Part shown: piece by piece, positions 1 to 64,000 of the stretch
Layout: each line of letters starts with the position of its first letter
How positions within the stretch are numbered: the stretch's first letter is position 1
Assembly (NCBI GenBank): GCA_022824205.1
Contig: JAJEAI010000041.1
Span: 856-64,855, forward strand
DNA: 64,000 nucleotides
Source: Candidatus Binatia bacterium
Lineage (GTDB): Bacteria; Desulfobacterota; Binatia; UBA9968; JAJDTQ01
Reading direction: 5' to 3'
The notes under the pieces: generated by a model
Told to the model about the DNA's origin: nothing
The model's database searches: none
What the model saw: the letters and a program-made list of their open reading frames with translations, nothing else
Translations under genes and position numbers: made by a program

Positions 1-870
1 GCGTGAGTCCTTCGTGTATCTCTGCTTGACGATGAGCGTCAGGCCGAGCGTCGGACCCAGACCCTCTTGCCGCACGTCCACGTTCGCCCCGCTCCTGACG
101 ATGTGTGCGCGCTCCTTGAAGCGTGCGATCACGGTGTCGACAGCCGAGAGTTGCCCGGGCCAACCGGCGTCCTGGAGCCAGGCGCGCAGTTCCTCCCCCG
201 CCTTGAAGCCCATGACCGCCAGGCGGATGGACCGTTCGCGTGACGGGAAGACACCGAACGAATCCAGGCGCGTATCCTCCGGCTGCGCCAGGTAGACCCG
301 TTCCACGTTCTCCCGTTCGGCGCCGTTCCTCTCCCAACCGACGCAGGACACGAGCGCATCCACCACCGTAACGACGTCATCCACCTGGCCGCCGGCTCCG
401 ACGATCGGGCGTTCGCCGGGGCGCAGGAACATTCCCGGGTGCGTACGCTCCCGGTCCCGGGCCGAGCCGATGTCGTATTCCAGCATCAGCTTGCGGCCGA
501 CGATGTCCCGCAAGGGCGAGACTTCGGCATCCATTTCGCCGAACAACCGCGTGATGGCTACCGCCGTCGCGTCCGCCTCGTCGGTCCGCGCGCGCTCCCG
601 GAAGAACGCCGCCGTTCGGGTGCCGCTCGCCAGGGAGGCGCCGAAGTCGGCCTCCGGCGCCGGCTCATGAAGCGGCAGCTCGAGGCCGAACGGCAGGGCG
701 CCCATGGTAATGGGGAGTCGTGCGGCGCACTCGAGGATGCGCTGCCATTGCGGGTCGCCCACGAGGACAGGCGCAACCCTGTTCCGGAAGTGCCCGAGCA
801 AGTCCGCCATGGTGGCGCCCTCTTGAGCGAGACGCTCCTGGGTCAGCGTGACGGCCTCGTCGATCTCCAT
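1..870 (-). CDS. Hypothetical protein, partial (N-terminal 290 aa; runs off the window start), translationally coupled to the YcaO heterocyclase gene
   Basis: Hand translation of the reverse complement gives an open frame from ATG at 870 (MEIDEAVTLTQERLAQEGATMADLLGHF...AVMGFKAGEELRAWLQDAGWPGQL...) with no stop before position 1. GGAG sits 9 nt downstream of the YcaO stop (880-882), immediately before this ATG. I see no recognisable family motifs. The ORF is absent from the track because it has no stop in the window. Confidence 0.55.
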   Translation of the reverse strand, partial: MEIDEAVTLTQERLAQEGATMADLLGHFRNRVAPVLVGDPQWQRILECAARLPITMGALPFGLELPLHEPAPEADFGASLASGTRTAAFFRERARTDEADATAVAITRLFGEMDAEVSPLRDIVGRKLMLEYDIGSARDRERTHPGMFLRPGERPIVGAGGQVDDVVTVVDALVSCVGWERNGAERENVERVYLAQPEDTRLDSFGVFPSRERSIRLAVMGFKAGEELRAWLQDAGWPGQLSAVDTVIARFKERAHIVRSGANVDVRQEGLGPTLGLTLIVKQRYTKDSR

Positions 871-879
871 GTCGTCTCC

Positions 880-3198
880 TCAAGCGATGACGGGCAAGGG
901 GTTCAAGTCGGCTTCGGCGAGAGGGTGCTCGCGGCGGCCCATGCGCACCGGTACATCGTAAAGGCGCCCGGGTGCGAACCGCGCCCAGAAATGGCGCATG
1001 CCCGGCACCATCACCCGCACCACCGGCATGCCGATGTCGGGCCGGGTCTGGTCCAGCACCAGGAACTCCATCCCCCGGGCTTCCACCAGCCCGCGGCAAA
1101 CCTCCACGTCGGCGCGCGCGTCGGGCGATTCGATCATCGCATAGCTCGACGCCTTGCGCGCGGGAACGCCGTCCGCGGGGGCCAGCCAGGAGCAGTCGGC
1201 CACTCGCGCCGTCCGCCACCACCAGAGAGCCAGCGGGTCATCGATCATGGGCCGGCCCTCGCCGCTCCCGGGACGCGGCAGCCAGGTGAGGCACTGGTTC
1301 AATTCGCAGACCGCTCGCAGCGCCGCGATGCGCGGGTCGGCGTGGGCGCCGGCGCCGTAAATGATGTCCTCGGTCTTCGCTTCCGGCCTGCGTGACAGCG
1401 CCACGAACGCGGGAACACCGATATCCGAGGTGACGTCGAGCATCCACAAGTCCCGCTCGTAACGGGCGTAATGGTCCGCGGCCGTCGCGAGGTACGCGTC
1501 GTCGAAGCTCGCGAGATCCACCGCGGGCACCCGCAGGCGGTTGTACCACCAGATGGCGAACGCATCGCGTTCGGCCAGCTCATAGAAGCCCTGCACGATG
1601 GCCTCTTCCAGCGTATTGCCCGCCGCGCAGCCATTGGAGTCGGCGATCAGGTCCGAGGCGCCGCGCTGTTCGGCCGGCATGCTGTAGAGCATGGACGTCG
1701 GCAGATGGCGATGGCACTGCCGCGTCAGCGACCACACCGGGGTCCAGTCGATTTCGGCGTCCGGGTCGAGACGCGGCGGCACCACGTTGTAGGGATGGCC
1801 GCGCGCGTTGATGCTCTCCGCGTTGTCGAGCTGATGGTCGCTGAAGAGCTGCACGTCGTTGGGATGGATCGCCTCTCCTCCCCCGGCCAGCTCGGAGAAG
1901 CGTTTGCGGACGCGGATCTCGTCGCCGTGAAAGGCGCCCGAATAGCGCTCCACCGCCTCGCACAGCGCGCTGACCTCGGACTGTTCGCGCGTGCTGCCCT
2001 TGCCCGCGCTCTTGCTGCGCAGGCTGCGCCTGAGCGAGGTCAGGCTCCGGCTTCTCATGCCGAGGTTGCTCCCGGCCCAATGGACATGCAGCCAGGTGTC
2101 GGCCTCGCCGGTGGTGCGCGAAAGCCAGGTCACGACACCGCTGATCCGGCTCACCAGGTGGCGGTACTTCGCCAGGGTGACCTCCGGCGCCACGGTGTGC
2201 GCGCCGCCGCTGTTGCGGTGGACCTTGGGACTCGCCTTCAGACGCAACGGCACCGGCGGTCGATCCGGTCGATACAACGCCTCGTCGCCGCAGGCCGGGC
2301 ACTGCGGACGGCGCATCACCCGATGCCGCGAACTCGCGAAGGTGCCGACATCCATCGCGATGGCGTGTTGGTGAATCGGCGCGGCCTCATCCAGCACCAG
2401 CCATTTGACGATCTCCGCCGCCATCAGCCCGTAGAGCGCATCCAGCACCGCGGGCTGCGCCGCGAACGGCTTGAAGGCAGCCTCGTCGCCGGCAACGTTG
2501 CGCAGAAAACCGTGGACCTCCTGATGGTTGCGCAAGCGGTACGCCAGACAGTCCCAGCAAGGTCCCTGTCTGTCCGCGCGAAAGACGGGACCGAACAGCG
2601 CCTCCATGCCCCGCGGCCGCACCAGCGTCCACGGCGTCCTCGCCTCGAGCCGGCGCCGGTTCACTGCCCCAAGGTGTGCGTCGAGATAATCGTCGCAGAC
2701 GACGACGGTGAGCCCGGCATCGCCGGATCCGACACGGGCGCCGCTCTCTTCCAGACGGCGGGTCAGCCGGCCGCCGTCACCCTCCACCGCGACGCGCGTT
2801 TCCGCCAGCTCTTGTTCGACCCGGCGCGGCGACGCGCCGAGCGAAGACCAGTAGGCCGCCCGGCCCCGGTCCATGCCATGGTCGGCGGACACGACATAGC
2901 CCTTGGCGGAGAGCCCGGCCACGGCCGCGAGAACGTCGGCTCCGGCATGGGCGCCGTGAAGGGCCGCGACGATCCCGTCCAGGGCTTGCCGGCCGTCGAG
3001 CAGCGGCAGCAGATCGCGGTACAGCTTGCCGTGCAGCAGAGTGTTGAACGTCTCGGAAACCAGCAGCGTCTGCCGGTCGCCGACCTCGTGGAATTGCAAG
3101 TGCGGCGCAAGCGCGGGGAGCTTGACGAGCCCCTCATCCTCGGGAGTCGTCTTGATCAGGATTCCGCGCCGGGAATTCACGTCCGTCTGGGTCGGCAT
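880..3198 (-). CDS. Fused E1-like (ThiF/MoeB-like, with N-terminal RRE) / YcaO-domain cyclodehydratase, PatD/TruD-like azoline-forming heterocyclase for RiPP biosynthesis
   Basis: 772 aa. YcaO hallmark SAGKGSTREQSEVSALCEAVERYSGAF and a C-terminal proline motif LNPLPVIA. The N-terminal half has an E1-like region (LTVVVCDDYLD, PCWDCLAYRLRNHQE with Cys pairs) and a leading wHTH-like segment (HLQFHEVGDRQTLLVSETFNTLL) typical of a RiPP recognition element. The architecture matches fused C-D heterocyclases. Confidence 0.8.
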   Translation of the reverse strand: MPTQTDVNSRRGILIKTTPEDEGLVKLPALAPHLQFHEVGDRQTLLVSETFNTLLHGKLYRDLLPLLDGRQALDGIVAALHGAHAGADVLAAVAGLSAKGYVVSADHGMDRGRAAYWSSLGASPRRVEQELAETRVAVEGDGGRLTRRLEESGARVGSGDAGLTVVVCDDYLDAHLGAVNRRRLEARTPWTLVRPRGMEALFGPVFRADRQGPCWDCLAYRLRNHQEVHGFLRNVAGDEAAFKPFAAQPAVLDALYGLMAAEIVKWLVLDEAAPIHQHAIAMDVGTFASSRHRVMRRPQCPACGDEALYRPDRPPVPLRLKASPKVHRNSGGAHTVAPEVTLAKYRHLVSRISGVVTWLSRTTGEADTWLHVHWAGSNLGMRSRSLTSLRRSLRSKSAGKGSTREQSEVSALCEAVERYSGAFHGDEIRVRKRFSELAGGGEAIHPNDVQLFSDHQLDNAESINARGHPYNVVPPRLDPDAEIDWTPVWSLTRQCHRHLPTSMLYSMPAEQRGASDLIADSNGCAAGNTLEEAIVQGFYELAERDAFAIWWYNRLRVPAVDLASFDDAYLATAADHYARYERDLWMLDVTSDIGVPAFVALSRRPEAKTEDIIYGAGAHADPRIAALRAVCELNQCLTWLPRPGSGEGRPMIDDPLALWWWRTARVADCSWLAPADGVPARKASSYAMIESPDARADVEVCRGLVEARGMEFLVLDQTRPDIGMPVVRVMVPGMRHFWARFAPGRLYDVPVRMGRREHPLAEADLNPLPVIA

Positions 3199-3295
3199 TC
3201 GTGGTTTCCGCGCCGTATCAGCCAGTGCAGGGTTCGGTTAACCCCGAGGTTTGAAAGTTGTTTGCGAAGAGCGATCCGAAGCACGCCCCCCGAAA

Positions 3296-3323
3296 CGTCA
3301 TTCCCGCGAAAGCGGGAATGACG
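3296..3323. repeat. REP-like perfect palindrome cgtcattcccgc-gaaa-gcgggaatgacg (12-bp stem, GAAA loop); single-unit copy of the window's dispersed repeat family
   Basis: Perfect inverted repeat seen directly. Same core as the copies at 8648, 56265 and 58387. It lies in the 150-nt gap between the AlkB-fusion stop and the YcaO start. Confidence 0.8.
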
Positions 3324-3350
3324 TACCCGCCAGTGCTCCTCGTCGCGCCT

Positions 3351-5747
3351 TCACGCGCGGGAAAGGAGCGTATCGATCTCGGCCGCGGCGCGGGACGCGG
3401 TTTCGGTGACCGCCGTCTTCAGCGCGTCGAAGTCCTCATGCCCGCAGGCGCTCGCCACAAGGGACTGGACCTTCGGCCCCGCCGCGGCCGCGTCAAAGCC
3501 CTCCCCGCCCACAAGGTGCGTGATGCCCTGCAAATCGCGCCACAGAGACGCGGCTTGCGCCAGCGGCTCCGCGCCCGCGCCGTGAAGCAGCGCGGCTGCG
3601 GTCGGGGCCGGATGGTCGAGGGCCGCAGCGCCGTTCGTCAACTGCAGGAAGCGCGCGGTCCGCTCCACGTCATCCAGTCCGCCGCGCATGAGGGCGTACG
3701 TGGACACGCCGGGTTCGGCGGCGGCTTGCCGTCGCTCGCGCGGCCGGCCCGTCAGCGACTCGCTCCCATCCCATCCGGCCAGGACTTCGCGCCGTGCTTC
3801 ATCGAAGCGGCGGCCGATGTCGGAGTCGCCGCACTCGAACACGCAGCGCGCCCGGGTGAGCGGGGGGATTCCGCCGGAAGCAGGCCTTCCGCCATGCTCG
3901 GCCAACTCGGCAAGGGGCAGATCCGGAAGGGGATTGGCGTCGGGCGTGATGGGCGAGAACAACAGGCTGTCCCGCGCCAGGTCGGTGAGGGTCTCACGGA
4001 AACCGCGGCACAGGCGTTCATGTTCGCCACCCATCCCGCCGTCATGGACGAACATCATGCCGACGGCAACGCCGGGATGAACCTCCCGGCTGGCGAGATC
4101 GCCCAGGAATATCGCGGCGACCCCGCCCCCGCCCAAGGGTCCGAAGCGCTCGACCACGTCCGCCGCCACGGCGCCGAGCAGGGTCGCGATCGACGCTTCG
4201 GCGAGACTGGACAGCGCGGACTTCGCCTCGGCCGGCGACAGGTTTCCGCGCACCACGTGCATGGCGACCTGAAAGGCCTTGTCGTTGGACCAGTTGCGCA
4301 CGATCTCCGCGCTTTCCCTTGCGTCCGCCGTGGGGATTTCGGCGATCAGGTCCTTCATCTCGGGGACGCCCATTTCGACCGTCCAATAGAGTCGCGCAAG
4401 CCCGCGGCGCGCGATCGCCTCGGATTCGCGATCCGGCCCGAATCCCTTCGGCAAGTCAAGATCGGTGAACTCCCGGTCCTGCAAGCTGTCCAGAAGCTCC
4501 GGATTGCGTTCGATCCATTTGGCGAGGCGCGGGGCGGCGCCGTAGATTTCGACGATGGCCTCGAAGGCTTCCGGCCGCGCCGCGGAGATCGGGCTGTCGT
4601 AGGCGCTCCAGTCATCGATCTCCGGGTAGAAATGCGCGCGCCATTGATCCACCAACGGATCCATCTTCTCGAACCAGCGCCTGGGCCGCAGCACGATGTT
4701 CATCATGTCGGCGTAGGTGCCCGGCAACACCGGCGCTTCATCCGCGCCGCGGACCTGGAGCAGCGGGTAGTGGCGAGCCGCCGCCGCATGATGATCCGCA
4801 TGGCGCTGCATGTTGAAGAACATCCAGTTGCTGTACTTCCAGTCCGCGTTCCAGGAATGGCGCGGCATCACTTTTTCCCAACGGCCGTTGGACTGACGCA
4901 CCCGGCGCAGACCGTAGTGCTGGAAGTAGTTGCTGATCTTCATGGAAAAGACGCAACTCAGGCCGAGGAAGACGAAGACCAGCACCGCCAGGATACCGCT
5001 CATCCACCACACCAGCCCATACCAGAACAATAGAGCGAGCCCGTAGCGCCAGAACTGATTGCTGTAATGCCACCGCGGCAGCCCGCGCCGCGCCAGTCGC
5101 TCGCCGGCGAATTCCCAGGAGTTGGTGACGTTGCTGACGATCTCCCTGGGGAAATAGCGCCAGAAACTCTCACCCTTCGGAGCGGACCCCACGTCGAGCG
5201 GCGTGCCCACCTTGGCGTGGTGGATGTAGACATGCTCCGTGGAGTATTGCGGATACGAGGCCGAGGCCAGCAGGAATTCTCCGAGCCGCCGTTCCCAGGC
5301 GGAGCGCCGGTGGACCAGTTCGTGACCGACCACGAAGACAGCCTGCGCTTCCATGGTCAGGAGGCTCGCCAGGATCACGGCTTCCCAGACCGCGAACTGA
5401 TTCGCGACAAGGATCTGCCACATGCCGAGAATCAGCACCGGCGGCCACAGAAACGCCCAGGTCCAGACCGGCAGATTGTGCCAGACCAGCCGGCGTTCCG
5501 GCGTGTTCTCCGGGTCCATGTTGCGGCCGTCGGGACCGAGCGCCCGATCAAGCGGCCCCACGACGCTCATGAAGAGGAATGGCGGCAACAGCCACCAGCC
5601 GCCATACATCGCGGCGGCAAGAAGCAGAGGGAAAATGCCCAGTGGCAGGTAGTGCGGCAGGGCGTTACGAATCGAGGGCTCGATCCTCCGCGTGACGTCA
5701 GCCTTGTCCGGGCTCAAGCCACCACCTGCGGCTGCATCCTGCGGCAT
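3351..5747 (-). CDS. AlkB-type integral-membrane alkane 1-monooxygenase / fatty-acid-desaturase-family hydroxylase fused to a C-terminal GlnE-like (adenylyltransferase-type) nucleotidyltransferase-like domain, possibly catalytically degenerate
   Basis: 798 aa. The N-terminal ~390 aa has His boxes HELVHRRS, EHVYIHH and NMQRHADHHA, and an AlkB-like C-terminal tail LPGTYADMMNIVLRPRRWFEKMDPLVDQW. The C-terminal ~400 aa contains ERFGPLGGGGVAAIFLGDLASREVHPGVAVGMMFVHDGG, which resembles the GlnE/GlnD NTase motif (G-K-L-G-G-R-E...S-D-x-D-L) but has AVG where the metal-binding D-x-D should be. It is one frame with no internal stop. Confidence 0.6.
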   Translation of the reverse strand: MPQDAAAGGGLSPDKADVTRRIEPSIRNALPHYLPLGIFPLLLAAAMYGGWWLLPPFLFMSVVGPLDRALGPDGRNMDPENTPERRLVWHNLPVWTWAFLWPPVLILGMWQILVANQFAVWEAVILASLLTMEAQAVFVVGHELVHRRSAWERRLGEFLLASASYPQYSTEHVYIHHAKVGTPLDVGSAPKGESFWRYFPREIVSNVTNSWEFAGERLARRGLPRWHYSNQFWRYGLALLFWYGLVWWMSGILAVLVFVFLGLSCVFSMKISNYFQHYGLRRVRQSNGRWEKVMPRHSWNADWKYSNWMFFNMQRHADHHAAAARHYPLLQVRGADEAPVLPGTYADMMNIVLRPRRWFEKMDPLVDQWRAHFYPEIDDWSAYDSPISAARPEAFEAIVEIYGAAPRLAKWIERNPELLDSLQDREFTDLDLPKGFGPDRESEAIARRGLARLYWTVEMGVPEMKDLIAEIPTADARESAEIVRNWSNDKAFQVAMHVVRGNLSPAEAKSALSSLAEASIATLLGAVAADVVERFGPLGGGGVAAIFLGDLASREVHPGVAVGMMFVHDGGMGGEHERLCRGFRETLTDLARDSLLFSPITPDANPLPDLPLAELAEHGGRPASGGIPPLTRARCVFECGDSDIGRRFDEARREVLAGWDGSESLTGRPRERRQAAAEPGVSTYALMRGGLDDVERTARFLQLTNGAAALDHPAPTAAALLHGAGAEPLAQAASLWRDLQGITHLVGGEGFDAAAAGPKVQSLVASACGHEDFDALKTAVTETASRAAAEIDTLLSRA

Positions 5748-5900
5748 AGCGGACCATACCCCCCCGGTAACGGTCCGATTTTATCACCGGGTACCGTAAC
5801 CCACAAACACGTCAAGCCCCCAAGGTGCACGACAAGAAGATGGTGAGAGGGGCAGAGGTGAAGGAGGGCACGCCGGGGTCGGTGTCCCGTGTTCAAGTTC

Positions 5901-6647
5901 TCACGGCATCACCATCCCGCCGTTCACGTGCAGGGTGGCGCCGGTGACGTAGTCGCTCTCGTCGCAGGCGAGAAAGAAGATGCCGTCGGCGATCTCCTCG
6001 GGCATGGCGGCACGGCCCATGGGGAGGCCGCCGGAGAGCTTCGCCCACTCGTCTTCGTCGTACTTGCCGCGCACGCGGTCGGTGCCGGTGAGACCGGGGG
6101 CGATGGTGTTGACGCGGATGCCGTGGGGCGCCAGCTCGCTGGCCAGGGACTTGGAGAAGGCGATGACGGCGGCCTTGGAGGCGGCGTAGTGAGTGCGCTC
6201 GCCGCCGCCGGTGACGCCGAAGTTGGAGGCGGTGTTGACGATGACGCCGTGGCCGGCCTGCTTCATGGGGGCGATGACCGCCTGAGAGCAGAGGAAGGTG
6301 GTCTTGAGGTTCAGGTCCAGGCACTCCTTCCATTGAGCGGGGGTCACGTCCTGGATCGCGCCCTTGTGGAAGGTGCCGCCGGCGAGGTTCACGAGGACGT
6401 CGATGCGGCCGCAGGCAGACAGGATGCGCTCGAAAGCGGCGGTCACCTCCGACTTGTCGGTCAGGTCCGCCTGGATGAAGCGGCCTTCCACCTGCTTCGT
6501 TTCGAGGAGGGACGCGGTGGCCGCGCCGGCTTCGGCGTCCCGGTCGAGGATGACGGGCGCGTAGCCCTCTTCGCTGAAACGGAGCACCGCGGCGCGGCCG
6601 ATGCCCCTGGCGCCTCCGGTGACGACAACCACTTTCGCATCCATCAT
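5901..6647 (-). CDS. SDR-family short-chain dehydrogenase/reductase (FabG-like)
   Basis: VVVTGGARGIGRA glycine-rich NAD(P)-binding motif and catalytic YAASKAAV (YxxxK). 248 aa. Confidence 0.85.
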   Translation of the reverse strand: MMDAKVVVVTGGARGIGRAAVLRFSEEGYAPVILDRDAEAGAATASLLETKQVEGRFIQADLTDKSEVTAAFERILSACGRIDVLVNLAGGTFHKGAIQDVTPAQWKECLDLNLKTTFLCSQAVIAPMKQAGHGVIVNTASNFGVTGGGERTHYAASKAAVIAFSKSLASELAPHGIRVNTIAPGLTGTDRVRGKYDEDEWAKLSGGLPMGRAAMPEEIADGIFFLACDESDYVTGATLHVNGGMVMP

Positions 6648-6747
6648 AAGTCCTTTGTTCCGTGAAAACCCCGGCCGGCAAGGTTACCCGCGCTCATCAG
6701 GGGTTCCCTTGGCCACCGGGCGGTCCTCCAACGCCTCGTTCACGACG

Positions 6748-7497
6748 TTACTGCATGATCGCGCCACCATTGACCACCACGGTCTGCCCGGTGACGAACC
6801 GGCCCCGGTCGCTGGCGAGGAAGACCGCCGCCTTGGCCATGTCGCGCGGCTGTCCGATGCGGCCAAGGGGAATCCGGGCGGCGCTGGCGTACAACTCCTC
6901 TTCCGTGCGGTGACCGCGGGGCTGGGCGGTGTCGGACACGCCGGGGCAGATGCAGTTGACGGCGATGCCGGCGGGGGCCAGCTCCAGGGCGAGGCTCTTG
7001 GTGAAGCCGATGATGCCGCCCTTGGAGGCGGCGTAATGGGCGCCGTTGTCCGCCCCCTGGAGCCCCCGGCCGGAGGTGATGCTGATGATGCGCCCGCTCC
7101 GCTGTGCCAGCATGTGCGGCGTCACGGCGCGGCTGCACAGGAACGTCCCGAACAGGTTGGTGCCGATGACCCGTTCCCACTCGTCCTCGGCCATGTCCTC
7201 CACCGTGCTGGTGGGGTAGATGCCGGCGTTGTTGACCAGGATGTCGACCTTGCCGAAGCGGCCGAGGCAGGCTTCCACCATGGTGTCCACGGAGGCGTCG
7301 CGGGAGACGTCGGTGGCGTGGGCGAGAGCGGTGCCGCCGGCCTCCTCGATCCGGCGTTGTACCCTGGCGGCGGTGTCTTCGCGCAACTCCGCCACCACGA
7401 CGTTCGCGCCCTCTTCCGCCATGACCAGGGCGATGGCCTCGCCGATCCCCTGCCCGCTTCCGGTGACAATGGCCGTGCGGCCTTCGAGTCTGCGCAT
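6748..7497 (-). CDS. SDR-family short-chain dehydrogenase/reductase
   Basis: Start re-derived to MRRLEGRTAIVTGSGQGIGEA (ATG at 7497); YAASKGGI catalytic motif. 249 aa. The track ORF 6748..7728 carries a spurious N-terminal extension. Confidence 0.85.
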   Translation of the reverse strand: MRRLEGRTAIVTGSGQGIGEAIALVMAEEGANVVVAELREDTAARVQRRIEEAGGTALAHATDVSRDASVDTMVEACLGRFGKVDILVNNAGIYPTSTVEDMAEDEWERVIGTNLFGTFLCSRAVTPHMLAQRSGRIISITSGRGLQGADNGAHYAASKGGIIGFTKSLALELAPAGIAVNCICPGVSDTAQPRGHRTEEELYASAARIPLGRIGQPRDMAKAAVFLASDRGRFVTGQTVVVNGGAIMQ

Positions 7498-7761
7498 GAG
7501 GATGCTATTTAGAACCTTCCAGCCGCGTTGGCAACATGGCCCCACCTCGCCCCCTCCTGGATACCCGCTTCGGACGGGGTCGAGGGCAAGCCTGCGCGGG
7601 AATGACGGAAGGAAGAGCGGGAATTGACGGAGGAGAGCACCGTCACGACCGGGGAGCGCGCGGCAACGGCCGGGAGAAGAACGCGGAAGCGGCCGAGGAG
7701 AAAGCGCGGGAGGGACCGGAGGAGGCACCGGGACGATGTTTCACCGAGGAGACAGGACAGC

Positions 7762-8556
7762 ATGAACACGGCAGTGCCGCTCGACATCCGCAACGTCTCC
7801 TACTCGGCGGGGCAGCGCACGATTCTCGACTCCATCGAGTGGACCGTGCGCCAGGGCGAACACTGGGTGATCCTGGGACCCAACGGCTCGGGCAAGACCA
7901 CGCTGCTGAAGATGGCGTGCGGGTACCTGTGGCCGAACCAGGGGGGCACCGTCTACCGGAACGGCAGCCGGCGGGTGGATCTTCGCGAGCTGCGCAAGGG
8001 CATCGGCTGGGTCACGGTCACCCTGGCCTCGCAGATCCCCGCCCGGGAACCCGCGCTGCGAACGGTGGTGTCGGGAAAATTCGCGCAGATCGGCCTGCTG
8101 GAGATGTCGACGGTCCGGCCCGTGGAGGAGGACTTCGCGCGGGCCGAGACTCTCATGGAACGCATGGGCTGCCTGCGCCTGAAGGACCAGGGGTTTGGAA
8201 CCCTTTCCCAGGGGGAGCAGCAGAAGGTGCTCATCAGCAGGGCATTGATGGCCCGTCCCTACCTGATGTTCCTGGACGAGCCGTGCGCGGGCCTGGATCC
8301 GGGGGCGCGGGAGAGCCTGCTGGCCGCGCTCCAGGAACTGGGGCGCACCACGGACGCCACCGCCCTGGTCTACGTCACCCACCACATCGAGGAGATCCTG
8401 CCCGCCTTCGAGAAGACGCTGGTGCTCAAGGGCGGCCGCGTGTTCCGCTCGGGCGAGACGGGAAAGGTCATCACCGAGACGCTGCTGGAAGAGCTTTACG
8501 AGACGCCGCTCGCGCTGAGGCGGAGCAACGGGCGGTACTGGACCGTGGGTGGGTGA
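7762..8556 (+). CDS. ABC transporter ATP-binding protein (single ATPase, YlmA/ModF-like), no adjacent permease
   Basis: Walker A GPNGSGKTTLLK, signature LSQGEQQKVLISRAL, Walker B LMFLDEP. Start taken at MNTAVPLDIRNVSY (ATG 7762) rather than the track's 7624. Confidence 0.8.
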   Translation: MNTAVPLDIRNVSYSAGQRTILDSIEWTVRQGEHWVILGPNGSGKTTLLKMACGYLWPNQGGTVYRNGSRRVDLRELRKGIGWVTVTLASQIPAREPALRTVVSGKFAQIGLLEMSTVRPVEEDFARAETLMERMGCLRLKDQGFGTLSQGEQQKVLISRALMARPYLMFLDEPCAGLDPGARESLLAALQELGRTTDATALVYVTHHIEEILPAFEKTLVLKGGRVFRSGETGKVITETLLEELYETPLALRRSNGRYWTVGG

Positions 8557-8647
8557 ACGGTGACGCCCATGCCCCTGGTGTCGCGTCGTGTCCAATGAAT
8601 TCAATCAGTTACAGACGTCCGTCTTCGTCACTCCCGGCCCTCCGATC

Positions 8648-8915
8648 CGTCATTCCCGCGAAAGCGGGAATCCAGGTGGGGTGGGGCGGGGAAACGCCGC
8701 TGCGGCGCCCCGCCACCACCCCTGGATTCCCGCTTTCGCGGGAATGACGGATTCGCGTTTAGTCGCCAGGAAGCAGCGTATTGACACAGCCTGTTCCGCG
8801 GGAATGTCGTTCTGTTACCTAGTTGCGTGTTACGTAGTTGCGCTGTGAATCTGACACAGCCTGTTTCGTGGGAATGGCATGATTTATACTCGGTCGCATC
8901 GAGGTGGGAATGACG
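8648..8915. repeat. REP/MITE-like repeat cluster: ~100-bp nested inverted repeat (8648-8749) plus 'tgacacagcc...ccgcgggaatg' modules (8781-8808, 8850-8881, 8903-8915)
   Basis: cgtcattcccgcgaaagcgggaatccagg ... cctggattcccgctttcgcgggaatgacg enclose a GC-rich inner hairpin (ggggtggggcgggg / ccccgccaccacccc). Track ORFs 8588..8848 and 8628..9044 are just translations of these repeats (SRESGNPGG, IPAKAG peptides). Confidence 0.8.
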
Positions 8916-8931
8916 GAGAGAGGAGGAACCC

Positions 8932-9705
8932 GTGAAGGTCGTCACATGGAATCTGAACTCCATTCGGGCGCGGGAGGAGCGTTTGCTGAGCTGGCTGTCG
9001 CGCCACGACCCCGACGTCGTGTGCCTGCAGGAGACCAAGGTCACCGATGAACAGTTTCCCCACGAGGTCTTGAAGGACCAGGGTTATCACGCGGCCGTGC
9101 ACGGCCAGCGGACCTACAACGGGGTGGCGATCCTGTCGCGGGAGCCCATCGAGGACGTGCGCATCGGCTTCGACGACGGCGCGGACGATCCCCAGGCGCG
9201 GTGCATCTGCGGCGTGGTCCGCGGCATCCGGTTCATCTCGGTGTATGTCCCCAACGGCTCCACGGTGGAGTCGGACAAGTACGTCTACAAGCGCGAATGG
9301 CTGGAGCGGCTGATGCCGTACCTGGACAAGACCCACGTCCCGGGGACGCCACTGCTGATTTCCGGCGACTTCAACATCGCGCCCGACGTGGCGGACGTAG
9401 CCGAGCCGGACGCGTGGCGCGACACCGTGCTGTTCAACCCCGACATGACCGGCGTGATGACGCGGCTCTCGGACTGGGGGCTCCAGGACGTGGTGCGGCG
9501 GCACAATCCCGACCCGGGGCTCTACTCGTGGTGGGACTACCGCCAGCTTGCGTTCCCGCGCAACCAGGGGCTGCGCATCGACCACATCCTGGCCACGCCG
9601 GACCTCGCGGCGCGGTCGACCTCGGCCGGCGTGGACCGGGACGAACGCAAGGGCTCGAAACCGTCGGATCATGCGCCGGTGTTGGCGGAGCTGGACTGGC
9701 CGTAG
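8932..9705 (+). CDS. xth: Exodeoxyribonuclease III (AP endonuclease)
   Basis: MKVVTWNLNSIRAR, DVVCLQETK and the C-terminal SDHAPV motif. GTG start preceded by AGGAGGA. Confidence 0.9.
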   Translation: MKVVTWNLNSIRAREERLLSWLSRHDPDVVCLQETKVTDEQFPHEVLKDQGYHAAVHGQRTYNGVAILSREPIEDVRIGFDDGADDPQARCICGVVRGIRFISVYVPNGSTVESDKYVYKREWLERLMPYLDKTHVPGTPLLISGDFNIAPDVADVAEPDAWRDTVLFNPDMTGVMTRLSDWGLQDVVRRHNPDPGLYSWWDYRQLAFPRNQGLRIDHILATPDLAARSTSAGVDRDERKGSKPSDHAPVLAELDWP

Positions 9706-9785
9706 GTTCCCTCCCCGCGGGGTATGTCTATCGGGGGAAGCGGATGTGTTGAGAACGGAATGGACGGGCAGGGCCGGGATGCTGT

Positions 9786-9813
9786 AGGGGCGACCTCCCG
9801 GTCGCCCCTACGA
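9786..9813. repeat. Perfect hairpin gtaggggcgacc-tccc-ggtcgcccctac (second palindromic repeat family), downstream of xth
   Basis: 12-bp perfect inverted repeat. A near-identical element (taggggcgacc-cgc-ggtcgcccc) occurs at 44993-45018 downstream of glnA. A second hairpin, ggcgtccttcg...cgaaggacgcc, lies at ~9860-9898. Confidence 0.7.
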
Positions 9814-9932
9814 CGTTTGCAGCACCGGGGAAGCTCCGATCAATAGCCGCTCGGTACCGTGGCGTCCTTCGGCGTCGCGAAGCCGGGTCGAAGGACGCCG
9901 GCACGGCTGATCGGAGTCTCCTTGGTGTCCGG

Positions 9933-10445
9933 CTACTTCTTCCGCGGCACCGCCGCCCACGCCTCGATCTCGATGAGCATGTCCTGCAGGTCGATGCCGA
10001 CGCCGCGCAGCAGCGTGGCGGGACGGGGATGGGCGCGCAGATCGGGCTCGTGCTCCTCGAAGAACGCGTACATCTCGTCACGCATGTCGAATACGTCCTC
10101 GCGCCGCGTGAGGAAGTAGCGGATCATGACGATGTTCTTGAGCTCGCCGCCCATCATCTCCAGGTTGTCCTTGATGTCCTGCCAGGCCTGACGGGTCTGC
10201 TCCTTGATTCCGCCGACGACCTTGCCGCGACCGGCCCGCTCCTCGTTGGGCTCGCGGCAGGGTGCGTCCTCGAACGGATCGCGTCCGGTGGAGCCGGAGA
10301 GGAACAGGATGTCCACGTCGCCGCGGGTGCGGAACCCGGTGGCCCAGTTCATCCTCTCCTTGTGGTAGTGCGGCCACAGCGTGCCCCAATCGTACTCGGT
10401 CTTCTCCGCTTCCTGACGTTTCACCGCCTCTTGGTTGGTTGCCAT
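9933..10445 (-). CDS. RidA/YjgF-family (endoribonuclease L-PSP-like) protein
   Basis: C-terminal PATLLRGVGIDLQDMLIEIEAWA is typical of the YjgF/RidA fold. AGGAGG RBS before the ATG. Confidence 0.7.
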   Translation of the reverse strand: MATNQEAVKRQEAEKTEYDWGTLWPHYHKERMNWATGFRTRGDVDILFLSGSTGRDPFEDAPCREPNEERAGRGKVVGGIKEQTRQAWQDIKDNLEMMGGELKNIVMIRYFLTRREDVFDMRDEMYAFFEEHEPDLRAHPRPATLLRGVGIDLQDMLIEIEAWAAVPRKK

Positions 10446-10560
10446 GGTGATTCACCTCCTTGTGGTTTGGGTTGGTTGCTGTTGATTGTGCGGCCCGCGG
10501 AACACGAGCGCCGCCTCGACGCCCCTGTTCAACGAGCGGCCCGGCGCCGAGCCATGCGCC

Positions 10561-11166
10561 CTACCCCAGGCCGACGAACGGTATGGTAATGCCCTCGGTG
10601 CGCTCGATGTAGCGGATGAACCGGTACTTGTACTCCGCCAGGTCGACGTTGGGGCGCGGGATCTCGCGGTGGATGAGGCTCTCCTCGACCTTGCACACGA
10701 CGTAGTGGAGTCCCTCCCCGGTCACGCCCGGCAGGCCGTGCTCCTTGAACCCCTCGATGTCGTGCACCGTGACGGCGTTGTCGATGCCCGAGGCCCGGGC
10801 GATGGCTTCCAGGTCGGCCTTGCCGGCCGTCGCCGTGGGCTCGCTCATGGTGCTGCCGCTGTACACCTCGTTGTCGAACACGAACACCGTCAGGTTGGAC
10901 AGATCGAGGTTGCCCAGAGTCGGGAGATTGAACAGAGACAGCAGCACGCTACCGTCGGACTCCAGCACGATGACCCGCCGATGCGGCAGCGCCAGCGCCA
11001 GTCCCATGCCCACGCCCGTGGCGCACCCCATCATGCCCACCAGCAGGTTGCCCTCGTGCTGCGCCGCCAAGTGGAACCACTCGATGCGCTGGCCGCTCTG
11101 GGAAGACAGCACCAGTTGATCGGTCATCAACGGCGCCATGAGCTCCAGGCATTCACGCCGGATCAT
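10561..11166 (-). CDS. TPP-dependent decarboxylase beta subunit (sulfopyruvate/phosphonopyruvate decarboxylase ComE-like, TPP-binding)
   Basis: GMGLALALP...VLESDGSVLLSL...NLTVFVFDNEVYSGST, a TPP-binding (GDG-like) region. Overlaps the alpha subunit by 4 nt. Confidence 0.7.
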   Translation of the reverse strand: MIRRECLELMAPLMTDQLVLSSQSGQRIEWFHLAAQHEGNLLVGMMGCATGVGMGLALALPHRRVIVLESDGSVLLSLFNLPTLGNLDLSNLTVFVFDNEVYSGSTMSEPTATAGKADLEAIARASGIDNAVTVHDIEGFKEHGLPGVTGEGLHYVVCKVEESLIHREIPRPNVDLAEYKYRFIRYIERTEGITIPFVGLG

Positions 11167-11669
11167 CGGGCGAACTCCCCCGAGAAGATCAAGGCGGCGG
11201 GCTGGCGCATGGAGTCGCTGACCCGTTGGGCGTCCCGGATGTGCCGTTCCAGGTTCTCCGCGTTCTCGACCACGCGGTACTCGATGCCCAGGCCCTCCAG
11301 CGTGGGGATCATGCGCATGCCGATGGTCACGTACAGGAAGCTGTTGCGCTGGTCGGCGAAACTGCCCAGGAAGCCGATGAGCAGCAGGATCGGCACGCCC
11401 ATCTGCTTGCCCACGGTGAGCAGCGAGTAGGCGGACACGTAGGGGCCGGTGCTCTCCATGTAGCAGGCCACCCGCTTGCCCCCGAGGGCCGCGCCCGCCG
11501 CGATGGTGATGGCCTCCTGCTCACTGGCGGTGCCCACGAGCTGCACCGTGCCGTCCTCGCGCAGCAGCGGCAGGATCTGGCTCAGCCGGCTCTCCGGCAG
11601 GTAGGTCATGAAGTCGATGCCTGCCGCCTTGAGGCCGTGGACGATCTTCTCGGCGAGTACCGGTTCCAT
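11163..11669 (-). CDS. TPP-dependent decarboxylase alpha subunit (ComD-like, pyrimidine-binding domain)
   Basis: MEPVLAEKIVHGLKAAGIDFMTYLPES...GTASEQEAITIAAGAALGGKRV. Split alpha/beta arrangement with ATGA overlap. Confidence 0.7.
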   Translation of the reverse strand: MEPVLAEKIVHGLKAAGIDFMTYLPESRLSQILPLLREDGTVQLVGTASEQEAITIAAGAALGGKRVACYMESTGPYVSAYSLLTVGKQMGVPILLLIGFLGSFADQRNSFLYVTIGMRMIPTLEGLGIEYRVVENAENLERHIRDAQRVSDSMRQPAALIFSGEFAR

Positions 11670-11710
11670 GGGTTCGCGTTCGTTCTCGATGTCCGTTCGT
11701 TCCGGAGGCG

Positions 11711-12985
11711 TCAGCGCGTCCAGTTGCAGATGGTGGCGGCCGACAGCGCGTAGATCTGCGACGCGCGCACGATCTCATCGACGTCGATCTGCTCGGACCG
11801 CGTGGTGAAGCGGCCTCCGCCGAGGCCGAACTTGCACGCCGGAATGCCCATCTCGTTGTAGATGTTGGTGTCGGTCCAGATGCTGGAACGAAACGTGTTG
11901 ACCGGCGTGGTCTTCTTGCCGAACAGTTCCTGGTGCGTGTTCTCGATGACATCCACCACCGGCTCGATGCCCTTGGCCTCGTAGCCCATCTTCGACGTGT
12001 ACATCTCGATGTCGTACTCGTAGCCGGTGGCGTCCATGACCGCGCGCAACTGCCGCTGCACCTCCATGGGCCGAAGCTCCGGCGGAATGCGCACGTCCAC
12101 GTAGAGCGAGCAGATGCCCGGGTGGTAGTTGGGCCGGTAAGGGGCGCCTCCCTGGACGGCGCCGAGATTGACCTTGGGGATGATCGGGCCGTTGGCCGAC
12201 TGGTACACGTGCGTGGCCTCGAACTCCTCGGCCCAGGCATCCACCGCCTGCGCCACCCTGGCCATCTTGAGCACCGCGTTGTGCTCTTCGGGCGGCTCCT
12301 GCTGCCGCGTGACCCCCCAGGCGGCGTGCGGATTGCCGAAGGTGTCGATCTTGAACTGGGCCACGCCGGCCTGGGTCCACACGATGCACAGAGCCGAGCG
12401 GTCCGCCACGATGGCGTAGTCGGACTGCACGCCGTAGGTCAGCAGGTGACGCGTGCCGGTGCCTTCGCCGCGGTAGAGGCCGGACTGGTACGGCCCGATG
12501 GGGGTGCGCGAGATCTCGCCCGCCACCGCCGCGAGGATCAGGTCGCCCTTTATGGCGACGCCGCTCTTCTTGAGCGCTTTGCCCGCCACCATGAACGCCG
12601 CCAGACCCGACTTCATGTTGGACGCGGCAAGGCCGAACACCTTGCCGTCACGGATGGCGCCGCGCAACTCGCTCTGTGGCTCGAGCTCGCGGCACAGCAT
12701 GAGGTCGTCCTCCTGCCCGGTGAAGCTCGTGTCCATATGGCCGTTGATCATCAGCGACACGCCGCCCCCGGTGCCCTGGAGCACGCCCACGGCGTTCACG
12801 CGGTTGGGGTCGATCTCCTGGCGGACCGGCTTGAGACCGTTGGCCCGGTACCAGTCGAGGATGAACTCACCGATCTCCTTCTCCGAGCCGGTGGGGCTCA
12901 GGATGTCCACGAGGTCGCGTGTGAGCTCGGCCAACTCCTGGCCGTCGATATGCTGGAGGATGCGTTCCTTGGTATCGTTGTCCAT
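11711..12985 (-). CDS. M20-family metallopeptidase / deacylase (ArgE/DapE/CPG2-like)
   Basis: MDNDTKERILQHIDGQELAELTRDLVDILSPTGSEKEI...GHMDT...; start re-derived to ATG at 12985. The track ORF 11711..13255 is over-extended upstream. Confidence 0.8.
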   Translation of the reverse strand: MDNDTKERILQHIDGQELAELTRDLVDILSPTGSEKEIGEFILDWYRANGLKPVRQEIDPNRVNAVGVLQGTGGGVSLMINGHMDTSFTGQEDDLMLCRELEPQSELRGAIRDGKVFGLAASNMKSGLAAFMVAGKALKKSGVAIKGDLILAAVAGEISRTPIGPYQSGLYRGEGTGTRHLLTYGVQSDYAIVADRSALCIVWTQAGVAQFKIDTFGNPHAAWGVTRQQEPPEEHNAVLKMARVAQAVDAWAEEFEATHVYQSANGPIIPKVNLGAVQGGAPYRPNYHPGICSLYVDVRIPPELRPMEVQRQLRAVMDATGYEYDIEMYTSKMGYEAKGIEPVVDVIENTHQELFGKKTTPVNTFRSSIWTDTNIYNEMGIPACKFGLGGGRFTTRSEQIDVDEIVRASQIYALSAATICNWTR

Positions 12986-13050
12986 GGTGTCGAGGTGGGG
13001 TCGGGGATGTTCGATGCGTGTGATCGATGCGTTGGATGCTTCGATACGGG

Positions 13051-13227
13051 TCAGCTCTTGCGCTGCTTGTCGATCTTCATGATGGGCATCACCCCGGTGA
13101 CGTCGACCTTGTAGAGGTCCTGGAGCAGCCGGTGGGTCTCCTCCGCCTGCCTGGCGATGGATTCGATCTCGTCCTCGGTGAGGTTGAAACCGTATTCCTT
13201 GTCGATCTCGCGAATCCGTTCCTTCAC
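13051..13227 (-). CDS. Unannotated 58-aa ORF with a GatC-like (Glu-tRNA(Gln) amidotransferase C-subunit-like) motif
   Basis: A GTG start 6 nt after a perfect GGAGGA gives MKERIREIDKEYGFNLTEDEIESIARQAEETHRLLQDLYKVDVTGVMPIMKIDKQRKS. The L-T-E-D/E-E...L...V-D-V-T-G-V-x-P pattern resembles GatC. It is missed by the track because it is under 60 aa. Confidence 0.45.
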   Translation of the reverse strand: MKERIREIDKEYGFNLTEDEIESIARQAEETHRLLQDLYKVDVTGVMPIMKIDKQRKS

Positions 13228-13393
13228 GGCCGTTCCTCCGGTTGGCGGACAACATCAGCGAAATTGCGATGGAATCGCACTCCTCGGGCTCGTAACACGC
13301 CCACCTGAGTGTGTCAACGCGGCCCCTGTCGGACCCACGTCCCCGAGCCCGCGTTGCACTCGCGGCCGTCCGCCAACGCCGGAATACGTGGGG

Positions 13394-14491
13394 TTACAGA
13401 CCCAGCAACTCCTCGGCGTTCCCGCCCAGGATCTTGACCTTCTGGGCGTCGGTGATGTCGCTTCGTTCCTCGATGCCCGAGACCGTGTGCGGGTACTCCG
13501 AATCGAAGTGCGGATAGTCCGTGGCCATGAAGATGCGGTCCTCTCCGAGTTCCTTGATGGGCGTCGCCAGGTCGCGCTCGTCCGCCTCGCAGGTCACGTA
13601 GCAGTTGCGCTTGATGTACTCCGACGGCGCCATGCTCAAGTGGCCGGTGAGCTGGGAGAAGTCCTTGGCCCACTCGTAGTCGTCGTCCATCCGGTGCATC
13701 CAGAAGAGGATCCACTCCGCGCTGCACTCGAAGAACACCACCTTGAGCCGCGGGAACTTCTCGAACACGCCGCCCAGCACCAGCGCGATGAGCGCGGCCG
13801 TGCAGTTCATCACCCGCCCCAGGACGTGGGTCTTGTAGAAGTTGTCGAACCGGTCCGTGAGGTCGCCGTTGCTGTTGGGATGGCAGAAGAGCGGCACGCC
13901 CAAGTCCTGGACCGTCTCGTAGTAGGGATAGAAGATCGGATCGTCCACGTTCCTCGAACCCACGTACGGCACCAGATGGGTGGCCTTGAAGCCCAGCTCC
14001 CCGACACAGCGCGTCACTTCGTCCGGCATCGCTTCCGGGCAGCCGGCCGGGGCCATGGCGCAAGGCAGGAACGTCTCCTCGTAGCCCTTGACCAGGTTCG
14101 CCACCCAGTCGTTGAAGGCCCGCGCCACCACCGCGCCCAGGCGGCCCTGGTTCTGCGTGGCGATGCTGATGCCGGTGGGGAAGATGATCTCCTTGTCGAT
14201 GCGCTCGGCCCGGATATCCTCTGCCCGCCGCGCCATGTCGTAGCCGCCCACCTGCCGCTCGGCGATCTCGCCCGCGCGCCAGTTCACCTTGGGGTCGTAG
14301 ATGTAGGGGTGCTTGTGGGTCGCGAGCCCCTGGGGATTGAGCGGCTCCAGGGAATGGATGAAGCGGGTCCCGTGACTTCGGCCCGCGTCGTTGGCCTTCC
14401 TGGGAGTGAACTGGGCGAACGGTTCGTCCAGCTTGTACACCTCGTCCATGAAATAGCCTTCGCGCAAATGCGAATCGAGATCGATGATCAT
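13394..14491 (-). CDS. Amidohydrolase-2 family metal-dependent hydrolase/decarboxylase (PF04909-like)
   Basis: MIIDLDSHLREGYF...HKHPYIYDP...ATDYPHFD, the metal-dependent TIM-barrel amidohydrolase pattern. GGAGGG RBS. Confidence 0.75.
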   Translation of the reverse strand: MIIDLDSHLREGYFMDEVYKLDEPFAQFTPRKANDAGRSHGTRFIHSLEPLNPQGLATHKHPYIYDPKVNWRAGEIAERQVGGYDMARRAEDIRAERIDKEIIFPTGISIATQNQGRLGAVVARAFNDWVANLVKGYEETFLPCAMAPAGCPEAMPDEVTRCVGELGFKATHLVPYVGSRNVDDPIFYPYYETVQDLGVPLFCHPNSNGDLTDRFDNFYKTHVLGRVMNCTAALIALVLGGVFEKFPRLKVVFFECSAEWILFWMHRMDDDYEWAKDFSQLTGHLSMAPSEYIKRNCYVTCEADERDLATPIKELGEDRIFMATDYPHFDSEYPHTVSGIEERSDITDAQKVKILGGNAEELLGL

Positions 14492-14541
14492 GGGCTGTCC
14501 CTCCGTTTGAGCAATATCAGAGAAGGGAGACTAACACCCGG

Positions 14542-16401
14542 TCAGGGACCCGGCAATCTCGCCTTCTTCTTTTCGAGCGTGTCCAACTCTGCCATCAATC
14601 GCCGCTTGGCCTTGTGTCGCACTCGCATCGCCGCGATGTAGCGGCGGAAATCGTCGCTTCGGCCCAGGCCTTGCATGAGCTTCTCCATCTTCGAGAGATA
14701 GGGCATCGCCTCACGATAGGCACTGGGCTGGACTCGGGCGATCAGACTCTCGGCCTTGCCTCGCCACACGTCGATGCTGACGTCGGGATGCGTCTTCGCC
14801 ACGGCCTGGGCGATGCGGTCGGCATGCTGGTCCTTGTGAGGAGCCTCCCGAAACCACCGCAAGGCATCCTCCGTCCGTTTCTCGTGAAGCGCAATCGTTA
14901 TCAGGCTATCGTGGTCAGGCGTGTCGCGCCGGAATCGTCGTGCGGGGAATGGAAGTCCTGTATCCGGCAACGGCCAACCGGCCGCGGACGAAGGGGCGGA
15001 GCCGGTCTCCAGGTAGCGCAACAACCCGGACCTCACCTGCGGCCAGCAGCCTTTCTTGCGGGCTGTCTGTTCGACCCGGCGATAGTTGTCCACCGTGCTC
15101 CGTTCGAGAAATCCCTCCACTCGCAACGCCGCTGCCAGCAACCAGTCCCGCCGTCGCCGGGCGATGTCAAGCAACTGCTCCACCAACTTCCAGGCGATGC
15201 CGGGTGAATGCTCCAGGGTCAGCCTGAAGCCCTGGTAGATCCAGTGCACGGCCTGGTCGTAGTCTTTGCTCGCCGACAGGGCATCAACCAGATCGACATA
15301 GTTGTCGCAATAGGGCAGCTCGGCAATCATCAGCTCGATCGCTCGATGCTCCTCGCCGGCCTCGCCCAACGCCCGTTGCGTGTACTTCAATAGCTGCTCC
15401 CGACGGTACCGTTCCGACGACCAGCGGCCACGGCCATCGGGCTTGGGGCTGGCCGCCAGCCGGTTGCCGAACGCTTCGGCGACCTCGCGCCAGTCGGCGG
15501 GTTTCATCTGGACCTCGTTCACCGGCGGCGTCAGCCCGTCCAGCAAGCAGTACGAGTCGTTCAGGAGCTTGTCCCAATACCAGATCATGCGCTCCGCGGC
15601 CGGGCGTTTGGTCTGCCTCATCGCCTCCAGCACCACGGCCAGGCAATCGCTGATCTCGCCGGCGGTTTCCCCTTCGTCGTCCGATTCCTCGACCTGGGTG
15701 GTGCCGAGTTTGAACAATTCCTCTCCCAGCTTCAGCACCGCCTCGTGATGCCCGTCGTTCAGCAGCTTCTTGAGTTGCTCTCGAATCGGAGAGTAGGCCG
15801 GCGTATGGCCTTCGTGGCGCCAATAATCCTGCCAGCCTCTCTCGCTGGCCGTCTTGCGAATCTGCCGGCGCAGCCGCGCCACGGCCCAATCCGGAGCCTC
15901 ATCGGTGAGCGGCCCCGCCAGGGGCAACGTATCGAAAAGCGACGGATCGAACGCGAACCGATCCATGGCCCATTCAACGAGCTGCGCCTTTGTCAGAGCG
16001 TCAAGCGCGGCGCGCGCCTCATCGGGATCGACAGCTCGTTCCGTGCCCAAATCTCCCGCCAAGCCATATGTCGAGAGCCGGTCGCTCAACTCGTCACCGT
16101 CGATCCGTGGAACGGATGTCCCCGCCGCGACGCAATCGAGATAAGCCAGAATGACGGCAACGGCGTGCTTGCAAGGCCCGTCGTAGGGACAACTGCACTC
16201 GTGATCCGGCTCGCCGTGGGTCATCCAGACTCGCGTGGCGTAGTTTTCGCTTCCGACAACCTCGGCAACCAGGTGCCCTTCCTCGGTCACCGCGAGATCA
16301 TGCACACGTCGCCGATAGCCCTTGCCGCGCTTGAAAATGGTGGCTCCAGCCCATTGCTCCAGGTCTTCCGTACCGAGTGATGTATAAGGCGTCGTCGGCA
16401 T
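14542..16401 (-). CDS. SWIM zinc-finger domain protein (large, 619 aa)
   Basis: CSCPYDGPCKHAVAVILAY is a canonical SWIM CxCx(n)CxH motif. Start re-derived to MPTTPYTSLGTEDLEQW (ATG 16401). Confidence 0.7.
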   Translation of the reverse strand: MPTTPYTSLGTEDLEQWAGATIFKRGKGYRRRVHDLAVTEEGHLVAEVVGSENYATRVWMTHGEPDHECSCPYDGPCKHAVAVILAYLDCVAAGTSVPRIDGDELSDRLSTYGLAGDLGTERAVDPDEARAALDALTKAQLVEWAMDRFAFDPSLFDTLPLAGPLTDEAPDWAVARLRRQIRKTASERGWQDYWRHEGHTPAYSPIREQLKKLLNDGHHEAVLKLGEELFKLGTTQVEESDDEGETAGEISDCLAVVLEAMRQTKRPAAERMIWYWDKLLNDSYCLLDGLTPPVNEVQMKPADWREVAEAFGNRLAASPKPDGRGRWSSERYRREQLLKYTQRALGEAGEEHRAIELMIAELPYCDNYVDLVDALSASKDYDQAVHWIYQGFRLTLEHSPGIAWKLVEQLLDIARRRRDWLLAAALRVEGFLERSTVDNYRRVEQTARKKGCWPQVRSGLLRYLETGSAPSSAAGWPLPDTGLPFPARRFRRDTPDHDSLITIALHEKRTEDALRWFREAPHKDQHADRIAQAVAKTHPDVSIDVWRGKAESLIARVQPSAYREAMPYLSKMEKLMQGLGRSDDFRRYIAAMRVRHKAKRRLMAELDTLEKKKARLPGP

Positions 16402-16589
16402 GGTAGTCACTTCTCCCCCTGTACCGCATATCGATACCCCGCCAACGTCCATCAAGCCAAGACCCCGCCGTTTCGCCCGTTGGCGCAACCGGCGCTCTCC
16501 CCTCTCCTGTCGGAGGAGTACGCCGACGAGGAAGGTAGCCCTCAACACATTTGCCATTCCCCAACCCGTGGCATAAGGTCTGGCCGTTC

Positions 16590-16715
16590 AATGCGCTCCA
16601 TGATCACTTGGATCAAACGCAAGCCTACGTCCGGAACGCCTTCACGAGCTTACCAATCCTGGATCTCCTCCAGGTCGGCCAAGGCGGAGTTGGTCAGCCG
16701 GATCTCGGCAGGCAC
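16590..16715 (-). pseudogene. Decayed ParE/RelE-like toxin remnant downstream of the Phd/YefM antitoxin
   Basis: Immediately after the antitoxin stop, the minus strand encodes V-PAEIRLTNSALADLEEIQDW and then a TAA stop after ~20 codons. This is a typical toxin N-terminus with no intact downstream frame. Confidence 0.4.
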
Positions 16716-16717
16716 GA

Positions 16718-16981
16718 CTATTCGAGACCGAGTCGGTGCTTGGCTTCGGCCAGCGACACTTCGCGTCCCTCCTCCAGATCCGACAGCCCCTCAATCACCG
16801 CCCGCATGAAGGCGCGCTCATCGTCGGCCGCTTCGAATTCCTCGACGGATTGGACGACCGCCACGCCACGACCCCTACTCGTCACCAAAACCGGACGCCG
16901 CGTTTCCGTTGCGTGTTTCACAACGCGACCGGGGTTCGTCTTGAGGTCGGTCAGCGGAACGATGTCCTCAGAAAATTTCAT
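16718..16981 (-). CDS. Phd/YefM-family type II antitoxin (orphan)
   Basis: MKFSEDIVPLTDLKTNPGRVVKHATETRRPVLVTSRGRGVAVVQSVEEFE matches the Phd/YefM fold. Confidence 0.8.
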   Translation of the reverse strand: MKFSEDIVPLTDLKTNPGRVVKHATETRRPVLVTSRGRGVAVVQSVEEFEAADDERAFMRAVIEGLSDLEEGREVSLAEAKHRLGLE

Positions 16982-17011
16982 TTGATTTTTCTCCTATAGG
17001 ACCTGTTTAGT

Positions 17012-17218
17012 ATGCTACTACTCCTCAAGCTCATGTTCGGCGCTATGATCCGGGCTGCCGAGCGCTGGAGGGCCATCAAGGTCTCTGATCTCGAGCGCCG
17101 CCAAACGCGCGCCGTCAGAGAGGACCTCGATCAGGAATACCAGGCCCCTGACGGCCTCAACCGAAACGCCTCGGCCAATGCTTCCCCCTCCCAATTATCC
17201 AACACTTCTCGGACTTGA
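17012..17218 (+). mobile_element. Possible transposase C-terminal remnant (mutator/IS256-like tail)
   Basis: MLLLLKLMFGAMIRAAERWRAIKV has the L-x-K-L...A...W pattern of IS256-type transposase C-termini. It is short, has no DDE core, and its upstream context is AT-rich. Weak call. Confidence 0.25.
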
Positions 17219-17673
17219 CCCGCGACAAGGACCCCGAACTGCGACAAACTGTCCTGACACTGGTCGCCTTTCACGACGTTGAATCGAAGGTCGACCTGAT
17301 CGAGCGCCGCATCGCGGACGGCGACGACTACCTCGACCTTTTGACCGACAGCTTCACGCGTGAGTTGCTTGGCGAAGACGGCTACTTGACCGCCCTGCTG
17401 GAAATCTGCGCCCGAAAAGTCCTGTACGAGAACGCCTACTGGAACATGCTGGCCGATCTCCGCAACCGCGGTCATCTGGACCAGAACGGCTACAATCAAC
17501 TGCTCGACAAGCTCCACGCCCGGAAGCTCATCGACGACCTCAACTATCGTCGCTGGAGTAGACGAGACGCTCCAGCACTACAGGACGACCCCCTACCACA
17601 CGTGGCTGAATCAGCACCGGACTACTATCCGAAGAGCCGTCTGAAAAACGGACAAAACGACCTGTTTGACTGA
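17215..17673 (+). CDS. Hypothetical protein (152 aa)
   Basis: TTG start overlapping the previous stop. No recognisable motifs (MTRDKDPELRQTVLTLVAFHDVESKVDLIERRIADGDDYLDLL...). Confidence 0.4.
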   Translation: MTRDKDPELRQTVLTLVAFHDVESKVDLIERRIADGDDYLDLLTDSFTRELLGEDGYLTALLEICARKVLYENAYWNMLADLRNRGHLDQNGYNQLLDKLHARKLIDDLNYRRWSRRDAPALQDDPLPHVAESAPDYYPKSRLKNGQNDLFD

Positions 17674-17824
17674 TACCAGTATCTCAGCCGCTCGCCCGAA
17701 CGAGCGCGTCCCATCTCAATCACAGCCAAACGAGCCAGATGATCTTCGAATACGCAACCTCGGCGGTGTCCATGTGGCCGGATTGTAAGCTATACTTGTA
17801 TATCCGTTGAGAGGGGGAGCCGTT

Positions 17825-18049
17825 ATGCTCGCGATCAGACTGCCCGCCGAGGTGGAAGCCCGCCTTGATGCGCTGGCGAAAGCCACGGGTCGGACCAAGA
17901 CCTTTTACGCCCGCGAGGCCATCCTGAAGCACTTGGAAGACCTCGAAGACTTGTACTTGGCCGAACAGCGCCTGATCGAGAGCCGCGCCGGACGATCCGA
18001 AAGCCTACCGCTTGAAGAAGTAATGAAACGCTATGGCATGGAAGGTTGA
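17825..18049 (+). CDS. Ribbon-helix-helix (CopG/RelB/ParD-like) type II antitoxin
   Basis: MLAIRLPAEVEARLDALAKATGRTKTFYAREAILKHLEDLEDLYLAEQRL. ATG at 17825 with AGGGGGAG RBS. Confidence 0.75.
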   Translation: MLAIRLPAEVEARLDALAKATGRTKTFYAREAILKHLEDLEDLYLAEQRLIESRAGRSESLPLEEVMKRYGMEG

Positions 18050-18094
18050 GCTTGACCGTGGCGCTGTGCGCGACCTTGACAAGGGGGATCAACC

Positions 18095-18358
18095 ATGGCT
18101 GCCAATCAACTTGTCCAGGCCCGCATCGACGGGGCCGTGAAAGAGGAAGCGGCCGCCGTGTTGGCTGCGATGGGGCTTACGGTGTCCGATGCAGTGCGGC
18201 TTCTGCTGACCAAGATTGCCCAGGAAAAGGCATTGCCTTTCGAGCCACTGATTCCAAACCCCATCACTATCGAGGCGATGAAGGAGGCCCGCAAGCGCGG
18301 CCTGCCCCGGTTCGACAGCGTACAGACCCTCGTGGACGATCTGAAAACGGAAGATTGA
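18095..18358 (+). CDS. RelB/DinJ-family type II antitoxin
   Basis: VQARIDGAVKEEAAAVLAAMGLTVSDAVRLLLTKIAQEKALPFEPLIPNPITIEAMKEARKRG is a characteristic DinJ/RelB sequence. Confidence 0.8.
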   Translation: MAANQLVQARIDGAVKEEAAAVLAAMGLTVSDAVRLLLTKIAQEKALPFEPLIPNPITIEAMKEARKRGLPRFDSVQTLVDDLKTED

Positions 18359-18383
18359 GCGTACTGTCCAAGGGGACCAACCC

Positions 18384-18617
18384 ATGCCCGTGGTCAACGT
18401 CGATCAAGCCAAGACCCAACTCTCCCGCCTGTTGGCGCAGGTCGAGGCGGGCGAGGAAGTGGTTATCACGCGCCAGGGTGAACCCGTCGCGCGACTTGTC
18501 CGCTACAAGCGGCCGGGCAAGCGGCAATCCGGCACCCCGGAGGGGCGAATCGTCGTGGACGACAGCATCCTCGATCCTCTCCCGGAGGATGAGTTGAAGT
18601 TGTGGGAAGGTGGTTAG
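18384..18617 (+). CDS. Phd/YefM-type (VapB-like) antitoxin
   Basis: MPVVNVDQAKTQLSRLLAQVEAGEEVVITRQGEPVARLV...IVVDDSILDPLPEDELKLWEG matches prevent-host-death-family antitoxins usually paired with VapC. No PIN gene follows. Confidence 0.8.
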   Translation: MPVVNVDQAKTQLSRLLAQVEAGEEVVITRQGEPVARLVRYKRPGKRQSGTPEGRIVVDDSILDPLPEDELKLWEGG

Positions 18618-18668
18618 CGTGTCTCACAAACGACACTTATCCAGCAGGGGAGAGAAGGGAGAAGCAGC

Positions 18669-18986
18669 ATGACCCCGCTCGAAATCGTATTCGCCGCGGC
18701 GTCCCTGGCACTTCAGACCGTCGCCGTTGGGGCCATCTTCTACGGCATCGGCCAAATGCGCCGGGCCGGAGACCAACGCGAGAAGCGCGAGGATGCCCGG
18801 CACTCCGAAACCATGGAAGCGCTACGCCAGCAGGGCGAAGTGCTCCAGGCACTTGTCCGGGGTATTGAACAGCAAGGCGAAGCTCTCCGGCAGCAAGCCG
18901 AAGCACTCAAACAGCAAGGCGAAGCGCTCCGGCAACAGGGCGAAGCGCTCAAGATCGTAATCGAGAGAACCGCCGCCCCGGCCTAG
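18669..18986 (+). CDS. Small membrane-anchored coiled-coil protein with tandem heptad repeats
   Basis: N-terminal hydrophobic helix (IVFAAASLALQTVAVGAIFYGIG), then QQGEVLQALVRGIEQQGEALRQQAEALKQQGEALRQQGEALK, encoded by four or five 21-bp tandem DNA repeats (cagcaaggcgaagcKctccgg). Purine-rich RBS. Confidence 0.6.
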   Translation: MTPLEIVFAAASLALQTVAVGAIFYGIGQMRRAGDQREKREDARHSETMEALRQQGEVLQALVRGIEQQGEALRQQAEALKQQGEALRQQGEALKIVIERTAAPA

Positions 18987-19144
18987 CTAGGAGTCCTCAC
19001 GGAAAGCGATGCCCGGCATCAGTGCCCTTCGCCCTCGCTCCTTCTCCTTGACACCCCGACACCCGCAACCCACAATGAAGGATGCTCCGGCGCCACGCCC
19101 TCCCGGCTCTTTTCGGACCGGGCCGAGGGCGCCGGCATGGATCC

Positions 19145-19291
19145 ATGATCGAGCTTCTTGTGACCTATCCGGGTCTCGTGTTTATCGGACTGTCGATGTT
19201 GGTGGTTCTCGACACGGTGAGCGGGAACTTGCCTCCGGCGGCGCTGGTGCCGTTCGCCTTGGGCACGGTGGTGGCGGTGATCCTTTTGTGA
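19145..19291 (+). CDS. Possible 48-aa two-helix membrane peptide
   Basis: MIELLVTYPGLVFIGLSMLVVLDTVSGNLPPAALVPFALGTVVAVILL is hydrophobic. Weak call. Confidence 0.3.
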   Translation: MIELLVTYPGLVFIGLSMLVVLDTVSGNLPPAALVPFALGTVVAVILL

Positions 19292-19328
19292 GGCGGTGCC
19301 GGCCGGTGCCGGGAGTGGAGCCGAGAGA

Positions 19329-20153
19329 ATGACAGGACCTTTTGCGCGGGCGTGGGCGGCATCCGGAGTGCTCTTCCTGACGGCGTTGTTCGTGGGCGGG
19401 GTGGCGATGGCCCAGATCCAGTCCACAAACCCGGACGAGCCGGCGTCACCGCTGTTGCGGCAGGGGACGATCATGGAAGAGGATCTGACCGGCTCAGCGC
19501 CGGAACCGGCGCCGTCCGTTGGGCAGACCGTGCCCGAGACACCCGCCGTGACGGAACCGCTGGCCCGGCCCGAGGGGCAACCAAACGTCCCGAGGCCGGG
19601 ACCGGAAAAGGCGGAACCGGAGGCGTCGCGCCCGGCAACGGCGGTTCTCGCGCCACAACCAGCGCCGGCCGCCCCCGCGTCCGATGTCCGATCCGACCAC
19701 GGCACCGGGGACTCCTACCCGTTGCCGGACCTGACCGCGGCGACGGGCACGGCCTTACCGCAGCGCGAGGCGTCGATGAAGCTGTTGCAGCAAGGTCGGA
19801 CACTGCTTCGAGCGGAGAGCCACGACGCCGCGCTGGCGCGCTTCGAGCAGGCCATTCGGGTGGACTCGACCAATCCCTACAGCCATTACTTCGTTGCCCG
19901 CGCGCACTACTTCCTGGGCAACTATCGCGAGTCCCTGAACTTTCTCGAGGTCGCGGAATCGGGCCTGGCGGTAGACGACAGGTGGCTCGCGGAGGTGTAC
20001 GTCCTGCGCGCTCGCAACGCCACCGCTCTCGGCTTTCACGCGCGCGCCGACCTCGACTACGTGCGCGCGTTGAGACTCCAGCCGTTCCACGGCTACTCGC
20101 TAGCGCGCCTCACCTCCGTCGAGCCGCTGGCGCGCGCGGGCCGCAATCCCTGA
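19329..20153 (+). CDS. Secreted Pro-rich protein with C-terminal TPR-like repeats
   Basis: Signal-peptide-like MTGPFARAWAASGVLFLTALFVGGVAMAQ, a Pro/Ala-rich linker, and a C-terminus ALARFEQAIRVDSTNPYSHYFVARAHYFLGNYRESL (TPR-like). Confidence 0.55.
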   Translation: MTGPFARAWAASGVLFLTALFVGGVAMAQIQSTNPDEPASPLLRQGTIMEEDLTGSAPEPAPSVGQTVPETPAVTEPLARPEGQPNVPRPGPEKAEPEASRPATAVLAPQPAPAAPASDVRSDHGTGDSYPLPDLTAATGTALPQREASMKLLQQGRTLLRAESHDAALARFEQAIRVDSTNPYSHYFVARAHYFLGNYRESLNFLEVAESGLAVDDRWLAEVYVLRARNATALGFHARADLDYVRALRLQPFHGYSLARLTSVEPLARAGRNP

Positions 20154-20231
20154 CGACGCGCATTGCGACGCGACGCGCGCGCGGAACCTCGCGCCATGGC
20201 ATGAGGAATCGCCCGGGGCTCCGCCGTTGGA

Positions 20232-21191
20232 TCAGGGCGCGACGGCGGGCGGATCCGGCAGTCCGTAGTTCAACGTCAGGCGAACGGTCAGGGAGTTGTC
20301 GGGGACACTGCGGGGTATGGGACCGAAGGGCGCGGTTTCCCGAACGTTGCGCAACGCCTCCACGTCCAGCACGATGAAGCCGGACGACCTGGACAGCTTG
20401 ATGCCTTCGACCTCGCCGTTCTCGCGCACCGCGAAGACCACGTCCACAGCCCCCTCCTGGCGCGTCCGCTTGGCATATTCGGGATAACGCGCGTTGCCGC
20501 CGATCTTCCGCCGCAGCGACTCGACGTAGGCCCACTCTCTCGGGTTGTCCGGCTCTTCCCATGGCTCGGTGTGGGTCACCTGGACGCCCTCGACCGGTGA
20601 GGGTTCGGGCGTTTCCTCGCCACGTTGCCGCCGCCGGATACGCTCCACGGCCTGGTCGATGCGGGCCAGCCGATCCGCCTCTTCGGTCCGCGGGGGTTCC
20701 ACCGGCGCCACCGCACTCACCTCGCCGGGGTCGCCCGCGGGCGACGAGGCGGCCGGCGCCGGCCCTTCGGCCACGGGCGCGGCCGGCGTCCGCGGTTTCC
20801 TGAAGAGCCGCGACAGCATGTCGATCCGGTCTCGCGCCAGTTTGACGCCCGACCGGTGACCGAGCTCCGTGTAGACGCCCAGGACGCGGTGGAAGTCCTT
20901 CAAAGCGTCCAGCGGCTCACCCTTGAGCAGGCGCACCTCCGCCATGTTGTGGAGCGCCAGGGCCAAGGGCAATCGGCTCCCCGCCTGCTCGGCAAGCGAG
21001 ACCGCCTGCCCGAGTTGGTTCAAGGCTTCCAGGTAGCGTTCGGAGCGCGCGTTGCCGCGCGCCTCGACGATCTTCTCATACGCCTGTTGCGCCAGTTCGG
21101 ACGGCGCGCCCGTCTGCGCGTGCGCCATGGCCGCGCCGACCAGGAGCCACGCCAACACCAGCGCCCGGCGGCACACTCTCAGTCGGTTCAA
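20232..21191 (-). CDS. TonB-family protein (signal peptide, TPR-like region, Pro-rich spacer, TonB C-terminal domain)
   Basis: C-terminal YPEYAKRTRQEGAVDVVFAVRENGEVEGIKLSRSSGFIVLDVEALRNV is a TonB_C domain. Start uncertain: TTG at 21191 (MNRLRVCRRALVLAWLLVGAAMAHA) or GTG at 21176. The track ORF extends spuriously through proC. Confidence 0.65.
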   Translation of the reverse strand: MNRLRVCRRALVLAWLLVGAAMAHAQTGAPSELAQQAYEKIVEARGNARSERYLEALNQLGQAVSLAEQAGSRLPLALALHNMAEVRLLKGEPLDALKDFHRVLGVYTELGHRSGVKLARDRIDMLSRLFRKPRTPAAPVAEGPAPAASSPAGDPGEVSAVAPVEPPRTEEADRLARIDQAVERIRRRQRGEETPEPSPVEGVQVTHTEPWEEPDNPREWAYVESLRRKIGGNARYPEYAKRTRQEGAVDVVFAVRENGEVEGIKLSRSSGFIVLDVEALRNVRETAPFGPIPRSVPDNSLTVRLTLNYGLPDPPAVAP

Positions 21192-21232
21192 CAGATGGCG
21201 GCCCTTCTCGTCCTCGAAGCGGCAGGTCCGCA

Positions 21233-22051
21233 CTAGTGCTCGCCCCTCCCCAGGGCTTCCGAACGCTCCGTCGCCTGGATCACCGCCTCCATGATGGTGG
21301 CGCGAAAAGCCCCCTGCTCCAGGGCGAAGAGACCGGCGGCGGTGGTCCCGGCGGGCGACGTGACGGCGTCGCGCAACTCGGCGAGGTGCCCCTTGGACTC
21401 CCGTGCCATGACCGCGGAGCCGTAGACGGTTTGCAGCGCCAGATCGAGAGCGACGTCGCGGCCGAGCCCCATCTGCACGCCGCCCGCGGTGAGGGCCTCG
21501 ATGAACAGGAAGACGTACGCCGGGCCGCTGCCGCTCAAGGCGGTCACGGCGTCGAGATGATGCTCCTCCACGGTGACCGCGACGCCCACGCTCGAAAGGA
21601 TCCGTCCAACCCTGTCGAGGTCTTCGTCCTTCGCCCATTGGCCTCCGGAGTAGGCCGAGGCCGCCTCTCCCACGAGGCAGGGCGTGTTGGGCATGACCCG
21701 AACCACGCGCGTGCCCTCGGGCAGATGCCCCTCGATGCGCGCCAGCGGCACCCCGGCCGCGATGGACACCACCAGCTTGTCTTCCAGCAAGGTGCCGGCG
21801 AGTTCCCGCAGCACCGCGTCGATGACCTGGGGCTTGACCGCGAGCACCACGATGTCCGAGGACTTCGCCAACTCGACGTTGTCCTTCACGAACCGGACAC
21901 CGGTCTCGTCGACCAGCGCCTTCCCCAACGCCTCGATGGGATCGCTCGCAACCAACTGGCTCCGATCCACCAGACCGGCGCGCAAAATTCCCTTGATGAT
22001 GGCGCTGCCCATCTTGCCGGCGCCGATGAAACCGATCCTGTCCTGGAGCAT
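21233..22051 (-). CDS. proC: Pyrroline-5-carboxylate reductase
   Basis: IGFIGAGKMGSAI NAD(P)-binding fold and full-length ProC similarity. AAGGAGG RBS. Confidence 0.9.
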   Translation of the reverse strand: MLQDRIGFIGAGKMGSAIIKGILRAGLVDRSQLVASDPIEALGKALVDETGVRFVKDNVELAKSSDIVVLAVKPQVIDAVLRELAGTLLEDKLVVSIAAGVPLARIEGHLPEGTRVVRVMPNTPCLVGEAASAYSGGQWAKDEDLDRVGRILSSVGVAVTVEEHHLDAVTALSGSGPAYVFLFIEALTAGGVQMGLGRDVALDLALQTVYGSAVMARESKGHLAELRDAVTSPAGTTAAGLFALEQGAFRATIMEAVIQATERSEALGRGEH

Positions 22052-22206
22052 GGAGCCTCCTTGCGGAACCCGTGCGCGAGTCGGCGCAACGTGGTGTTCC
22101 CCTGCCGTCCCGCGTCACACACCCTGAACTCGCGCGGTGCGGAAACAGAACGGCGGCGGCACTCACCACGGAACGCCGCCGCCCGATACCGAATTTCCGA
22201 GCGCGC

Positions 22207-22605
22207 CTATACGGTCTTGAGTTCTACCGTGCCCTCGGCCACGCCGCGGATGTAGCCTTCGAACCCTTGGGGCGAGAAGGTCCACGTAATCCACAGCGGT
22301 TCGTCATGATCGTTGACGAACCCGTGGTTGGTACGCGGCGGTATGAACACCACCGAACCCGGAACGATCTCCGCGGTCTCGTCTCCCACGGTGGCGGTCG
22401 CCCGGCCGCCGAAGACGAAGAGTATCTCTTCGGCGTCATCGTGGGAGTGCAGGGGGATCTCGCTGTGAGGATCGACTTGCTGGAGGCCCATGGAGAAGTG
22501 GCGTGTCCCGGTGGTGCGGGGCTCGACACAAGGGTAAAGGGTGCGCGGCGCCTCGCCCTCGATGCGCACCACTTCGGCGTCTTGCCTGGAAAAGAAATAC
22601 TTCAT
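22207..22605 (-). CDS. Cupin-domain protein
   Basis: HSHDDAEEILFVFGG...GSVVFIPPRTNHGF, the two-motif cupin signature. Confidence 0.7.
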   Translation of the reverse strand: MKYFFSRQDAEVVRIEGEAPRTLYPCVEPRTTGTRHFSMGLQQVDPHSEIPLHSHDDAEEILFVFGGRATATVGDETAEIVPGSVVFIPPRTNHGFVNDHDEPLWITWTFSPQGFEGYIRGVAEGTVELKTV

Positions 22606-22608
22606 GGG

Positions 22609-23034
22609 CTAGTAGCTCTCTTCCTCCGTATCGTTCGTCGCGAGGCGGCGGAACGTACGGTCCTCGTCGAAGTTCTTCGTCATCCGGGATTCCTTCTCCA
22701 ACTCTTCCTGACAGCGTACGCACAAGCGCGTGAACGGCATCACCTTGAGCCGGCCCACCCCGATGTCCTCGCCGCATTCCTCGCACTCCCCGTAGGAGCC
22801 TTCGCCCAGCCGGGCCAACGCGTCCTCGATGGCCATCAGCTTCGTGCGCTCGCGGTCGTTGAGGATCATGTTGATCTCGCGGTCCCGTTCGTCACTGGCC
22901 AGATCATAGGTGTCGCGTCCTTCGTCCTTGGTGCTCTCCACCTCCTGCTTCAGCCGGTCCGGAAGGTCATCCAGGAGCTGGCTCTTCATGTCGAGCAGGG
23001 TCTCCCGGAATTTCTTCAGTACGTCTTTTCTCAT
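22609..23034 (-). CDS. DksA/TraR-family C4-type zinc-finger transcription factor
   Basis: CEECGEDIGVGRLKVMPFTRLCVRCQE (CxxC...CxxC). Start re-derived to MRKDVLKKF (ATG 23034) with AGGAGA RBS. Confidence 0.75.
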   Translation of the reverse strand: MRKDVLKKFRETLLDMKSQLLDDLPDRLKQEVESTKDEGRDTYDLASDERDREINMILNDRERTKLMAIEDALARLGEGSYGECEECGEDIGVGRLKVMPFTRLCVRCQEELEKESRMTKNFDEDRTFRRLATNDTEEESY

Positions 23035-23134
23035 GGTCGTATCTCCTGGGAAGACACCCAATTGACCACTATTTCAAGGCGGAGTCAACCAGATAAAAGA
23101 GGTCCCCCGGCGACCCCCGTGGGAGGGGTGCCGG

Positions 23135-23839
23135 TCAGGAGCCAAACTCAACGATATCGGTACCTTGCGGTACCTTCAAGCGGAACACCGAGGGGTCCAG
23201 ACCGACCCCGCGCCGGATGTTCTCGAAGGCGAAAGTCCAGAGGTTGCCGCTGCCGTCCTCGATGCGCACGCGGCGGATGTCGTAGCCCTCGGCGTCCACC
23301 GTAAGGGTGATCTCGCGGAGGCCCGTGTTGGCCCGCCTGGGCACCAGCTTGAGCCGGTGTCCGTGGGCGGTGCTTTCCAGCAGCTCGGAACGAAAGTCCC
23401 GCTCCAGCTTGCCGATACCCAGCAGGAACGACAACGGCAGGTCCGAACGAAAAGCCACGCCCACGGCGGTCTTGATGACCTGCCGTTCAGCGGGCTGGTA
23501 GAAGTAGAGATGGCGGCCGTCGGAAAGCACGAACTGTCCCGCGGGCTCCTCGTAGCGCCAGAGCATTCTCCCGGGGCGGCTGAAGTAGAAGCTGCCCCTG
23601 CCCGCGATGCGCCGGTTGAGCGTCCGGTACTCGGTGGTCTGGTGGAATTCGGCGCTGTAGTCCCGCGTCGCGTCGTAGCGCAACTGCACTTGCCGCACCA
23701 CCTCCGCCGCATTTTGTGCGCCAGCTTGCGGCGCCAACAGGGCCAGGAACACCCCGCATCCGAGCGCCACCGCCAGGGCCCGTGAAAGGCCCGAGAGCCG
23801 CGCCAAGCCACCGCTGTCAGGGCCGAGGGAGATTCGCAT
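23135..23839 (-). CDS. lolA: Outer-membrane lipoprotein carrier protein LolA
   Basis: Signal peptide plus the LolA-like pattern (RYDATRDYSAEFHQTTEYRTL...GRMLWRYEEP). Adjacent to ftsK, as in many proteobacteria. Confidence 0.75.
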   Translation of the reverse strand: MRISLGPDSGGLARLSGLSRALAVALGCGVFLALLAPQAGAQNAAEVVRQVQLRYDATRDYSAEFHQTTEYRTLNRRIAGRGSFYFSRPGRMLWRYEEPAGQFVLSDGRHLYFYQPAERQVIKTAVGVAFRSDLPLSFLLGIGKLERDFRSELLESTAHGHRLKLVPRRANTGLREITLTVDAEGYDIRRVRIEDGSGNLWTFAFENIRRGVGLDPSVFRLKVPQGTDIVEFGS

Positions 23840-23872
23840 GTCGTCCTTTCCGTGATCTCGTGTCCTGTCTCG

Positions 23873-26119
23873 TCATTCCTCGATTTTCGGCGCCAGGACC
23901 TCGCGCGGCTTGGCGCCGTCCGCCGGCCCTACGACCCCCTCCCGTTCCATCTTCTCGATCATGCGCGCGGCGCGGTTGTAGCCTACCCTCAGGCGGCGCT
24001 GGACCATGGAGATGGACGCCTGCCGGGTCTCGGTGACCACCGCCACCGCCTGGTCGTACATCTCGTCGTAGTCGTCGTCCAGGCCGTTGAACTCCCCGCC
24101 CCCTTCCGCGCCCGCTTCGAGGATGTCCGGCCGGTACTCGGGCCTCCCTTGCTGCTTGATGAAGTCCGTGACCTTGCCGATCTCCCGGTTGGACACGTAC
24201 GGGCCGTGGAGGCGGATCAGCCGCGCGGTGCCGGGCGGCAGGAAGAGCAGGTCGCCGTCACCCAGGAGCTGCTCCGCTCCCTGGCCGTCCAGGATCGTGC
24301 GCGAGTCGATGCGCGAGGTCACCTGGAAGGAGACTCGCGCCGGGAAGTTCGCCTTGATGAGCCCCGTGATCACGTCCACCGACGGCCGCTGGGTGGCCAG
24401 CACCATGTGGATCCCCGCGGCCCGGGCCTTCTGCGCCAAGCGCGTGATGTGCTCCTCGATGTCCCGTCCCACGGACATCATCAGGTCCGCCAGCTCGTCG
24501 ATGAGGATCACCACCCGCGGCATGCGCCCGTGCTCCAACTCCTCGCTGCCGTCCAGGCGTCCGCCCACCTCCTCCTCGGAGGGGTCCGCGGACGCCGGGA
24601 CGGGCGGCGGTTCCTTCTCCACGATGCGGTTGTAGTTGTCGATGTTGCGCGCGCCCTTGTCGCGCATCAGGCGATAGCGCCGGTCCATTTCCTGGACCGC
24701 CCAGAACAGGGCGGCACGCGCCTCCTTGGGGTCGGTGACCACCGGCGTCAGGAGGTGGGGCAAACCCTCGTACGGCGTCAGCTCGAGCATCTTGGGGTCG
24801 ATCATGATGAAGCGCACGTCGTCCGGCGCGGCCCGGTAGAGGATGCTCAGGATCATCGAGTTGAGCGACACCGACTTGCCCGTGCCGGTGGCGCCGGCCA
24901 CCAGCAGGTGCGGCATGCGCGCGAGGTCGGTGGCGAAGGGAGCGCCGGACACGTCCTTGCCCAAGGCCAGCGGCAGGCTCGCGCCGGAGTCGGCGTAGAC
25001 CGGGTCTTCCAGCATCTCTCGCAGAAAGACCTTCTCCCGCCGGGCGTTGGGCACCTCGATCCCCACGACGGACTCGCCCGGAATCGGCGCCAGAATGCGG
25101 ATGCTCACCGCGCTCAGGGCCATGGCGAGGTCGTCCGCCACGCCCACGATGCGGCGCACCATGACGCCGGGCGCGGGGCGGAACTCGTACACCGTGATGA
25201 CCGGTCCGGGCCTGGCCGCCAACACCTCGCCCTCGATACCGAAGTCCTGAAGCTTCCGCTGGAGCACGAGACAGTTGGCTTCCAGCGAAGCCTTGTCGAC
25301 GCCGGTTTTTTCCCGTGGAGGGGAATCGAGGAACGCCAGGGGCGGGAGGGTGTAACCGTCGCTGAGCTCGGGGAAGACGAACTGTTCGGGCTCCGGCTTG
25401 CGTTTGACCTTCGCCCGCGCCTTCCTCCTGCGTGGCTTGGGTTCCTCCGGGGCCTCCTGCTCGATGACCTCGTCGAGGATGATCGGCGGCGGCTCGAAAT
25501 CCTTGTGCTCCTTCTTGACGTTGACGGGTGCCTCTCCTCCCGGTTTCAGCCGGCGCGCCGACGCCACGGCCGCGTCCATCGAAGAGCGGATCTGGTCCTG
25601 CGCTCCGGCAACGCGACCCCACCAGTTCAGCATGGACGTCTGTGAGAGCAGCATGCCCGCCAGGAAGAACAAGAAAACCGTGATGACCCACGTCCCGGCA
25701 TAGCCGAACATCTCGGTCAGCAACACCTGCGAGAAGCTCCCCAGGACGCCGCCGCCGTCCCGCGCCAACTCCGGCTGGTGTACGAGGCTGAGCAGAATCG
25801 TCACGCCCCAGAGCAGCACGCAGCAGCCGACGAACTGGAGGACGCGCAGCCTGCGCGGTTGGCGGCGGAACAGGCGCAGGGCCATCCACACCAGCAGAAG
25901 CGGCACCAGGTAGGCGGTGACGCCCAGGCCCTGCAGCAGGGCATCGGCCAGATAGGCGCCCACCAGACCACCGAGGTTGAGGGGATCCTGCGAGCCGGAT
26001 GGGACGTTGAAGGAGCGGTCCAGTGGGCTGTAGGAAGCCAGGCTCAGCACCGCGAAGCAGGCGCCCGCCAGCGCCACCGAGCCCCACAGTTCACGATTGA
26101 GTCGGGAACCTTTCTCCAT
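23873..26119 (-). CDS. ftsK: DNA translocase FtsK/SpoIIIE
   Basis: N-terminal TM helices, then the motor domain with Walker A VAGATGTGKSVSLNSMILSI, and a C-terminal gamma domain. Start re-derived to MEKGSRLNRELWG (ATG 26119). Confidence 0.95.
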   Translation of the reverse strand: MEKGSRLNRELWGSVALAGACFAVLSLASYSPLDRSFNVPSGSQDPLNLGGLVGAYLADALLQGLGVTAYLVPLLLVWMALRLFRRQPRRLRVLQFVGCCVLLWGVTILLSLVHQPELARDGGGVLGSFSQVLLTEMFGYAGTWVITVFLFFLAGMLLSQTSMLNWWGRVAGAQDQIRSSMDAAVASARRLKPGGEAPVNVKKEHKDFEPPPIILDEVIEQEAPEEPKPRRRKARAKVKRKPEPEQFVFPELSDGYTLPPLAFLDSPPREKTGVDKASLEANCLVLQRKLQDFGIEGEVLAARPGPVITVYEFRPAPGVMVRRIVGVADDLAMALSAVSIRILAPIPGESVVGIEVPNARREKVFLREMLEDPVYADSGASLPLALGKDVSGAPFATDLARMPHLLVAGATGTGKSVSLNSMILSILYRAAPDDVRFIMIDPKMLELTPYEGLPHLLTPVVTDPKEARAALFWAVQEMDRRYRLMRDKGARNIDNYNRIVEKEPPPVPASADPSEEEVGGRLDGSEELEHGRMPRVVILIDELADLMMSVGRDIEEHITRLAQKARAAGIHMVLATQRPSVDVITGLIKANFPARVSFQVTSRIDSRTILDGQGAEQLLGDGDLLFLPPGTARLIRLHGPYVSNREIGKVTDFIKQQGRPEYRPDILEAGAEGGGEFNGLDDDYDEMYDQAVAVVTETRQASISMVQRRLRVGYNRAARMIEKMEREGVVGPADGAKPREVLAPKIEE

Positions 26120-26130
26120 GAGCGTCCCGC

Positions 26131-27786
26131 CTACATCTCCATGATATAGGGCACGATCACCGGGCGGCGGTGCAGCCGCTTCTCGAAGAACCGGCGCAAC
26201 GACCGGCGGATGCCTTCCTTCAACTCCACGGAGTCCATGCGCGTCTCGGAGCCGCAGCCGTCGAGGTACGCCCACAGCGCGTCCTTCGCCGTGTCGAGGA
26301 CGTCGTCTTCTTCCTCCGCGCGCATGAGGCCGCGTGCCAGGAGGTCCGGTCCCGCGGTGACCTCGCCGGTGCGCGGGTGCACCGCCATGGCCACCACCAC
26401 GAACCCGTCCTCGCTCAGGTGCCGGCGGTCGCGGATGACGAAGTCCTCCACGTCGCCGACGCCCTTGCCATCCACGAAGACCTTGCCCGTCGGCACCGGC
26501 TCCACGCGCCAGGCGTCCTCCCCGTCCAGCTCCAGCACGTCGCCGTTCTCCAGGAGAAAGCAGTTGTCGGCGGGGATGCCCACGGCGCGGGCCAGTTCCA
26601 CGTGCTTGCAGAGCTGCCGGTACTCCCCGTGCAGCGGCACGAAGTAGCGCGGACGGGTGAGCTGGAGCATCGTCTTCAACTCTTCCTGGCTCGCGTGCCC
26701 CGACACGTGGATGTCCGACGTGCGCTCGTAGTGGACCTGGGCGCCGCGCTTGTATAGGTGGTTGATGAGGTTGCTGATGATCTTCTCGTTCCCCGGGATG
26801 AAGCGCGCCGACAGCACCACCGTGTCGCCCGGCCGCAGCCGGATGGAGCGGTGCTCGTCGAAGGCGACCCGGTGGAGCACGGAGAGGGGCTCCCCCTGGC
26901 TCCCGGTGGTGAGGAAGCAGAGGCGGTCGTCGGCCACGTCCTGCCAGCTCTGGCCGTCCGTCATCACGTCATGAGGAAGGCGCAGGTAGCCCAGGTCCGA
27001 GGCGATGCCGGAGTTGTTGATGATGCTCCGTCCACTGAGCACCAGCTTGCGCCCGAAATCCGCCGCCACCTCCGCCACCTGCTGGATGCGCGGGATATGG
27101 GAGGCGAAGGTCGCGATGAAGACGCGTCCGTGACTGGATGCGAAGATGCCCCGGAGCCCTTCCCCGACGCTGCGTTCCGACGGCGTCGTGCCCCGGTTCT
27201 CCACGTTGGTGGAGTCCGAAAGCAGCATCAGGACGCCGCGGTCGCCGTAGGCCGCGAAGCGATGGAAGTCGAAGTTCTCCCCCGCCACCGGAGTGTTGTC
27301 GATCTTGAAGTCGCCGCTGTGGACGACGATGCCCACCGGCGTCTCGATGGCCAGGGCGACGCAGTCCACCAGGCTGTGGGTGACCGGAATCCCCTCGATC
27401 GTGAAGGGACCCACGGAGAAGCGTTCGCCCGGCACCATCTCCACCAACTCCGTGGCCCCTTCCAGCCGGTGCTCCCGCAGCTTGTGACGCACGAAGCCCA
27501 GGGTGAGACGCGTGCCGTAAACCGGCACCGGGCAACGCTGGAGGACATAGGGCAAGGCGCCGATGTGGTCCTCGTGGGCGTGGGTGAGGATGATCGCCCT
27601 GGGGATCTTTCCCTGTTCCACGAGGTAGCCGATGTCGGGGATGACGAGGTCGATGCCCAGTTGCTCGGGGCTCGGGAACATGACGCCGCAGTCCACCACG
27701 ATCACGTCATCGCCGGATTCGAGCGCCAGCATGTTGCTGCCGAACTCGCCCAAGCCTCCCAGGGGCACGATTCTCAAGGGATCCAT
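26131..27786 (-). CDS. rnj: Ribonuclease J (metallo-beta-lactamase/beta-CASP)
   Basis: IVPLGGLGEFGSNMLALESGDDVIVVDCG...HAHEDHIGALPYV. Confidence 0.9.
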   Translation of the reverse strand: MDPLRIVPLGGLGEFGSNMLALESGDDVIVVDCGVMFPSPEQLGIDLVIPDIGYLVEQGKIPRAIILTHAHEDHIGALPYVLQRCPVPVYGTRLTLGFVRHKLREHRLEGATELVEMVPGERFSVGPFTIEGIPVTHSLVDCVALAIETPVGIVVHSGDFKIDNTPVAGENFDFHRFAAYGDRGVLMLLSDSTNVENRGTTPSERSVGEGLRGIFASSHGRVFIATFASHIPRIQQVAEVAADFGRKLVLSGRSIINNSGIASDLGYLRLPHDVMTDGQSWQDVADDRLCFLTTGSQGEPLSVLHRVAFDEHRSIRLRPGDTVVLSARFIPGNEKIISNLINHLYKRGAQVHYERTSDIHVSGHASQEELKTMLQLTRPRYFVPLHGEYRQLCKHVELARAVGIPADNCFLLENGDVLELDGEDAWRVEPVPTGKVFVDGKGVGDVEDFVIRDRRHLSEDGFVVVAMAVHPRTGEVTAGPDLLARGLMRAEEEDDVLDTAKDALWAYLDGCGSETRMDSVELKEGIRRSLRRFFEKRLHRRPVIVPYIMEM

Positions 27787-28530
27787 CTATTGCGCCTGCC
27801 AGGTCCGGCAGCCTTCGGTCGGGTCCGGTTCGTGCCGCGGCGCCAGCCGCGCGGCGATGGCCTCGCGGACGCGCTCCATCTGCCCGCGTGAACGGTCGTC
27901 CTGGGACCCGGCGGCCATCGCTTCGCCGATGTGGACCTCCACCTGGCCCGACCGGAGGCGCCAATCGCCCCGCGGCATCAGGACGCCCGACCCGCTCACG
28001 GTGATGGGGACAATCGGCACGCCCGCCTTCTCGGCCAGGCGGAAGCCGCCGCGCTTGAAGGGCAGCAGCCGGCCGTCCGTGCTGCGGGTGCCCTCGGGAA
28101 ACACCACCAAGGAGATTCCCCGCCCGAGCTTGTCACGCGCGCTGTCCATCGCCGCCACCATGTCCTTGGAACGGGTGCGCTTGACCAGCACGTGCTTGGA
28201 CGCCCACAGGGCCCAACCGAAGAACGGCACGCGCAGCAACTCGCGCTTCGCCATCCAGCGCAACTGGATCGGTGCCAGCGCCTGCACCAGCACCGGAATG
28301 TCGATGTTGCTCTGGTGGTTGGCCATGAAGACGTAAGCGCGCGCCGGGTCCAGATCCCCGCTCCGGCGCACCCGCACCGCCACGCCGCCGGTCTTGAGAA
28401 TGCACCAGGACCAGAAACGGAAGAACGGATAGACGCGCCTGCCGTAGGGGTCGGCGAGTCCGATGACAATGATGGGAATGCTCTCCAGAAGGCTTATGCA
28501 GAGGATCAGGGCCAGCTTGAGCGTGTACAT
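27787..28530 (-). CDS. plsC: 1-acyl-sn-glycerol-3-phosphate acyltransferase
   Basis: NHQSNIDIPV (HxxxxD acyltransferase motif) and VFPEGTRS motif. Confidence 0.8.
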   Translation of the reverse strand: MYTLKLALILCISLLESIPIIVIGLADPYGRRVYPFFRFWSWCILKTGGVAVRVRRSGDLDPARAYVFMANHQSNIDIPVLVQALAPIQLRWMAKRELLRVPFFGWALWASKHVLVKRTRSKDMVAAMDSARDKLGRGISLVVFPEGTRSTDGRLLPFKRGGFRLAEKAGVPIVPITVSGSGVLMPRGDWRLRSGQVEVHIGEAMAAGSQDDRSRGQMERVREAIAARLAPRHEPDPTEGCRTWQAQ

Positions 28531-28634
28531 GCGTTTGAAGGCGAATCCGACCGGGCTTGCGGGCGGCCCGCGGCCCAGAATGCCTTCATTTTAAGGGATA
28601 CGGCCGGTGATTGCAATTTTGCCGGCCGGTGACA

Positions 28635-29639
28635 TTAGAGTTCGATCTTCTCCGCGTAGAGTCCCTTGACGAAGCCGCCCTGCTCCAGCCGCTTCAGCAT
28701 GTCCAGTTCCATGAAGCCTTGCGGGTCGAGACGGCGCGCGCGCGCGTCCGTCACCGCCACCGCGTCGATCAGCGCCTGCACCCCCTCGACGCGGGGCACC
28801 GGCAGCGGTTGCAGGCGCTGCGCCAGTGCGTTGTAGGTGCCCGGGAGCGTCGCGCCCCGGGCCAGGGTCACGTACTTGTCGATGATGCGCATGGTGTCGG
28901 CGCGTTCGGCGAGGAAGTGCTGGATGCCGTTGAGATAGGCCATGAGAAAGCGCCGCAGCTCGTCGGAACGGCGCTGGGCGAAGGAACGGCTGGTCACCAG
29001 CAGGTCGGTGGTCAGGTGAACCTGACCGAGGTCGAGCACCTTGATGCCCCAGTGTTCGACCTGCGCGGCCACGTCCGGCACCAGCGGCGCGGCCTGAACG
29101 ACGTTGCGGTAAAGGGCGGCGGCTCTCTGGGGAGAGAAACCGATGGGCACCATCTCCACGTCATCCACCGGGTTCAGCCCCGCGCGTCTCAAGAGAACCC
29201 GCGCGATCAGGTCGGACTTGCGCCCCAGGTCCGACACCCCGACCTTCTTGCCCTTGAGCTGGGCGAGGTCGTCGACGTACGACGCCACGCCGAAACGGTA
29301 GTTCTCGGGACTGGCGTGGCCGCCGATGAACACCAAGTCGGCGCCGCCGCTGATGGCCTCCAGCGTGGGCATCACGTTCTCGGAGGCGACGAGGATGTCC
29401 AACCCCAGGAGGCTCTGCACGCCGCCCGCGGCGGCGCTGTCGATGTACACGGGATCGATGTCGAGACCGTACTTGGCGAAGAACTCGGTGTCCCTGGCGA
29501 TCCAGGTGACCACGGTGCCGGCACCGAAGCCGGCGAAGGCCACGCGGACCGTCCTGGAGTCGTCGGCGGAAGAGACCGAAACGAAGGTCAGCGCGGCAAC
29601 GGCCGCCGCCGCAAGCACACACAGGAATCGGCGGAACAT
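28635..29639 (-). CDS. ABC transporter substrate-binding protein (NMT1/SsuA/TauA-like), secreted
   Basis: Signal peptide MFRRFLCVLAAAAVAALTFVSVSSA and an SsuA-like fold (VRVAFAGFGAGT...). Start moved to ATG 29639. Confidence 0.7.
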   Translation of the reverse strand: MFRRFLCVLAAAAVAALTFVSVSSADDSRTVRVAFAGFGAGTVVTWIARDTEFFAKYGLDIDPVYIDSAAAGGVQSLLGLDILVASENVMPTLEAISGGADLVFIGGHASPENYRFGVASYVDDLAQLKGKKVGVSDLGRKSDLIARVLLRRAGLNPVDDVEMVPIGFSPQRAAALYRNVVQAAPLVPDVAAQVEHWGIKVLDLGQVHLTTDLLVTSRSFAQRRSDELRRFLMAYLNGIQHFLAERADTMRIIDKYVTLARGATLPGTYNALAQRLQPLPVPRVEGVQALIDAVAVTDARARRLDPQGFMELDMLKRLEQGGFVKGLYAEKIEL

Positions 29640-29764
29640 GATCCCCTCCCCGCGGCCGGGCATGAGCAGAGCACTCGCGCCGTCCGCAAAGCCATCCTAT
29701 AGGCGGAACCGGGCACGGTCAATACGGCCGCGGGGTGCTCGGGCCCCCTGTGTGACGCGGCACG

Positions 29765-30670
29765 CTACGCCAGTTCCGCGAGCATGTCGATGAAGAGCGG
29801 GTGATCGTTCACCGCGGGCGCCCGATGGTACTCCATTCCCAGGTCGAGCGCCCGCCGGCGGGATTCGACGTCGAGGTCGTACAGCACCTCGACGTGATCG
29901 CAGACGAACCCGATGGGAACCACGACGACCGCGTTCTCTCCGGCCCGGGCGAGTTCCTCGATCACCGCGCACACGTCGGGCTCCAGCCACGGGTCCCCGG
30001 GCCTGCCGCTGCGGCTCTGGTACGCCAGCTCCCAGCGCGTGCTCCCCACGGCCTCGGCCACCCGCCGCGAGGCGTCCGCGAACTGTTGCGCGTAAGGCGA
30101 GGCATCGGCCATGGACCGGGGGATGCTGTGGGCGGTAAACACCAACGGGGCGCCGCGGGACGCCGGCGGCAGCCCTTCGAGGGTGGCGGCCACGCGGCCG
30201 GCCACCGCGCCGATGAACAGCGGATGGCCTGCCCAGGGGCCGGCGTACTCCACCACGGGAGCCCGTTCCCCCAGCGCCTCGCGGGCGGCTTCCACGCTGT
30301 CGATGTAGCGGCCCCACGAGGCCTCGGTCTGGAAGGCGGACAGAACGATGCCGCGCACGCGCCGGCGGCCGTCGGCCGCGAGCGCCTCCAGGGTCTCGTC
30401 CAGGAACGGCCGCCAGTTGCGCATGCCCAAGTAGACCGGCGTGGCGCGTCCGTCCCGCCGGAGCCGTTCGCGCAACCCGTGCGCCTGCCGGCGCGTCAAC
30501 TCGTTCAACGGCGAACGCCCGCCGATCCGCTCGTAGTGGTGCGCCACCTCTTCGAGGCGCGCCGGTGGAATGCCCCGCCCCTCGGTCACGCGCTGGAGGA
30601 ACGGACGGATTTCGTCGGGATTTTCCGGGCCGCCGAAGGCGATCAACAGGATCGCGTCGAATCGATTCAT
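29765..30670 (-). CDS. hemH: Ferrochelatase
   Basis: MNRFDAILLIAFGGPENPDEIRPFL and the conserved HemH architecture. Start moved to ATG 30670. Confidence 0.85.
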   Translation of the reverse strand: MNRFDAILLIAFGGPENPDEIRPFLQRVTEGRGIPPARLEEVAHHYERIGGRSPLNELTRRQAHGLRERLRRDGRATPVYLGMRNWRPFLDETLEALAADGRRRVRGIVLSAFQTEASWGRYIDSVEAAREALGERAPVVEYAGPWAGHPLFIGAVAGRVAATLEGLPPASRGAPLVFTAHSIPRSMADASPYAQQFADASRRVAEAVGSTRWELAYQSRSGRPGDPWLEPDVCAVIEELARAGENAVVVVPIGFVCDHVEVLYDLDVESRRRALDLGMEYHRAPAVNDHPLFIDMLAELA

Positions 30671-30803
30671 GGGGTCGAAGACTCCGGCCAATTGTGACGG
30701 CGCCCTGCCGGCGGAAACGGTCGGGGTCTTTCGTTTCAAGCTTGGTTCGCGACGGCGGCGGGTGGTTCCGCGATGTTCGTATGGGTGGGCCGGAATCCGG
30801 CGG

Positions 30804-31115
30804 CTACCACTCGATGCGGATGCAGAGTTCCTCGCCGCGTTCCTCCACCGGCAGCACCGTCAGCGGATCCGCGCCCTTGGGCAGCAGGCACTCCCCGGAG
30901 CTGAGGTCGAAACAATAGCCGTGGTTGTCGCAGCGCACCTTGCCCGCGAGGATGGGGCCGTTCATGAGGTCCGCGCTCTCGTGCGGACAGTAGCGCGAGA
31001 ACGCGAAGTAGTCGTCTTCCAGGCGGGTCACCACCAGCGCCCGCCCGTTCAACTCCACCGCCTTGCGTTGGCCCGGCTCCAACTCGTCCGCGCGCGCCAC
31101 CGGTATGTAGGTCAC
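30804..31115 (-). CDS. Rieske [2Fe-2S] ferredoxin-like protein
   Basis: CPHESADL...CDNHGYCF (CxH...CxxH Rieske ligands). GTG start at 31115 is 10 nt after GGAGGA. Embedded in a long spurious track ORF. Confidence 0.7.
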   Translation of the reverse strand: MTYIPVARADELEPGQRKAVELNGRALVVTRLEDDYFAFSRYCPHESADLMNGPILAGKVRCDNHGYCFDLSSGECLLPKGADPLTVLPVEERGEELCIRIEW

Positions 31116-31345
31116 TCCCACGCCTTCCTCCGAATCGATTGAGCTTCCATGATGCACGCCGGGGCGACCGGCCGGTCGCCCCTGCAATACCCGAATCGCA
31201 TCATGAACCGGCCGGGGCATACGGTTACGGCCCGGCCGGACCATTCCGCCATTCGCCGTTCGTCCTGAGCCCTTCGACCACGCTCGGGACAGGCGTGGCT
31301 CCGCGCCAGCCGAGCGAAGTCGAAGGACGCGACTCGGCAAAGCCC

Positions 31346-33046
31346 CTACGCGGCCGCCGCGCGGCTGGGCGCGTAACCGGCGCCCCGCAGCACCTGGCCC
31401 GGAAGGTCGCCGCTCAAGTGGCCGTCCTCGTAGATCACACCGCCGTTGACGATGGTGTAGTGGATGCCGTCGGAACGCTGGATCAGCCGCTTGGTGCCGG
31501 CGGGGTAGTCCTCGGCCCACTCCGGCTCGTGGGCGCGCACGGTCTCGGGATCGAACAGGGTGAGATCCGCGGCGTATCCCGGCCGGATCAGCCCCCGGCC
31601 CTCCAGCCCGTAGACGGAGGCCACGTGGAAGGTGAGCTTGTGCACCGCCTCTTCGAGTGTCATGAGCCCGCGCTCGCGCACCCACAGGCCCAGCAGCGTG
31701 GTGCCGTAGCCGAAGTCGGCGCCGTACATCACGTGGGCGCCGGCGTCCGAGGTGCCCACCAGCACGTAGGGGCTGCGCAGGATCTCGCCCATGGCCTGGG
31801 AGTCGCCGCCGGTGTTGGCGTTCCGGAAGGTGGTGAGCAGCCCCTCGTCCAGCGACAGGTCCAGGAAGGCGTCCACGGGATCCTGGTTGCGCATGGCCGC
31901 CATGTCCGCCACGCTCTTGCCCTCGTAGCGCTTGTTCTCTTCCTTGACGACCTTCTCCACCTCGACGATGTCCCAGCGGCGGTGGAAGTTGGTCATGCGC
32001 TTGGTGGCCAGGTCCTCGCGCAGCTTCGCGCGGGTGGCCGCGTCGGCGAAGGCCTGCTGGCGCACCTCCACCGGCAGGAACATGATGTTCTTCCAGGTGG
32101 GGAACTCGTCGAAGAGCTGCGCGTTCTGCAGGTTGAAGTGGCGCACCAGCGGCACCGTCTGGGTGAGGCCGTAGGCGCGGTAGCCGTCGCGGAAGATGCG
32201 CGACACCGCGTCCAGTTGCTCCTGCCACAGCGTGGGCTCGGCCCAGCGATGGTGCACGCTCTGCCAGATGATCGGGCGCTGCGTCCGGCTCGCCAGGTCG
32301 TGGTAGATGTCGAAGTGCTCCATCTTGTTGCGGCCCAGGATGGTCTCGATGATGCCGCTGTTCATCTCCCCGAGCACGTCGCACAGGGCGTAGAGCTCGT
32401 CGTCGTCCGCCAGCCGGCTCGCCACGGGCTTGCCGTCCTCGCGCATGTGCCGCTCGTTGCGGTTGGTGGAGAACCCGAGGGCGCCCGCCTCCATGGCCCC
32501 CCGTACGAGCCCCTTCATGGTCTGCACCTCGCCGGCCGTGGCCGTGCGCTCCACCGACTCCTCGCCCATGACGTTCTGGCGCACGGCGATGTGCCCCACC
32601 AGGCCGCCGGCGTTGATGCCGAGCCTGCCTTCCAGGGAGTCGAGGTACTCGCCGTAGCTGTGCCAGCCCCAGGTCACGCCCTTCTCCAGGGCGAAGCGCG
32701 GGATCGCCTCCACGCGCACGAAGCTCTTGACCAGGGCGTCCTCGCCCCCGTCGCTCACCGGCGCCAGCGCCAGCCCGCAGTTGCCCATGACGATGGAGGT
32801 GATGCCGTGCTGCGGCTCGGAAGTGCCGTAGGGGTCCCAGAGGATCTGCGCGTCCATGTGCGTGTGGTGGTCGATGAAACCCGGAGACACCACCAGCCCG
32901 GCGGCGTCGATGGTCCGGTTCGCCGAGCCGCCGAGGCGGCCCACTCCCACGATCTTGCCGTCCTTCACGCCCACGTCCGCCGTATGGGACGGCAGCCCGG
33001 AACCGTCGGCCACGCGCCCGCCGCGTATCAGCAGATCATATTCCAT
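31346..33046 (-). CDS. D-aminoacylase / N-acyl-D-amino-acid deacylase-family amidohydrolase
   Basis: MEYDLLIRGGRVADGSG...GFIDHHTHMD... Start re-derived to ATG 33046 with AAGGAGGA RBS. Confidence 0.8.
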   Translation of the reverse strand: MEYDLLIRGGRVADGSGLPSHTADVGVKDGKIVGVGRLGGSANRTIDAAGLVVSPGFIDHHTHMDAQILWDPYGTSEPQHGITSIVMGNCGLALAPVSDGGEDALVKSFVRVEAIPRFALEKGVTWGWHSYGEYLDSLEGRLGINAGGLVGHIAVRQNVMGEESVERTATAGEVQTMKGLVRGAMEAGALGFSTNRNERHMREDGKPVASRLADDDELYALCDVLGEMNSGIIETILGRNKMEHFDIYHDLASRTQRPIIWQSVHHRWAEPTLWQEQLDAVSRIFRDGYRAYGLTQTVPLVRHFNLQNAQLFDEFPTWKNIMFLPVEVRQQAFADAATRAKLREDLATKRMTNFHRRWDIVEVEKVVKEENKRYEGKSVADMAAMRNQDPVDAFLDLSLDEGLLTTFRNANTGGDSQAMGEILRSPYVLVGTSDAGAHVMYGADFGYGTTLLGLWVRERGLMTLEEAVHKLTFHVASVYGLEGRGLIRPGYAADLTLFDPETVRAHEPEWAEDYPAGTKRLIQRSDGIHYTIVNGGVIYEDGHLSGDLPGQVLRGAGYAPSRAAAA

Positions 33047-33558
33047 GGACAAGTCCTCCTTCGTCGTTGCATTTGGTAGGGAGCGCGCGTGTGTGGGCGG
33101 ACTCAGCGTCCGCCGCGACCACAGTTTGCGGAAAGCAGCATATTGAATCGCGCGCTCAAGCGCAACCGTTTTACGCGGGACCGAGTACGCCTCCCTCGGA
33201 GTGATTTCCACACAAGTGCGGATCCGGTACGACTACCTGGCCTACGGCAAACTGATTGGCAGAGAGATGAGTCCCAGCCGAATACGCCCAGGATGTTGCC
33301 CCGGAAGAACCTTGGCGTGCGTGGCGCCTCAGCGAGGTAAACGTGAGCGCTCGGCGAGTAGGTGGCGAGGCCATGCCGCCGGAACTGGACCCAGCAGTGG
33401 AACAGGCAAAAAGCGGGTTGGAATCGCTACGATGAGGACAAGATCTTGGTGATGGTGATCTCCTTTGCCGGACGTCTGGTGATCTCAATTGGCGATGGGA
33501 AGGTCGGGGAGTCTCCGTACCACCACAATTACCGACCCTAACCGGGATTGGGGGCTAC

Positions 33559-33597
33559 TTGGCGTTCTTGACGACCCCAATTAATGTATGTACATAA
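33559..33597 (+). promoter_or_regulatory. Putative brnTA promoter/operator: TTGGCG-N17-TAATGT (or TTGACG-N17-TACATA) with palindrome ATGTACAT
   Basis: AT-rich sigma70-like hexamers in a GC-rich background, directly upstream of the brnT ATG. An embedded 8-bp palindrome is a candidate BrnA autorepression site. Implies a leaderless or near-leaderless mRNA. Confidence 0.3.
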
Positions 33598-33873
33598 ATG
33601 AAAAAGGTTGAGTTCGATGAAGCGAAACGCGAAGCCACGCTCAGGGTCAGAGGGCTGGATATGGCCCGAGCCGAGGACGTGTTCGCGGAGTCGACGTTGA
33701 CCGTTGAGGACGACCGGCGGCGGGACTATGGGGAGCGCCGTTTCATTACCGTCGGCTTTCTCGACGGGGCGATGGTGGTCATCGTCTGGACACCTCGCGG
33801 CGACGCCCGCCGGATCATCAGCATGAGGAAGGCCAATGAACGGGGAAGAGAACTCTACTACCCGCGATTTTGA
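33598..33873 (+). CDS. brnT: BrnT (DUF497) type II toxin ribonuclease
   Basis: MKKVEFDEAKREATLRVRGLDMARAEDVF...RRFITVGFLDGAMVVIVWTPRGDARRIISMRKAN. Confidence 0.8.
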   Translation: MKKVEFDEAKREATLRVRGLDMARAEDVFAESTLTVEDDRRRDYGERRFITVGFLDGAMVVIVWTPRGDARRIISMRKANERGRELYYPRF

Positions 33874-34093
33874 TCCGGATACCGCACCGGATCTTTCCCG
33901 CGACGGGTGGCCGGAGAAGTTCGGCAGGGCCACCGTGCGGCGCGGGCGACCGCCGGTCGCGAGACCGAAAACGGCGATCACGATCCGGCTGTCGGCCAGT
34001 GTCCTCGACCATTTCAAGGCGGACGGTCCCGGATGGCAGACGCGGATCGACCAAGCGCTTCAGGAGTGGGTCGCGAAACGCCGCCGCACCTGA
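33836..34093 (+). CDS. brnA: BrnA antitoxin (CopG-like)
   Basis: Overlaps brnT by 38 nt. KTAITIRLSASVLDHFKADGPGWQTRIDQALQEWV is the typical BrnA C-terminus. Confidence 0.75.
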   Translation: MNGEENSTTRDFDPDTAPDLSRDGWPEKFGRATVRRGRPPVARPKTAITIRLSASVLDHFKADGPGWQTRIDQALQEWVAKRRRT

Positions 34094-34172
34094 TCTTTCA
34101 ATCAGCCACACTTGCCAGCCGGGGTCGCCGACCTCGGCAACCACTCAACCGCCACAACGAACAGGAGCAACC

Positions 34173-36389
34173 ATGGATCTCAAGGTCGTAGGGCAACCGG
34201 TAGGACGCGTGGAGGGGCCGGACAAGGTTTCCGGGCGGATGGTGTACACGGCGGACGTGGACGTGCCGGAGGCGCTGTGGGGCAAGTGCCTGCGCAGCAC
34301 CATGGCGCACGCCCGGCTGGTACGGGTGGACGCGTCGCGGGCGCGGCAGGTGCCGGGGGTGCGCGCGGTGCTGACGGGGGCGGACGTACCCGATTTCCGG
34401 GTGGGCGTGAGCCTTCAGGACCTGCCGGTGCTGGCGCGCGACAAGGTGCGCTTCATCGGCGACAAGATCGCGGCGGTGGCGGCGGAGACGGCGGACGCGG
34501 CCGAGGAGGCGCTGGCGCTCATCGAGGTGGAGTACGAGGAGCTGCCCGCGGTGTCCGGCATCGAGGAGGCACTGGCCGACGGCGCGGCGGTGATCCACGA
34601 GGGGCTGGCGGACTACGCCGGCGTACCCGGGCGCCCGGAGGACCGGGCCAACGCCCTGTCGCTCAAGGAGCACACCGCCGGCGACGCGGCGCGGGGAATG
34701 GCGGAGGCGGACGTCATCGTCGAGCATACGTTCCGCACGCCGGGCGTTCACCAGGTGTACCTGGAACCCCACGCCACCGTCGTATCGGCCGGAGACCCGG
34801 ACCGCATCGACGTGTGGGCGTCGTGCAAGGCACCGTTCCGCCTCAAGCAGATGCTGGCGGCGCAACTGGAGCTGGAAGAGGCGAACATCCACGTCCACGG
34901 CGTGGCACTGGGGGGCGACTTCGGCGGCAAGGGCTCCCAGATGGACGTGCCGGTCTGCTACTACCTCTCCAGGGCCGCGGGGCGCCCGGTGAAGATGGTG
35001 ATGAACTACACCGAGGAGTTGATGGCCGGGGACCCGCGCCACCCCTCGGTCATGCGCGTCAAGCTCGGGGCGAAGCGGGACGGGACCCTGACGGCCCTGG
35101 ACAGCGACATCTACTTCGACAGCGGCGCCTACTCCGGCTTCAAGCCCTCGGAGATCGACGGCACCTTCATCGTCAACGCCTACCGCATCGCGGACTACGC
35201 CATCCGCACCTGCAACGTCTACACCAACGGCGTGCCCGGCGGTTACATGAAGTCGCCGGGGCAGCCGCAGACGGTGTTCGCCATCGAGTCGCTGCTGGAC
35301 ATGCTGGCGCGGGAGCTGGACATGGACCCGGTGGCGCTGCGGCTCAAGAACCTGATGCGGGACGGCGACGAGCTGCCCAACAAGCGCGCCATGCAGAAGA
35401 TCCGCTGCCGCGAGACCGTGGAGGCCGCGCTCAAGGCGGCGGGCTGGAACGACGCGCCCGCCGGCCCGGACACCGGCCGGGGCATGGCCCTCTCCTTCCG
35501 CCACACCGGCGGCAGCGGCACGGTGAACCTGGAGATCACCTGCGACGCCGGCGGCGACGTCACGGTGCTCACCGCCATCCCCGACATCGGCACGGGCACG
35601 CACACGCTGCTGCGCCAGATCACCGCCGAGATGCTGACCGTGCCGGCGGACCGCGTGCAGGTGGCCCGCGGCGACACCGACACCTTCGAGACCGACGCCG
35701 AGCCCGGCGGCAGCAAGATCACCGCCATGGTGGGGCGCGGGCTGGTGGAGGCGGTGGAGGAGTTGCGCGACCGCATGACCGAGGCGGCCGCCCAGGCCCT
35801 CGGCTGCCAGCCCGACGCGGTCGCCCTGGCGGACGGCTGCTTCACGGGCGGGGGCGCGTCGCTGGCGTTCGCCGACGTGGCCGGCAAGCTCATCGCCGAG
35901 GAGAAGGCGCTGTCGGTGCGCAAGTCCTACCGGCCCGAGCGCTCGCCGGTGCCGGCCTTCTTCGTCCAGGTGGCGGAGGTGGCGGTGGACCGGGAGACCG
36001 GCACCGTGGACGTGAAGAAGGTGGTGACCGCCCACGACGTCGGCACCGTCATCAACCCCCTGGGCCACCAGGGCCAGATCGACGGCGGCTTCGTGCAGGG
36101 CCTGGGCTACGCGGTGATGGAGGAGATGGTCAAGGACGGGCCGCGGGTCACCACGCTCAACCTCGGCGACTACTGCGTGCCGTGCGTGAAGGACCTGCCG
36201 CCGCTGGAGACCGTGCTGGTGGAGGACCAGACCGGCCCCGGCCCCTACAACGCCAAGGCCATCGGCGAGATGAGCATCGTGCCGACGGCGCCGGCCATCG
36301 CCAACGCGGTGGAAAACGCGGTGGGGGTGCGCATCCTCGACCTGCCCATTACGGCGGAGAAGGTGTTCAACGCGCTGCGGGAAGTGTGA
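34173..36389 (+). CDS. Molybdopterin-dependent oxidoreductase large subunit (xanthine dehydrogenase/aldehyde oxidoreductase/CoxL family)
   Basis: MDLKVVGQPVGRVEGPDKVSGRMVYTADV and the full-length MoCo-binding family pattern. AGGAG RBS. No small FeS/FAD subunits adjacent. Confidence 0.85.
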   Translation: MDLKVVGQPVGRVEGPDKVSGRMVYTADVDVPEALWGKCLRSTMAHARLVRVDASRARQVPGVRAVLTGADVPDFRVGVSLQDLPVLARDKVRFIGDKIAAVAAETADAAEEALALIEVEYEELPAVSGIEEALADGAAVIHEGLADYAGVPGRPEDRANALSLKEHTAGDAARGMAEADVIVEHTFRTPGVHQVYLEPHATVVSAGDPDRIDVWASCKAPFRLKQMLAAQLELEEANIHVHGVALGGDFGGKGSQMDVPVCYYLSRAAGRPVKMVMNYTEELMAGDPRHPSVMRVKLGAKRDGTLTALDSDIYFDSGAYSGFKPSEIDGTFIVNAYRIADYAIRTCNVYTNGVPGGYMKSPGQPQTVFAIESLLDMLARELDMDPVALRLKNLMRDGDELPNKRAMQKIRCRETVEAALKAAGWNDAPAGPDTGRGMALSFRHTGGSGTVNLEITCDAGGDVTVLTAIPDIGTGTHTLLRQITAEMLTVPADRVQVARGDTDTFETDAEPGGSKITAMVGRGLVEAVEELRDRMTEAAAQALGCQPDAVALADGCFTGGGASLAFADVAGKLIAEEKALSVRKSYRPERSPVPAFFVQVAEVAVDRETGTVDVKKVVTAHDVGTVINPLGHQGQIDGGFVQGLGYAVMEEMVKDGPRVTTLNLGDYCVPCVKDLPPLETVLVEDQTGPGPYNAKAIGEMSIVPTAPAIANAVENAVGVRILDLPITAEKVFNALREV

Positions 36390-36429
36390 AGGGCCTCCGC
36401 CCCGCCAGGGTTTCGTTGCAGGGGCCGGT

Positions 36430-37077
36430 CTACGACTTGGGCCAGGACCTGATCCGGGAGTCGGGGCGCAGCTTGTCCCGGTCGTAGGTTTCCCAGTGGA
36501 CGAAGTCGTCGACCTTGCGGCGCGGCTTGGGCTTGGGCCAGGCGCGCGGGCGTCCCACGGGCATCACCCAGAGCAGGCGCAGCGGGCGCGGCACCTCGAA
36601 CAGCGCGCGCAGTTCCGGCTCCACCTCCTTGCGCACCGAGACCCACACGGTGCCGAACCCCATGCTCGCCGCCGCCAACATCATATGCTCCACCGCGTTG
36701 GCCACGTTGGCCTGGAACAGCTTCTCCCGGTCCGAAGGCTGACGCGTGGTCAGGTAGACCCGCCGGGTGCGGGCGTCGCCGCACGCCAGGACCAGGGCGC
36801 TCACGTCGCCCACGTAGTCTTTCTTGAGCCCCTTGTAGTTCACCGGATCCTCCAGCTTGCGCTGCTTCCACTCGGCGGAGTAGATCGCGCGGACCTTGCG
36901 CATCTTCGCCCGGTCCCGGGTCACGATGAATTCCCACGGCTGGCTGTTGGCTCCGGACGGCGCGAGCCTGGCCGCCTCGAACATGAGCCGTAGCTGCTCA
37001 TCGGTGATCTTCCCGCTCCGGTAGACGCGCACGCTGCGCCGCGCCGCCATCACGTCCAGCAGTTCCTGTATGTCCAT
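36430..37077 (-). CDS. Nitroreductase-family protein
   Basis: MDIQELLDVMAARRSVRVYRSGKITDEQLRLMFEAARLAPSGANSQPWEF is the nitroreductase-fold signature. Start re-derived (ATG 37077). Confidence 0.75.
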   Translation of the reverse strand: MDIQELLDVMAARRSVRVYRSGKITDEQLRLMFEAARLAPSGANSQPWEFIVTRDRAKMRKVRAIYSAEWKQRKLEDPVNYKGLKKDYVGDVSALVLACGDARTRRVYLTTRQPSDREKLFQANVANAVEHMMLAAASMGFGTVWVSVRKEVEPELRALFEVPRPLRLLWVMPVGRPRAWPKPKPRRKVDDFVHWETYDRDKLRPDSRIRSWPKS

Positions 37078-37168
37078 CGCCGTTTCTCTCCCCTTCAACC
37101 CTGCAACCACCACGTTCAACCACAAGATGGCATCCTTGACCACCCTGTGGTACTTCTGCCGCAGGATC

Positions 37169-38020
37169 ATGATCAACGTCGTCGGCATCGTCGCGAAGTA
37201 CGGAGAGGAGAAGGCCGAGCAGATCATGCGCGGGACCATTCCGTGGCTGGAGGGCCGTGGAATGGAGGTGCTCGTGGAGGCCGAGTTCGGCACCGCGGGC
37301 GGGAGCGTCGCGCGCAAGGAGGAAATGGCCGAACGCGCGGACCTGATCGTCGTCCTGGGCGGGGACGGCACGCTCCTGAGCATCGCCCGCCTGGTGGAGC
37401 GGCCCGAGGTGCCCGTGGTCGGCGTGAACCTCGGGGGCCTCGGTTTCATCACCGAGATCGCGCTGGACGAGCTCGAAGAGGTTCTCACCAGCACCATCGC
37501 CGAAAACTACACCATCGAGAAACGCATGACCTTGCAGGTCAGCATTACGGGCAAGGACGGCGTACGGCATCTGCGCATCCTCAACGACGCGGTCATCACC
37601 AAGGGCGCCCGCTCCAAGATCATAGACCTGGAAACCTACGTCGGCAGCGATTACCTGTGCACGTACCGGGCCGACGGTCTCATCATCTCCACGCCCACGG
37701 GATCGACGGCGTATTCGCTGGCGGCCGGCGGCCCGATTCTCCATCCCGCCATGAGCGCCATCATCCTCTGTCCCATCTGCCCGCACACGTTGACCACCAA
37801 CCGGCCCATCGTCATCTCCAGCGACGCCCGTATCCGGTCGACGCTGAGGTCCGCCGGGGACACCGTCATTCTGATCCCCGACGGACAGGAGGGCCTCCTC
37901 CTCAACAACGGCGACCGCGTGGAGGTGCGCCGGCACAAATCGCCGGTGTCGCTGGTTCGCCTCCCCACGCGGTCGTACTTCGACGTGCTCCGCAACAAGC
38001 TCAAGTGGGGAGAGCGCTAG
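37169..38020 (+). CDS. nadK: NAD(+) kinase
   Basis: GGDGTLL and NLGGLGFITE motifs. Start chosen at MINVVGIVAKYG (ATG 37169); alternatives lie upstream. Confidence 0.85.
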   Translation: MINVVGIVAKYGEEKAEQIMRGTIPWLEGRGMEVLVEAEFGTAGGSVARKEEMAERADLIVVLGGDGTLLSIARLVERPEVPVVGVNLGGLGFITEIALDELEEVLTSTIAENYTIEKRMTLQVSITGKDGVRHLRILNDAVITKGARSKIIDLETYVGSDYLCTYRADGLIISTPTGSTAYSLAAGGPILHPAMSAIILCPICPHTLTTNRPIVISSDARIRSTLRSAGDTVILIPDGQEGLLLNNGDRVEVRRHKSPVSLVRLPTRSYFDVLRNKLKWGER

Positions 38021-38049
38021 TGTGACCCGTCACACTGGCTGTCGCGTCC

Positions 38050-39759
38050 ATGCTGCAGCAGCTCCGCATCCGCAACATCGCCGTCATCGACCAGGCCGAA
38101 CTGGAGTTGGGCCCCGGCTTGAACGTACTCACGGGCGAGACCGGCGCCGGCAAGACCATGGTCCTCGCCGCCTTGAACCTCATCCTGGGAGGCCGGGCCT
38201 CGTCCGACCTGATCCGCGAGGGCGAGACCGAGGCCACCGTGGAGGCCCAGTTCGGAGATCTTCCGGCGTCCACGCGCGCCGCCCTCGAGGCGGCCGGCTT
38301 TGGGGACGACGACGAGCTGGTGCTGAAAAGGGTGGTGACCCGCGGGGGCCGCGGGCGCATCTACCTCAACGGCGGCCTGACCCCGCGCTCGCTTCTGTCC
38401 GAGATCGGCACCGGCCTCATCCACATCTACGGGCAACACGAGCAGCACACGCTGCTGCGCACCGAGACCCACCTCGCCCTGCTCGATGCCCACGGCGGCC
38501 TCGAACCCCGGGCGGCCGCCATTCATGAGCGCTTCACGGCCTTCGCGGACGCCTGGCAACGGGTATGCGATCTCCGGGAAAAGCTCACGGACACGGCGCG
38601 GGAAGAGGCCCTCCTGCGTGCCCAGGTGGATGAGATCGAAGACGCGAGGCTCGATGCCGGCGAAGAAGAAACCCTGCTGGACCGGCGCCGGCTGATCGTC
38701 CATTCCGAGAAGCTCTACCAGACCTGCAAGGAAGGGGAACTGCTTCTCTACGACGACGACAACGCGGTGGTGGGTGCGCTCGGACGGTTCATCCCGCGCC
38801 TCCGTGACATGGCCGAGATCGACGGCGCGTTGTCCGAGGCGGTGACGCTGCTGGAGGGATCGGCGGCGCAACTCGATGAAGCCGCGGCGTTGATCCGTCA
38901 GTACGCGGACCGGCTGCATTTCGACCCGCGCGAACTGGAACGGATCGAGGACCGCTTGGCCGAGATCAGCCGACTGAGGCGCAAATACCGGGCGCCAGTG
39001 GAAGAGATTCTGGCCCTGGCCGAGCGGGCGAAGGAAGAACTCGCGGCCATCGACCGCGGCGAGGAGAATCTCGCCGTGCTGACGCGGGAATTCGAGACCG
39101 CGCGGGATTCGGTCTGGGAAACGGCGGAGGAGCTGTCACGCCTGCGCAAGCGCGCGGCCAAGACGCTCCAGCGCCGCATGGAGCAGGAGACCGGCCAGAT
39201 CGGACTGCCCAACACCACGTTCGAAGTGCGCTTTCACGCGCGCGGCGACACCGGCGACCAGCCGCCGTTCGTGATGGGAGGCCGGCGCATCGGACCGGAC
39301 GGCGTCGACGACCCCGAGTTCTTCTTCTCGCCCAACCCTGGCCACGCCGTCCGGCCGCTGGCCCGGATCGCCTCGGGCGGCGAGCTGTCGCGCCTCATGC
39401 TGGCGCTCAAGTCCGTCGTATTGACCGGGAGCGAGATTCCCACCTTGCTGTTCGACGAGGTGGACGCGGGCATCGGCGGCGGCGTCGCCGAGATGGTGGG
39501 GCGCAAGCTCGCCACGGTGGCGCAGTCCCACCAAGTGATCTGCGTGACCCACCTTGCCCCCATCGCCGCACTGGCGCGCTCGCACTACGTGGTGGAGAAA
39601 ACCGTCGATCGGGGCCGCACGTTCACCATGGTGCGGAAGCTGGTAGAGGCGGAGCGCGTGCGCGAGCTGGCGCGGATGCTGGCGGGCATCGAGGTGACCG
39701 CTCAGGCGGAACGGCACGCCGCCGAAATGCTGAAGGTCGACGACCCGGGCCGGGCATAG
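38050..39759 (+). CDS. recN: DNA repair protein RecN
   Basis: [39 protein letters not shown] Walker A, coiled-coil middle, C-terminal [11 protein letters not shown]. Confidence 0.95.
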
Positions 39760-39883
39760 CGCCTCGCGTCCGACTCCGGCATCCTATCCCCTTGCCTCAC
39801 GGCCCGCGTATCGGCTATGCTCTATCATCCAGCCGGCGGTTGAAGATCCTGGTGGATCCGCAACCGCCTCAGTTCCCGAGCGT

Positions 39884-39959
<76 letters not shown>

Positions 39960-39988
39960 CGTTTTCCAGAAACCTGTCCGGAGGCGGT

Positions 39989-41449
39989 GTGTCGCAGCTT
40001 CGAGCAGCGGGAGGCGGGGTCTTTTCAGGCTATGACCTGGACGTGCGCTTCTACGATGAGATGTTCGGACCTCGCGGCAATCCCCGCGAGGCGTCCCGCA
40101 GGCTGCACGCGGTGTTGGCGGAACTGGCGCCCGAGGACCTCGTCAAGCTCCAGGACGGCGTCTATCGACACTTCCTCCACGAAGGCATCACGTTCACGGT
40201 GCTGGACGCGGACAATGTCACCGAACAGATCATTCCCATCGACTGCGTCCCGCGGGTGCTGACGGCGCCGGAGTGGGAACACCTGGAGCGCGGCCTCAAA
40301 CAGCGGCTGGCGGCGCTCAATCTCTTCCTCAAGGACGTCTACCACCAGGGTCGGTGCCTCAAGGACGGCATCGTTCCCATCGACCTGGTGCTGGGCTGCC
40401 CGCAGTACCGCATGGAGATGCGCGGCCTCAAGGTGCCGCACGACGTCTACGTCGCCGTCTGCGGCACCGACGTGGTGCGTACCCACGACGGTTTCGCCGT
40501 CCTCGAGGACAACCTGCGCGTACCCTCTGGAGTGTCGTACATGCTCGCCTGCCGGGACGCCATCAAGGAGGCGTTCCCGCGGCTCTATCGCGCGAACCGG
40601 GTACGCGAGGTTTCCGACTACGCCGAACTGCTCTACGCCACCCTCGCCTCGCTCCGCCCTTCTCAAGAGAATCCCCACGTGGCGATCCTGACCCCCGGCA
40701 TGCACAACGCCGCGTACTACGAACACGCCTTCCTCGCCGGCGAGATGGGCATCGACCTCGTGGAAGGACAGGACCTGATCCTGCGCGACAGCGCACTCTA
40801 TACCCGCACCACCTCGGGCCTTCGCCGGGTGGACGTGCTGTACCGGAGAATCGACGACGACTTCCTCGATCCCGTGCAGTTCCGTTCCGACTCGGTGTTG
40901 GGAGCGGCGGGCCTTTTCCACGCGTTCCGCGCTGGCAACGTGGTGGTGGCCAATGCGCCCGGCACCGGCGTGGCCGACGACAAGAGCCTGTACGCGTACG
41001 TGCCGGAAATCATCCGCTATTTCCTGGGGGAGGAGCCGATCCTCGCCAACGTGGAAACCCATCTGTGCCGCGAGCCCGCGGGCCTGGCCTACACCCTGGA
41101 ACACCTCGACGAGTTGGTGGTCAAGGAAGTTGGCGGGGCGGGAGGCTACGGCATGCTGGTGGGCCCTCATGCCAGCGCCGACGAGCGTGCCCGCTACGCC
41201 GAACGGCTGCGCGCCGATCCCGCCAACTTCATCGCGCAGCCGGTGCTCGACCTGTCGCGCGCGCCGTGCTTCATCGACGGCGCCATCGAGCCGCGCCACG
41301 TCGACCTGCGCCCATTCGTGCTGCAGGGCCGGGACGAGCAGCACGTGGTCCCCGGGGGGTTGTGCCGGGTCGCGTTGCGCCGCGGCAGCCTGGTGGTCAA
41401 CCCCAGCCAGGGCGGGGGCTGCAAGGATCTCTGGATCGTGGAGGATTGA
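39989..41449 (+). CDS. Circularly permuted ATP-grasp type 2 protein (DUF404/DUF407)
   Basis: YDEMFGPRGNPRE...ILTPGMHNAAYYEHAFLAGEMGIDLVEGQDLI...VVANAPGTGVADDK is the family signature. Start uncertain (GTG 39989 after GGAGG, or 40043/40061). Confidence 0.8.
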   Translation: MSQLRAAGGGVFSGYDLDVRFYDEMFGPRGNPREASRRLHAVLAELAPEDLVKLQDGVYRHFLHEGITFTVLDADNVTEQIIPIDCVPRVLTAPEWEHLERGLKQRLAALNLFLKDVYHQGRCLKDGIVPIDLVLGCPQYRMEMRGLKVPHDVYVAVCGTDVVRTHDGFAVLEDNLRVPSGVSYMLACRDAIKEAFPRLYRANRVREVSDYAELLYATLASLRPSQENPHVAILTPGMHNAAYYEHAFLAGEMGIDLVEGQDLILRDSALYTRTTSGLRRVDVLYRRIDDDFLDPVQFRSDSVLGAAGLFHAFRAGNVVVANAPGTGVADDKSLYAYVPEIIRYFLGEEPILANVETHLCREPAGLAYTLEHLDELVVKEVGGAGGYGMLVGPHASADERARYAERLRADPANFIAQPVLDLSRAPCFIDGAIEPRHVDLRPFVLQGRDEQHVVPGGLCRVALRRGSLVVNPSQGGGCKDLWIVED

Positions 41450-41475
41450 GTGCAAGCGGCATCGAGGAGCGATTC

Positions 41476-42447
41476 ATGCTGGCGCGCCTAGCGGCCGAGT
41501 TCTACTGGCTGGGTCGTCACGCGGAGCGCATCGAGCACACCGCGCGACTGCTTCGCTTCCAGCTCAACCGCCTTCCGGACCGGCCGGTGGACGAGTTGAC
41601 CCTGGGATGGCAGGCGGTGTACCGGATCCTCGGGCAGCCGTACGTGGGGATGGCGGCCGATGGAGGCGACGCCGAAACCCTCGTCATCCCGGACGCCTAC
41701 ACGCTGGCCGGCAAGCTTGTGGAGGAGCGGGCCAATCCCGATTCGCTGGTCTCGTGCTGGGAGCACGCGCGCGAAAACGGCCAACGAGTGCGGGCGCAGT
41801 TGCCGTTGCCGGTGTGGACCTGCCTCAACCAGGGTTACCTGTGGATTCGTGACAGCAATTTCAACACGGCGTGGACCCTCGGGCCGTCTGCCCTGGTGAA
41901 CGAAGCCGTCGATCGACTGAATCTGTTGGCAGGGGTCGTGGAGGCGGTCATGCCGCGGGATGAAGCGTGGCGCTTCATGGAACTGGGCCGGTTCATCGAA
42001 CGGGTCCAGCATCAAGCCGAACTGCTCGCGGGCTGGATCGAATTCAACCGGGAAGAAGCGGGTGCGGGGGCGCTGTCGTGGGCCGACCTGCTGCGGGTGT
42101 GCGGCGCCTATGAAGTCTATTGCCGGCGCCGTTCCACCAACGTCGAACGGGCGCAGGCGCTTGGCCTTCTCACCCAGGACCCGGAGGTCCCCCGCTCGTT
42201 GCGCTTTGCCGCCCAGCACATCACCCAACTGCTGGCGGGAATCGATCCGGTGGGCGCCCGCTACCCCATGGCGCCACCCCACCGTATGTCACTGAGCCTG
42301 ACGGCGTCCATCGAGGTGGAACCCACCGGCCTTTCCGGCGAGGGCGCCGAGTTCTTCCGCTCGGTGGGACAGGACGCACGCGTGCTCCACGATCTCACCA
42401 TGGGCGCCTACGTCACCCATTCTCTTTCGCGGGAGCTCGCGACGTGA
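41476..42447 (+). CDS. Alpha-E domain protein (DUF403)
   Basis: MLARLAAEFYWLGRHAERIEHTARLLRF is the canonical alpha-E N-terminus. GAGGAG RBS. Confidence 0.8.
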   Translation: MLARLAAEFYWLGRHAERIEHTARLLRFQLNRLPDRPVDELTLGWQAVYRILGQPYVGMAADGGDAETLVIPDAYTLAGKLVEERANPDSLVSCWEHARENGQRVRAQLPLPVWTCLNQGYLWIRDSNFNTAWTLGPSALVNEAVDRLNLLAGVVEAVMPRDEAWRFMELGRFIERVQHQAELLAGWIEFNREEAGAGALSWADLLRVCGAYEVYCRRRSTNVERAQALGLLTQDPEVPRSLRFAAQHITQLLAGIDPVGARYPMAPPHRMSLSLTASIEVEPTGLSGEGAEFFRSVGQDARVLHDLTMGAYVTHSLSRELAT

Positions 42448-43328
42448 CTGCGACCTACCACATCGAGCATCGCATGCGATTTCGCTATGCCGCCCCGGCG
42501 GAGGACTCGGTGATGACGCTCTACGTGTGTCCTCTCCGTGACCGCGTCCAGTTGGTACGGGGATTTCTTGTGGAGACCCAGCCGGACGGACCGTTGTACG
42601 AGTTCACCGACCCGTTCGGCAACACCGGACACTTCCTCGACCGGCCGAGGGTCCGCGAAGAACTCCGCGTCGTCGCCCGCTCCACGGTGGAGGTGGGGCC
42701 GGTGGAGCGCGCTCCGGAACGGTTGGAGCCCGACGCCTGGACACGGCTCCGGCAAACCGTCCACAACGTCGCGCTCTGGCCGATGCTGCATCCCAGCCGC
42801 TTCGTGACGCCAACACCGGCCCTGGAGAAGTTCATGGCGGCGCAAGGCATCGCGCCCGGCACCGACCCGCTGGCCGGAGCCCGTGAGCTTTGCACCATGC
42901 TTTACCGCGTGTTCGAGTACGCTCCGGGCGAAACCACGGTGGACTCACCCATCGACCGCGTTCTCGAGACCGGCCGGGGCGTTTGCCAGGACTACGCCCA
43001 CGTGATGGCGGCCGTCCTGCGCGGATGGGGAATCCCGTGCCGCTACGTCTCGGGCTACCTGGGACCGGCCGTGGCGGGGGTGGCGGAAGGCGAGAGCCAC
43101 GCGTGGGTGGAAGCCTGGTTTCCCGGCTACGGGTGGGTCGGGTTCGACCCCACCAACGACACCGAGGGCGACGAGCGTCACGTCCGGGTAGCCGTGGGGC
43201 GGGACTACGCCGACGTGCCCCCGACTCGCGGCACGTTCCGCGGCGCCGCCGGTTCGATCCTCGACACGGAGGTGGTGATCGAACGCGTCGACGACGAGGA
43301 CTCCGACGGCCAAGGCCCATGGACCTGA
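42444..43328 (+). CDS. Transglutaminase-like family protein
   Basis: GVCQDYAHVMAAVLRGWGIPCRYVSGY...ESHAWVEAWFPGYGWVGFDPTN (Cys-His-Asp triad context). GTG start overlapping the alpha-E stop (GTGA). Confidence 0.8.
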   Translation: MTATYHIEHRMRFRYAAPAEDSVMTLYVCPLRDRVQLVRGFLVETQPDGPLYEFTDPFGNTGHFLDRPRVREELRVVARSTVEVGPVERAPERLEPDAWTRLRQTVHNVALWPMLHPSRFVTPTPALEKFMAAQGIAPGTDPLAGARELCTMLYRVFEYAPGETTVDSPIDRVLETGRGVCQDYAHVMAAVLRGWGIPCRYVSGYLGPAVAGVAEGESHAWVEAWFPGYGWVGFDPTNDTEGDERHVRVAVGRDYADVPPTRGTFRGAAGSILDTEVVIERVDDEDSDGQGPWT

Positions 43329-43506
43329 TGGAGCGCCGCGGGGTCGCGCCCGTCCGGCACTAATTTTGATCGGGGTCTCTCGTGAAGGCGCGCGATCTAT
43401 GCTAACGGAGGTTGAACAACGGGTTTGGATCTGAAGCGCGGCCGTCGACGAAGATTCCATTTCCCAGTGCTGGAAGGCACTGGCGCAACGACACATGGGA
43501 GCGATC

Positions 43507-44922
<1,416 letters not shown>

Positions 44923-44992
44923 TGTGGTGTCGGGTTAGTTCGCAGCATAATATGCGGAGGATTTGTCGTTGTCGGCAAGGCGCGATGACCCG

Positions 44993-45018
44993 TAGGGGCG
45001 ACCCGCGGTCGCCCCATG
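44993..45018. repeat. Hairpin taggggcgacc-cgc-ggtcgcccc (second copy of the 9786 family), downstream of glnA
   Basis: Inverted repeat seen directly, with the same stem sequence as 9786-9813. Confidence 0.65.
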
Positions 45019-45137
45019 TGGCGGGCACCACGCGAGGAAGACCCCGGGCAGGTTATTGTGTCGATCAACCGAACACCACACTGGCCCAGCGTACGCAGCG
45101 AGTGTCCAAGTCCATGAAACGGGAGGTGCCGCGAACA

Positions 45138-46552
45138 TGAGCATGCACGGTTTTCCGACCAAGGTTTCCGGGTTCGGTGGGCATTGGAGCCGCCTGGCGG
45201 CGGCAGGCGGTCTGGTGGCGGCGTTGGGCTTCCTGTGGCTGGCGACAGCCGCGCACGCCGCGGTGGACAAGGAGGTCCAGTTCGTCCTGAACACCTTCTC
45301 CTTCCTCATCTGGGGCGCTCTGGTGATGTGGATGTGCGCGGGCTTCACCATGCTGGAATCGGGCATGGTGCGGACCAAGAACGTCTCCATGATCTGCCTC
45401 AAGAACATCGGCCTCTACTCCATCGCCGGGCTGATGTACTTCTTCATCGGCTACAACCTCATGTACGTGGACGTGGGCAGCTTCATCGGCACCTTCACCG
45501 GTCTCTACGGACCGACGGCCAACGAGGTGGCGCTGCTGGCCGGCCAGGAAGAGGCGCGGGAAGCGGTGCTCAAGAACAACTACGCCACCATGTCCGACTG
45601 GTTCTTCCAGATGGTCTTCGTGGCCACTACCGCGTCCATCGTCTCCGGCACCCTGGCGGAACGGGTGAAGCTCTGGACCTTCTTCGTGTTCATCGCGATC
45701 CTCACGGGCATCGTCTATCCCATCGTGGGGGCGTGGACCTGGGGCGCGGGATGGCTCGGGGCCTTGGAGTTCAAGGACTTCGCCGGCTCCACCATCGTCC
45801 ACTCCACGGGCGGGTGGGCGGCCCTGGCGGGAGCGCTGGTGGTGGGACCGCGGCGCGGCAAGTTCCGTCCCGACGGCAGCGTCAAGAGCACGCCGCCGTC
45901 CAACATCCCCATCGTGACGTTGGGGATCTTCATCCTCTGGTTCGGGTGGTTCGGCTTCAACGGCGGCTCCCAGCTTGCCCTGAGCGGCGCCGCGGACGCC
46001 ATCGCCATCAGCCACATCCTGGTCAACACCAACCTGGCGGGGGCCGCGGGGTTCATCGTCGCCCTGCTCATCGCCCGTCCCATCCTCGGGCGCATCGACC
46101 TGCTCGCCGGCCTCAACGGCGCCCTCGCGGGGCTCGTGTCCATCACCGCCGGACCGGACTTCGCCACCCACATCTGGGCCGTCATCATCGGCGCCATCGG
46201 TGGCGCGATCTGCGTCTCGGGCATGCGCCTGCTGGATCTGCTGAAGGTGGACGACGTGGTGGGGGCGGTGCCGGTGCACCTGTTCGCCGGCATATGGGGG
46301 ACGCTGGCGACATGCATCGTCGCGGGCGGGAACTTCGGCGTCCAGCTTCTGGGCGTCGTAGCCGTGGGTGTGTTCGCCTTCGCCGCCTCGTACGGCGTGT
46401 GGCTGGGACTGAGGCTGTTCATGGAGGTGCGCGTCTCGCACGCGGTAGAGGAACTCGGACAGGACGCGGGTGAACTCGGCATCGAGGCTTACCCCGAGTT
46501 CATGCTCATGCCCGATCCGGACGACGTCGCCGCGATCCGCGGCGACGACTGA
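45138..46552 (+). CDS. amtB: Ammonium transporter (Amt family)
   Basis: Multi-TM Amt pattern (DFAGSTIVHSTGGWAALAGALVVGPRRGKF). GGGAGG RBS. Directly downstream of glnA. Confidence 0.9.
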
Positions 46553-46649
46553 CCGGCGCGGCACCACGAGCGCCCTGCCGGAAGCGCGGTCCGAGGCGGT
46601 CGGCCATGCCGGCCGCCGGGCCGCGCTCTCCAGTGCGGGAAGCAGGTAA

Positions 46650-48749
46650 TCAGCCGGGCTGCGTGCCGCCGGACGACGTCGCCGGCGCGGGAAGGGTGAT
46701 CCAGAACTCGGTAAAGGTCCCGGGCTCCGACTCGACGCCCATGATCCCCCCGTGCTGGGACACGATGTCCTGGGAAAGAGACAGACCCAGTCCCGTGCCC
46801 TCGCCCGTGGGCTTGGTTGTGACGAAGGGCTCGAAGATCTTCTTGATCATGTCCTGTGGGATGCCGGGTCCGTTGTCGCGGATGCGGAACTCGGCCTGCT
46901 CGTCCCGGCGCTTGCTCGACAACCGGATGCACGGTCGATACTGGTCGTCAGCCTTGGCGCGCTCGAACGTCGCCTGGCACGCGTTGGTGATGAGGTTGAG
47001 GAACACGCGGCTCAAATCCTGGGGCACCACCTCCACCTCGCCTATGCCGGTGTCCAGGTCTTCTTCCCAAGTCACGTTGAAACGCTGGTCCTTGGCGCGC
47101 ATGGCGTGATAGGCGAGGTCGGCGTACTGCTTGAGCAGCGCGTTGAGATTGACCGCGCGCTTGTCGCCGGACTGGGCGCGCGAGTGGTCCAGCATGCTGC
47201 GCACGATGCCGTCGGCGCGCTTGCCGTGCTGGTTGATCTTGTCGAGATTGGATGTCAGGTCGTCGAGGATGCCCTCGATCTCGTCACGCGCGTCCTCGGG
47301 CACTTGCTCCCGGACTTCACCCAAGACCTCCCGCACCTCCTCGATGAGCTCGCCTGAAACCTCCGAAAAGTTGTTGACGAAATTGAGCGGGTTCTTGATC
47401 TCGTGCGCGATGCCGGCGGCGAGTTGCCCCAGGGAGGCCAGCTTCTCCTGCATGACTACCTGGTTCTGGGCCGTCTTCAGGTCCCGGAGAGTCCGCTCCA
47501 GATCCTCATTCTTACCTTTCAACTCATCCGCCAGCTTCTCCACGAGATTGAGCCGCTGCACTTCCAGGGCGTGCCGCCGGAACACCTCCAGCGCATCCGC
47601 CATGTCGGTCACTTCGTCGTTGCCACTGACCTCCACCGGCACCTCGAGGTTGCCCTCGGCCATGGAACGCATGGACGCGGCCAACCCCGTCATCCGCCGG
47701 ATCAGATAGCGGCCGACGAAGACGCCGAGCGCGACGGCGCCAATGACGTTCAGCACGTTGAGCACCACCAACACGACCATGCCGGTGTTCACCGCCGAGG
47801 TGGAGGCGTCGCTGGCCGCATCCGCCTGGTGGTCCGCCACCGCCACCACCCGGTCCATGGTGGCCAGCAACCGGGCCGCGGTGGCGCGATTCTCCTCGAT
47901 ATAACGCGCCTCCATTTCCACTTGGCGCAGGATGGCTTCCTGCAGGCCGAATATCCCCTCGGCCCCCTGTCCCAAGGACCTGAGACGTTCGAACTCGAAG
48001 TCGAGCATGCGCGTGGGGGAAGCCTGGGCTTCGGAAGAACGGAACGCACGCTCGAACGAGCCGACCGCCGCGTTGTAGCGTTCCCGGACGGGTTGGATCA
48101 GGGCGCGGTCGTTCAGTACCGCGGCTTCCGCGAGCAGCCTCGCGGCGAGATTCGCCTGCGTGTGCAGAGTCAGAAGATCTCGGTACCGTACCTGCTCCGC
48201 GTACGAGGTGCGTTCCGCCGGGGGTACGGGGACATCGCCGATTTCCCTCAGGCCCGTGGCGAGGTAGAAAGCCTGACCGTCGATCTCGGGCACCAGGATG
48301 CGGTCGATCTGCCGGGTCATGACCGGGATCTCGCCTTCCCGTGCATCCAGCCGGCGTTCGAGTTCCCGTCGCCGCGAGGACGACTGTTCGATCTTTTCCA
48401 GCGTCGTGGTCAGGGCATCGGCAAGGGACCGAAGCATATCCGCCTGTTGCCGATTCTCCAGCGAATCCTGCACCTGGAGCTCTTCGATGAGATTGATGAG
48501 CAACTCCTTGTCCCTGGCGATGGCTGCCCTGACCTCGGTGAGCTCCTCCGCGGACGAGGCCGAAACCAGCCGCGGCGCCGCGTCGACCAGCGCCGAACTC
48601 TGCTGGGCGGCGCGGATGGCCGCCACCAGGCTGGGGACGCTCCGTTCGGTAATGTGTCGCTGCGAGTTGCTCACGACCCCGAACGACACCAGCGCCACCA
48701 CGCTGGCTGCCAGCATCAGCAGCACGCCCACGCCGAAGGCGGCGTACAT
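46650..48749 (-). CDS. Sensor histidine kinase (periplasmic sensor domain, HAMP, HisKA, HATPase)
   Basis: H-box LAAGIAHEIKNPLNFV and G-box GTGLGLSLS, with a HAMP region before them. Start ambiguous (ATG 48749 or TTG 48809). Confidence 0.85.
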   Translation of the reverse strand: MYAAFGVGVLLMLAASVVALVSFGVVSNSQRHITERSVPSLVAAIRAAQQSSALVDAAPRLVSASSAEELTEVRAAIARDKELLINLIEELQVQDSLENRQQADMLRSLADALTTTLEKIEQSSSRRRELERRLDAREGEIPVMTRQIDRILVPEIDGQAFYLATGLREIGDVPVPPAERTSYAEQVRYRDLLTLHTQANLAARLLAEAAVLNDRALIQPVRERYNAAVGSFERAFRSSEAQASPTRMLDFEFERLRSLGQGAEGIFGLQEAILRQVEMEARYIEENRATAARLLATMDRVVAVADHQADAASDASTSAVNTGMVVLVVLNVLNVIGAVALGVFVGRYLIRRMTGLAASMRSMAEGNLEVPVEVSGNDEVTDMADALEVFRRHALEVQRLNLVEKLADELKGKNEDLERTLRDLKTAQNQVVMQEKLASLGQLAAGIAHEIKNPLNFVNNFSEVSGELIEEVREVLGEVREQVPEDARDEIEGILDDLTSNLDKINQHGKRADGIVRSMLDHSRAQSGDKRAVNLNALLKQYADLAYHAMRAKDQRFNVTWEEDLDTGIGEVEVVPQDLSRVFLNLITNACQATFERAKADDQYRPCIRLSSKRRDEQAEFRIRDNGPGIPQDMIKKIFEPFVTTKPTGEGTGLGLSLSQDIVSQHGGIMGVESEPGTFTEFWITLPAPATSSGGTQPG

Positions 48750-48805
48750 CTTCACCCCGAGGCCGATTCGCCGGCTCTCGACGCGTGAGAGAAAAGTGGC
48801 GAGGC

Positions 48806-49981
48806 TCAAGGCCGCTCCAGATGCCGGATCGAACGGAACCGCTCGGAGCCGTCGATCACGGTCAGATACACCCGGTCGGAGCCCTGGTTGTCGGACTCCC
48901 CGTAAAGCAGCATGAAGCCGCCGAGATTGATCGGACCGGCCTCATGCAGCGCACGGATGAACCCCTTGCGCGTGGGGTTCGGTCCGGCCCGGCGCAGCGC
49001 CTCCACGGCGACTCTTCCGGTCAGGTATCCCTCGAGAGAGACGAAACCCGGCTCCGCGCTCGCGGCCACCGCGCGCAACGCCTCGTGGTATTGCCCCACG
49101 ACCGGAATCCACCGGTCGTGGGGAAAGGGCACCACCTGGGTCACCACGACGTCCTTGCCGGACGAGCCCAGCGCCCTTGCCAGCGCCGAGCTGCCGACGA
49201 AGGAAATGTTCACGAAAATGGGATTGAAGTCGAGGTAGCGGGACCACTTGATGAATTCCGCCACGGGCTCGTAGGCGCCGACGATGATGACGGCCTCGGG
49301 ACGGCCCTCGCGCAGATCCAGCACCGCGGTCTTGACCGCACGGGTATTGCGCGGATAGGTGGCCTCCGCCACCAGTGTCATGCCACGCCGGTGGAGCGCC
49401 TGAAGCGTGCCCGAGAGCCCGGCGCGCCCGTAGGAATCGTCCTGGTAGAGGATGCCGATGCGCTTCACCCCCAGGTCCCGGGTCAGGCGCTCGACCATCT
49501 CCTCGGTCTCCTGGTAGTAAGAGGCGCGGACGTTGATGACGGTGGGACGGCGGCGCGCGTCGCGCAGGAACTCCGCGCCCGTGAAGGCGCCGACGTAGGG
49601 AACGCCGGCCTCGGTCGCGATGGGCTCCGCGGCCTTCGACGTCGGCGTGCCCACGGCGCCGATCAACGCGAAGACCTGTTCCTCGTCGATGAGCTGGTTG
49701 GTGTTGGCGATGGCCGCCTCGGGCTCGTAGCGGTCGTCGAGGGTCTCGATGCGCAGTTGCCGTCCGTGAACGCCGCCGTCCCTGTTGGCCTCCTCGAACG
49801 CCGCCGTAATGCCCAGGCGCATCCCTTCCCCCAGGGCCTTGGCCGGGCCGCTCAGTGCGCAGGACTGCCCGAACACGACGGCGCCCGAATTCACGCCCGG
49901 TGTGGTCGCCGGCACCCCGCCCTCTGCCGCCACGGCCACGGACGCCGTGGCGGCCATGGCCCACAGCAACACCACCGCCAC
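48806..49981 (-). CDS. Periplasmic binding protein, LivK/branched-chain amino-acid-binding family (PBP1), possibly a kinase co-sensor
   Basis: VFGQSCALSGPAKALGEGMRLGITAAFEEANRDGGVHGRQL...DDSYG pattern. Start uncertain (GTG 49981 or ATG 49957). The track start at 50116 would overlap the upstream phosphatase by 100 nt. Confidence 0.7.
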   Translation of the reverse strand: MAVVLLWAMAATASVAVAAEGGVPATTPGVNSGAVVFGQSCALSGPAKALGEGMRLGITAAFEEANRDGGVHGRQLRIETLDDRYEPEAAIANTNQLIDEEQVFALIGAVGTPTSKAAEPIATEAGVPYVGAFTGAEFLRDARRRPTVINVRASYYQETEEMVERLTRDLGVKRIGILYQDDSYGRAGLSGTLQALHRRGMTLVAEATYPRNTRAVKTAVLDLREGRPEAVIIVGAYEPVAEFIKWSRYLDFNPIFVNISFVGSSALARALGSSGKDVVVTQVVPFPHDRWIPVVGQYHEALRAVAASAEPGFVSLEGYLTGRVAVEALRRAGPNPTRKGFIRALHEAGPINLGGFMLLYGESDNQGSDRVYLTVIDGSERFRSIRHLERP

Positions 49982-50015
49982 GTGTCGCGCAAACCGCCTC
50001 GAGTCGATGGGGCCG

Positions 50016-51224
50016 CTAGCCTCCGAGATAGCGCAATGCCACACAGGTAATGTCGTCCGATTGCGGGTTCCCGGCGGCGAACTCACGCACCCGGTCGAGC
50101 ACCCGGGAGGTGACATCGTCGCACGAGGTGTCGTCGAGCGTGGCGAGCAACGCGTCGAGCCGTTCCTCGCCGAGTTCCTCCGAGCCCGGCCCCTCGGCCT
50201 CGGTGACGCCGTCCGTGTAGAAGAACAGCATGTCGCCGGCCTCTAGCTGGAGGGATTCCTGGCTGAATGCGTGGCCAGGAAGCACTCCCAGCGCCAGGTC
50301 ACGGGTGGTGGGCAGGGCCGCCACCTGCCCGCCCCTGTGCACGACGCGGGGCGGGTTGTGGCCACCGTTGCAGTAGTTGAAGACGCCGCTCACGGAGTCG
50401 AAAACGCCGTAGAACAGGGTCACGAACATGCAGCTTTCGTTGTCTTCGGCCAGCAGGTTATTGACGTACGCCAGACACTCGTCCGGCCGTCCGCCCTCCA
50501 GCGCGTGGCTTCGGAGCAGCGTGCGGCAGGCCATCATGAACAGCGCGGCCGGAACGCCCTTGCCCGACACGTCGCCGATGGCCAGGCCGATCTTGTCCTC
50601 TCCCAGGGGAACGAAGTCGTAGAAGTCGCCCCCGACCTCCTTCGCCGGAACCATGAGCCCATGCGTGTTGTAGCGCGCGGTGGAGGGAAAGCTGCGCGGC
50701 AGCACCGACGCCTGCATGTCCCGCGCCACGTCCAACTCCCGGCTCAGGGCCACCAACTGGTCCCGGTTGGACAACGCCTCGCGCACCAGCGCCAGGTGCT
50801 TCAGGGTCTTGTCGATGGTGATCTCGAGATCGGTGAAGTCGATGGGCTTGGTGACGAAATCGAACGCCCCGCGGTTCATCGCCGTGCGGATGTTGTTCAT
50901 GTCGCCGTAGGCCGACACGATCACCGAGCGAATGTTGGGTTTGGTCTCGTTGAGTTGCTTGAGTAGCGCGAGGCCATCCATCACGGGCATGTTGATGTCG
51001 GAGATGACCATCGCGATGTCGTCATCCACATCGAGCTTCTCGATGGCCTCCTGTCCGTTGTGCGCAAAGTCAAACACCAACTCGTTCCGGCGGATGCGCC
51101 GGCGGAACTTCTGCAACACCAGGGTCTCGAGATCCACCTCGTCGTCCACGACCAGAATCTTGATGGGCCCCTCCGTCGCCTCGGACAAAGCCTCGGAGAT
51201 GGCGTCTTCCAGGTTATCCGGCAT
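50016..51224 (-). CDS. Response regulator receiver fused to PP2C-type serine phosphatase (RsbU/SpoIIE-like)
   Basis: IKILVVDDEVD...VISDINMPVMDG receiver domain, then VGGDFYDF...GDVSGKGVPAALFM PP2C motifs. Start re-derived (ATG 51224), overlapping the STAS gene by 11 nt. Confidence 0.85.
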   Translation of the reverse strand: MPDNLEDAISEALSEATEGPIKILVVDDEVDLETLVLQKFRRRIRRNELVFDFAHNGQEAIEKLDVDDDIAMVISDINMPVMDGLALLKQLNETKPNIRSVIVSAYGDMNNIRTAMNRGAFDFVTKPIDFTDLEITIDKTLKHLALVREALSNRDQLVALSRELDVARDMQASVLPRSFPSTARYNTHGLMVPAKEVGGDFYDFVPLGEDKIGLAIGDVSGKGVPAALFMMACRTLLRSHALEGGRPDECLAYVNNLLAEDNESCMFVTLFYGVFDSVSGVFNYCNGGHNPPRVVHRGGQVAALPTTRDLALGVLPGHAFSQESLQLEAGDMLFFYTDGVTEAEGPGSEELGEERLDALLATLDDTSCDDVTSRVLDRVREFAAGNPQSDDITCVALRYLGG

Positions 51225-51567
51225 TGATGGCGTCCTGTCGCGTGGGATGGATCGCCAGGATCTCGCTGAAGCCGCTGATCTTGAACACCTCGGCGATGTG
51301 GTCCCGCATGGCGCAGAGGACGATCTTGCGGCCCCCCGCCTGCAACTGCTTCGCCGCCAGCAGCAGCACCCGGAGCCCGGCGCTGCTGATGTATTCGATG
51401 TTCTCGAAGTCAACGACGAGCGAGCCCTTGCCTCCCTCGATGAGTTTCAACAGAGACTCCTGGAAAGGGCTGGCCGTGCTGCCATCAATGCGGCCCGCGG
51501 GAATGACCACGGTGGTGTCACCCTCGGTCTCCGTGGTGAAGTCCAAAACGCTTCCGGTTGCCATCAA
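51214..51567 (-). CDS. STAS-domain anti-sigma factor antagonist (RsbV/SpoIIAA-like)
   Basis: VVDFENIEYISSAGLRVLLLAAKQLQAGGRKIVLC, with the conserved phospho-Ser context (SSAGL). Confidence 0.8.
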   Translation of the reverse strand: MMATGSVLDFTTETEGDTTVVIPAGRIDGSTASPFQESLLKLIEGGKGSLVVDFENIEYISSAGLRVLLLAAKQLQAGGRKIVLCAMRDHIAEVFKISGFSEILAIHPTRQDAINAG

Positions 51568-52013
51568 CAGTCTCCTTTCACGGGGGCGCGTAGAGTAACT
51601 CGGTTGTATCCGTCAATTCGTTCGTAATCGGGGTTCGGAAACAGGGTCTTGGTCAGAAACACGCCGAGCCCGCCGATGGGACGGTCGTCGATGGAGGCGT
51701 GAAGATCGGGCTCGGCGACTTCCTCGAACGGATTGAAGGCAATCCCGCTGTCATCGAGTTGGGCCACCACCTCGTCCGCCTCGATGCGCAACTCCACCCG
51801 CAGTTCCTGCCGGTCCGCATTCGCGAACCCGTACGAAATCGTGTTGGTCGCCAGTTCGTCCAGCGCGAGGCTCAGGTTGTGAATCTGCGCCTCGGAAAGT
51901 CCATTGGCCTCACCAAAGCGCGCAACCGCCTCGGCCAGGTCCTTGAGCGCCGACGAGAGCTCGGGCTCGAGGTCGACGGAAAGCCGGGGAAGCGCTGTCT
52001 TCATGACGGTCAT
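51564..52013 (-). CDS. Anti-sigma regulatory factor, Ser/Thr protein kinase (RsbW/SpoIIAB-like HATPase)
   Basis: LALDELATNTISYGF N-box-like motif and GGLGVFL G-box. 4-nt overlap with the STAS gene. Confidence 0.75.
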   Translation of the reverse strand: MTVMKTALPRLSVDLEPELSSALKDLAEAVARFGEANGLSEAQIHNLSLALDELATNTISYGFANADRQELRVELRIEADEVVAQLDDSGIAFNPFEEVAEPDLHASIDDRPIGGLGVFLTKTLFPNPDYERIDGYNRVTLRAPVKGDC

Positions 52014-52093
52014 CTCGAACAGCGTACCTGTTCTAGTCTACTTGGAGCCACGATTTGAACCAGTGAGAAGTTAATAGATCAAACGATACCATG

Positions 52094-52579
52094 TCAACAA
52101 CCACCGGAGAGTCCTTCCTTCACCCATCGCGCGAGAGCCTTCTCCGGGTCCGCGATCTCTTCCACCGAGGCGTACCAGTAGGCCTCCCAGCCGGACCGCG
52201 GAAGACCGGTGAAGAGCATCAGGTTCAGCGGATACACCTCGCTGTCGGTGCAGCGCCTGAAGTCGTCCCGGAAGAGGAAAACCGGCTTCTCCCAGGCGAT
52301 GGCCATGCCCAGCTCCACCATGACGCCCTCGTCCGGGGGACAGCCGTTGACCACCGCGAACAGGCCGTCCGCTTCGCGCACGTCCCGGAGATCGGCCTGC
52401 CCCACGCGGTACGCCCAGCCGGCCTCCGCCGTGTCCACCTGGTTGTTGCGCGCGAACGGCTCCCACACCTCCACTCCCAGCGCTTCCAGCGCCGCCGTCA
52501 GCACCGCCAGCGGCCCCTCCCGCTGCTGCGCCGAGAAGCCGTAGGGATTGGCCAGGTAAAGGGTCTTCGTGGAAGCCAT
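52094..52579 (-). CDS. Nucleoside 2-deoxyribosyltransferase-family protein
   Basis: MASTKTLYLANPYGFS...VNGCPPDEGVMVELGMAIAWEKPVFLF. Start moved to ATG 52579. Confidence 0.6.
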   Translation of the reverse strand: MASTKTLYLANPYGFSAQQREGPLAVLTAALEALGVEVWEPFARNNQVDTAEAGWAYRVGQADLRDVREADGLFAVVNGCPPDEGVMVELGMAIAWEKPVFLFRDDFRRCTDSEVYPLNLMLFTGLPRSGWEAYWYASVEEIADPEKALARWVKEGLSGGC

Positions 52580-52651
52580 GGCACTCGTGTGCCATGCCGG
52601 TCGCACGCGTGCAAGCCGGCACGACCCGTCTGCTCAAGTGGCGGCCGTGGT

Positions 52652-53980
52652 TCAGGCGAGGGCCGCGTCGTTGCGGGCGCGGGCGGTGACGACGAGCAGG
52701 AAGAGCATGACCGCGAGCAGCGTGGCGCAGCTCAGCCCCAGGGACCACTGGATGCCGACCACGCCGCCCATGATGCCCACGGTGACGCCGCTGAAGGTGC
52801 GCAGGCCGAGGCCGGACATGATGAACAGGCCGATCAACTGCCCGCGCAGGTGCGCCGGCGAGATGAGCTGGACCAGCGTTTGCGACATGGTGAGGAAGGC
52901 CAGGTTCAGGAAACCGGCCAGGAACAGCAGGCCCACCGCCACGTAGAAGTACGGCGTGAACGCAAAGATGCCAAGGGCCACGCACCACAGGATGGCCAGG
53001 ACCACGGCCGTGCGCGCCCGCGCCTGCAGGAACCCGCGACTCTCCAGCAGCACGCCGCTCGCGAAGGCGCCGGCGCCGTTGGCCGCCAGCAGCACGCTGT
53101 AGCCCGCCTCGCCCTGGCCCAGCCTGAGCGCGAAGCCGGGCATCTGCGCCTGGAAGGCGTTGCCCACGATGAGCGAGGAGAGGCCCACGAGGCACACCAT
53201 GGAGACGATGACGCGGTTGGCGCGGGCCTCGCGCAGGGCCTCCAGGGAACGCGCCCAGGTGGCCCGGCGGGCCTTTACGGTCTTGGTGCTGGCGCCGTGT
53301 CCCGTATAGGGAACGGTGAAGAGCCACAGGGTCAGGGGGATGTAGAACATGGCGTTCACCACCAGGCCCCATGCCGGGCCCAGGTAGAACATCATCAAGC
53401 CGCCCACGGCCGGCCCCGCGAGGATGCCCAACTGCCGTCCGGTGGCGTTGAGGCGGACCGCGCTCTGGAGATACTCCGGGCCCACCATGTCGTGGAGGAT
53501 GAGCTGGCTTCCGGGACTCCACAGCACCCCGGCGACGCCGTGCACCACCAGCAGCGCACACGCACGCCATACCGTGAGCGTCTCCGTGATGATGAACCAG
53601 GCCCAGGCGATGGTCAGCACGAAGTACAGCACCATGGCCCACTGGATCACCCGGCGGCAGTCGAAACGGTCCGACAAAAGGCCCACGTACCAGGACAGCA
53701 GCAGGAATGGCGACCAGTGGCTGATGACCGCGAAGCCCTGGAGCTCCGGCCACTTGAAGAGTTCGAAAATGACCCAGTAGCTGATGACGTGCTCGATGTT
53801 GTCCGCCATCATGGACAGCATCGTAAAGCAGAAGTAGGCGCGGAAGTGGCGGTGGCGAAGCGCCGCGAAGGAAACGGTGGATTGGGCGACGTCCTTGTAC
53901 GATCCGTCCTGGCGTGCGGCATCCGACGACTGCCCGGTGCGGACTCTCTGGGCGGCCGGTCGTGAGGAAGACTCTGGCAT
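52652..53980 (-). CDS. MFS transporter
   Basis: 12-TM hydrophobic pattern, including an MFS loop motif. Start moved to MPESSSRP (ATG 53980). Confidence 0.75.
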   Translation of the reverse strand: MPESSSRPAAQRVRTGQSSDAARQDGSYKDVAQSTVSFAALRHRHFRAYFCFTMLSMMADNIEHVISYWVIFELFKWPELQGFAVISHWSPFLLLSWYVGLLSDRFDCRRVIQWAMVLYFVLTIAWAWFIITETLTVWRACALLVVHGVAGVLWSPGSQLILHDMVGPEYLQSAVRLNATGRQLGILAGPAVGGLMMFYLGPAWGLVVNAMFYIPLTLWLFTVPYTGHGASTKTVKARRATWARSLEALREARANRVIVSMVCLVGLSSLIVGNAFQAQMPGFALRLGQGEAGYSVLLAANGAGAFASGVLLESRGFLQARARTAVVLAILWCVALGIFAFTPYFYVAVGLLFLAGFLNLAFLTMSQTLVQLISPAHLRGQLIGLFIMSGLGLRTFSGVTVGIMGGVVGIQWSLGLSCATLLAVMLFLLVVTARARNDAALA

Positions 53981-54205
53981 GGTGCAGCAGCGAGTGTGGC
54001 ACGAAGGCCCTTGGGAGACAACTCTCGCGTCAAATACATGACACCTACTCCCTGCCATCACACCCTGCTTATCCCTACTCTTTCCTGCATCTTCCTATTT
54101 CTTCCTACTTCTTGCGAACCGGACCGGACTTGTGGTATGGCATCTTGTAACGTTGCGTTGATCAACGTAACCCCTGAAGAATTCTAAGTTAAAGGAGAGC
54201 GCACG

Positions 54206-55129
54206 ATGAAGAAGCTGGTTCTGGAGAGCACCGCGCCGTTTCAAGGACTGTGCGAGTTGGTGGCCTACAACGAAGGACTGTTCGAGAAGGAAGGCCTGCA
54301 GGTCGAGTTCGCCGACAGGGGGACGGGCGACATCCAGACCCACACCGACCTCACCAACCCGAAGGACGCCAACCCCCATGCGAGCCACGGCATGCTCTTC
54401 GAGCAGGGCAAGGCCGACATGTACAACGCGTGCGAGTGGGGCAACTACTGCCGCGTGCAGGATTCGGTGGTCGACAACGGCCGGCAGATCGGCCGCCGCT
54501 CCATCATCGCGTACTCCGGGCTGGTCGTCCGGCCCGACTCGCCCGTGCAGACGGCCCAGCAACTCGCCAATCGCCTGGTGGGCGTGCCGTTCTACTTCGG
54601 CACCCACTACCTGGCCCTGCACATGCTCGAGGGCTTCCTCACCCGCGACCAGATCAATCTCTGCCAGGCCCCGCGGGGCTCCCGCTACCGCCTGGAATCG
54701 GTGATGAAGGGCGAGATCGAGTCCACCACTTTGACCGAGCCGTACCTGACGCTGGCGGAGAAGAAGGGTTGCCGCATCGTGGTGGCCGCCTCGCTGCATG
54801 GCACCGAGGTCGCCGCGGACTCCGTGGACGCCGAGACCTACGCGATGTTCAACCGCGCCGTGCGCGAAGCCGTGCGCCGGGTCAACGCCGACAAGAGAAA
54901 GTACCTCCAGTACTTCATCGACTACCACAAGGACGATCCGGAGATCGCCGCACTGACCGTCGACGACCTGCGCGAGAGCCGCCTCGTCGTCGTGGATCCG
55001 GCGCCGATTCCCGCCGAGGAGCTGGAACGGACCGCGGCCTGGATCAAGAGTTGGGGTCTGCTCGACGAGGACAAGCCGGCCGTGGAGCTGGTGAATCCGG
55101 AGGTCCAGTCGAGCGGCCACGCAGTGTAG
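54206..55129 (+). CDS. NMT1/THI5-like (SsuA/TauA-type substrate-binding fold) protein without an obvious signal peptide
   Basis: MKKLVLESTAPFQGLCELVAYNEGLFEKEGLQVEF...; shows the periplasmic-binding-protein type 2 pattern. Confidence 0.55.
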   Translation: MKKLVLESTAPFQGLCELVAYNEGLFEKEGLQVEFADRGTGDIQTHTDLTNPKDANPHASHGMLFEQGKADMYNACEWGNYCRVQDSVVDNGRQIGRRSIIAYSGLVVRPDSPVQTAQQLANRLVGVPFYFGTHYLALHMLEGFLTRDQINLCQAPRGSRYRLESVMKGEIESTTLTEPYLTLAEKKGCRIVVAASLHGTEVAADSVDAETYAMFNRAVREAVRRVNADKRKYLQYFIDYHKDDPEIAALTVDDLRESRLVVVDPAPIPAEELERTAAWIKSWGLLDEDKPAVELVNPEVQSSGHAV

Positions 55130-55207
55130 CGGCCGCCGGCGAAAGGCCCGGCTGAGCCGCATGAGCGCCTCCGTGGGGAGGCAGACACACTACGGTACAC
55201 CATCGAG

Positions 55208-55250
55208 AAAACGGGAAGGCCCGATCGGGTCTTCCCGTTTCTGCTTTCTC
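55208..55250 (+). terminator. Rho-independent terminator: 10-bp perfect stem aaacgggaag/cttcccgttt, palindromic loop, then a T-rich tail ctgctttctc
   Basis: Seen directly 80 nt after the 54206..55129 stop. Supports a downstream-gene start after 55250. Confidence 0.6.
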
Positions 55251-55307
55251 CCCCGGGGGTGCCCGCCGACCCGACCCTCGACCGTCACGGGCGGCACGTC
55301 GTCGTTG

Positions 55308-56102
55308 GTGGGCAACCGCCGGCGCCCGGAGTTGGACGCGCTTCGGCGACGATTCCTCCGGCGGGTCCTGGCGCGTTGCGTCCTCGCGTGTTTCATCCTG
55401 GCCGCCCCATCACCGGCCGCCAGCCAAGCCGCGGACCCCGCCGAATCCCGAGCCCCCGCTCATCAGCGCGTTTCCCGCGGCACCGGCACCCTCGCCGGCA
55501 CCCTGCGCTTCGGCGGCAGCCCGCCGCGGCCCGGCGTATTGCGCGTCTACAAGGAACGAGCCTTCTGCGGCTCCAGCGTTCCCGACCAGAGTCTCGTCAT
55601 CGGCTCCGCGGGCGGCCTGAAGAACGTCGTCGTGACGCTGAGCGGAACGGGTCTGCAAGGGCACTCGCGGCCGCCCGGCGCCATCCAGCTCGACAACGTC
55701 GGCTGCCGCTTCGCCCCCCACGTGCAGGCGACGCAGGTGGGCAGCACCCTCCTCCTCCTGAACAGCGACCCCATCCTCCACGACGCGCACGCGCGCCTGG
55801 GGCGGCGCACCGTGTTCAACGACGGCCTGCCCTGGTGGCGCCGGGTCAAGCGCACCCTGGACCGGCCCGGCCTCCTCAAGATCATCTGCGAGCTGCACCA
55901 CGCGTGGATGAGTGCCTACATCATCGTGGCGCCCAACCCGTTCTTCGCGGTGACCGACTCACGCGGCCGTTACGTGATCGAGGATATCCCGCCGGGAGCT
56001 TACGAAGCGCGCTTCTGGCATGAACGGCTAGACGAGACGTCGCGGCGGGTGGTGGTGAAAGCCGGGGAAGAGCGGCAGATGGACGTGCTTCTGCCGCCCT
56101 GA
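55308..56102 (+). CDS. Secreted cupredoxin (plastocyanin/azurin-like) domain protein with a C-terminal carboxypeptidase-regulatory-like domain
   Basis: Tat-like signal LRRRFLRRVLARCVLACFILAAPSPAASQA; cupredoxin pattern FAPHVQATQVGSTLLLLNSDPILHDAHA ... CELHHAWM (His, Cys, His, Met ligands); and FAVTDSRGRYVIEDIPPGAYEARF. Start uncertain (GTG 55308 or TTG 55332). Confidence 0.55.
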   Translation: MGNRRRPELDALRRRFLRRVLARCVLACFILAAPSPAASQAADPAESRAPAHQRVSRGTGTLAGTLRFGGSPPRPGVLRVYKERAFCGSSVPDQSLVIGSAGGLKNVVVTLSGTGLQGHSRPPGAIQLDNVGCRFAPHVQATQVGSTLLLLNSDPILHDAHARLGRRTVFNDGLPWWRRVKRTLDRPGLLKIICELHHAWMSAYIIVAPNPFFAVTDSRGRYVIEDIPPGAYEARFWHERLDETSRRVVVKAGEERQMDVLLPP

Positions 56103-56135
56103 CCGGAAAGCCCAAGGCAACGGCGCCCCCTCCCC

Positions 56136-56388
56136 GTCATTCCCACGAAACCGGCTGTGTCAAAACACTATCTGAGAGAGGCAACAACCCACCGAAACGT
56201 CATTGATATGAAAATAAATCTTGTTCAATGATTTTTGGTAGTTATGGAATCCCGCTACACCCCACCGAGTCATTCCCGCGGAAGCGGGAATCCAGGCGGG
56301 GTGGGGCCGGGCAATGAGGTCGCCACACCCCCACCCCTGGATTCCCGCCCCCGATCGGGGTCGGGGGCAAGCTTCCGCGGGAATGACG
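56136..56388. repeat. REP/MITE-like repeat cluster with a 45-bp AT-rich insert
   Basis: gtcattcccacgaaaccggctgtgtcaa (56136-56163); the AT-rich segment cattgatatgaaaataaatcttgttcaatgatttttggtagttatgg (56199-56245); and the nested IR gtcattcccgcggaagcgggaatccagg...cctggattcccgcc...ccgcgggaatgacg (56270-56388). Confidence 0.8.
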
Positions 56389-56398
56389 TTTCGGTGGG

Positions 56399-57070
56399 TC
56401 AAGACTCGGCGGGGATACTGGCCCTCAGGCGTCTGACGCCTTCGGCGGCGCCCCCGGGCGCCTTGTAGACGGAGGAGCCGGCCACCAGCAGCCGCGCGCC
56501 GGCGGCCACGACCCGCGCGGCGTTGTCCGGACCGATGCCGCCGTCGATCTCCACGGCGGTTTCCAGGCCGCGGTCGTCGAGCATGCGCCGGAGGCGGCGC
56601 AGCTTGTCCACGCTGCTATCGAGGAAGCTCTGGCCGCCGAAGCCCGGGTTCACGCTCATGATCAGGATCTGGTCCAGGTCCGGCAGGACCTCGTCCAGCG
56701 TGGCCAGCGGCGTGGCGGGGTTGAGCACCACGCCGGCCTTCTTGCCCAGGGTCTTGATCTGCTGCACGGTGCCGTGGAGATGCGCGCAGGCCTCCTGATG
56801 CACCAGCAGCGTGTCCGCGCCGGCCTTGGCGAAGTCTTCCAGGGAGCGCTCCGGCTCGACGATCATCAGGTGCACGTCCAGGGGCAGTTCGGTGCTGCGG
56901 CGCGCCGCCTCGACGATGAGCGGGCCGATGGTGATGTTGGGCACGAAGCGGCCGTCCATCACGTCCACGTGGATGCCGTCGGCGCCGGCCTCGTCCACCT
57001 CGGCGATCTGTTGCCCGAGGGTGCGAAAATCCGCGGAGAGGATGGAGGGGAGTATCTCGATTGCGCTCAT
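56399..57070 (-). CDS. rpe: Ribulose-phosphate 3-epimerase
   Basis: MSAIEILPSILSADF...IHVDVMDGRFVPN...PGFGGQSF. Confidence 0.9.
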   Translation of the reverse strand: MSAIEILPSILSADFRTLGQQIAEVDEAGADGIHVDVMDGRFVPNITIGPLIVEAARRSTELPLDVHLMIVEPERSLEDFAKAGADTLLVHQEACAHLHGTVQQIKTLGKKAGVVLNPATPLATLDEVLPDLDQILIMSVNPGFGGQSFLDSSVDKLRRLRRMLDDRGLETAVEIDGGIGPDNAARVVAAGARLLVAGSSVYKAPGGAAEGVRRLRASIPAES

Positions 57071-57122
57071 AGGGTCCTCGGTCGTCCGGCTCGCCGTCCA
57101 GCTCCGCTCATGCTTCCATCGC

Positions 57123-58268
57123 TCAGGACGGATCGCCGCCGCGATCCGCCGCCTTCCGGCATTCCGCCTCGACCGCCGCCAGCAGCTTGTCGAACGCCTC
57201 GGAGAAGAGCCGTACGCCGTCGTCGAGGAGCTTGTCGGTCACTTCCTTCATGGACACGCCCGCGGCCTCGAGCGCCGCCATGGTCTCGGCCGCGCCCTCC
57301 ACGTCCTCCTCCAGGCTCTGCCGCGCCTTGCCGTGGTCACGGAACGCGTCCAGCGTGGCCGGCGGAATGGTGTTGACCGTGTCCGCGCCGACGAGCTCGT
57401 CGACGTACAGCACGTCGGGGTAGTCCGGGTTCTTGGTGCTGGTGCTGGCCCAGAGGAGCCGTTGAGGCCGGGCACCCTTGCCCGACAATGCCTGCCAGCC
57501 CTCGCCCTGGAGGATCTCCTTGTAGCGCTTGTACGTGACCTTGGCGTTGGCGATGGCCACCTTGCCCATGAGGGCGCGCAGACGTTCCTTCTCGCCGTCG
57601 CCGGCGCTCTCCATGCGCTTCATCAGAGTGTCGTCCACCAGCGAATCGATGCGCGAGATGAAAAAGCTCGCGACGCTGGCGATGCGCGCCACGTCGCGGC
57701 CGTCGGCCGCGGCCTTGGCGAGCCCCCGGATGTACGCCTGGGCCACCTGCTCGTAGGCTTCCCGGGCGAACAGCAGGGTCACGTTGACGCTGATCCCCTC
57801 GCCGATCAGGCGTTCGATGGCGGGCACCCCCGCGGCCGTGCCAGGCACCTTGATCATCAGGTTGTCCCGTGCCACCGTGTTCCACAGCCGCCGGGCCTCT
57901 GCCACCGTCCCCTCGGTGTCGTGGGCCAGGTAGGGCGACACTTCCAGGCTGACGTAGCCGTCGCGTCCGTCGGTCTCGTCGTAGACGGTCCGCAGCACGT
58001 CCGCCGCCTCCTGGATGTCGCGGGTGGCGATGGCCTCGTAGACGGCCTTGGGCTCGGCCGATGGGTCACCGCCCGTGCGCGCGATGAGGTCGTCGTAGTC
58101 GTCGCTGTCCGCGATGGCCTTCTCGAAGATGGCCGGATTGGACGTGACCCCCTTGAGGCCGTCTTCGTCCACCAGGCGCCGCAACTCGCCGCCCGTGAGC
58201 AGCTTCCGCTGGATGAAGTCAAGCCAGACGGACTGGCCGTGTTCGTTCAGGGCTTTCAACGGGTTCAT
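57123..58268 (-). CDS. tal: Transaldolase
   Basis: MNPLKALNEHGQSVWLDFIQRKLL...GVTSNPAIF is the transaldolase signature. Start moved to ATG 58268 with GGAGGA RBS. Confidence 0.9.
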   Translation of the reverse strand: MNPLKALNEHGQSVWLDFIQRKLLTGGELRRLVDEDGLKGVTSNPAIFEKAIADSDDYDDLIARTGGDPSAEPKAVYEAIATRDIQEAADVLRTVYDETDGRDGYVSLEVSPYLAHDTEGTVAEARRLWNTVARDNLMIKVPGTAAGVPAIERLIGEGISVNVTLLFAREAYEQVAQAYIRGLAKAAADGRDVARIASVASFFISRIDSLVDDTLMKRMESAGDGEKERLRALMGKVAIANAKVTYKRYKEILQGEGWQALSGKGARPQRLLWASTSTKNPDYPDVLYVDELVGADTVNTIPPATLDAFRDHGKARQSLEEDVEGAAETMAALEAAGVSMKEVTDKLLDDGVRLFSEAFDKLLAAVEAECRKAADRGGDPS

Positions 58269-58330
58269 GTCATTGTCCTCCATTGGAAGTAACCGCTCGT
58301 CCACACACTCCGGGCGAAACCCTACGAATA

Positions 58331-58554
58331 CGTCATTCCCGCTTTCCAGGCTGTGTCAATACTCATGTGGCACGGATCCCTCGAATCGTCATTCCCGCGG
58401 AAGCGGGAATCCAGGCGGGGTGAGGCGGGGGAATACGCCGTTTTGCCCCTCTCCGCCCCTGGATTCCCGCTTCCGCGGGAATGACGATTCGGGGTGTTGG
58501 TGCCAGTTCTTGTCCACGTGACGTTTGACACAGCCCCTTCCGCGGGAATGACGT
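58331..58554. repeat. REP/MITE-like repeat cluster between tal and tkt
   Basis: cgtcattcccgctttccaggctgtgtcaa (58331-58359), the nested ~100-bp IR (58387-58486), and gtttgacacagccccttccgcgggaatgacg (58524-58554). Confidence 0.8.
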
Positions 58555-58593
58555 ACTCTTCGTGTTGGCACCCCCGACGCGACCCTTCCCCGA

Positions 58594-60666
58594 CTAAACG
58601 GACCTGTCGGCTCTGGCGAGCTGTGCCTTGGCCGCGGCGACCACGTCCGCCGCGGTGAAACCGAATTTCTTCTGCAGGTCCTTGAGCGGCGCCGAGGCGC
58701 CGAAGGAGCGCATTCCGATCTGGTGGCCGGTGAGGCCGGTGTACTTGCCCCAGCCGAACACCGACGCCTGCTCCACCGACACACGCGCCGTGACCTCCGG
58801 CGGGATCACGCTGTCGCGGTAGTCCTCGTCCTGGTCGTCGAACAGCTCCCAGCAGGGCATGCTCACCACCCGCGCCTTGACGCCTTCCGCCGTCAGGGTC
58901 TCGTATGCCTCCACGCACAGCGGCACCTCGCTGCCGGTGGCGAGCAGCAGCACCTCGGGCTTGCCGTCAGGGGCGTCGGCGAGCACGTAGGCGCCCCGGG
59001 CCACGCCGTCCGCCGAGGCGTAGCGGGCGCGGTCCAGGGTCGGCAGCGCCTGGCGCGTCAGCACCAGCACCGCGGGCTCGTGGTGCCGCTCCATGACGAC
59101 CTTCCAGGCCGCGGTCACCTCGTTGGCGTCGGCCGGGCGCAGCACCATCAGGCCGGGAACCGCCCGGAGCGAGGCCAGGTGCTCCACCGGCTGGTGCGTC
59201 GGCCCATCCTCCCCCACACCGATGGAGTCGTGGGTGAACACGTGGATCACCGGCAGCTCCATGAGCGCGCTCAAGCGAATGGCGCCGCGGGCGTAGTCGC
59301 TGAAGATCAGGAAGCCCGAGCCGAAGGCGCGCACCTTGGTCAGCGCCATGCCGTTCATGACCGAGGCCATGGCGTGTTCCCGAACGCCGAAGTGGAGGTT
59401 GCGGCCGGCGGGGTTCTCGGCCGAGAAATCGCCCGCGCCGTCGAAAGTGAGGCGCGTCTTGGTGGACGGCGCCAAGTCGGCGGCCCCGCCCATGAGCCAC
59501 GGCACGTTCCGCGCCAACGCGTTCAGCACCCTGCCCGAGGCGTCGCGGCCGGCGAGGCCCTTGGGGTCCGCGGGGAAATCCGGCAGGTCCCGGTCCCAGC
59601 CGTCGGGAAGCTGACGGTGCTGCATCCGGTAAAGCTCGTCCGCCAACTCCGGGTAGCGCGCCCGGTAGTCCTCGACGCGCGCGAACCAGGCGTCCCGCAG
59701 TGCCTTGCCGCGTTCTCCCATGCCCGCCCGGAAGTGCTCGCGCACGCCGTCGGGAACGTGGAAGCGCGCGTCCTCCGGCCAGCCGTAGCGCCTCTTGGTG
59801 AGCTTCACTTCCTCCTCTCCCAACGGCTCGCCGTGGGCGCCGCTGGTGTCCTGCTTGTTGGGCGAGCCATAGCCGATGTGGCTGTCGACGATGATCAGGG
59901 TGGGCCGGTCGGTGGTCTGGTGAAACGTGCGGAAGGCCCGCTCCAGCATCTCCAGGTCGTTGGCGTCGCCCACGCGCACCACGTTCCACCCGTACCCCAG
60001 GAAGCGCGTGGCCACGTCGTCGGAGAAGGCCAGGGCGGTGTGGCCTTCGATGGTGATGCGGTTGTTGTCGTAGATCCAGCACAGCTTGGAGAGCTTGAGG
60101 TGCGCGGCGAGGGACGCGGCCTCGTTGCACACTCCCTCCATCATGCAGCCGTCGCCGCACAGAGCGTATACGTTGAAATCGACAAGGTCCTCGAAGCCGG
60201 GCTGGTTGTAGCGCGCGGCCATCCAGCTTCCGGCGAGGGCCATGCCCACGCTGGTGGCGACACCCTGTCCCAGGGGGCCGGTGGTGGTCTCCACGCCGGA
60301 CGTCCAGCGGTACTCCGGATGGCCCGGACAGCGGCTGTCCAACTGGCGGAACCGCCGCAACGCCTCCAGCGGCACCGACAGCTCACCCAAGGTCTCGTAG
60401 TCCTTGCTCACCGCCTTGACCCCGGTCAGGTGCAGCAGCGAGTAGAGCAGCATGGAGGCATGGCCCGCGGACAGCACGAAGCGGTCCCGGTTGGGCCAGA
60501 TGGGATCGTCGGGATCGAAGCGAAGGAAGCGCTGCCACAGGCAGTAGGCCACCGGCGCCATGGCCATGGGCGTGCCCGGATGACCGGAATTCGCCTGCTG
60601 GACCCCGTCGATGGAAAGGGTGCGGATGGTGTTGATGCACGACTCGTCGAGATGGGCGTCGCTCAT
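58594..60666 (-). CDS. tkt: Transketolase
   Basis: Full-length Tkt similarity (GHPG, TPP-binding GDG region, HDSIGVGEDGPTHQ). Start moved to MSDAHLDES (ATG 60666) with AAGGAGGA RBS. Confidence 0.95.
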   Translation of the reverse strand: MSDAHLDESCINTIRTLSIDGVQQANSGHPGTPMAMAPVAYCLWQRFLRFDPDDPIWPNRDRFVLSAGHASMLLYSLLHLTGVKAVSKDYETLGELSVPLEALRRFRQLDSRCPGHPEYRWTSGVETTTGPLGQGVATSVGMALAGSWMAARYNQPGFEDLVDFNVYALCGDGCMMEGVCNEAASLAAHLKLSKLCWIYDNNRITIEGHTALAFSDDVATRFLGYGWNVVRVGDANDLEMLERAFRTFHQTTDRPTLIIVDSHIGYGSPNKQDTSGAHGEPLGEEEVKLTKRRYGWPEDARFHVPDGVREHFRAGMGERGKALRDAWFARVEDYRARYPELADELYRMQHRQLPDGWDRDLPDFPADPKGLAGRDASGRVLNALARNVPWLMGGAADLAPSTKTRLTFDGAGDFSAENPAGRNLHFGVREHAMASVMNGMALTKVRAFGSGFLIFSDYARGAIRLSALMELPVIHVFTHDSIGVGEDGPTHQPVEHLASLRAVPGLMVLRPADANEVTAAWKVVMERHHEPAVLVLTRQALPTLDRARYASADGVARGAYVLADAPDGKPEVLLLATGSEVPLCVEAYETLTAEGVKARVVSMPCWELFDDQDEDYRDSVIPPEVTARVSVEQASVFGWGKYTGLTGHQIGMRSFGASAPLKDLQKKFGFTAADVVAAAKAQLARADRSV

Positions 60667-60842
60667 GGACGATGGGCTCCTCCTTGCCGCGTGAGCTTCT
60701 GTTCTCAACTCAAGTGTGCCAGATGATCGAGGCCGCATACAATGAAGGCAGGCAGCCTTGGGCGCCATTTCACCAGCTTTTTCACTTGATCTGGTTGATC
60801 CGCAACTGCTAACTCATTTCTTTCCGATCGAGCCCGACATCC

Positions 60843-62546
60843 ATGGAACCCTTCAGTCCCGCGGAGCGCGAGCGGCTCGCGCCCTTCTTCACCAACGTGG
60901 ACCGGCCGGTCTTCGGCCTGCGCCTGCCCCAGGAGGTGGCCGGAGCGCTGTTCTCCCGCTACAGCCGCTCGGCCAGAAACCTCCGGCGGACGTTCCTGGA
61001 CGAGTTCCTGGGCGACGCCGACTTCTCCCCCGCCCTGGGCACGCCCGCGAGCGCGGCACCCGACGACCCGGCGGTGCGGCGCGCCCGCGCCTTCTACGAC
61101 CGGGTGCTGGTGGGCTACGGCGACGACTCGGTGGCCCAGCTCGGCGGCGCCCACGTCGCCTGCGAGGACATCTCCAACGTGGCGGCCAAGATCCTGGAGG
61201 ACGCACGCATCGGCATGGCGCCGCTGGAGAAGTCCACCCGCTACGTGCGTTTCGACCGCAAGGACGCGTCCGGGCGCTACCTGTACTACGTCGAGCCGAC
61301 CCTGGAAGCGTCGCCGCACCGGCGCAACTACCTGGAGCTGATGGAGCTTCTGTTCGACACGTACTCGCGCCAGATGGAGCCCATGATCGAACACGTGCGC
61401 GGGTCCCTGCCGCTGGAGGAGACGGAGCTGCGCAACCCGCGGACCGGCGACCCCATCTCCTATGCCGAGGCACGGAAGGACGACAAGCTCGCCAGGTGGG
61501 CCGAGAGCGCCTACCGTTCCACGGTGCGCGCCCATGCCTGCGACATCCTGCGGGGCTACCTGCCCGCGGCCACCCGCACCAACGTCGGGCTCTTCGGCGT
61601 GGGACAGGCGTACGAGTACCTGCTGTCGAAGTGCCACTCCAGCGACCTTGCCGAGTTGCGCGACCTCGGATCGGCGATGCACGGGGAGCTCGACGTTCTC
61701 ATCCCGTCGTTCGTCAAGCGGGCACGGGCGAGCGCCTACCTGTCGGGGACTTTCAGCCGCACGCGCGCGTTGGCCCGGGAACTGGTGCCGGAGACGGCGC
61801 CGGAAAGCGGGGACGTGACCGAGGTGGACGCCGGCCCCGGCATGGCGATGATGGCGGCGGCAAGCGCGGACGTGGCCCTGGTAGACTACGACGACCAGGC
61901 GGAGGAGCGGGTCATCGCCGCGATCCTGTATCCGCACACGCGCCAACCCCTGTCACGGTTGCGCGCGATGGCGGCGGAAATGCCCGAGGAGCGGCGGCAG
62001 GCGGTGCTCGACGCCTACATGAAGGACCGCCGGCACCGGCGCGAAAAGCCCGGACGCGCGCTGGAGCAGGTCTTCTACGCCTTCGACATCATCGGCAACC
62101 TGGGCATCTACCGGGACCTGCAGCGGCACCGGCTGCTGACCCAGGAACGCCAGGACTTCACCACGGCGCACGGCTACGACACTCCGTCCGAGATCGATGA
62201 GGCCGGCTTCGGCGACGAGTACCGGCGCTGCATGGAGCGGGCGGCGGAGGTCCACGACCGCATTCACGCGGACCACCCGCGCGAAGCCCAGTACGTGGTG
62301 CCGTTCGCCTATCGGGTGCGCTGGTACATGAAGATGAATCTGCGGGAGGCGGTGCACATCGGCGAGTTGCGGACTCTGCCCCAAGGCCATCCCGACTACC
62401 GGGACATCACGCAGAAGATGTGGCGTGAGATCGGAAGAGTGCACCCGCGACTGGCGGGTTACGCCAAGTTCATCGACTGGAAGACCTACCGGCTGGGGCG
62501 GCTCGCTTCCGAGCTGCGCACGGAGTTCAAGAAGTCCGAGCGGTAG
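60843..62546 (+). CDS. Long-form ThyX-like protein (thymidylate synthase complementing protein family)
   Basis: RHRLLTQERQ resembles the ThyX RHR-x7-S motif, but with D at the Ser position. 567 aa is about twice the usual ThyX length. N-terminal FTNVDRPVFGL-type region. Confidence 0.5.
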   Translation: MEPFSPAERERLAPFFTNVDRPVFGLRLPQEVAGALFSRYSRSARNLRRTFLDEFLGDADFSPALGTPASAAPDDPAVRRARAFYDRVLVGYGDDSVAQLGGAHVACEDISNVAAKILEDARIGMAPLEKSTRYVRFDRKDASGRYLYYVEPTLEASPHRRNYLELMELLFDTYSRQMEPMIEHVRGSLPLEETELRNPRTGDPISYAEARKDDKLARWAESAYRSTVRAHACDILRGYLPAATRTNVGLFGVGQAYEYLLSKCHSSDLAELRDLGSAMHGELDVLIPSFVKRARASAYLSGTFSRTRALARELVPETAPESGDVTEVDAGPGMAMMAAASADVALVDYDDQAEERVIAAILYPHTRQPLSRLRAMAAEMPEERRQAVLDAYMKDRRHRREKPGRALEQVFYAFDIIGNLGIYRDLQRHRLLTQERQDFTTAHGYDTPSEIDEAGFGDEYRRCMERAAEVHDRIHADHPREAQYVVPFAYRVRWYMKMNLREAVHIGELRTLPQGHPDYRDITQKMWREIGRVHPRLAGYAKFIDWKTYRLGRLASELRTEFKKSER

Positions 62547-62576
62547 CGGGCGCGCGGCCGTCCCCGGCGGGGTGTG

Positions 62577-63011
62577 TCACGCAGCTTCGCCCATCGCGCT
62601 GGCGCGCGCCGCGACCTTCTCCGCCTTCCACTCCCGCAGGCCCCGGCGCAGGTAGCTGGGCTCGATCCCCAGAATCCCGCAGACGTTCTCGAAGGAGACG
62701 AAACGGGTGTCCTCCGTATCGAAGATCCATTCCTCGGCTTCCCGGAACTCCGTCTGCCGCTTGGCTGTCCGGGCGAAAAGGTACTTGCGGTAACAGGAGA
62801 GTGCGTCCTCGAGGAGAGCCAGGAGCAGGTGCTTCTCGGGCTCCAGCGGCGTCTTGCGCTGGATGGTCTCCGCATACTGTGCCGCGTCCACACCGTCGGC
62901 GTCGAACAGCATGACCGCATCGAATGCTTCCGCCGTCAGCCGTTCCCTGGGCTGTTCCCGGGCCTCCGTTTCCTTGCCGGCAACCTCCGTGTTTTTCGTT
63001 TCTTCCCTCAT
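62577..63011 (-). CDS. Hypothetical protein (144 aa)
   Basis: ATG 63011 with GGAAGGA RBS (MREETKNTEVAGKETEAREQPRERLTAEAFD...). No recognisable motifs. Confidence 0.4.
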   Translation of the reverse strand: MREETKNTEVAGKETEAREQPRERLTAEAFDAVMLFDADGVDAAQYAETIQRKTPLEPEKHLLLALLEDALSCYRKYLFARTAKRQTEFREAEEWIFDTEDTRFVSFENVCGILGIEPSYLRRGLREWKAEKVAARASAMGEAA

Positions 63012-63288
63012 CTTCGGTACCGTCCTTCCCATTAGACCGAGGCCGGTTCCCTTTTCTTTTTCCAACTATTTGTTCTGAGTCAAGGTTAAATCTCCTACCT
63101 GCCCAAGTCAAGAATTTCCGCGCAATTCCGATACCGCCCACGCAGGTTTTTTCGTGGACGGTCCATTGTCCGATCGCGGGTTTACGTCAACAGGACGCCG
63201 GAGTTGGCGAACACCCGTTTGCCATTCCCCTGGCGCACCAGTAAAGGGAACTATCCGTTCAAAGGCTTCCGGACACCAACTCGATATC

Positions 63289-64000
63289 GTGACGCGCAAG
63301 ATCTTCTACGGCTGGTACATCGTCGGCGTCGGCTTCATCTGCTACCTGACCTCCTCCTTTGCGCTGTCCAGCACCCTCAGCGTGTTCATGAAGCCCCTCA
63401 CCTCCGAGTTCGGAGTCTCCCGCGGCGTCTTCTCGTTCATCCGGAGCGGCGAGGTCATGTTTTCTTCCGTGATCGCGTTCCTGGTGGGCCCCCTCATCGA
63501 CCGCTACGGGGCGCGCTGGCTGATCGTCACCGGCGCCCTGGTGGCGGGGACCGGATACATCCTGCTGAGCCAAGTCCAGGTGTTCTGGCAGTTCATGGTC
63601 ATCCGCTGGCTGCCCATCACCGTGGGCGACACCCTGATGGGCTACATGGTGATCAACGTGATGATCTCACGGTGGTTCATAAGCAAGCGGGGGCGCGCCA
63701 TCTCCATCGCCAACATGGGCAACGGCATCGCCAAGACCACCATCCCGCTGGTGGCCGTGGGGCTCTTCGCGCTGGTGGGGTGGCGCAACACCTGGATGGT
63801 GTTCGGCCTGGTGACCTTCGCCATGGTGTTGCTCCCGGCCATCCTGCTGGTGCGGCGCAGCCCGGAAGACATGGGGTTTCAGCCGGACGGCGCGCTGGCG
63901 CCTCCCGAATCCTCCCCCGGCGACAACCCGGGACCGGGAGCCTTCCCGGCTCACCCCGCCGACATCCAATGGACGCGAGCGGAGGCCGTGCGCACGAGCA
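63289..64000 (+). CDS. MFS transporter, partial (C-terminus beyond the window)
   Basis: GTG start gives MTRKIFYGWYIVGVGFICYLTSS... with successive TM helices and an MFS loop (GPLIDRYGARW). No stop in the window. Confidence 0.65.
   Translation, partial: MTRKIFYGWYIVGVGFICYLTSSFALSSTLSVFMKPLTSEFGVSRGVFSFIRSGEVMFSSVIAFLVGPLIDRYGARWLIVTGALVAGTGYILLSQVQVFWQFMVIRWLPITVGDTLMGYMVINVMISRWFISKRGRAISIANMGNGIAKTTIPLVAVGLFALVGWRNTWMVFGLVTFAMVLLPAILLVRRSPEDMGFQPDGALAPPESSPGDNPGPGAFPAHPADIQWTRAEAVRTS

What the first reader, a model, noticed from the sequence alone, without database searches (positions are those of the whole stretch)
9933..14491. Minus-strand catabolic operon of unknown pathway with an unannotated GatC-like mini-ORF
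Co-directional and tightly spaced: an amidohydrolase-2 family enzyme, a 58-aa ORF (13051-13227; GTG start 6 nt after a perfect GGAGGA; GatC-like L-T-E-D-E-I-E...V-D-V-T-G-V-M-P motif), an M20 deacylase, split TPP-decarboxylase alpha/beta subunits (ComDE-like, ATGA overlap), and a RidA-like protein. The mix of deacylase, TPP decarboxylase and RidA (enamine/imine quenching) suggests catabolism of an N-acylated or sulfonated amino-acid-like compound. The mini-ORF was invisible to the ORF track because it is under 60 aa.
Basis: partly seen in the sequence, partly recalled or inferred. Interest (0 to 1): 0.5.

Follow-up and report, generated by a model that had tools for sequence, protein, structure and literature searches.

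The report
Orphaned GatC-like mini-gene heading an operon
The 58-codon gene is real, conserved and GatC-like, but it is the small partner of an amidase gene that this bacterial lineage lacks at this locus, and it now heads a five-gene operon of unknown substrate whose main hydrolase resembles an aromatic-amine hydrolase rather than a deacylase.

Summary
The sequence observation holds: all six minus-strand genes, the GTG start 6 nt after GGAGGA, the peptide motif and the ATGA overlap are as described. The 58-aa ORF is a real gene. It is intact in all 34 syntenic loci, with dN/dS of about 0.13 against 1.2-1.5 in the shifted frames. It is GatC-like by Pfam, by predicted fold and by gene context.

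It is not unannotated: public records already list it as a hypothetical protein.

Relatives at 44-68% identity sit next to a GatA/AtzE-like amidase gene, overlapping its start by 4 nt in the five loci with gene calls. That amidase often lies beside the same M20 gene. This Binatia clade has no amidase at the locus, and three outgroup loci show amidase deletions. The mini-gene is therefore an orphaned small subunit kept under selection. Its present partner is unknown.

The M20 is a full-length homologue of 5-nitroanthranilate aminohydrolase (304 bits) and lacks two canonical M20 metal ligands, so it is not an ArgE/DapE deacylase. The Amidohydro_2 gene is an ACMSD-type decarboxylase homologue and only a facultative neighbour; a conserved promoter-like element separates it from the operon.

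The substrate is unknown, and the sulfonate/N-acyl idea has no support. This is a new variant of a known kind, of moderate interest.

The parts
13289..13317 (-). Conserved promoter-like element: TTGACA (13317-13312), a 17-nt spacer, TG (13297-13296), then TACGAG (13294-13289). It lies about 60-90 nt upstream of the mini-ORF start.
   Evidence: In the alignment of 32 distinct upstream regions from the clade, TTGA and GCGTGTTAC are at least 90% conserved whatever gene lies upstream. The default promoter scan did not report it because the -10 hexamer is weak.
13234..13239 (-). Shine-Dalgarno sequence GGAGGA, 6 nt before the GTG start.
   Evidence: Read directly from the sequence. GGAGG is conserved in all 34 loci.
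13051..13227 (-). 58-aa GatC-like mini-protein gene, the first gene of the operon.
   Evidence: It has 36 homologues of 58-59 aa. It is intact in 34 of 34 clade loci. Omega is 0.125-0.16, against 1.24 and 1.55 in the shifted frames. Pfam GatC is hit by 18 of 20 family members, best E 4.9e-6. The AF2 model is two helices plus a tail, and its top two Foldseek PDB hits are GatC chains.
12986..13050 (-). 65-nt spacer between the mini-ORF and the M20 gene. It has no Shine-Dalgarno sequence before the M20 ATG, and its length is variable (10-240 nt) across the clade.
   Evidence: No amidase remnant is detectable in the spacer.
11711..12985 (-). M20-family hydrolase of the 5-nitroanthranilate aminohydrolase (NaaA) type, 424 aa.
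   Evidence: PDB 5K8M: 304 bits, E 1.4e-89, residues 8-423 aligned to 9-424. The bridging Asp is replaced by Asn123 and the second Glu of the EE motif by Ile158, both shared with NaaA. The ArgE/DapE subfamily model scores 136 bits against a cut-off of 217.6.
11163..11669 (-). Split TPP enzyme, alpha (PYR-domain) subunit, 168 aa.
   Evidence: PF02776. TIGR03845 scores 75 bits against a cut-off of 148.
10561..11166 (-). Split TPP enzyme, beta (PP-domain) subunit, 201 aa. It overlaps the alpha gene by ATGA.
   Evidence: PF02775. TIGR03846 scores 92 bits against a cut-off of 221.5. The overlap is read. The nearest solved structure is RhiF, 9IZ3_B, E 2.7e-7.
9933..10445 (-). Rid/YjgF-family protein, 170 aa, with an N-terminal extension. 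It is the last gene of the operon.
   Evidence: PF01042, 44 bits. TIGR00004 scores 25.6 bits against a cut-off of 106. It has an 8-residue insertion at the position of the RidA catalytic Arg. Omega is 0.08.
13394..14491 (-). Amidohydro_2 (ACMSD/LigW-type decarboxylase-like) gene. It is a facultative upstream neighbour, probably a separate transcription unit.
   Evidence: PF04909. The nearest solved structures are 5-carboxyvanillate, ACMS and gamma-resorcylate decarboxylases. It is present next to the operon in only about 12 of 34 loci.

Best explanation
The 58-aa ORF encodes a truncated GatC-like, non-catalytic small subunit. In related bacteria this kind of protein is translationally coupled to a GatA/AtzE-like amidase-signature enzyme, much like the AtzG-AtzE pair.

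In the sponge/marine 'Candidatus Binatia' clade that the window belongs to, no amidase gene is present at the locus. It was either deleted in place or displaced by recombination. The small gene survived and is still under purifying selection. It is now the first gene of a five-gene operon with its own promoter-like element: mini-protein, NaaA-type M20 hydrolase, split ComDE/RhiEF-like TPP enzyme (alpha and beta) and a Rid/YjgF-family protein. The Amidohydro_2 gene upstream is a facultative neighbour.

Shown: the gene is real and constrained; it is homologous to GatC; it is coupled to an amidase in relatives; the amidase is absent here; the gene set is conserved.

Inferred:
1. The mini-protein still acts as a stabilising subunit. 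Its most likely partner is an unlinked GatA-like amidase, because the residues invariant in amidase-coupled relatives are all retained. Less likely, it works with the adjacent M20.
2. The enzymes carry out hydrolytic C-N cleavage (M20), enamine/imine deamination (Rid protein) and 2-oxo-acid decarboxylation (TPP enzyme). The probable substrate is an amino- or amido-substituted aromatic or heterocyclic carboxylate, not an N-acyl or sulfonated amino acid.
For: The gene is real.
- It is intact with a GTG/ATG start and a GGAGG Shine-Dalgarno sequence in 34 of 34 loci.
- Median omega is 0.125-0.16, similar to the M20 (0.13), against 1.24 and 1.55 in the shifted frames. Variable sites by codon position are 24, 14 and 43.

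It is GatC-like.
- Pfam GatC is hit by 18 of 20 members.
- The top two Foldseek hits in the PDB are GatC chains.
- One relative is named a GatC subunit by JGI.

It is coupled to an amidase in relatives.
- There is a 4-nt overlap with a PF01425 gene in L001, L008, L011, L086 and L088.
- That amidase is closest to GatA (308 bits) and AtzE (225 bits) in the PDB.

The pair is linked to the same M20 family in the outgroup.
- mini-amidase-M20 order: L046, L047, L066, L076.
- M20-mini-amidase order: L054, L057, L058, L060, L073.

Amidase loss is recurrent.
- L040 keeps a 32-aa amidase remnant.
- L045 and L059 have deletions that also cut the mini-gene.

There is no amidase in the 64-kb window or in any clade locus.

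Constraint is retained.
- 8 of 8 near-invariant positions of amidase-linked minis keep the same residue in the clade.
- Site entropies correlate (rho 0.53).

The operon core is present in all clade loci, and the TPP and Rid genes are absent from all outgroup loci. A promoter-like element is conserved upstream.

M20 identity.

Aromatic/heterocycle context.
- Outgroup M20 genes lie beside hydantoinase A/B plus TctC, or beside UbiD decarboxylases.
- A 40%-identical split TPP pair in Rhizobium sits in a cluster with Rieske, molybdopterin-hydroxylase and amidohydrolase genes.
- The Amidohydro_2 relatives are aromatic-acid decarboxylases.
Against: - No partner has been identified. None of the 120 best homologues (61% identity or more) of the cognate amidase lies on a clade chromosome. 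If a trans partner exists, it is a distant paralogue.
- Elsewhere the pair is strictly coupled in cis, which makes trans service unusual.
- The closest relatives of the clade's mini-protein (66-68% identity, L008-L010) are mini-amidase pairs with no M20 nearby, and no amidase remnant is left in the clade. In-place deletion is therefore not proven.
- The retained-interface test is weak, because the clade is much less diverged than the comparison set.
- The pathway chemistry rests only on family membership and neighbourhoods. Every equivalog cut-off is missed. The RidA catalytic arginine cannot be placed. No ring-cleavage enzyme or transporter is in the operon.
Confidence: 0.6

Rival explanations
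1. Co-option. After the amidase was lost, or already in an ancestral amidase-M20 complex, the GatC-like peptide became a subunit or folding helper of a non-amidase partner encoded in the same operon. The partner would be the NaaA-type M20 or the split TPP enzyme.
For: - The mini-ORF stop lies only 10-25 nt from the M20 start in most clade loci.
- The M20 has no Shine-Dalgarno sequence of its own.
- The mini-gene and the M20 are linked in both gene orders in the outgroup.
- No close amidase orthologue is seen on clade chromosomes.
- Where the amidase was lost in other lineages the mini-gene was also damaged (L045, L059), yet in this clade it has stayed under selection across about 25 species-level genomes.
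Against: - About half of the outgroup M20 genes have no mini-gene or amidase nearby, so the M20 does not need the mini-protein.
- The mini-protein lacks the C-terminal part that in GatC contacts the second partner, GatB.
- The conserved residues are the same as in amidase-bound relatives.
Confidence: 0.2
2. This is a six-gene operon, including the amidohydrolase-2 gene, for catabolism of an N-acylated or sulfonated amino-acid-like compound. The M20 would be the deacylase, the TPP pair a ComDE-like sulfopyruvate-type decarboxylase, and the Rid protein would quench the enamine.
For: - The family assignments are correct at the Pfam level.
- ComD and ComE are the best-scoring NCBIfam models for the TPP pair.
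- The Amidohydro_2 gene is adjacent in about a third of the clade.
Against: - The ComD/ComE models score at about half their cut-offs, and the ArgE/DapE models are below theirs.
- The M20 is NaaA-type and lacks two canonical metal ligands.
- The Amidohydro_2 gene is variably present, is separated from the operon by a SWIM gene in three loci, and lies upstream of a conserved promoter-like element.
- No sulfonate-related gene is present.
Confidence: 0.1
3. The mini-ORF is a decaying relic, or only a leader ORF kept for translational coupling to the M20 gene, and its peptide has no function.
For: - Its usual partner gene is absent.
- The M20 has no Shine-Dalgarno sequence.
- The mini-gene evolves faster than its neighbours at the protein level, at 65-97% identity against 88-98% for the M20.
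- Omega between the two sub-clades rises to 0.35.
Against: - It is intact in 34 of 34 loci at a median dS of about 0.43.
- In-frame omega is 0.125, against more than 1.2 out of frame.
- There is a third-position excess of variable sites.
- The start codon and Shine-Dalgarno sequence are conserved.
Confidence: 0.05
4. It is the organism's housekeeping GatC subunit of the tRNA-dependent amidotransferase GatCAB.
For: It has weak GatC profile hits and GatC is the best fold match.
Against: - TIGR00135 scores 14.9 bits against a cut-off of 47.1.
- It is 58 aa rather than about 95, and covers only profile positions 1-36 of 66.
- There is no gatA or gatB nearby.
- The amidases coupled to its relatives fall below the GatA equivalog cut-off, at 375-393 bits against 481.
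- The family is small, with only 38 clusters among 1.84 billion representatives.
Confidence: 0.03

Closest known systems
AtzG-AtzE (1-carboxybiuret hydrolase heterotetramer of Pseudomonas sp. ADP; PMC6219798, PMC5961051)
   Same: The mini-protein family is small (58-59 aa) and GatC-derived. It is encoded immediately upstream of a GatA-derived amidase-signature gene, with no gatB, in loci for nitrogen-compound catabolism. AtzG is non-catalytic and AtzE is insoluble without it (PMC6219798), which gives a model for what the mini-protein does.
   Different: - A profile of the mini family finds no AtzG chain in the PDB at E up to 10.
- The partner amidases are below the AtzE-family cut-offs.
- No AtzH-like gene was seen.
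- Above all, the window has no amidase gene at all next to the mini-gene.
GatC of the GatCAB tRNA-dependent amidotransferase
   Same: Pfam GatC is the most frequently hit family (18 of 20 members), with the best E-value. The predicted two-helix fold matches GatC chains 2F2A_C and 3H0L_C best in the PDB.
   Different: It covers only the N-terminal half of GatC, is below all curated cut-offs, and has no gatA or gatB nearby.
NaaA, 5-nitroanthranilate aminohydrolase of Bradyrhizobium sp. JS329 (PDB 5K8M-5K8P; function as described in PMC10306065 and PMC11903332)
   Same: The M20 aligns with NaaA over its full length at 304 bits. Both carry Asn in place of the bridging Asp and Ile in place of the second Glu of the canonical M20 metal site.
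   Different: The two proteins are clearly diverged (304 bits over the full length; identity was not computed). No 5-nitrosalicylate dioxygenase or lactonase genes accompany it. The family is about 70% conserved across several phyla, which points to a common natural substrate rather than 5-nitroanthranilate.
ComDE sulfopyruvate decarboxylase and RhiEF phosphonopyruvate decarboxylase (split TPP decarboxylases; PMC12141560)
   Same: There are two overlapping genes for the PYR and PP domains, and these are the best-scoring curated models and the nearest solved structure.
   Different: Scores are about half the equivalog cut-offs. There is no coenzyme M, sulfolactate or PEP-mutase context. The nearest annotated relatives (40% identity) lie in a Rhizobium cluster with Rieske, molybdopterin-hydroxylase and amidohydrolase genes.

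Membership tests
GatC (housekeeping subunit of GatCAB) | Passes the curated profile cut-offs (PF02686 gathering score 23 bits; TIGR00135 cut-off 47.1 bits) | tested here: not met
   The window protein scores 17.1 and 14.9 bits. Across the family, 18 of 20 members hit PF02686, best E 4.9e-6.
GatC (housekeeping subunit of GatCAB) | About 95 aa, including the C-terminal segment that contacts GatB | tested here: not met
   It is 58 aa. It matches only profile positions 1-36 of 66. Foldseek aligns about 52 columns to GatC chains of 91-92 residues.
GatC (housekeeping subunit of GatCAB) | Works with GatA and GatB; the genes are usually linked | tested here: not met
   tblastn finds no amidase in the 64-kb window or in the 34 clade loci.
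GatC (housekeeping subunit of GatCAB) | GatC fold | tested here: inconclusive
   The AF2 model has a mean pLDDT of 79.5. The top two PDB hits are GatC chains, with probabilities 0.93 and 0.85 but E-values of 0.15 and 0.25.
AtzG-like small subunit of a GatA-derived amidase | Small GatC-derived protein encoded directly upstream of an amidase-signature gene | tested here: not met
   This is met in relatives, with a 4-nt overlap in L001, L008, L011, L086 and L088. It is not met in the window or its clade.
AtzG-like small subunit of a GatA-derived amidase | Partner amidase belongs to the AtzE family (TIGR02715 cut-off 425.75; NF006631 cut-off 461) | tested here: not met
   The amidases of relatives score 324-359 bits. 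They are also below the GatA cut-off (375-393 bits against 481).
AtzG-like small subunit of a GatA-derived amidase | Detectable sequence similarity to AtzG | tested here: not met
   A profile of 20 family members searched against all PDB chains, which include the AtzEG entries 6C62 and 6C6G, gives no AtzG hit at E up to 10.
AtzG-like small subunit of a GatA-derived amidase | Forms an obligate complex and is needed for a soluble amidase | not testable with these tools
   This needs co-expression or pull-down experiments.
NaaA-type M20 aminohydrolase | Full-length homology to 5-nitroanthranilate aminohydrolase | tested here: met
   304 bits, E 1.4e-89, residues 8-423 aligned to 9-424 of 5K8M.
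NaaA-type M20 aminohydrolase | Non-canonical metal site relative to the M20 consensus | tested here: met
   The window has SNMK where DapE has DMK, and GEI where canonical M20 enzymes have EE. The same substitutions are present in NaaA.
NaaA-type M20 aminohydrolase | Hydrolytic deamination of 5-nitroanthranilate, with naaB/naaC pathway genes nearby | tested here: not met
   The operon holds no dioxygenase or lactonase gene. The enzyme activity cannot be tested here.
ArgE/DapE deacylase | Passes a subfamily or equivalog cut-off and keeps the canonical di-metal ligands | tested here: not met
   TIGR01910 scores 136 bits against 217.6, and all other models are far below their cut-offs. Two ligands are replaced.
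ComDE sulfopyruvate decarboxylase | Passes the TIGR03845 and TIGR03846 cut-offs | tested here: not met
   75.1 bits against 147.95, and 92.1 bits against 221.5.
ComDE sulfopyruvate decarboxylase | Split alpha and beta genes, adjacent or overlapping | tested here: met
   The ATGA overlap lies at 11163-11166.
RidA (enamine/imine deaminase) | Passes TIGR00004 and has the catalytic arginine | tested here: inconclusive
   The Pfam superfamily PF01042 is met (44 bits). TIGR00004 scores 25.6 bits against 106.25. An 8-residue insertion containing two Arg residues sits at the catalytic site, so the Arg cannot be assigned.
ACMSD-type Amidohydro_2 decarboxylases | PF04909 domain, with the nearest characterised relatives being non-oxidative decarboxylases | tested here: met
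   PF04909 scores 110.9 bits. The nearest structures are LigW (84 bits), ACMSD (79 bits) and gamma-resorcylate decarboxylase (75 bits). The activity cannot be tested here.

The most novel reading that the evidence does not exclude
A GatC-fold mini-protein that lost its amidase partner has been re-used as a subunit or assembly factor of a non-amidase enzyme in the same operon, either the NaaA-type M20 hydrolase or the split TPP decarboxylase. This would be the first GatC-derived small subunit working outside the amidase-signature family. It would also be a dated example of a 'vestigial' subunit changing partners.
Probability: 0.2. Interest if true: 0.65.

Novelty: new variant of a known kind. 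Interest (0 to 1): 0.45.

Why it matters
GatC-derived mini-subunits are so far known from the tRNA amidotransferase GatCAB and from AtzEG. This locus adds two things.

1. There is a third, widespread lineage of GatCA-derived amidases. It is neither GatA nor AtzE by the curated cut-offs, it has its own 58-aa subunit, and it is often linked to a NaaA-type M20 hydrolase.
2. It provides a natural experiment. The catalytic partner gene is gone, yet the small subunit has stayed under purifying selection across about 25 species-level genomes.

This makes a concrete question testable: what does an obligate 'helper' subunit do once its enzyme is lost?

It also corrects likely mis-annotations. The M20 is named an acetylornithine deacetylase/DapE-like protein in public records, and the Amidohydro_2 protein looks like a decarboxylase. 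The correction points to aromatic or heterocyclic nitrogen-compound metabolism in uncultured, probably sponge-associated, Binatia. The practical impact is modest until the substrate and the partner are found.

Tried and rejected
- A profile of the mini family against PDB sequences gave only marginal hits (PheRS beta E 0.016, GatC E 0.24) and no AtzG hit. It therefore could not settle homology by itself.
No complex test was possible.
- The default promoter/terminator scan found nothing in the operon. The promoter-like element emerged only from the comparative alignment.
- An Rfam scan of 9000-17000 found no riboswitch or leader.
- A search for a trans amidase used the last protein search. None of the 120 best hits lies on a clade chromosome, but weaker paralogues cannot be seen this way, so the result is inconclusive.
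- No amidase remnant was found in the mini-M20 spacer of the clade.
- Longer proteins containing the mini domain (P0157, P0162, P0171, P0187) look like over-extended gene calls or chimeras, not informative fusions.
- The NaaA structure paper (PMC5110390) is not held. Active-site comparison therefore rests on alignments to canonical M20 enzymes.
- Housekeeping GatC and a decaying relic were both considered and rejected (see the rival explanations).

Full report
**1. Observation**

The minus strand of 9933-14491 carries six co-directional genes exactly as described:

| Gene | Coordinates | Note |
|---|---|---|
| Amidohydro_2 | 13394-14491 | PF04909 |
| 58-aa ORF | 13051-13227 | GTG start; GGAGGA at 13239-13234, 6 nt upstream |
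| M20 | 11711-12985 | 424 aa; ATG at 12985 |
| TPP_enzyme_N | 11163-11669 | alpha subunit |
| TPP_enzyme_C | 10561-11166 | beta subunit; ATGA overlap with alpha |
| Ribonuc_L-PSP protein | 9933-10445 | last gene |

The 514-aa ORF that seems to run over the mini-ORF is a GC-rich read-through. Alignment to the closest solved structure starts at residue 8 of the 424-aa version.

On its own the window peptide hits Pfam GatC only weakly, at 17.1 bits against a gathering score of 23.

**2. The mini-ORF is a real gene, and it is already in public records**

- A word-indexed search found 36 homologues of 58-59 aa, at 57-97% identity.
- An exhaustive HMMER search of 1.84 billion representatives found only 38 clusters, so the family is small.
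- The exact window sequence is in the public collection. Cluster mates are NCBI 'hypothetical protein' MCY4486622.1 and MDE0341684.1.

A scan of one genome per species with an M20 alignment returned 68 loci. Together with contigs fetched through the mini-protein, this gives 34 loci that share the window's gene order.
- In all 34 the mini-ORF is intact (58 aa; 55 aa in one), with a GTG start (ATG once) and a GGAGG Shine-Dalgarno sequence.
- Nei-Gojobori median omega is 0.125-0.16. The M20 is 0.13, TPP alpha 0.08, TPP beta 0.13 and the Rid protein 0.08.
- The same DNA read in the two shifted frames gives 1.24 and 1.55.
- Variable sites by codon position are 24, 14 and 43.

This is purifying selection on the protein.

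**3. It is GatC-like**

- Eighteen of 20 family members hit PF02686, best E 4.9e-6.
- The AlphaFold model (pLDDT 79.5) is two helices (residues 2-12 and 18-39) plus a disordered tail.
- Its two best matches among 350,542 PDB chains are GatC chains of GatCAB, with probabilities 0.93 and 0.85, although the E-values are not significant for so small a protein.
- The match covers only the N-terminal half of GatC. The equivalog model TIGR00135 is far from met.

**4. What it normally does**

In relatives at 44-68% identity the mini-gene lies directly upstream of a 479-493-aa amidase-signature gene. In L001, L008, L011, L086 and L088 the two overlap by 4 nt.

That amidase is closest to GatA (308 bits) and to AtzE (225 bits) among solved structures. 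It is below the NCBIfam cut-offs of both: 375-393 bits against 481 for GatA, and 324-359 bits against 426-461 for AtzE.

This is the architecture described for AtzG-AtzE. AtzG is a GatC-derived, non-catalytic subunit without which the GatA-derived amidase AtzE is insoluble (PMC6219798). The Binatia pairs form a third lineage of that kind.

**5. Why the window is different**

M20 homologues of 63-75% identity from other Binatia and 'Deltaproteobacteria' MAGs sit next to the pair.
- Order mini-amidase-M20: L046, L047, L066, L076.
- Order M20-mini-amidase: L054, L057, L058, L060, L073.

The window clade has mini-M20 with no amidase. This holds for the 64-kb window and for every clade locus.

Amidase loss recurs in the outgroup:
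- L040 retains an intact mini-gene followed by a 32-aa remnant, made of the amidase N-terminal 11 residues fused to its last 21 residues, just before the M20.
- L045 has a deletion from mini residue 25 to the amidase C-terminus.
- L059 has a mini-gene truncated at residue 43 and no amidase.

The clade's spacer (10-240 nt; 65 nt in the window) shows no amidase remnant. Its mini-protein is most similar (66-68%) to mini-amidase pairs that have no M20 nearby. In-place deletion and recombination therefore cannot be told apart.

**6. Who is the partner now? Unresolved.**

For an unlinked GatA-like amidase:
- All eight positions that are near-invariant in amidase-linked minis keep the same residue in the clade.
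- Per-site entropies correlate (rho 0.53, p 2e-5).
- One outgroup locus has a single mini-gene between two amidase genes, which hints at promiscuity.

Against:
- None of the 120 best homologues (61% identity or more) of the cognate amidase lies on a clade chromosome.

For co-option by the M20:
- The spacing is tight, and the M20 has no Shine-Dalgarno sequence.

Against:
- Half of the outgroup M20 genes have neither a mini-gene nor an amidase nearby.

**7. The operon and its enzymes**

The core unit is mini, M20, TPP alpha, TPP beta and Rid. It is present in all 34 loci, followed by a convergent xth gene. The TPP and Rid genes occur in no outgroup locus.

The Amidohydro_2 gene is directly upstream in about 12 loci. 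A SWIM-domain gene separates it from the mini-ORF in three loci, and it is absent in at least 14.

A conserved element lies upstream of the mini-ORF whatever the upstream gene is: TTGACA, 17 nt, TG-T-TACGAG. In the window it spans 13317-13289. The operon therefore very probably has its own promoter.

- **M20.** It is a full-length homologue of 5-nitroanthranilate aminohydrolase (304 bits). That enzyme removes an aromatic amino group hydrolytically (PMC10306065, PMC11903332). Like NaaA, the window protein has Asn in place of the bridging Asp and Ile in place of the second Glu of the M20 metal site. It misses every ArgE/DapE cut-off.
- **TPP pair.** It is ComDE/RhiEF-like but scores at half the cut-offs (PMC12141560).
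- **Rid protein.** It passes Pfam but not the RidA model. It has an 8-residue insertion at the catalytic arginine position.
- **Amidohydro_2.** Its nearest solved relatives are all non-oxidative aromatic-acid decarboxylases.

Context elsewhere:
- Outgroup M20 genes lie beside hydantoinase A/B plus TctC binding proteins, or beside UbiD-family decarboxylases.
- A 40%-identical split TPP pair in Rhizobium tumorigenes lies in a cluster with Rieske, GMC-oxidoreductase, amidohydrolase, molybdopterin-hydroxylase and aldehyde-dehydrogenase genes.

I infer a short module: hydrolytic C-N cleavage, then enamine/imine deamination, then 2-oxo-acid decarboxylation. It would act on an amino- or amido-substituted aromatic or heterocyclic carboxylate. 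This is inference from families and neighbourhoods only. Nothing supports a sulfonated or N-acyl amino-acid substrate.

**8. Verdict**

- The finding is a new variant of a known kind: a GatC/AtzG-type mini-subunit, orphaned yet retained.
- Interest is moderate (0.45).
- The most novel reading still open is that the mini-protein has changed partners to a non-amidase enzyme (probability about 0.2).

Noticed in passing
window 8645-8752; also 3299-3320, 56271-56292, 58390-58483: The REP-like palindrome CATTCCCGCGAAAGCGGGAATC occurs six times in the window, against 0 expected. Two pairs form long inverted repeats. The one at 8645-8752 has 45-nt arms and lies between the ABC ATPase gene and xth.
   Followed up: partly
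window 14542-16557 (-); L027, L028, L075, L015, L025: The 671-aa SWIM zinc-finger gene sits at different places upstream of the operon in different genomes. In three loci it lies between the Amidohydro_2 gene and the mini-ORF. Short 3' remnants of the Amidohydro_2 gene occur in L028 and L029. The region just upstream of the operon promoter is therefore a rearrangement hot spot.
   Followed up: partly
window 12986-13050 (-) and the same spacer in L015-L043: The spacer between the mini-ORF and the M20 gene varies from 10 to 240 nt across the clade. The M20 ATG has no recognisable Shine-Dalgarno sequence in any of the six clade loci inspected. The 65-nt version, which contains a short direct repeat (ATCGAAGCATCC / ATCGAACATCC), was seen only in the window and L018 among those six loci.
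   Followed up: partly
L076/L086 1590-4696: One outgroup locus has a single mini-gene flanked by two amidase-signature genes (amidase, mini, amidase, M20). One small subunit may therefore serve two paralogous amidases.
   Followed up: no
L044-L074 (outgroup loci): M20 homologues fall into two neighbourhood types. One has a convergent TctC, hydantoinase B, hydantoinase A block. The other has a UbiD-family decarboxylase nearby.
   Followed up: partly
window 28202-28297 (-): ARAGORN calls a tRNA-Ala(tgc) that is 96 nt long, which is unusually long for a bacterial tRNA.
   Followed up: no
window about 34188 onward (+): A molybdopterin-hydroxylase (xanthine dehydrogenase family) homologue lies about 20 kb from the operon. 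It is 45% identical to the one next to the outgroup M20 locus L086.
   Followed up: no
window 16718-16981 (-): An 87-aa ORF just upstream of the SWIM gene looks, from its sequence alone, like a Phd/YefM-type antitoxin. This was not tested with any tool.
   Followed up: no

Follow-up and report, generated by a model that had tools for sequence, protein, structure and literature searches.

The window, the whole 64-kb stretch of DNA that was analysed, very probably contains a type II Phd/YefM–ParE operon midway through a two-step decay, located within a variable islet of toxin–antitoxin and defence genes in a Binatia-like bacterium. The toxin is defective, the open reading frame (ORF) of the antitoxin is intact, and intact pairs are present at the orthologous locus of relatives. 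The loss of the toxin before that of the antitoxin is an ordinary and well-documented decay route for such pairs. For Photorhabdus, pseudogenization of only the toxin (N=185) was found to be far more frequent than that of only the antitoxin (N=8), and a two-step, toxin-first decay was proposed (Belot et al. 2026; PMC13617665). The locus described here fits this published model. The features identified are listed in Table 1.

Table 1. Features of the decayed Phd/YefM–ParE locus and of the surrounding islet (window coordinates).
Feature	Position	Strand	Basis
SWIM zinc-finger protein gene	14542..16398	(-)	PF04434 E=3.8e-7; PADLOC candidate PDC-S62 E=9e-20
Older scar, N-terminal fragment of second Phd-type antitoxin (…NVHQAKT…)	16443..16487	(+)	blastn to L018/L020 Phd2 genes
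Older scar, short gene fragment (…LSEEYADEE…)	16495..16532	(+)	blastn to L018 5338-5377 and L015 6190-6227
Non-ParE sequence in the ParE frame past the deletion junction	16542..16583	(-)	ends at TGA 16542-16544
Deletion junction, 3-4 nt microhomology GGC(C)	16582..16585	(-)	blastn block boundaries; three-way junction alignment
ParE toxin pseudogene, codons 1-44	16584..16715	(-)	tblastn; PF05016; base-by-base comparison with L004 and L002
Phd/YefM antitoxin	16718..16981	(-)	intact 87-aa ORF; coordinates include the stop codon
Upstream rearrangement junction	17015..17016		alignment with intact loci
Transposase-like fragment, 5'-truncated, C-terminal; probably IS256/Mutator family	17016..17218	(+)	tblastn
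Type IIG restriction-methyltransferase (DrmMI-like), 3'-end remnant	17220..17522	(+)	blastn 88-97% to L002 2256-2825; tblastn
RelB-like ribbon-helix-helix (RHH) antitoxin, toxin-less	17825..18049	(+)	NF048017 E=1.7e-32; PF05509, PF19807
RelE/ParE-family toxin stub, about 18 codons, MAWKVELDRGAVRDLDKG	18033..18086	(+)	comparison with intact RelE
RelB/DinJ antitoxin, toxin-less	18095..18358	(+)	TIGR02384 E=2.5e-22; PF04221 E=8e-19
YafQ remnant, about 8 codons (…IERTV…), start codon lost	18345..18370	(+)	L002 homology block ends at 18370
Short Phd-type antitoxin (Phd2), toxin-less	18384..18617	(+)	PF02604 E=8e-12

The antitoxin had been described as intact in the original prediction, and this was borne out by profile searches. 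The protein matched PF02604 with E=2.7e-16 (59.5 bits against a cutoff of 29.8, residues 5-76) and TIGR01552 with E=3e-13 (48.9 bits against a cutoff of 20.8). It is identical in 87/87 amino acids to the antitoxin of the intact pairs on eight contigs of relatives (L002 and L004-L010), and the only difference in the gene is a synonymous base at position 16922. An AGGAG ribosome-binding site is still present upstream. As in other Phd/YefM–ParE type II modules, which combine an antitoxin of the Phd fold with a toxin of the ParE/RelE superfamily into a mixed pair, the antitoxin comes first and the toxin frame opens directly after the antitoxin stop, an operon layout shared by the intact ParE of the relatives. 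The small size of the two proteins (87 and 104 aa), the sigma-70 promoter located upstream in relatives and the fitting Pfam and NCBIfam matches also agree with such modules. In contrast to them, the window retains only a stop-bearing ParE of codons 1-44, and the promoter has been deleted.

The ParE remnant starts with GTG at 16713-16715 and opens as VPAEIRLTNSALADLEEIQDW, followed by a TAA at 16650-16652, which corresponds to ParE codon 22 and represents an in-frame nonsense change from TAT. The convincing toxin N-terminus and the stop after about 20 codons, both noticed before, are therefore real. The accompanying claim that no continuation was recoverable in any frame was wrong. Translation of all three frames revealed that the same frame reads on beyond the stop as AREGVPDVGLRLIQVIMERIER..., which is true ParE up to codon 44 (position 16584), so that only codons 45-104 are absent. 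A frameshifted toxin continuation was ruled out in this way, and since the continuation lies in the same frame, the lesion is a nonsense mutation. Four missense changes, K16E, C24R, F35I and E37V, were identified in addition. The tblastn comparison with intact ParE that had been proposed as a check gave a clear match: with the proteins of the relatives as queries, the remnant was found with E=8e-21, far above chance and as the only significant match in the 64-kb window. With the stop read through, the remnant matches positions 1-47 of the 89 in the PF05016 ParE_toxin profile (E=5e-7, 30.6 bits against a cutoff of 23 bits), compared to positions 1-88 for the intact ParE of relatives (E=4e-19). 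A complete and uninterrupted ParE ORF is absent from the window, and because of the stop at codon 22 and the deletion of codons 45-104 the remnant is a pseudogene and no functional member of the ParE family. Rescue of the toxin by programmed read-through or recoding was rejected, because codons 45-104 are physically missing. According to the PF05016 profile, these codons form the C-terminal half of the ParE domain. C-terminal truncation was shown to abolish ParE toxicity (PMC11925232).

At the deletion junction, 3,664 bp present in L002 are missing, comprising ParE codons 45-104, an 87-aa ORF and the gene for a 1078-aa SNF2 helicase; the segment 16549-16585 matches L002 11841-11877, upstream of the helicase start. 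Two older scars follow. The parent gene of the fragment nearer to the junction is an ORF of 518 aa in L018 (5121-6677), to which no function was assigned. The other is 82% identical to 18395-18439, with which it forms a direct repeat, and the fragment also occurs in L002. The insertion of a transposase was ruled out as the direct cause of toxin loss, since the junction next to the toxin is a simple microhomology deletion, and the transposase fragment is itself truncated at both ends and located beyond the antitoxin. In a metagenome scan, in which no relative closer than 85% was present, neither alleles with the stop and without the deletion nor the reverse were found; exact-protein look-ups returned solely the intact and the fully decayed states and no intermediate.

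It is scarcely conceivable that errors of assembly or sequencing produced the lesions and that parE is intact in the real genome. The window comes from a metagenome scaffold, and toxin–antitoxin genes and islands are rich in repeats and prone to misassembly. However, a separate assembly (L003, Logan SRR16351689) is 100% identical over 5,052 bp and spans both the TAA and the deletion junction, the ENA scaffold has the same sequence, and the neighbouring array was also identified in SRR16351688. Furthermore, several independent lesions (stop codon, four missense changes, deletion) are found together, the junctions are located outside repeats, and other genomes carry different lesions of the same gene. 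The identity of separately produced assemblies and the coexistence of the lesions led to the rejection of an artefact.

Comparison of the orthologous loci, which had also been suggested as a check, revealed intact pairs: in 8/8 contigs with the identical antitoxin, an intact 104-aa ParE adjoins. Intact ParE is also present in L016 and L017. The gene for the SWIM-finger protein, correctly predicted to lie beside the antitoxin locus, is a conserved downstream neighbour and adjoins Phd(-ParE) in L016, L017, L018, L020, L070 and L076. Different defects were identified in other relatives. The ParE of L015 is frameshifted close to codon 75, and the antitoxin of this contig is not accompanied by SWIM. 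L018 lacks ParE codons 7-104, with the antitoxin directly preceding SWIM, and L020 lacks codons 1 to about 50. In L076, codons 1-22 are fused to about 90-104. L070, where SWIM is present, shows a later stage of the decay, in which 37 aa of the antitoxin are left and ParE is missing from the vicinity. Since five related Binatia genomes show differing ParE lesions, toxin loss is recurrent. Among 118 scorable loci of the family, 100 intact pairs, 13 loci with defective ParE and 5 without ParE were counted, and in about 15% the antitoxin thus has a broken or missing partner.

For L002, the genomic context of the intact pair was revealed. A DrmMI-like type IIG restriction enzyme-methyltransferase (PADLOC E=0) lies on one side of the pair and a DrmD-like SNF2 helicase (E=1e-195) on the other, and the vicinity also includes a RelB/DinJ–YafQ pair and a nuclease of the Mrr type. 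Class 1 DISARM combines the core genes DrmA, DrmB and DrmC with DrmD and DrmMI. Since DrmA, DrmB and DrmC were not found even in L002, which is a contig fragment, a complete DISARM system cannot be claimed for this locus. The context in L002 resembles DISARM-like or type IIG defence islands with embedded toxin–antitoxin genes. Unlike this island, the window has lost both large genes, and a 300-bp remnant of the methyltransferase is left.

The remnant and the antitoxin differ in their rates of change. Compared to L004 and L002, the ParE remnant shows 6 base differences in 133 positions and the antitoxin 1 in 264 (Fisher p=0.0066), a comparison of small counts with 7 differences in total. Over 44 codons, the remnant has acquired 5 non-synonymous changes and 1 synonymous change (dN=0.042, dS=0.033, ratio about 1.3), whereas dN is 0 for the antitoxin, in which about 8 non-synonymous changes were expected at the rate of the remnant and 0 were observed. 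For neighbouring housekeeping genes, dN was 0.004-0.008 and dS 0.08-0.17. The locus is a mosaic, in which SWIM is 88% and the neighbouring amidohydrolase 97.5% identical at the DNA level, and recombination could therefore distort the comparison of rates. Among deeply diverged relatives, the antitoxins show a dS above 1 and a dN/dS of about 0.05. The orphan antitoxins of L018 and L020 differ by 10 non-synonymous and 7 synonymous changes, with a dN/dS of 0.48 against about 0.05 across the clade (Fisher p=0.053), which suggests that they are under relaxed constraint.

On the other side of the antitoxin, homology to the intact loci extends to 34 nt upstream of the ATG and stops just short of the native -10 box. 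The native promoter, TTGACC-17-TATTAT, was identified at L004 2788-2816, and both its -35 and its -10 element are absent from the window. Between 16350 and 18700 no sigma-70-like site was found in a scan that covered the consensus sigma-70 promoter only and may not fit this phylum, and a terminator scan of the islet also gave no hit. As both scans came up empty, no replacement promoter can be proposed. In 16000-19300, no structured RNA matched Rfam up to E=1. The original prediction of toxin loss with antitoxin retention thus holds for the coding sequences, with a dead toxin and a conserved antitoxin, while the deletion of the core promoter makes retention at the level of expression doubtful.

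Immediately beyond the junction, the transposase-like fragment noted earlier received weak support. It has no direct Pfam match. With tblastn it shares 56% identity (E=1e-15) with a Mesorhizobium plasmid fragment, a degenerate 'transposase' which itself matches the C-terminal tail of PF00872 Transposase_mut over positions 314-377 of 379 (E=1e-3; its 18.4 bits fall short of the cutoff of 21). The adjacent restriction-methyltransferase remnant falls within a 152-aa ORF (17215-17673), and its full-length counterpart in L002 consists of 1838 aa (PADLOC REase_MTase_IIG E=0).

From these lesions, a course of events can be proposed. The toxin is dead three times over, by the stop at codon 22, the four missense changes and the microhomology-mediated deletion of 3.66 kb, and a second junction has taken the core promoter of the operon along with most of the type IIG restriction-methyltransferase gene. 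The inactivation of the toxin was presumably the first step, because the reverse order, or a loss of the promoter with an active toxin, would free the stable toxin and be lethal. For a time, the antitoxin would have been kept under purifying selection while the toxin remnant drifted. Its present expression is doubtful, because the core promoter is deleted and no sigma-70-like site is found in its place. With the promoter gone, the antitoxin is most probably a relic that is silent or expressed at a low level, and its own loss would be the pending second step. Against a mere relic, the unchanged antitoxin protein argues for a past, and maybe also a present, usefulness.

The antitoxin had been called an orphan, which is correct with respect to its toxin; however, it is not isolated, but one of four toxin-less antitoxins within a 2.6-kb islet. 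All four antitoxin ORFs are intact and all four toxins are gone, and four families are represented, Phd–ParE, RHH–RelE, RelB/DinJ–YafQ and Phd–VapC. The three further antitoxins (Table 1) form a head-to-tail series separated by short spacers, and the start codons of RelB/DinJ and Phd2 are each closely preceded by a G-rich stretch resembling a ribosome-binding site. The RHH antitoxin has 74 aa according to the database gene call, while an 80-aa form would begin at 17807; an exact-sequence look-up of the 80-aa form was empty, and the 74-aa start is on record. The RelE stub runs directly into the next antitoxin's ribosome-binding site. On an Aeromonas plasmid, an intact RelE partner begins with MAWKVELDPAAERELGKIDQQ. 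The stub of the window is also present in L020, where the RHH antitoxin is frameshifted. In L002, an intact YafQ (PF15738 E=1.7e-29) lies behind an 88%-identical RelB/DinJ gene, and in L018 and L020 an intact PIN/VapC toxin (PF01850 E=6e-18) comes after a Phd2 gene of 76-78% identity. The 64-kb window contains no VapC homologue, and no second ParE or YafQ to serve the orphans; weak toxin matches at 48.8-49.2 kb (E >=0.17) lie inside ordinary long ORFs and were rejected as chance. Because the RelE, YafQ and VapC partners were also lost, the whole region 16399-18617 is regarded as an eroded islet in which only the antitoxin genes are intact.

The retention of four intact antitoxin ORFs with four toxins gone could reflect selection rather than survivorship. 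Anti-addiction modules were described by Saavedra De Bast et al. 2008 (reviewed in PMC2654758), with ccdEch of Erwinia chrysanthemi as the classic example, and orphan antitoxins occur in large numbers (median of nine in a Klebsiella strain; PMC7192599). It is possible, though unlikely, that the orphan Phd antitoxin, and perhaps all four, is selected as an anti-addiction or immunity factor against cognate toxins on plasmids, phages or other mobile elements, a concept which is established (PMC2654758; PMC7192599). Like other orphan or anti-addiction antitoxins, the Phd protein is chromosomal and has no working partner, and its sequence would in principle make it competent against a circulating cognate toxin. 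The absence of non-synonymous changes beside a neutrally evolving toxin remnant, and the 4/4 intact antitoxin ORFs without toxins, three of them head to tail with sequences resembling ribosome-binding sites, are in agreement with this. This Phd–ParE family occurs widely in Binatia, Chromatiales and other groups and evidently moves among them, and cognate toxins therefore circulate. On the other hand, the Phd core promoter is deleted with no sigma-70-like site in 16350-18700, the orphan copies of relatives are relaxed (dN/dS 0.48) with one cut to 37 aa, and the RHH antitoxin is frameshifted in L020. Also, the window has no second ParE, YafQ or VapC, and the arrangement is known from a single population. 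While ccdEch is a chromosomal toxin–antitoxin system, the window has a lone antitoxin.

The broader proposal, that the four antitoxins form a selected 'antitoxin-only' cassette with broad immunity against the addiction or abortive-infection toxins of mobile elements, is considered improbable. The trace of selection in this proposal is the unchanged Phd coding sequence next to the drifting toxin remnant. If the antitoxin-only array were expressed and selected, it would be a natural test case for the anti-addiction idea beyond model bacteria.

A role of Phd as a transcription factor, co-opted to regulate the co-directional downstream SWIM gene or other genes by its N-terminal DNA-binding domain, is quite improbable. 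Across deeply diverged relatives, Phd and SWIM, with ParE where it is present, are closely linked and point in the same direction, in L018 SWIM follows immediately after the antitoxin, and the palindrome CCTATAGG, read from the alignment with intact loci, is retained in the 5' leader of the antitoxin. However, L070 contains SWIM without a full antitoxin and L015 the antitoxin without SWIM, the antitoxin's own promoter has been lost in the window, and gene adjacency is the extent of the support.

The preferred toxin-first decay of the operon has close counterparts in ccdO157 of E. coli and in Photorhabdus (PMC13617665). Here, also, the toxin is truncated or point-mutated while the antitoxin ORF persists, the pair occupies a genomic spot of high turnover, and independent pseudogenizations recur across a clade. 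In contrast to these cases, the host is an uncultured Binatia-like bacterium, the pair has stayed beside the same SWIM gene over a deep divergence (dS above 1), and four modules of one islet are all toxin-less. The locus adds little that is new in principle and provides a clean example of chromosomal toxin–antitoxin erosion resolved to the base pair, with at least five different lesions at one orthologous locus in members of an uncultured phylum, and with the surrounding defence island itself being dismantled. For the annotation of the window, this means that 16542-16715 is a parE pseudogene, that the 58-aa and 109-aa ORFs in 16400-16809 are not genes, and that the 152-aa ORF is a restriction-methyltransferase remnant.

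The observation of an orphan antitoxin beside a dead toxin is real. Matches to PF02604 and TIGR01552 confirmed that the Phd/YefM antitoxin is intact, as had been proposed from the sequence. Immediately past its stop codon, the expected toxin start was found as a GTG (16713-16715, minus strand), followed by codons for VPAEIRLTNSALADLEEIQDW and a TAA (16650-16652), in agreement with the predicted stop after about 20 codons. However, the claim that no continuation could be recovered in any frame was wrong. All-frame translation revealed that the TAA is in frame and that the ParE frame resumes beyond it as AREGVPDVGLRLIQVIMERIERPDLMPRVGEWQMC, ending at a TGA (16542-16544). With the TAA read as tyrosine, the product of this frame comprises 57 aa and matches positions 1-47 of 89 of PF05016 (ParE_toxin; E=5e-7, 30.6 bits, cutoff 23 bits). 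A tblastn search with the intact ParE proteins of relatives gave a single significant match in the window, at 16715-16560 (E=8e-21). The original prediction of toxin loss with antitoxin retention was thus correct in outline but misdescribed the anatomy of the remnant, and it made no mention of the lost promoter or the wider context.

Features of the Phd-ParE remnant and the neighbouring eroded stretch
Feature	Position	Strand	Evidence or remark
N-terminal fragment of another Phd-type antitoxin (scar)	16443-16487	+	82% repeat of 18395-18439
Fragment of a gene of 518 aa in L018, a related locus (scar)	16495-16532	+	Between deletion junction and start of the SWIM zinc-finger gene
Phd/YefM antitoxin, 87 aa	16718-16981	-	PF02604 E=2.7e-16; TIGR01552 E=3e-13; well over curated cutoffs
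Transposase tail, 5'-truncated	17016-17218	+	56% identity to a degenerate transposase carried by a Mesorhizobium plasmid
3'-end remnant of a gene of 1838 aa in L002	17220-17522	+	Comparison with L002
RelB-like RHH antitoxin	17825-18049	+	NF048017 E=1.7e-32
RelB/DinJ antitoxin	18095-18358	+	TIGR02384 E=2.5e-22
Short Phd-type antitoxin (Phd2)	18384-18617	+	PF02604 E=8e-12

An exact-sequence look-up of the antitoxin retrieved 13 contigs. One is the window itself (ENA ERZ23491076, KELL22-1 scaffold_315; 100% identity across window 12000-22000, a comparison of 10,001 bases), and the Logan assembly of SRR16351689 (L003), which was produced separately, is 100% identical across 5,052 bp, all lesions included. 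That the lesions are an assembly artefact is highly improbable, far more so than the retention of the antitoxins as immunity factors. The identical antitoxin is also encoded by GCA_964519455.1 (L002, labelled 'uncultured Syntrophobacterales') and by seven Logan contigs (L004-L010). The comparison with relatives that had been suggested as a check yielded the intact pair, since an uninterrupted 104-aa ParE, matching positions 1-88 of 89 of PF05016 (E=4e-19), follows the antitoxin in all eight.

Base-by-base alignment showed that homology to these intact loci spans 17015 to 16583 (433 nt, 97.9% identity). The antitoxin differs at one synonymous base (16922), and the ParE portion of 133 nt carries six differences, namely K16E (16670), TAT to TAA at codon 22 (16650), C24R (16646), F35I (16613), E37V (16606) and a synonymous change (16596). 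ParE homology ends past codon 44, and the following 37 nt (16585-16549) correspond to L002 11841-11877, just ahead of where the gene for a 1078-aa SNF2 helicase starts. At the junction (…AACGGC|C(A)GACC…) lies a microhomology of 3-4 nt. Compared to L002, 3,664 bp are missing, comprising ParE codons 45-104, an 87-aa ORF and the helicase gene. This ORF (L004 3362-3625, minus strand; L002 8291-8551) lies antisense to the parE 3' end, which it overlaps, and upstream of the helicase gene; it gave no Pfam or PADLOC match. C-terminal truncation alone was reported to abolish ParE toxicity (PMC11925232); the remnant in the window has lost the whole C-terminal half.

On the upstream side, the intact loci contain a sigma-70 promoter, TTGACC-17-TATTAT (10-of-12 match, L004 2788-2816), which ends 3 nt short of the first base homologous to the window. 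At the corresponding point, 17015/17016, the window is joined to the transposase tail, whose Mesorhizobium plasmid counterpart weakly matches the C-terminus of Transposase_mut (IS256/Mutator family). A scan for sigma-70-like consensus sites found none on either strand of 16350-18700, and five opposite-strand genes lie between the antitoxin and the nearest co-directional upstream gene. The antitoxin has lost its core promoter and kept its ribosome-binding site and leader. The database annotates the 152-aa ORF at 17215-17673 (plus strand) as a gene, but most of it is a C-terminal remnant of the 1838-aa protein, the gene for which is intact in L002.

In L002, PADLOC identified the 1838-aa protein as a type IIG restriction-methyltransferase (E=0; also DrmMI-like), the SNF2 helicase as DrmD-like (E=1e-195) and a neighbouring 322-aa protein as an Mrr-type nuclease, and it matched the SWIM protein of the window to the defence candidate PDC-S62 (E=9e-20). 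The Phd-ParE pair was therefore once located inside a defence island. In the lineage of the window, the two large defence genes on either side of it were deleted, together with the toxin 3' half and the operon promoter. The two scars at 16443-16532, of which the Phd-type fragment is also found in L002, are older than the ParE-side deletion. None of the long ORFs called here is a gene, neither those of 58 and 109 aa nor the extension that carries the SWIM ORF upstream to 16557.

Three more antitoxins are arranged head to tail on the plus strand. The RHH antitoxin is followed by MAWKVELDRGAVRDLDKG…, a match to the first 18-20 residues of a RelE on an Aeromonas plasmid which begins MAWKVELDPAAERELGKIDQQ and whose partner antitoxin is 84% identical to that of the window. 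This stub of 18 codons abuts the ribosome-binding site of the RelB/DinJ antitoxin. The L002 counterpart of the latter has an intact YafQ (PF15738 E=1.7e-29), of which about 8 codons without a start codon are left in the window. In L018 and L020, an intact PIN/VapC toxin (PF01850 E=6e-18) comes after the Phd2 counterpart; VapC is absent from the window. In total, the eroded stretch contains four antitoxin genes and zero toxins within 1.9 kb, an array seen in the population of the window only. The VapC position is occupied by a 105-aa ORF (18669-18986, plus strand). Its N-terminal segment is hydrophobic, a 21-nt (7-aa) repeat, QQGEALR/K, occurs in it about four times (18868-18952), and searches of Pfam, PADLOC and, by tblastn, the related loci gave no match.

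In species-representative genomes, 59 related loci were identified, the closest in Candidatus Binatia MAGs, in several of which the pair adjoins the same SWIM gene. At the orthologous locus, the pair is intact in L002, L016 and L017. ParE has a frameshift near codon 75 in L015, where SWIM is also gone; in L018, codons 7-104 are deleted, so that the antitoxin lies immediately before SWIM. Codons 1 to ~50 are deleted in L020, codons 1-22 are fused to ~90-104 in L076, and in L070 the antitoxin is shortened to 37 aa and ParE is missing from the vicinity. Because the majority of the lesions are not nested, the toxin was lost on at least four or five independent occasions, and the antitoxin ORF persists in all but one of the orthologous-locus genomes. 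Among the scorable loci from genome and metagenome scans, ParE is intact in 100, defective in 13 and lacking in 5 (~15% orphan), a tally anchored on the antitoxin, to which the reverse state is invisible, with a few loci present in both collections. The Chromatiaceae MAG ppb02 (L038, L042, L057) contains three Phd-ParE paralogues with intact antitoxins and defective toxins; one toxin has a nonsense mutation, one an in-frame internal deletion, and one is truncated.

The best-supported account is that toxin–antitoxin modules in a high-turnover stretch eroded in the ordinary way, toxin first. Loss of the antitoxin or promoter ahead of the toxin would be lethal, so that what surviving genomes retain is intact antitoxins next to dead toxins. 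The pattern has precedents: Photorhabdus has far more toxin-only pseudogenes (N=185) than antitoxin-only ones (N=8), and decay in two steps was proposed (PMC13617665); ccdO157 decays within E. coli (PMC2654758); and Klebsiella carries an average of nine orphan antitoxins per strain (PMC7192599). The locus adds a further case of this known phenomenon, from a phylum that has been little studied.

The main rival, that the antitoxins are retained as anti-addiction or immunity factors, agrees with the unchanged Phd protein and with four of four antitoxins being intact; it would require expression of the antitoxins and a cognate incoming toxin, and is unlikely. Co-option of Phd as a regulator is less likely still and very doubtful.

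Between the window and L004/L002, the remnant differs at 6/133 positions and the antitoxin at 1/264 (Fisher p=0.0066). By Nei–Gojobori counting, the remnant evolves neutrally (dN=0.042, dS=0.033, ratio ~1.3), in contrast to the antitoxin (dN=0, dS=0.015), where ~8 non-synonymous changes were expected at the remnant's rate and 0 observed, although counts are small and recombination in this mosaic locus (SWIM 88% DNA identity) could blur the comparison. For the amidohydrolase and M20 peptidase genes that flank the locus, dS was 0.077 and 0.166, with dN=0.004-0.008. The absence of non-synonymous changes supports purifying selection on the antitoxin for much of the period when the toxin already drifted. 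A lasting function seems disfavoured by the absent promoter and by relaxed-looking orphan copies in relatives (L018 versus L020: dN/dS 0.48, 10 non-synonymous and 7 synonymous changes; clade-wide ~0.05; Fisher p=0.053).

The SWIM protein (14542-16398, minus strand) is 82% identical to that of L002 (12223-14073), whereas the adjacent amidohydrolase is 99% and the antitoxin 100% identical; the SWIM gene is therefore fast-evolving or recombinant. The highly conserved Amidohydro_2 gene is located upstream of Phd–SWIM in L018, L070 and L076, whereas the window and L002 have it downstream of SWIM, which implies a rearrangement around the eroded stretch.

Follow-up and report, generated by a model that had tools for sequence, protein, structure and literature searches.

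Why would a bacterial chromosome hold three antitoxin genes of different types one after the other, with no toxin gene between or after them? The question is raised by a window of 64,000 nucleotides (the whole stretch of DNA analysed here) from a Binatia-like bacterium. In a preliminary description of this DNA, the three genes were noticed on the plus strand and several explanations of the missing toxins were envisaged. The present analysis adds a fourth orphan antitoxin gene, located on the opposite strand. The four genes are the following:

16718-16981, minus strand: fourth orphan antitoxin, Phd/YefM, intact, 87 aa (PF02604, 59.5 bits, E 2.7e-16)
17825-18049, plus strand: A1, RelB-like ribbon-helix-helix (RHH) antitoxin, intact, 74 aa (NCBIfam NF048017, RelB-like antitoxin, 111.8 bits for a cut-off of 50, E 1.3e-32; Pfam TraY, 35.9 for a cut-off of 21.3, and DUF6290, 31.3 for a cut-off of 27)
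18095-18358, plus strand: A2, RelB/DinJ antitoxin, intact, 87 aa (TIGR02384, 78.9 bits for a cut-off of 45.65, E 2.5e-22; PF04221, 67.7 bits for a cut-off of 22.4, E 8e-19)
18384-18617, plus strand: A3, Phd/YefM antitoxin of the type paired with PIN (VapC) toxins, intact, 77 aa (PF02604, 45.2 bits for a cut-off of 29.8, E 8e-12; TIGR01552, 34.1 bits for a cut-off of 20.8)

The coordinates of the open reading frames agree with the tandem organization first described and with its two spacers, of 45 nt between A1 and A2 and of 25 nt between A2 and A3. A scan against family HMMs had been proposed as a check. A1, A2 and A3 all score above the curated cut-offs, and no intact toxin ORF is found between or after the three genes. 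All four antitoxin ORFs have kept their start codons and their Shine-Dalgarno sequences, and none contains a frameshift. A complete type II module would comprise an intact toxin gene, adjacent to that of the antitoxin and in the same operon. At the array, only toxin relics are observed, and no intact toxin of a cognate type was found elsewhere in the 64 kb.

[quoted passage not shown] Remnants left after toxin purging were among the explanations first envisaged. This idea is strongly supported by the intact toxins found at these positions in relatives, by the relics in the window and by the mapped junctions.

Toxin relics and deletion junctions

The window was compared with loci L007 to L015 and L017 to L025, which are from close relatives (Binatia-like metagenome genomes) and occupy the same chromosomal slot. 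Examination of synteny in relatives, as advised in the preliminary description, shows that intact pairs of four kinds occur in this slot: RHH with ParE, RelB with YafQ, Phd with PIN, and Phd with ParE. In the window, the following remnants and one further island member are observed:

16443-16487, plus strand: 5′ relic of an A3-type phd gene, 45 nt, on the left border of the island, beside the SWIM-domain gene
16583-16715, minus strand: parE104 relic, interrupted by an in-frame stop and reduced to about 44 codons of its N-terminal part (tblastn: 79% identity, E 1.9e-20)
17012-17218, plus strand: C-terminal fragment of a transposase, 68-codon ORF (tblastn 56% identity, E 1e-15)
17220-17673, plus strand: C-terminal relic of a type IIG restriction-methylase/DrmMI-like gene, in a 152-codon ORF starting at 17215
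18033-18083, plus strand: relic of the parE gene cognate to A1, of which the initial 17 codons are left; they overlap the A1 stop, as parE does in intact pairs, and a deletion junction follows
18345-18364, plus strand: 5′ remnant of yafQ, about 20 nt, start codon lost, aligned with L007 6833-6852
18669-18986, plus strand: gene of a protein of 105 aa, which has a hydrophobic segment at its N-terminus and contains heptad repeats; island member downstream of A3

It had been stated that no RelE, ParE, YafQ or VapC frame is present. This holds for intact genes. It also holds for YafQ and PIN, as tblastn searches of the whole 64 kb, for which the queries were toxins from the cognate pairs of relatives, gave no match to either. 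For ParE, the statement has to be corrected, since two relics were detected by tblastn.

A1 is 99% identical to P0002. In L007, L009, L010, L012 and L013, the A1 ortholog is directly followed by the gene of ParE89, a PF05016 toxin, which overlaps the antitoxin stop. In the window, the relic MAWKVELDRGAVRDLDK at 18033-18083 is identical to ParE89 of L007 and L009 at 17 of 17 residues (tblastn E 8e-8). Colinearity with L007, as assessed by blastn, stops at window position 18083, corresponding to L007 6259, and restarts at window position 18081, corresponding to L007 6569. The segment absent from the window, L007 6260-6568, contains codons 18-89 of parE and the operator palindrome of RelB. An intact ParE accompanies A1 in 66 of the 72 evaluable metagenomic A1 loci. 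Therefore, the orphan state is a derived one, found in a minority of the loci. On its other side, A1 has kept its native upstream region, including a palindrome, TATACTTGTATA, at 17791-17802, which is probably its operator.

The DNA of A2 is 87% identical to L007 6569-6852. In L007, this RelB gene is followed by that of a YafQ toxin (PF15738), with which it forms an intact pair (RelB and YafQ93). Junction mapping shows that the window lacks everything beyond L007 6852, and YafQ93 used as a query gave zero tblastn matches in the window. After the short yafQ remnant, the sequence passes, through a deletion junction at about 18365-18368, to the upstream region of a Phd gene. Moreover, the promoter and the operator palindrome proper to A2, present in L007 and L013, have been deleted; the Shine-Dalgarno sequence alone is kept.

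Homologs of A3, at 79-84% identity, are followed by an intact PIN toxin of 128 aa in L014 and in L018-L025; in L017, a relic of PIN is found instead. Downstream of A3 in the window, no recognisable toxin relic was found. A direct ancestor of the A2-to-A3 junction and of the junction between A3 and the 105-aa gene was not found among the loci compared. For this reason, the nature of the toxin lost after A3 is deduced from paralogous or orthologous loci that are about 80% identical. A second trace of an A3-type gene is the relic at 16443-16487, which in blastn is 84-87% identical to the 5′ ends of the Phd genes in L014, L008 and L011, as well as to window positions 18395-18438.

Finally, in L008, L011, L015 and L018, the Phd type found on the minus strand still has an intact ParE104 after it. 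The Phd protein of the window is identical to that of L015. Its companion parE104 carries a nonsense codon at the position of Y22, and the 3′ part of the gene has been deleted along with about 3.7 kb of cargo, as mapped by comparing the junction with L008 and L015. With respect to L015, 6 substitutions are counted in 135 nt of the parE104 relic and one in the 264 nt of the adjacent antitoxin gene (Fisher p = 0.007); the relic evolves faster than the antitoxin gene beside it. Because toxin relics remain in the window, the differences between the loci would result from deletion here and not from insertion in the relatives.

The slot and its translation signals

The slot is a variable site of the chromosome of this Binatia-like bacterium, extending from the SWIM-domain gene to a block of 48-aa, TPR and TonB genes. 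In relatives, the TA pairs are found among a type IIG RM/DrmMI-like gene, a DruE-like helicase, a DrmD-like fragment, and NACHT and Prok-E2/JAB genes. The G+C content is 59.8% for the island and 66.4% for the window. The restriction-gene relic at 17220-17673 matches L007 5127-5199 (97%) and L007 from 5464 onwards (89%) in blastn, within a gene of 1622 aa whose product is recognised by the PADLOC models REase_MTase_IIG (E = 0) and DrmMI (1e-104). A type IIG/DrmMI-like gene of about 1600 aa is intact in L015. The DruE-like helicase of relatives is missing from the window. In L009, which has a minimal slot, A2 and A3 are lacking and the 48-aa and TPR genes are retained.

Two neighbours of the array that had been described from the sequence are confirmed. 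The transposase-like fragment at 17012-17218 has no Pfam match; it matches, in tblastn, an annotated transposase carried by a Mesorhizobium plasmid. A relationship with the Transposase_mut gene of L014 was considered and rejected, the two showing no similarity. The heptad-repeat protein, for its part, is encoded by a gene containing 21-nt repeats in 3.9 copies.

The ribosome-binding contexts of A2 and A3 had been reported to be nearly identical, and a cassette-like duplication of the translation signal had been suggested. Both motifs are indeed present, caagggggatcaaccATG at 18080 and caaggggaccaacccATG at 18369. The duplication itself is not supported, as similar Shine-Dalgarno contexts are native in relatives: AAAGGAGCTTCAACCATG for RelB in L007, and CCAAGGAAACCAGACTCATG and GGAGACCAAACCCATG for Phd in L013 and L017, respectively. 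In addition, the CAAG of the first motif is derived, at the deletion junction, from codons 16-17 of parE. The resemblance thus reflects native antitoxin contexts combined with an effect of the junction, rather than a duplicated cassette. Several loci break colinearity at window position 18083, and this had raised the suspicion of a shared junction. The idea that CAAGGGG is a recombination or cassette motif was rejected: position 18083 is the end of the window's own homology, and the motifs are native Shine-Dalgarno sequences. An integron-like cassette array was also rejected, because attC-like imperfect inverted repeats are absent from the 45- and 25-nt spacers. No integrase domain was found among the flanking genes. 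The deletion junctions sit in unique sequence, and no match to the A1-A2 junction DNA was obtained in the JGI metagenomes.

No terminator was found between A1, A2 and A3. A2 and A3, deprived of promoters of their own, would now depend on read-through transcription starting at the A1 promoter. Since a promoter scan upstream of A1 showed no sigma-70 consensus, the proposal of an operon relies only on the spacing, on the Shine-Dalgarno sequences and on the lack of a terminator.

Eroded remnant or maintained array

How could four toxins be lost and four antitoxins be spared? Serial deletions would have removed each toxin together with adjacent defence cargo, halting short of each antitoxin. In this way, A1 would have lost its ParE, A2 its YafQ, A3 its PIN and the minus-strand Phd its ParE. 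A toxin gene can be lost without harm to the cell, whereas the antitoxin gene cannot be lost as long as the stable toxin remains. Because of this asymmetry in lethality, loss of the toxin first is the viable way for a module to decay, and orphan antitoxins are its scars. The integrity of all four antitoxins is somewhat neat for a purely neutral decay, about 1 in 16 if both partners were equally likely to be lost first; the asymmetry in lethality accounts for most of this neatness. The leftover antitoxins would have no required function and would decay in turn, as in some relatives.

Other states of decay are indeed visible in the same slot. In L008 and L011, parE, with homology up to about codon 70, is fused out of frame to A3, which is truncated. 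In L014, the homology to parE runs to about codon 21, and both L014 and L017 contain parE relics along with truncated relB relics. In L013, Phd and RelB are orphans. These independent truncations, antitoxins included, show that the region decays in several ways. Furthermore, the truncation of antitoxins (A3 in L008 and L011, RelB in L014 and L017) favours ongoing decay over a maintained array.

Such a maintained array has nevertheless to be considered. In this model, the three antitoxins would be retained by selection after the loss of the toxins, as an operon driven by the A1 promoter, because they confer immunity to the ParE, YafQ and PIN toxins of TA-framed defence islands, plasmids or phages that come in or depart by recombination. 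The intact ORFs and Shine-Dalgarno sequences, the operon-like spacing and the lack of a terminator would be in keeping with it. In similar samples, the slot of related strains still holds intact toxins, and A1 is extremely conserved and widespread, a plasmid copy included. The concept itself is established for ccd and has been discussed for orphan antitoxins. In addition, dN/dS values are low across the antitoxins (0.02-0.26; 0.02-0.09 for A1 with respect to relatives) and an orphan RelB is intact in seven related genomes (pN/pS 0.32), so that some residual constraint or function is possible. However, the low dN/dS may mostly predate toxin loss, and dN/dS was set aside as uninformative about selection since this loss, divergence before and after the event being inseparable. 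Constraint on the orphan RelB is also clearly weaker than on its toxin-paired neighbour Phd, for which pN/pS is 0. Sister genomes do truncate A3 and RelB, and the absence of the junction sequence from the JGI metagenome collection gives no sign that the arrangement has spread. Altogether, selection for immunity seems unlikely. A related proposal, quite unlikely as well, is that of an "antidote cassette" of multiple specificity, in which the fused A1-promoter operon would be selected as it makes the strain immune to the ParE, YafQ and PIN toxins framing the defence islands that the population exchanges at this hotspot; islands could then be gained and discarded without post-segregational killing.

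The orphan RHH, RelB and Phd proteins might also have been repurposed as transcription factors acting on other genes, for instance the downstream 105-aa, 48-aa and TPR genes. Their DNA-binding N-terminal domains are intact, and in L018-L025 an orphan RelB is conserved directly 5′ of the 48-aa/TPR block. Yet conservation is as high in the C-terminal segments, which bind the toxin, as in the parts that bind DNA, as illustrated by IVVDDSILDPLPEDELKLWEGG of A3 compared with PIN-paired orthologs, no new operator sites were identified, and the minimal slot of L009 keeps the 48-aa and TPR genes in spite of lacking A2 and A3. This makes repurposing very unlikely. Lastly, toxins might be present but unrecognised, as the 105-aa protein or as small overlapping ORFs, or might have disappeared in a collapse of the assembly. 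In favour of a hidden toxin, the 105-aa gene starts 51 nt after A3 with a strong Shine-Dalgarno sequence, and about half of the "orphan" antitoxins of Klebsiella adjoin an uncharacterised CDS (Horesh et al., 2020; PMC7192599). But a homolog of the 105-aa gene survives after the truncated, out-of-frame A3 of L008 and L011, and is missing from the minimal L009 slot; hence, the 105-aa protein is not an A3-dependent toxin and was rejected as a candidate. The spacers of 45 and 25 nt are too small for a toxin gene, and the 183-codon ORF that overlaps A2 and A3 (18046-18597) is a shadow frame typical of high-G+C DNA. An assembly artefact is unlikely because an identical gene arrangement is observed in two independent assemblies, a 110.8-kb ENA scaffold and a Logan assembly contig, and the junctions lie in unique sequence. 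Overlooked toxins or a collapsed assembly are therefore barely credible.

Relation to known toxin-antitoxin systems

Toxin-first erosion leaving orphan antitoxins is already well documented and corresponds to ordinary TA decay. The ccdO157 system of E. coli, for example, is said to undergo decay. In a survey of Photorhabdus, chromosomal type II TA modules are described as eroding from the toxin first (Belot et al., 2026; PMC13617665). As in that case, the toxins studied here are truncated or deleted and the antitoxins are intact, in high-turnover spots near mobile-element debris, and among relatives one syntenic interval holds intact modules in some genomes and eroded ones in others. The present locus differs in that erosion has affected four neighbouring modules, representing three antitoxin families, with three of the orphans in a compact, operon-like tandem, and in that the host is an uncultured Binatia-like bacterium known from sequence alone. 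In the Klebsiella pneumoniae complex, orphan antitoxins are abundant, often in the flanking context of a valid pair, and they have been read as degrading pairs and possibly as anti-addiction modules (Horesh et al., 2020; PMC7192599). Those orphans were found individually, and a candidate CDS nearby was missing for only 8% of them (Horesh et al., 2020; PMC7192599). Here, in contrast, the absence of the toxins is established through relics and through junctions mapped against relatives.

The immunity model also has a precedent. The chromosomal ccd of Erwinia chrysanthemi has reportedly been shown by experiment to act as an anti-addiction system against the ccd of the F plasmid. By analogy, a chromosomal antitoxin of the array could neutralise an incoming homologous toxin and thereby cancel post-segregational killing. 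The Erwinia system is a complete TA pair, whereas the window offers antitoxins only, described from their DNA.

If the array is an eroded remnant, as we favour, it would provide a clean and mapped natural case of the predicted asymmetric decay of TA modules, four toxins being deleted and four antitoxins spared, with intact, half-eroded and differently eroded versions sharing one slot in related uncultured bacteria. Existing models of TA decay would be confirmed and not challenged. Should the array instead be selected for immunity, it would bear on the turnover of defence islands at hotspots. As regards annotation, some caution is required: antitoxin genes that follow one another in a metagenome-assembled genome should not be equated with TA systems, and they mark former defence islands.

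TA modules can be embedded in defence islands and variable hotspots. The loci of the relatives resemble such systems; their defence cargo is recognised through the PADLOC families DrmMI, type IIG RM and DruE, a complete DISARM or Druantia set being verified in none of them. In the window, by comparison, the cargo has disappeared except for the 152-codon tail of the restriction gene.

Antitoxin genes and toxin relics

Three antitoxin genes follow each other on the plus strand, with intergenic gaps of 45 nt (A1-A2) and 25 nt (A2-A3), and a fourth is found on the minus strand:

17825-18049, +, A1: 74 aa; NF048017 RelB-like RHH antitoxin, 111.8 bits (cut-off 50 bits); also Pfam TraY and DUF6290
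18095-18358, +, A2: 87 aa; TIGR02384 RelB/DinJ, 78.9 bits (cut-off 45.65 bits); PF04221, 67.7 bits (cut-off 22.4 bits)
18384-18617, +, A3: 77 aa; PF02604 Phd/YefM, 45.2 bits (cut-off 29.8 bits); TIGR01552, 34.1 bits (cut-off 20.8 bits)
16718-16981, -, fourth orphan antitoxin: Phd/YefM; PF02604, E 2.7e-16

The tandem of three, noted in the preliminary description, is real, all three proteins scoring above curated family cut-offs. None of the antitoxins has a paralog in the window. An ENA scaffold of 110.8 kb and a contig assembled independently in Logan show the same gene order, and this agreement makes misassembly unlikely.

That description was correct as to the tandem, but it overlooked the fourth antitoxin and the remains of two toxins, which contradict its statement that no ParE frame is present on either strand. 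A 35-codon ORF (18033-18140), starting MAWKVELDRGAVRDLDK, overlaps the A1 stop codon, as a toxin gene would overlap its antitoxin gene. In tblastn searches, ParE89, an 89-aa toxin encoded just after the A1 ortholog of related loci, aligns there exactly over 17 residues (E 8e-8), after which the match ends. ParE104, a 104-aa toxin encoded after the minus-strand Phd of related loci, aligns with 16715-16560 (-) at 79% identity, with an in-frame stop (E 1.9e-20). YafQ and PIN queries gave no credible match in the whole 64 kb. Compared with locus L015, the closest relative, whose left-flank genes are 94-98% identical to those of the window, the parE104 relic carries 6 substitutions in 135 nt, including a nonsense codon, against 1 in 264 nt for the adjacent Phd, whose protein is identical (Fisher p=0.007). 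Thus, drift affects the relic but, so far at least, spares the antitoxin.

The slot in related genomes

A1 homologs are very numerous and strongly conserved. Orphan A1 is a derived, minority state: among 72 evaluable A1 loci in public metagenomes, ParE is intact in 66, partial in 5 and missing in 1. Contigs of 92-99% identical A1 proteins and contigs of A3 homologs were compared with the window, and many share its chromosomal slot. Amidohydrolase and SWIM-domain genes border this slot on one side, and a 48-aa gene followed by TPR, TonB, P5C reductase, cupin, DksA, LolA and FtsK genes borders it on the other. In the window the slot corresponds to 16400-19300, and the island there has a G+C content of 59.8%, versus 66.4% for the whole window.

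Content of the slot in related loci
L009, L010, L012: A1 + ParE89 only
L007: Phd (-), 1622-aa gene, A1 + ParE89, RelB + YafQ93 (93-aa toxin), 1976-aa helicase
L013: 1019-aa Eco57I-like gene (faint Pfam match), A1 + ParE; then toxin-less HicB-like, Phd and RelB; then helicase
L014: large gene split by a transposase, A1 without toxin, Phd75, Phd76 + PIN, helicase
L008, L011: ParE104 + Phd (-), A1, truncated parE fused out of frame to 5'-truncated A3, heptad-repeat gene
L018-L025: variable cargo (NACHT, HTH-double-PIN, Prok-E2/JAB), Phd76 + intact PIN128 (128-aa toxin), orphan RelB87

With PADLOC models, the 1622-aa protein is type IIG restriction-methylase/DrmMI-like (E=0 and 1e-104), the helicase is DruE-like (6e-107) and a 344-aa protein of L008 is a DrmD fragment. 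The interval from SWIM/amidohydrolase to 48-aa/TPR/TonB is a hypervariable defence hotspot in Binatia-like genomes (L007, L013, L014, L018-L025). Its cargo changes genome by genome (type IIG RM/DrmMI-like with DruE-like helicase, NACHT, HTH-double-PIN, Prok-E2/JAB), and Phd-PIN, RelB and A1-ParE modules recur at its edges or between the large defence genes.

In L018, L020, L021 and L023-L025 (2738-3124), a PIN gene of 128 codons, intact and starting at GTG, was missed by the gene finder in most of the contigs; calling orphan antitoxins from gene predictions alone would therefore be wrong there. On the 3' side of the orphan RelB87 (L018-L025, 3417-3635), a 72-codon ORF shares its five or six N-terminal residues with YafQ (MRTIE/MRKIE); the rest is unrelated to YafQ and conserved among these genomes. 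This ORF may be what remains of a yafQ gene that was long ago replaced or frameshifted. In L014 (6318-6719) and L017 (5910-6000), about 13 codons from the 5' end of relB, ending ...ARIE/D, directly abut the Phd upstream region, and in L014 a middle fragment of relB picks up again after the Phd gene, as if the Phd unit lay inside relB. Such an arrangement could come from a nested insertion or from a duplicated array that underwent two deletions.

Deletion junctions and probable toxin loss

Junctions were mapped by blastn of the window against the related loci. Between A1 and A2, window 17290-18083 corresponds to L007 5464-6259 and window 18081-18364 to L007 6569-6852. The roughly 309 nt of L007 absent from the window hold parE codons 18-89 and the palindromic RelB operator/promoter region (TATTGTGCATTACAATGTAATGCACAATA in L007), and the junction sits in an AAG...GATC microhomology. 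Between A2 and A3, homology with L007 stops about 6 nt past the RelB stop, with the yafQ start codon already mutated, and the native Phd upstream region follows, as in L013, L014 and L017. Directly after A3, as also in L008 and L011, comes a 105-aa heptad-repeat gene; a recognisable PIN relic (LQFLLDTHA) follows the orthologous Phd of L017. On the left side, about 3.7 kb of L015 are absent between the SWIM gene and parE104, including the 3' part of the latter. The large restriction gene is nearly all gone: a 152-codon ORF (17215-17673) is left, and the tail of a transposase gene (68 codons, 56% identical to an annotated transposase) stands in its place. Because N-terminal toxin codons remain in place, the change is a deletion in the window lineage rather than an insertion in the others.

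The near-identical ribosome-binding contexts of A2 and A3 had been taken to suggest a cassette-like duplication of the translation signal. Both are found in the window, but the duplication is not borne out. In relatives, RelB is preceded by AAAGGAGCTTCAACCATG (L007) or AAAGGAGGGTCCACCATG (L013) and Phd by CCAAGGAAACCAGACTCATG (L013), CAGGGAGGCCAAACCATG (L014) or GGAGACCAAACCCATG (L017), so that each gene natively carries its 'caacc/ccaaccc + ATG' part; in the first motif, CAAG derives from parE codons 16-17 at the junction. Neither a duplicated cassette signal nor attC-like sites nor an integrase is in evidence.

The best-supported explanation, which we consider quite probable, is that a horizontally acquired island of defence genes and toxin-antitoxin modules has eroded, toxins first. 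A cell that deletes a toxin and spares its antitoxin is viable; one that deletes the antitoxin while the toxin protein or gene persists is not. Such a filter leaves a repeatedly deleted region rich in orphan antitoxins beside deletion scars. Two of the deletions, which removed a toxin with adjoining cargo and ended at the antitoxin, fit this scheme. A2 and A3 have lost their own promoters and kept their Shine-Dalgarno sequences. No terminator-like site was seen between A1 and the 105-aa gene, and a simple sigma-70 scan found no consensus promoter upstream of A1; if expressed, A2 and A3 would probably be transcribed by read-through from the A1 promoter. Among the explanations first proposed, remnants after toxin purging is thus the right one, in view of the relics, the junctions and the intact pairs of relatives. 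Toxin loss with the antitoxin left behind is a documented pattern. In Photorhabdus, toxin-only pseudogenisation affects 185 copies versus 8 for antitoxin-only, and a two-step decay, with the toxin inactivated first, was described (PMC13617665). In Klebsiella, abundant orphan antitoxins have been discussed as decay products or possible anti-addiction factors (PMC7192599). The present case, a new instance of a known process in known families, will not surprise specialists; its use lies in giving a clear example and in flagging a former defence island at a variable hotspot.

It is rather improbable that selection maintains the antitoxins as an immunity or anti-addiction array. Intact ORFs, a compact layout and cognate toxins in sister strains would suit this reading, but in other relatives these antitoxins occur in truncated form (A3 in L008 and L011, RelB in L014 and L017). 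Furthermore, in L018-L025, pN/pS is 0 for the PIN-paired Phd versus 0.32 for the neighbouring orphan RelB, whose variable-site density is about 5 times as high. Even so, this RelB is intact in 7 of 7 genomes; its constraint is relaxed, though not obviously absent. The dN/dS values of the window antitoxins (A1 0.02-0.09, A2 0.09-0.26, A3 0.13) mostly record history before toxin loss. Repurposing of the antitoxins as regulators, for which we found no specific support, is very unlikely. That a hidden or novel toxin is present, or that the assembly is at fault, is hardly credible, given the 45- and 25-nt spacers, the survival of the 105-aa gene in loci with a dead A3 and the concordance of two assemblies.

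The 105-aa gene and the island edges

The 105-aa protein (18669-18986) has an N-terminal hydrophobic segment followed by EALRQQG-like units encoded by 21-nt (heptad) repeats, with 3.9 copies at 18870-18950. It matches no family model. In L008 and L011, the homologous gene is missing about 205 nt (window 18727-18931), a stretch that takes in part of the repeat tract.

Within 16.4-19.4 kb there is a single sigma-70-like promoter match (19048-19076; TTGACA, 17 nt, CACAAT), which immediately precedes the conserved 48-aa gene at the island's right border. At the left edge, beside the SWIM gene, a 45-nt copy of an A3-type phd 5' end (16443-16487), also present in L008, L009, L015 and L016, suggests that an ancestral phd was broken during island insertion or rearrangement. 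The flanking SWIM zinc-finger-domain protein (14542-16557, -; about 620-670 aa) may itself have been rearranged in some relatives; in L016, which lies on one contig with L007, only its residues 113-469 match, at 89%.
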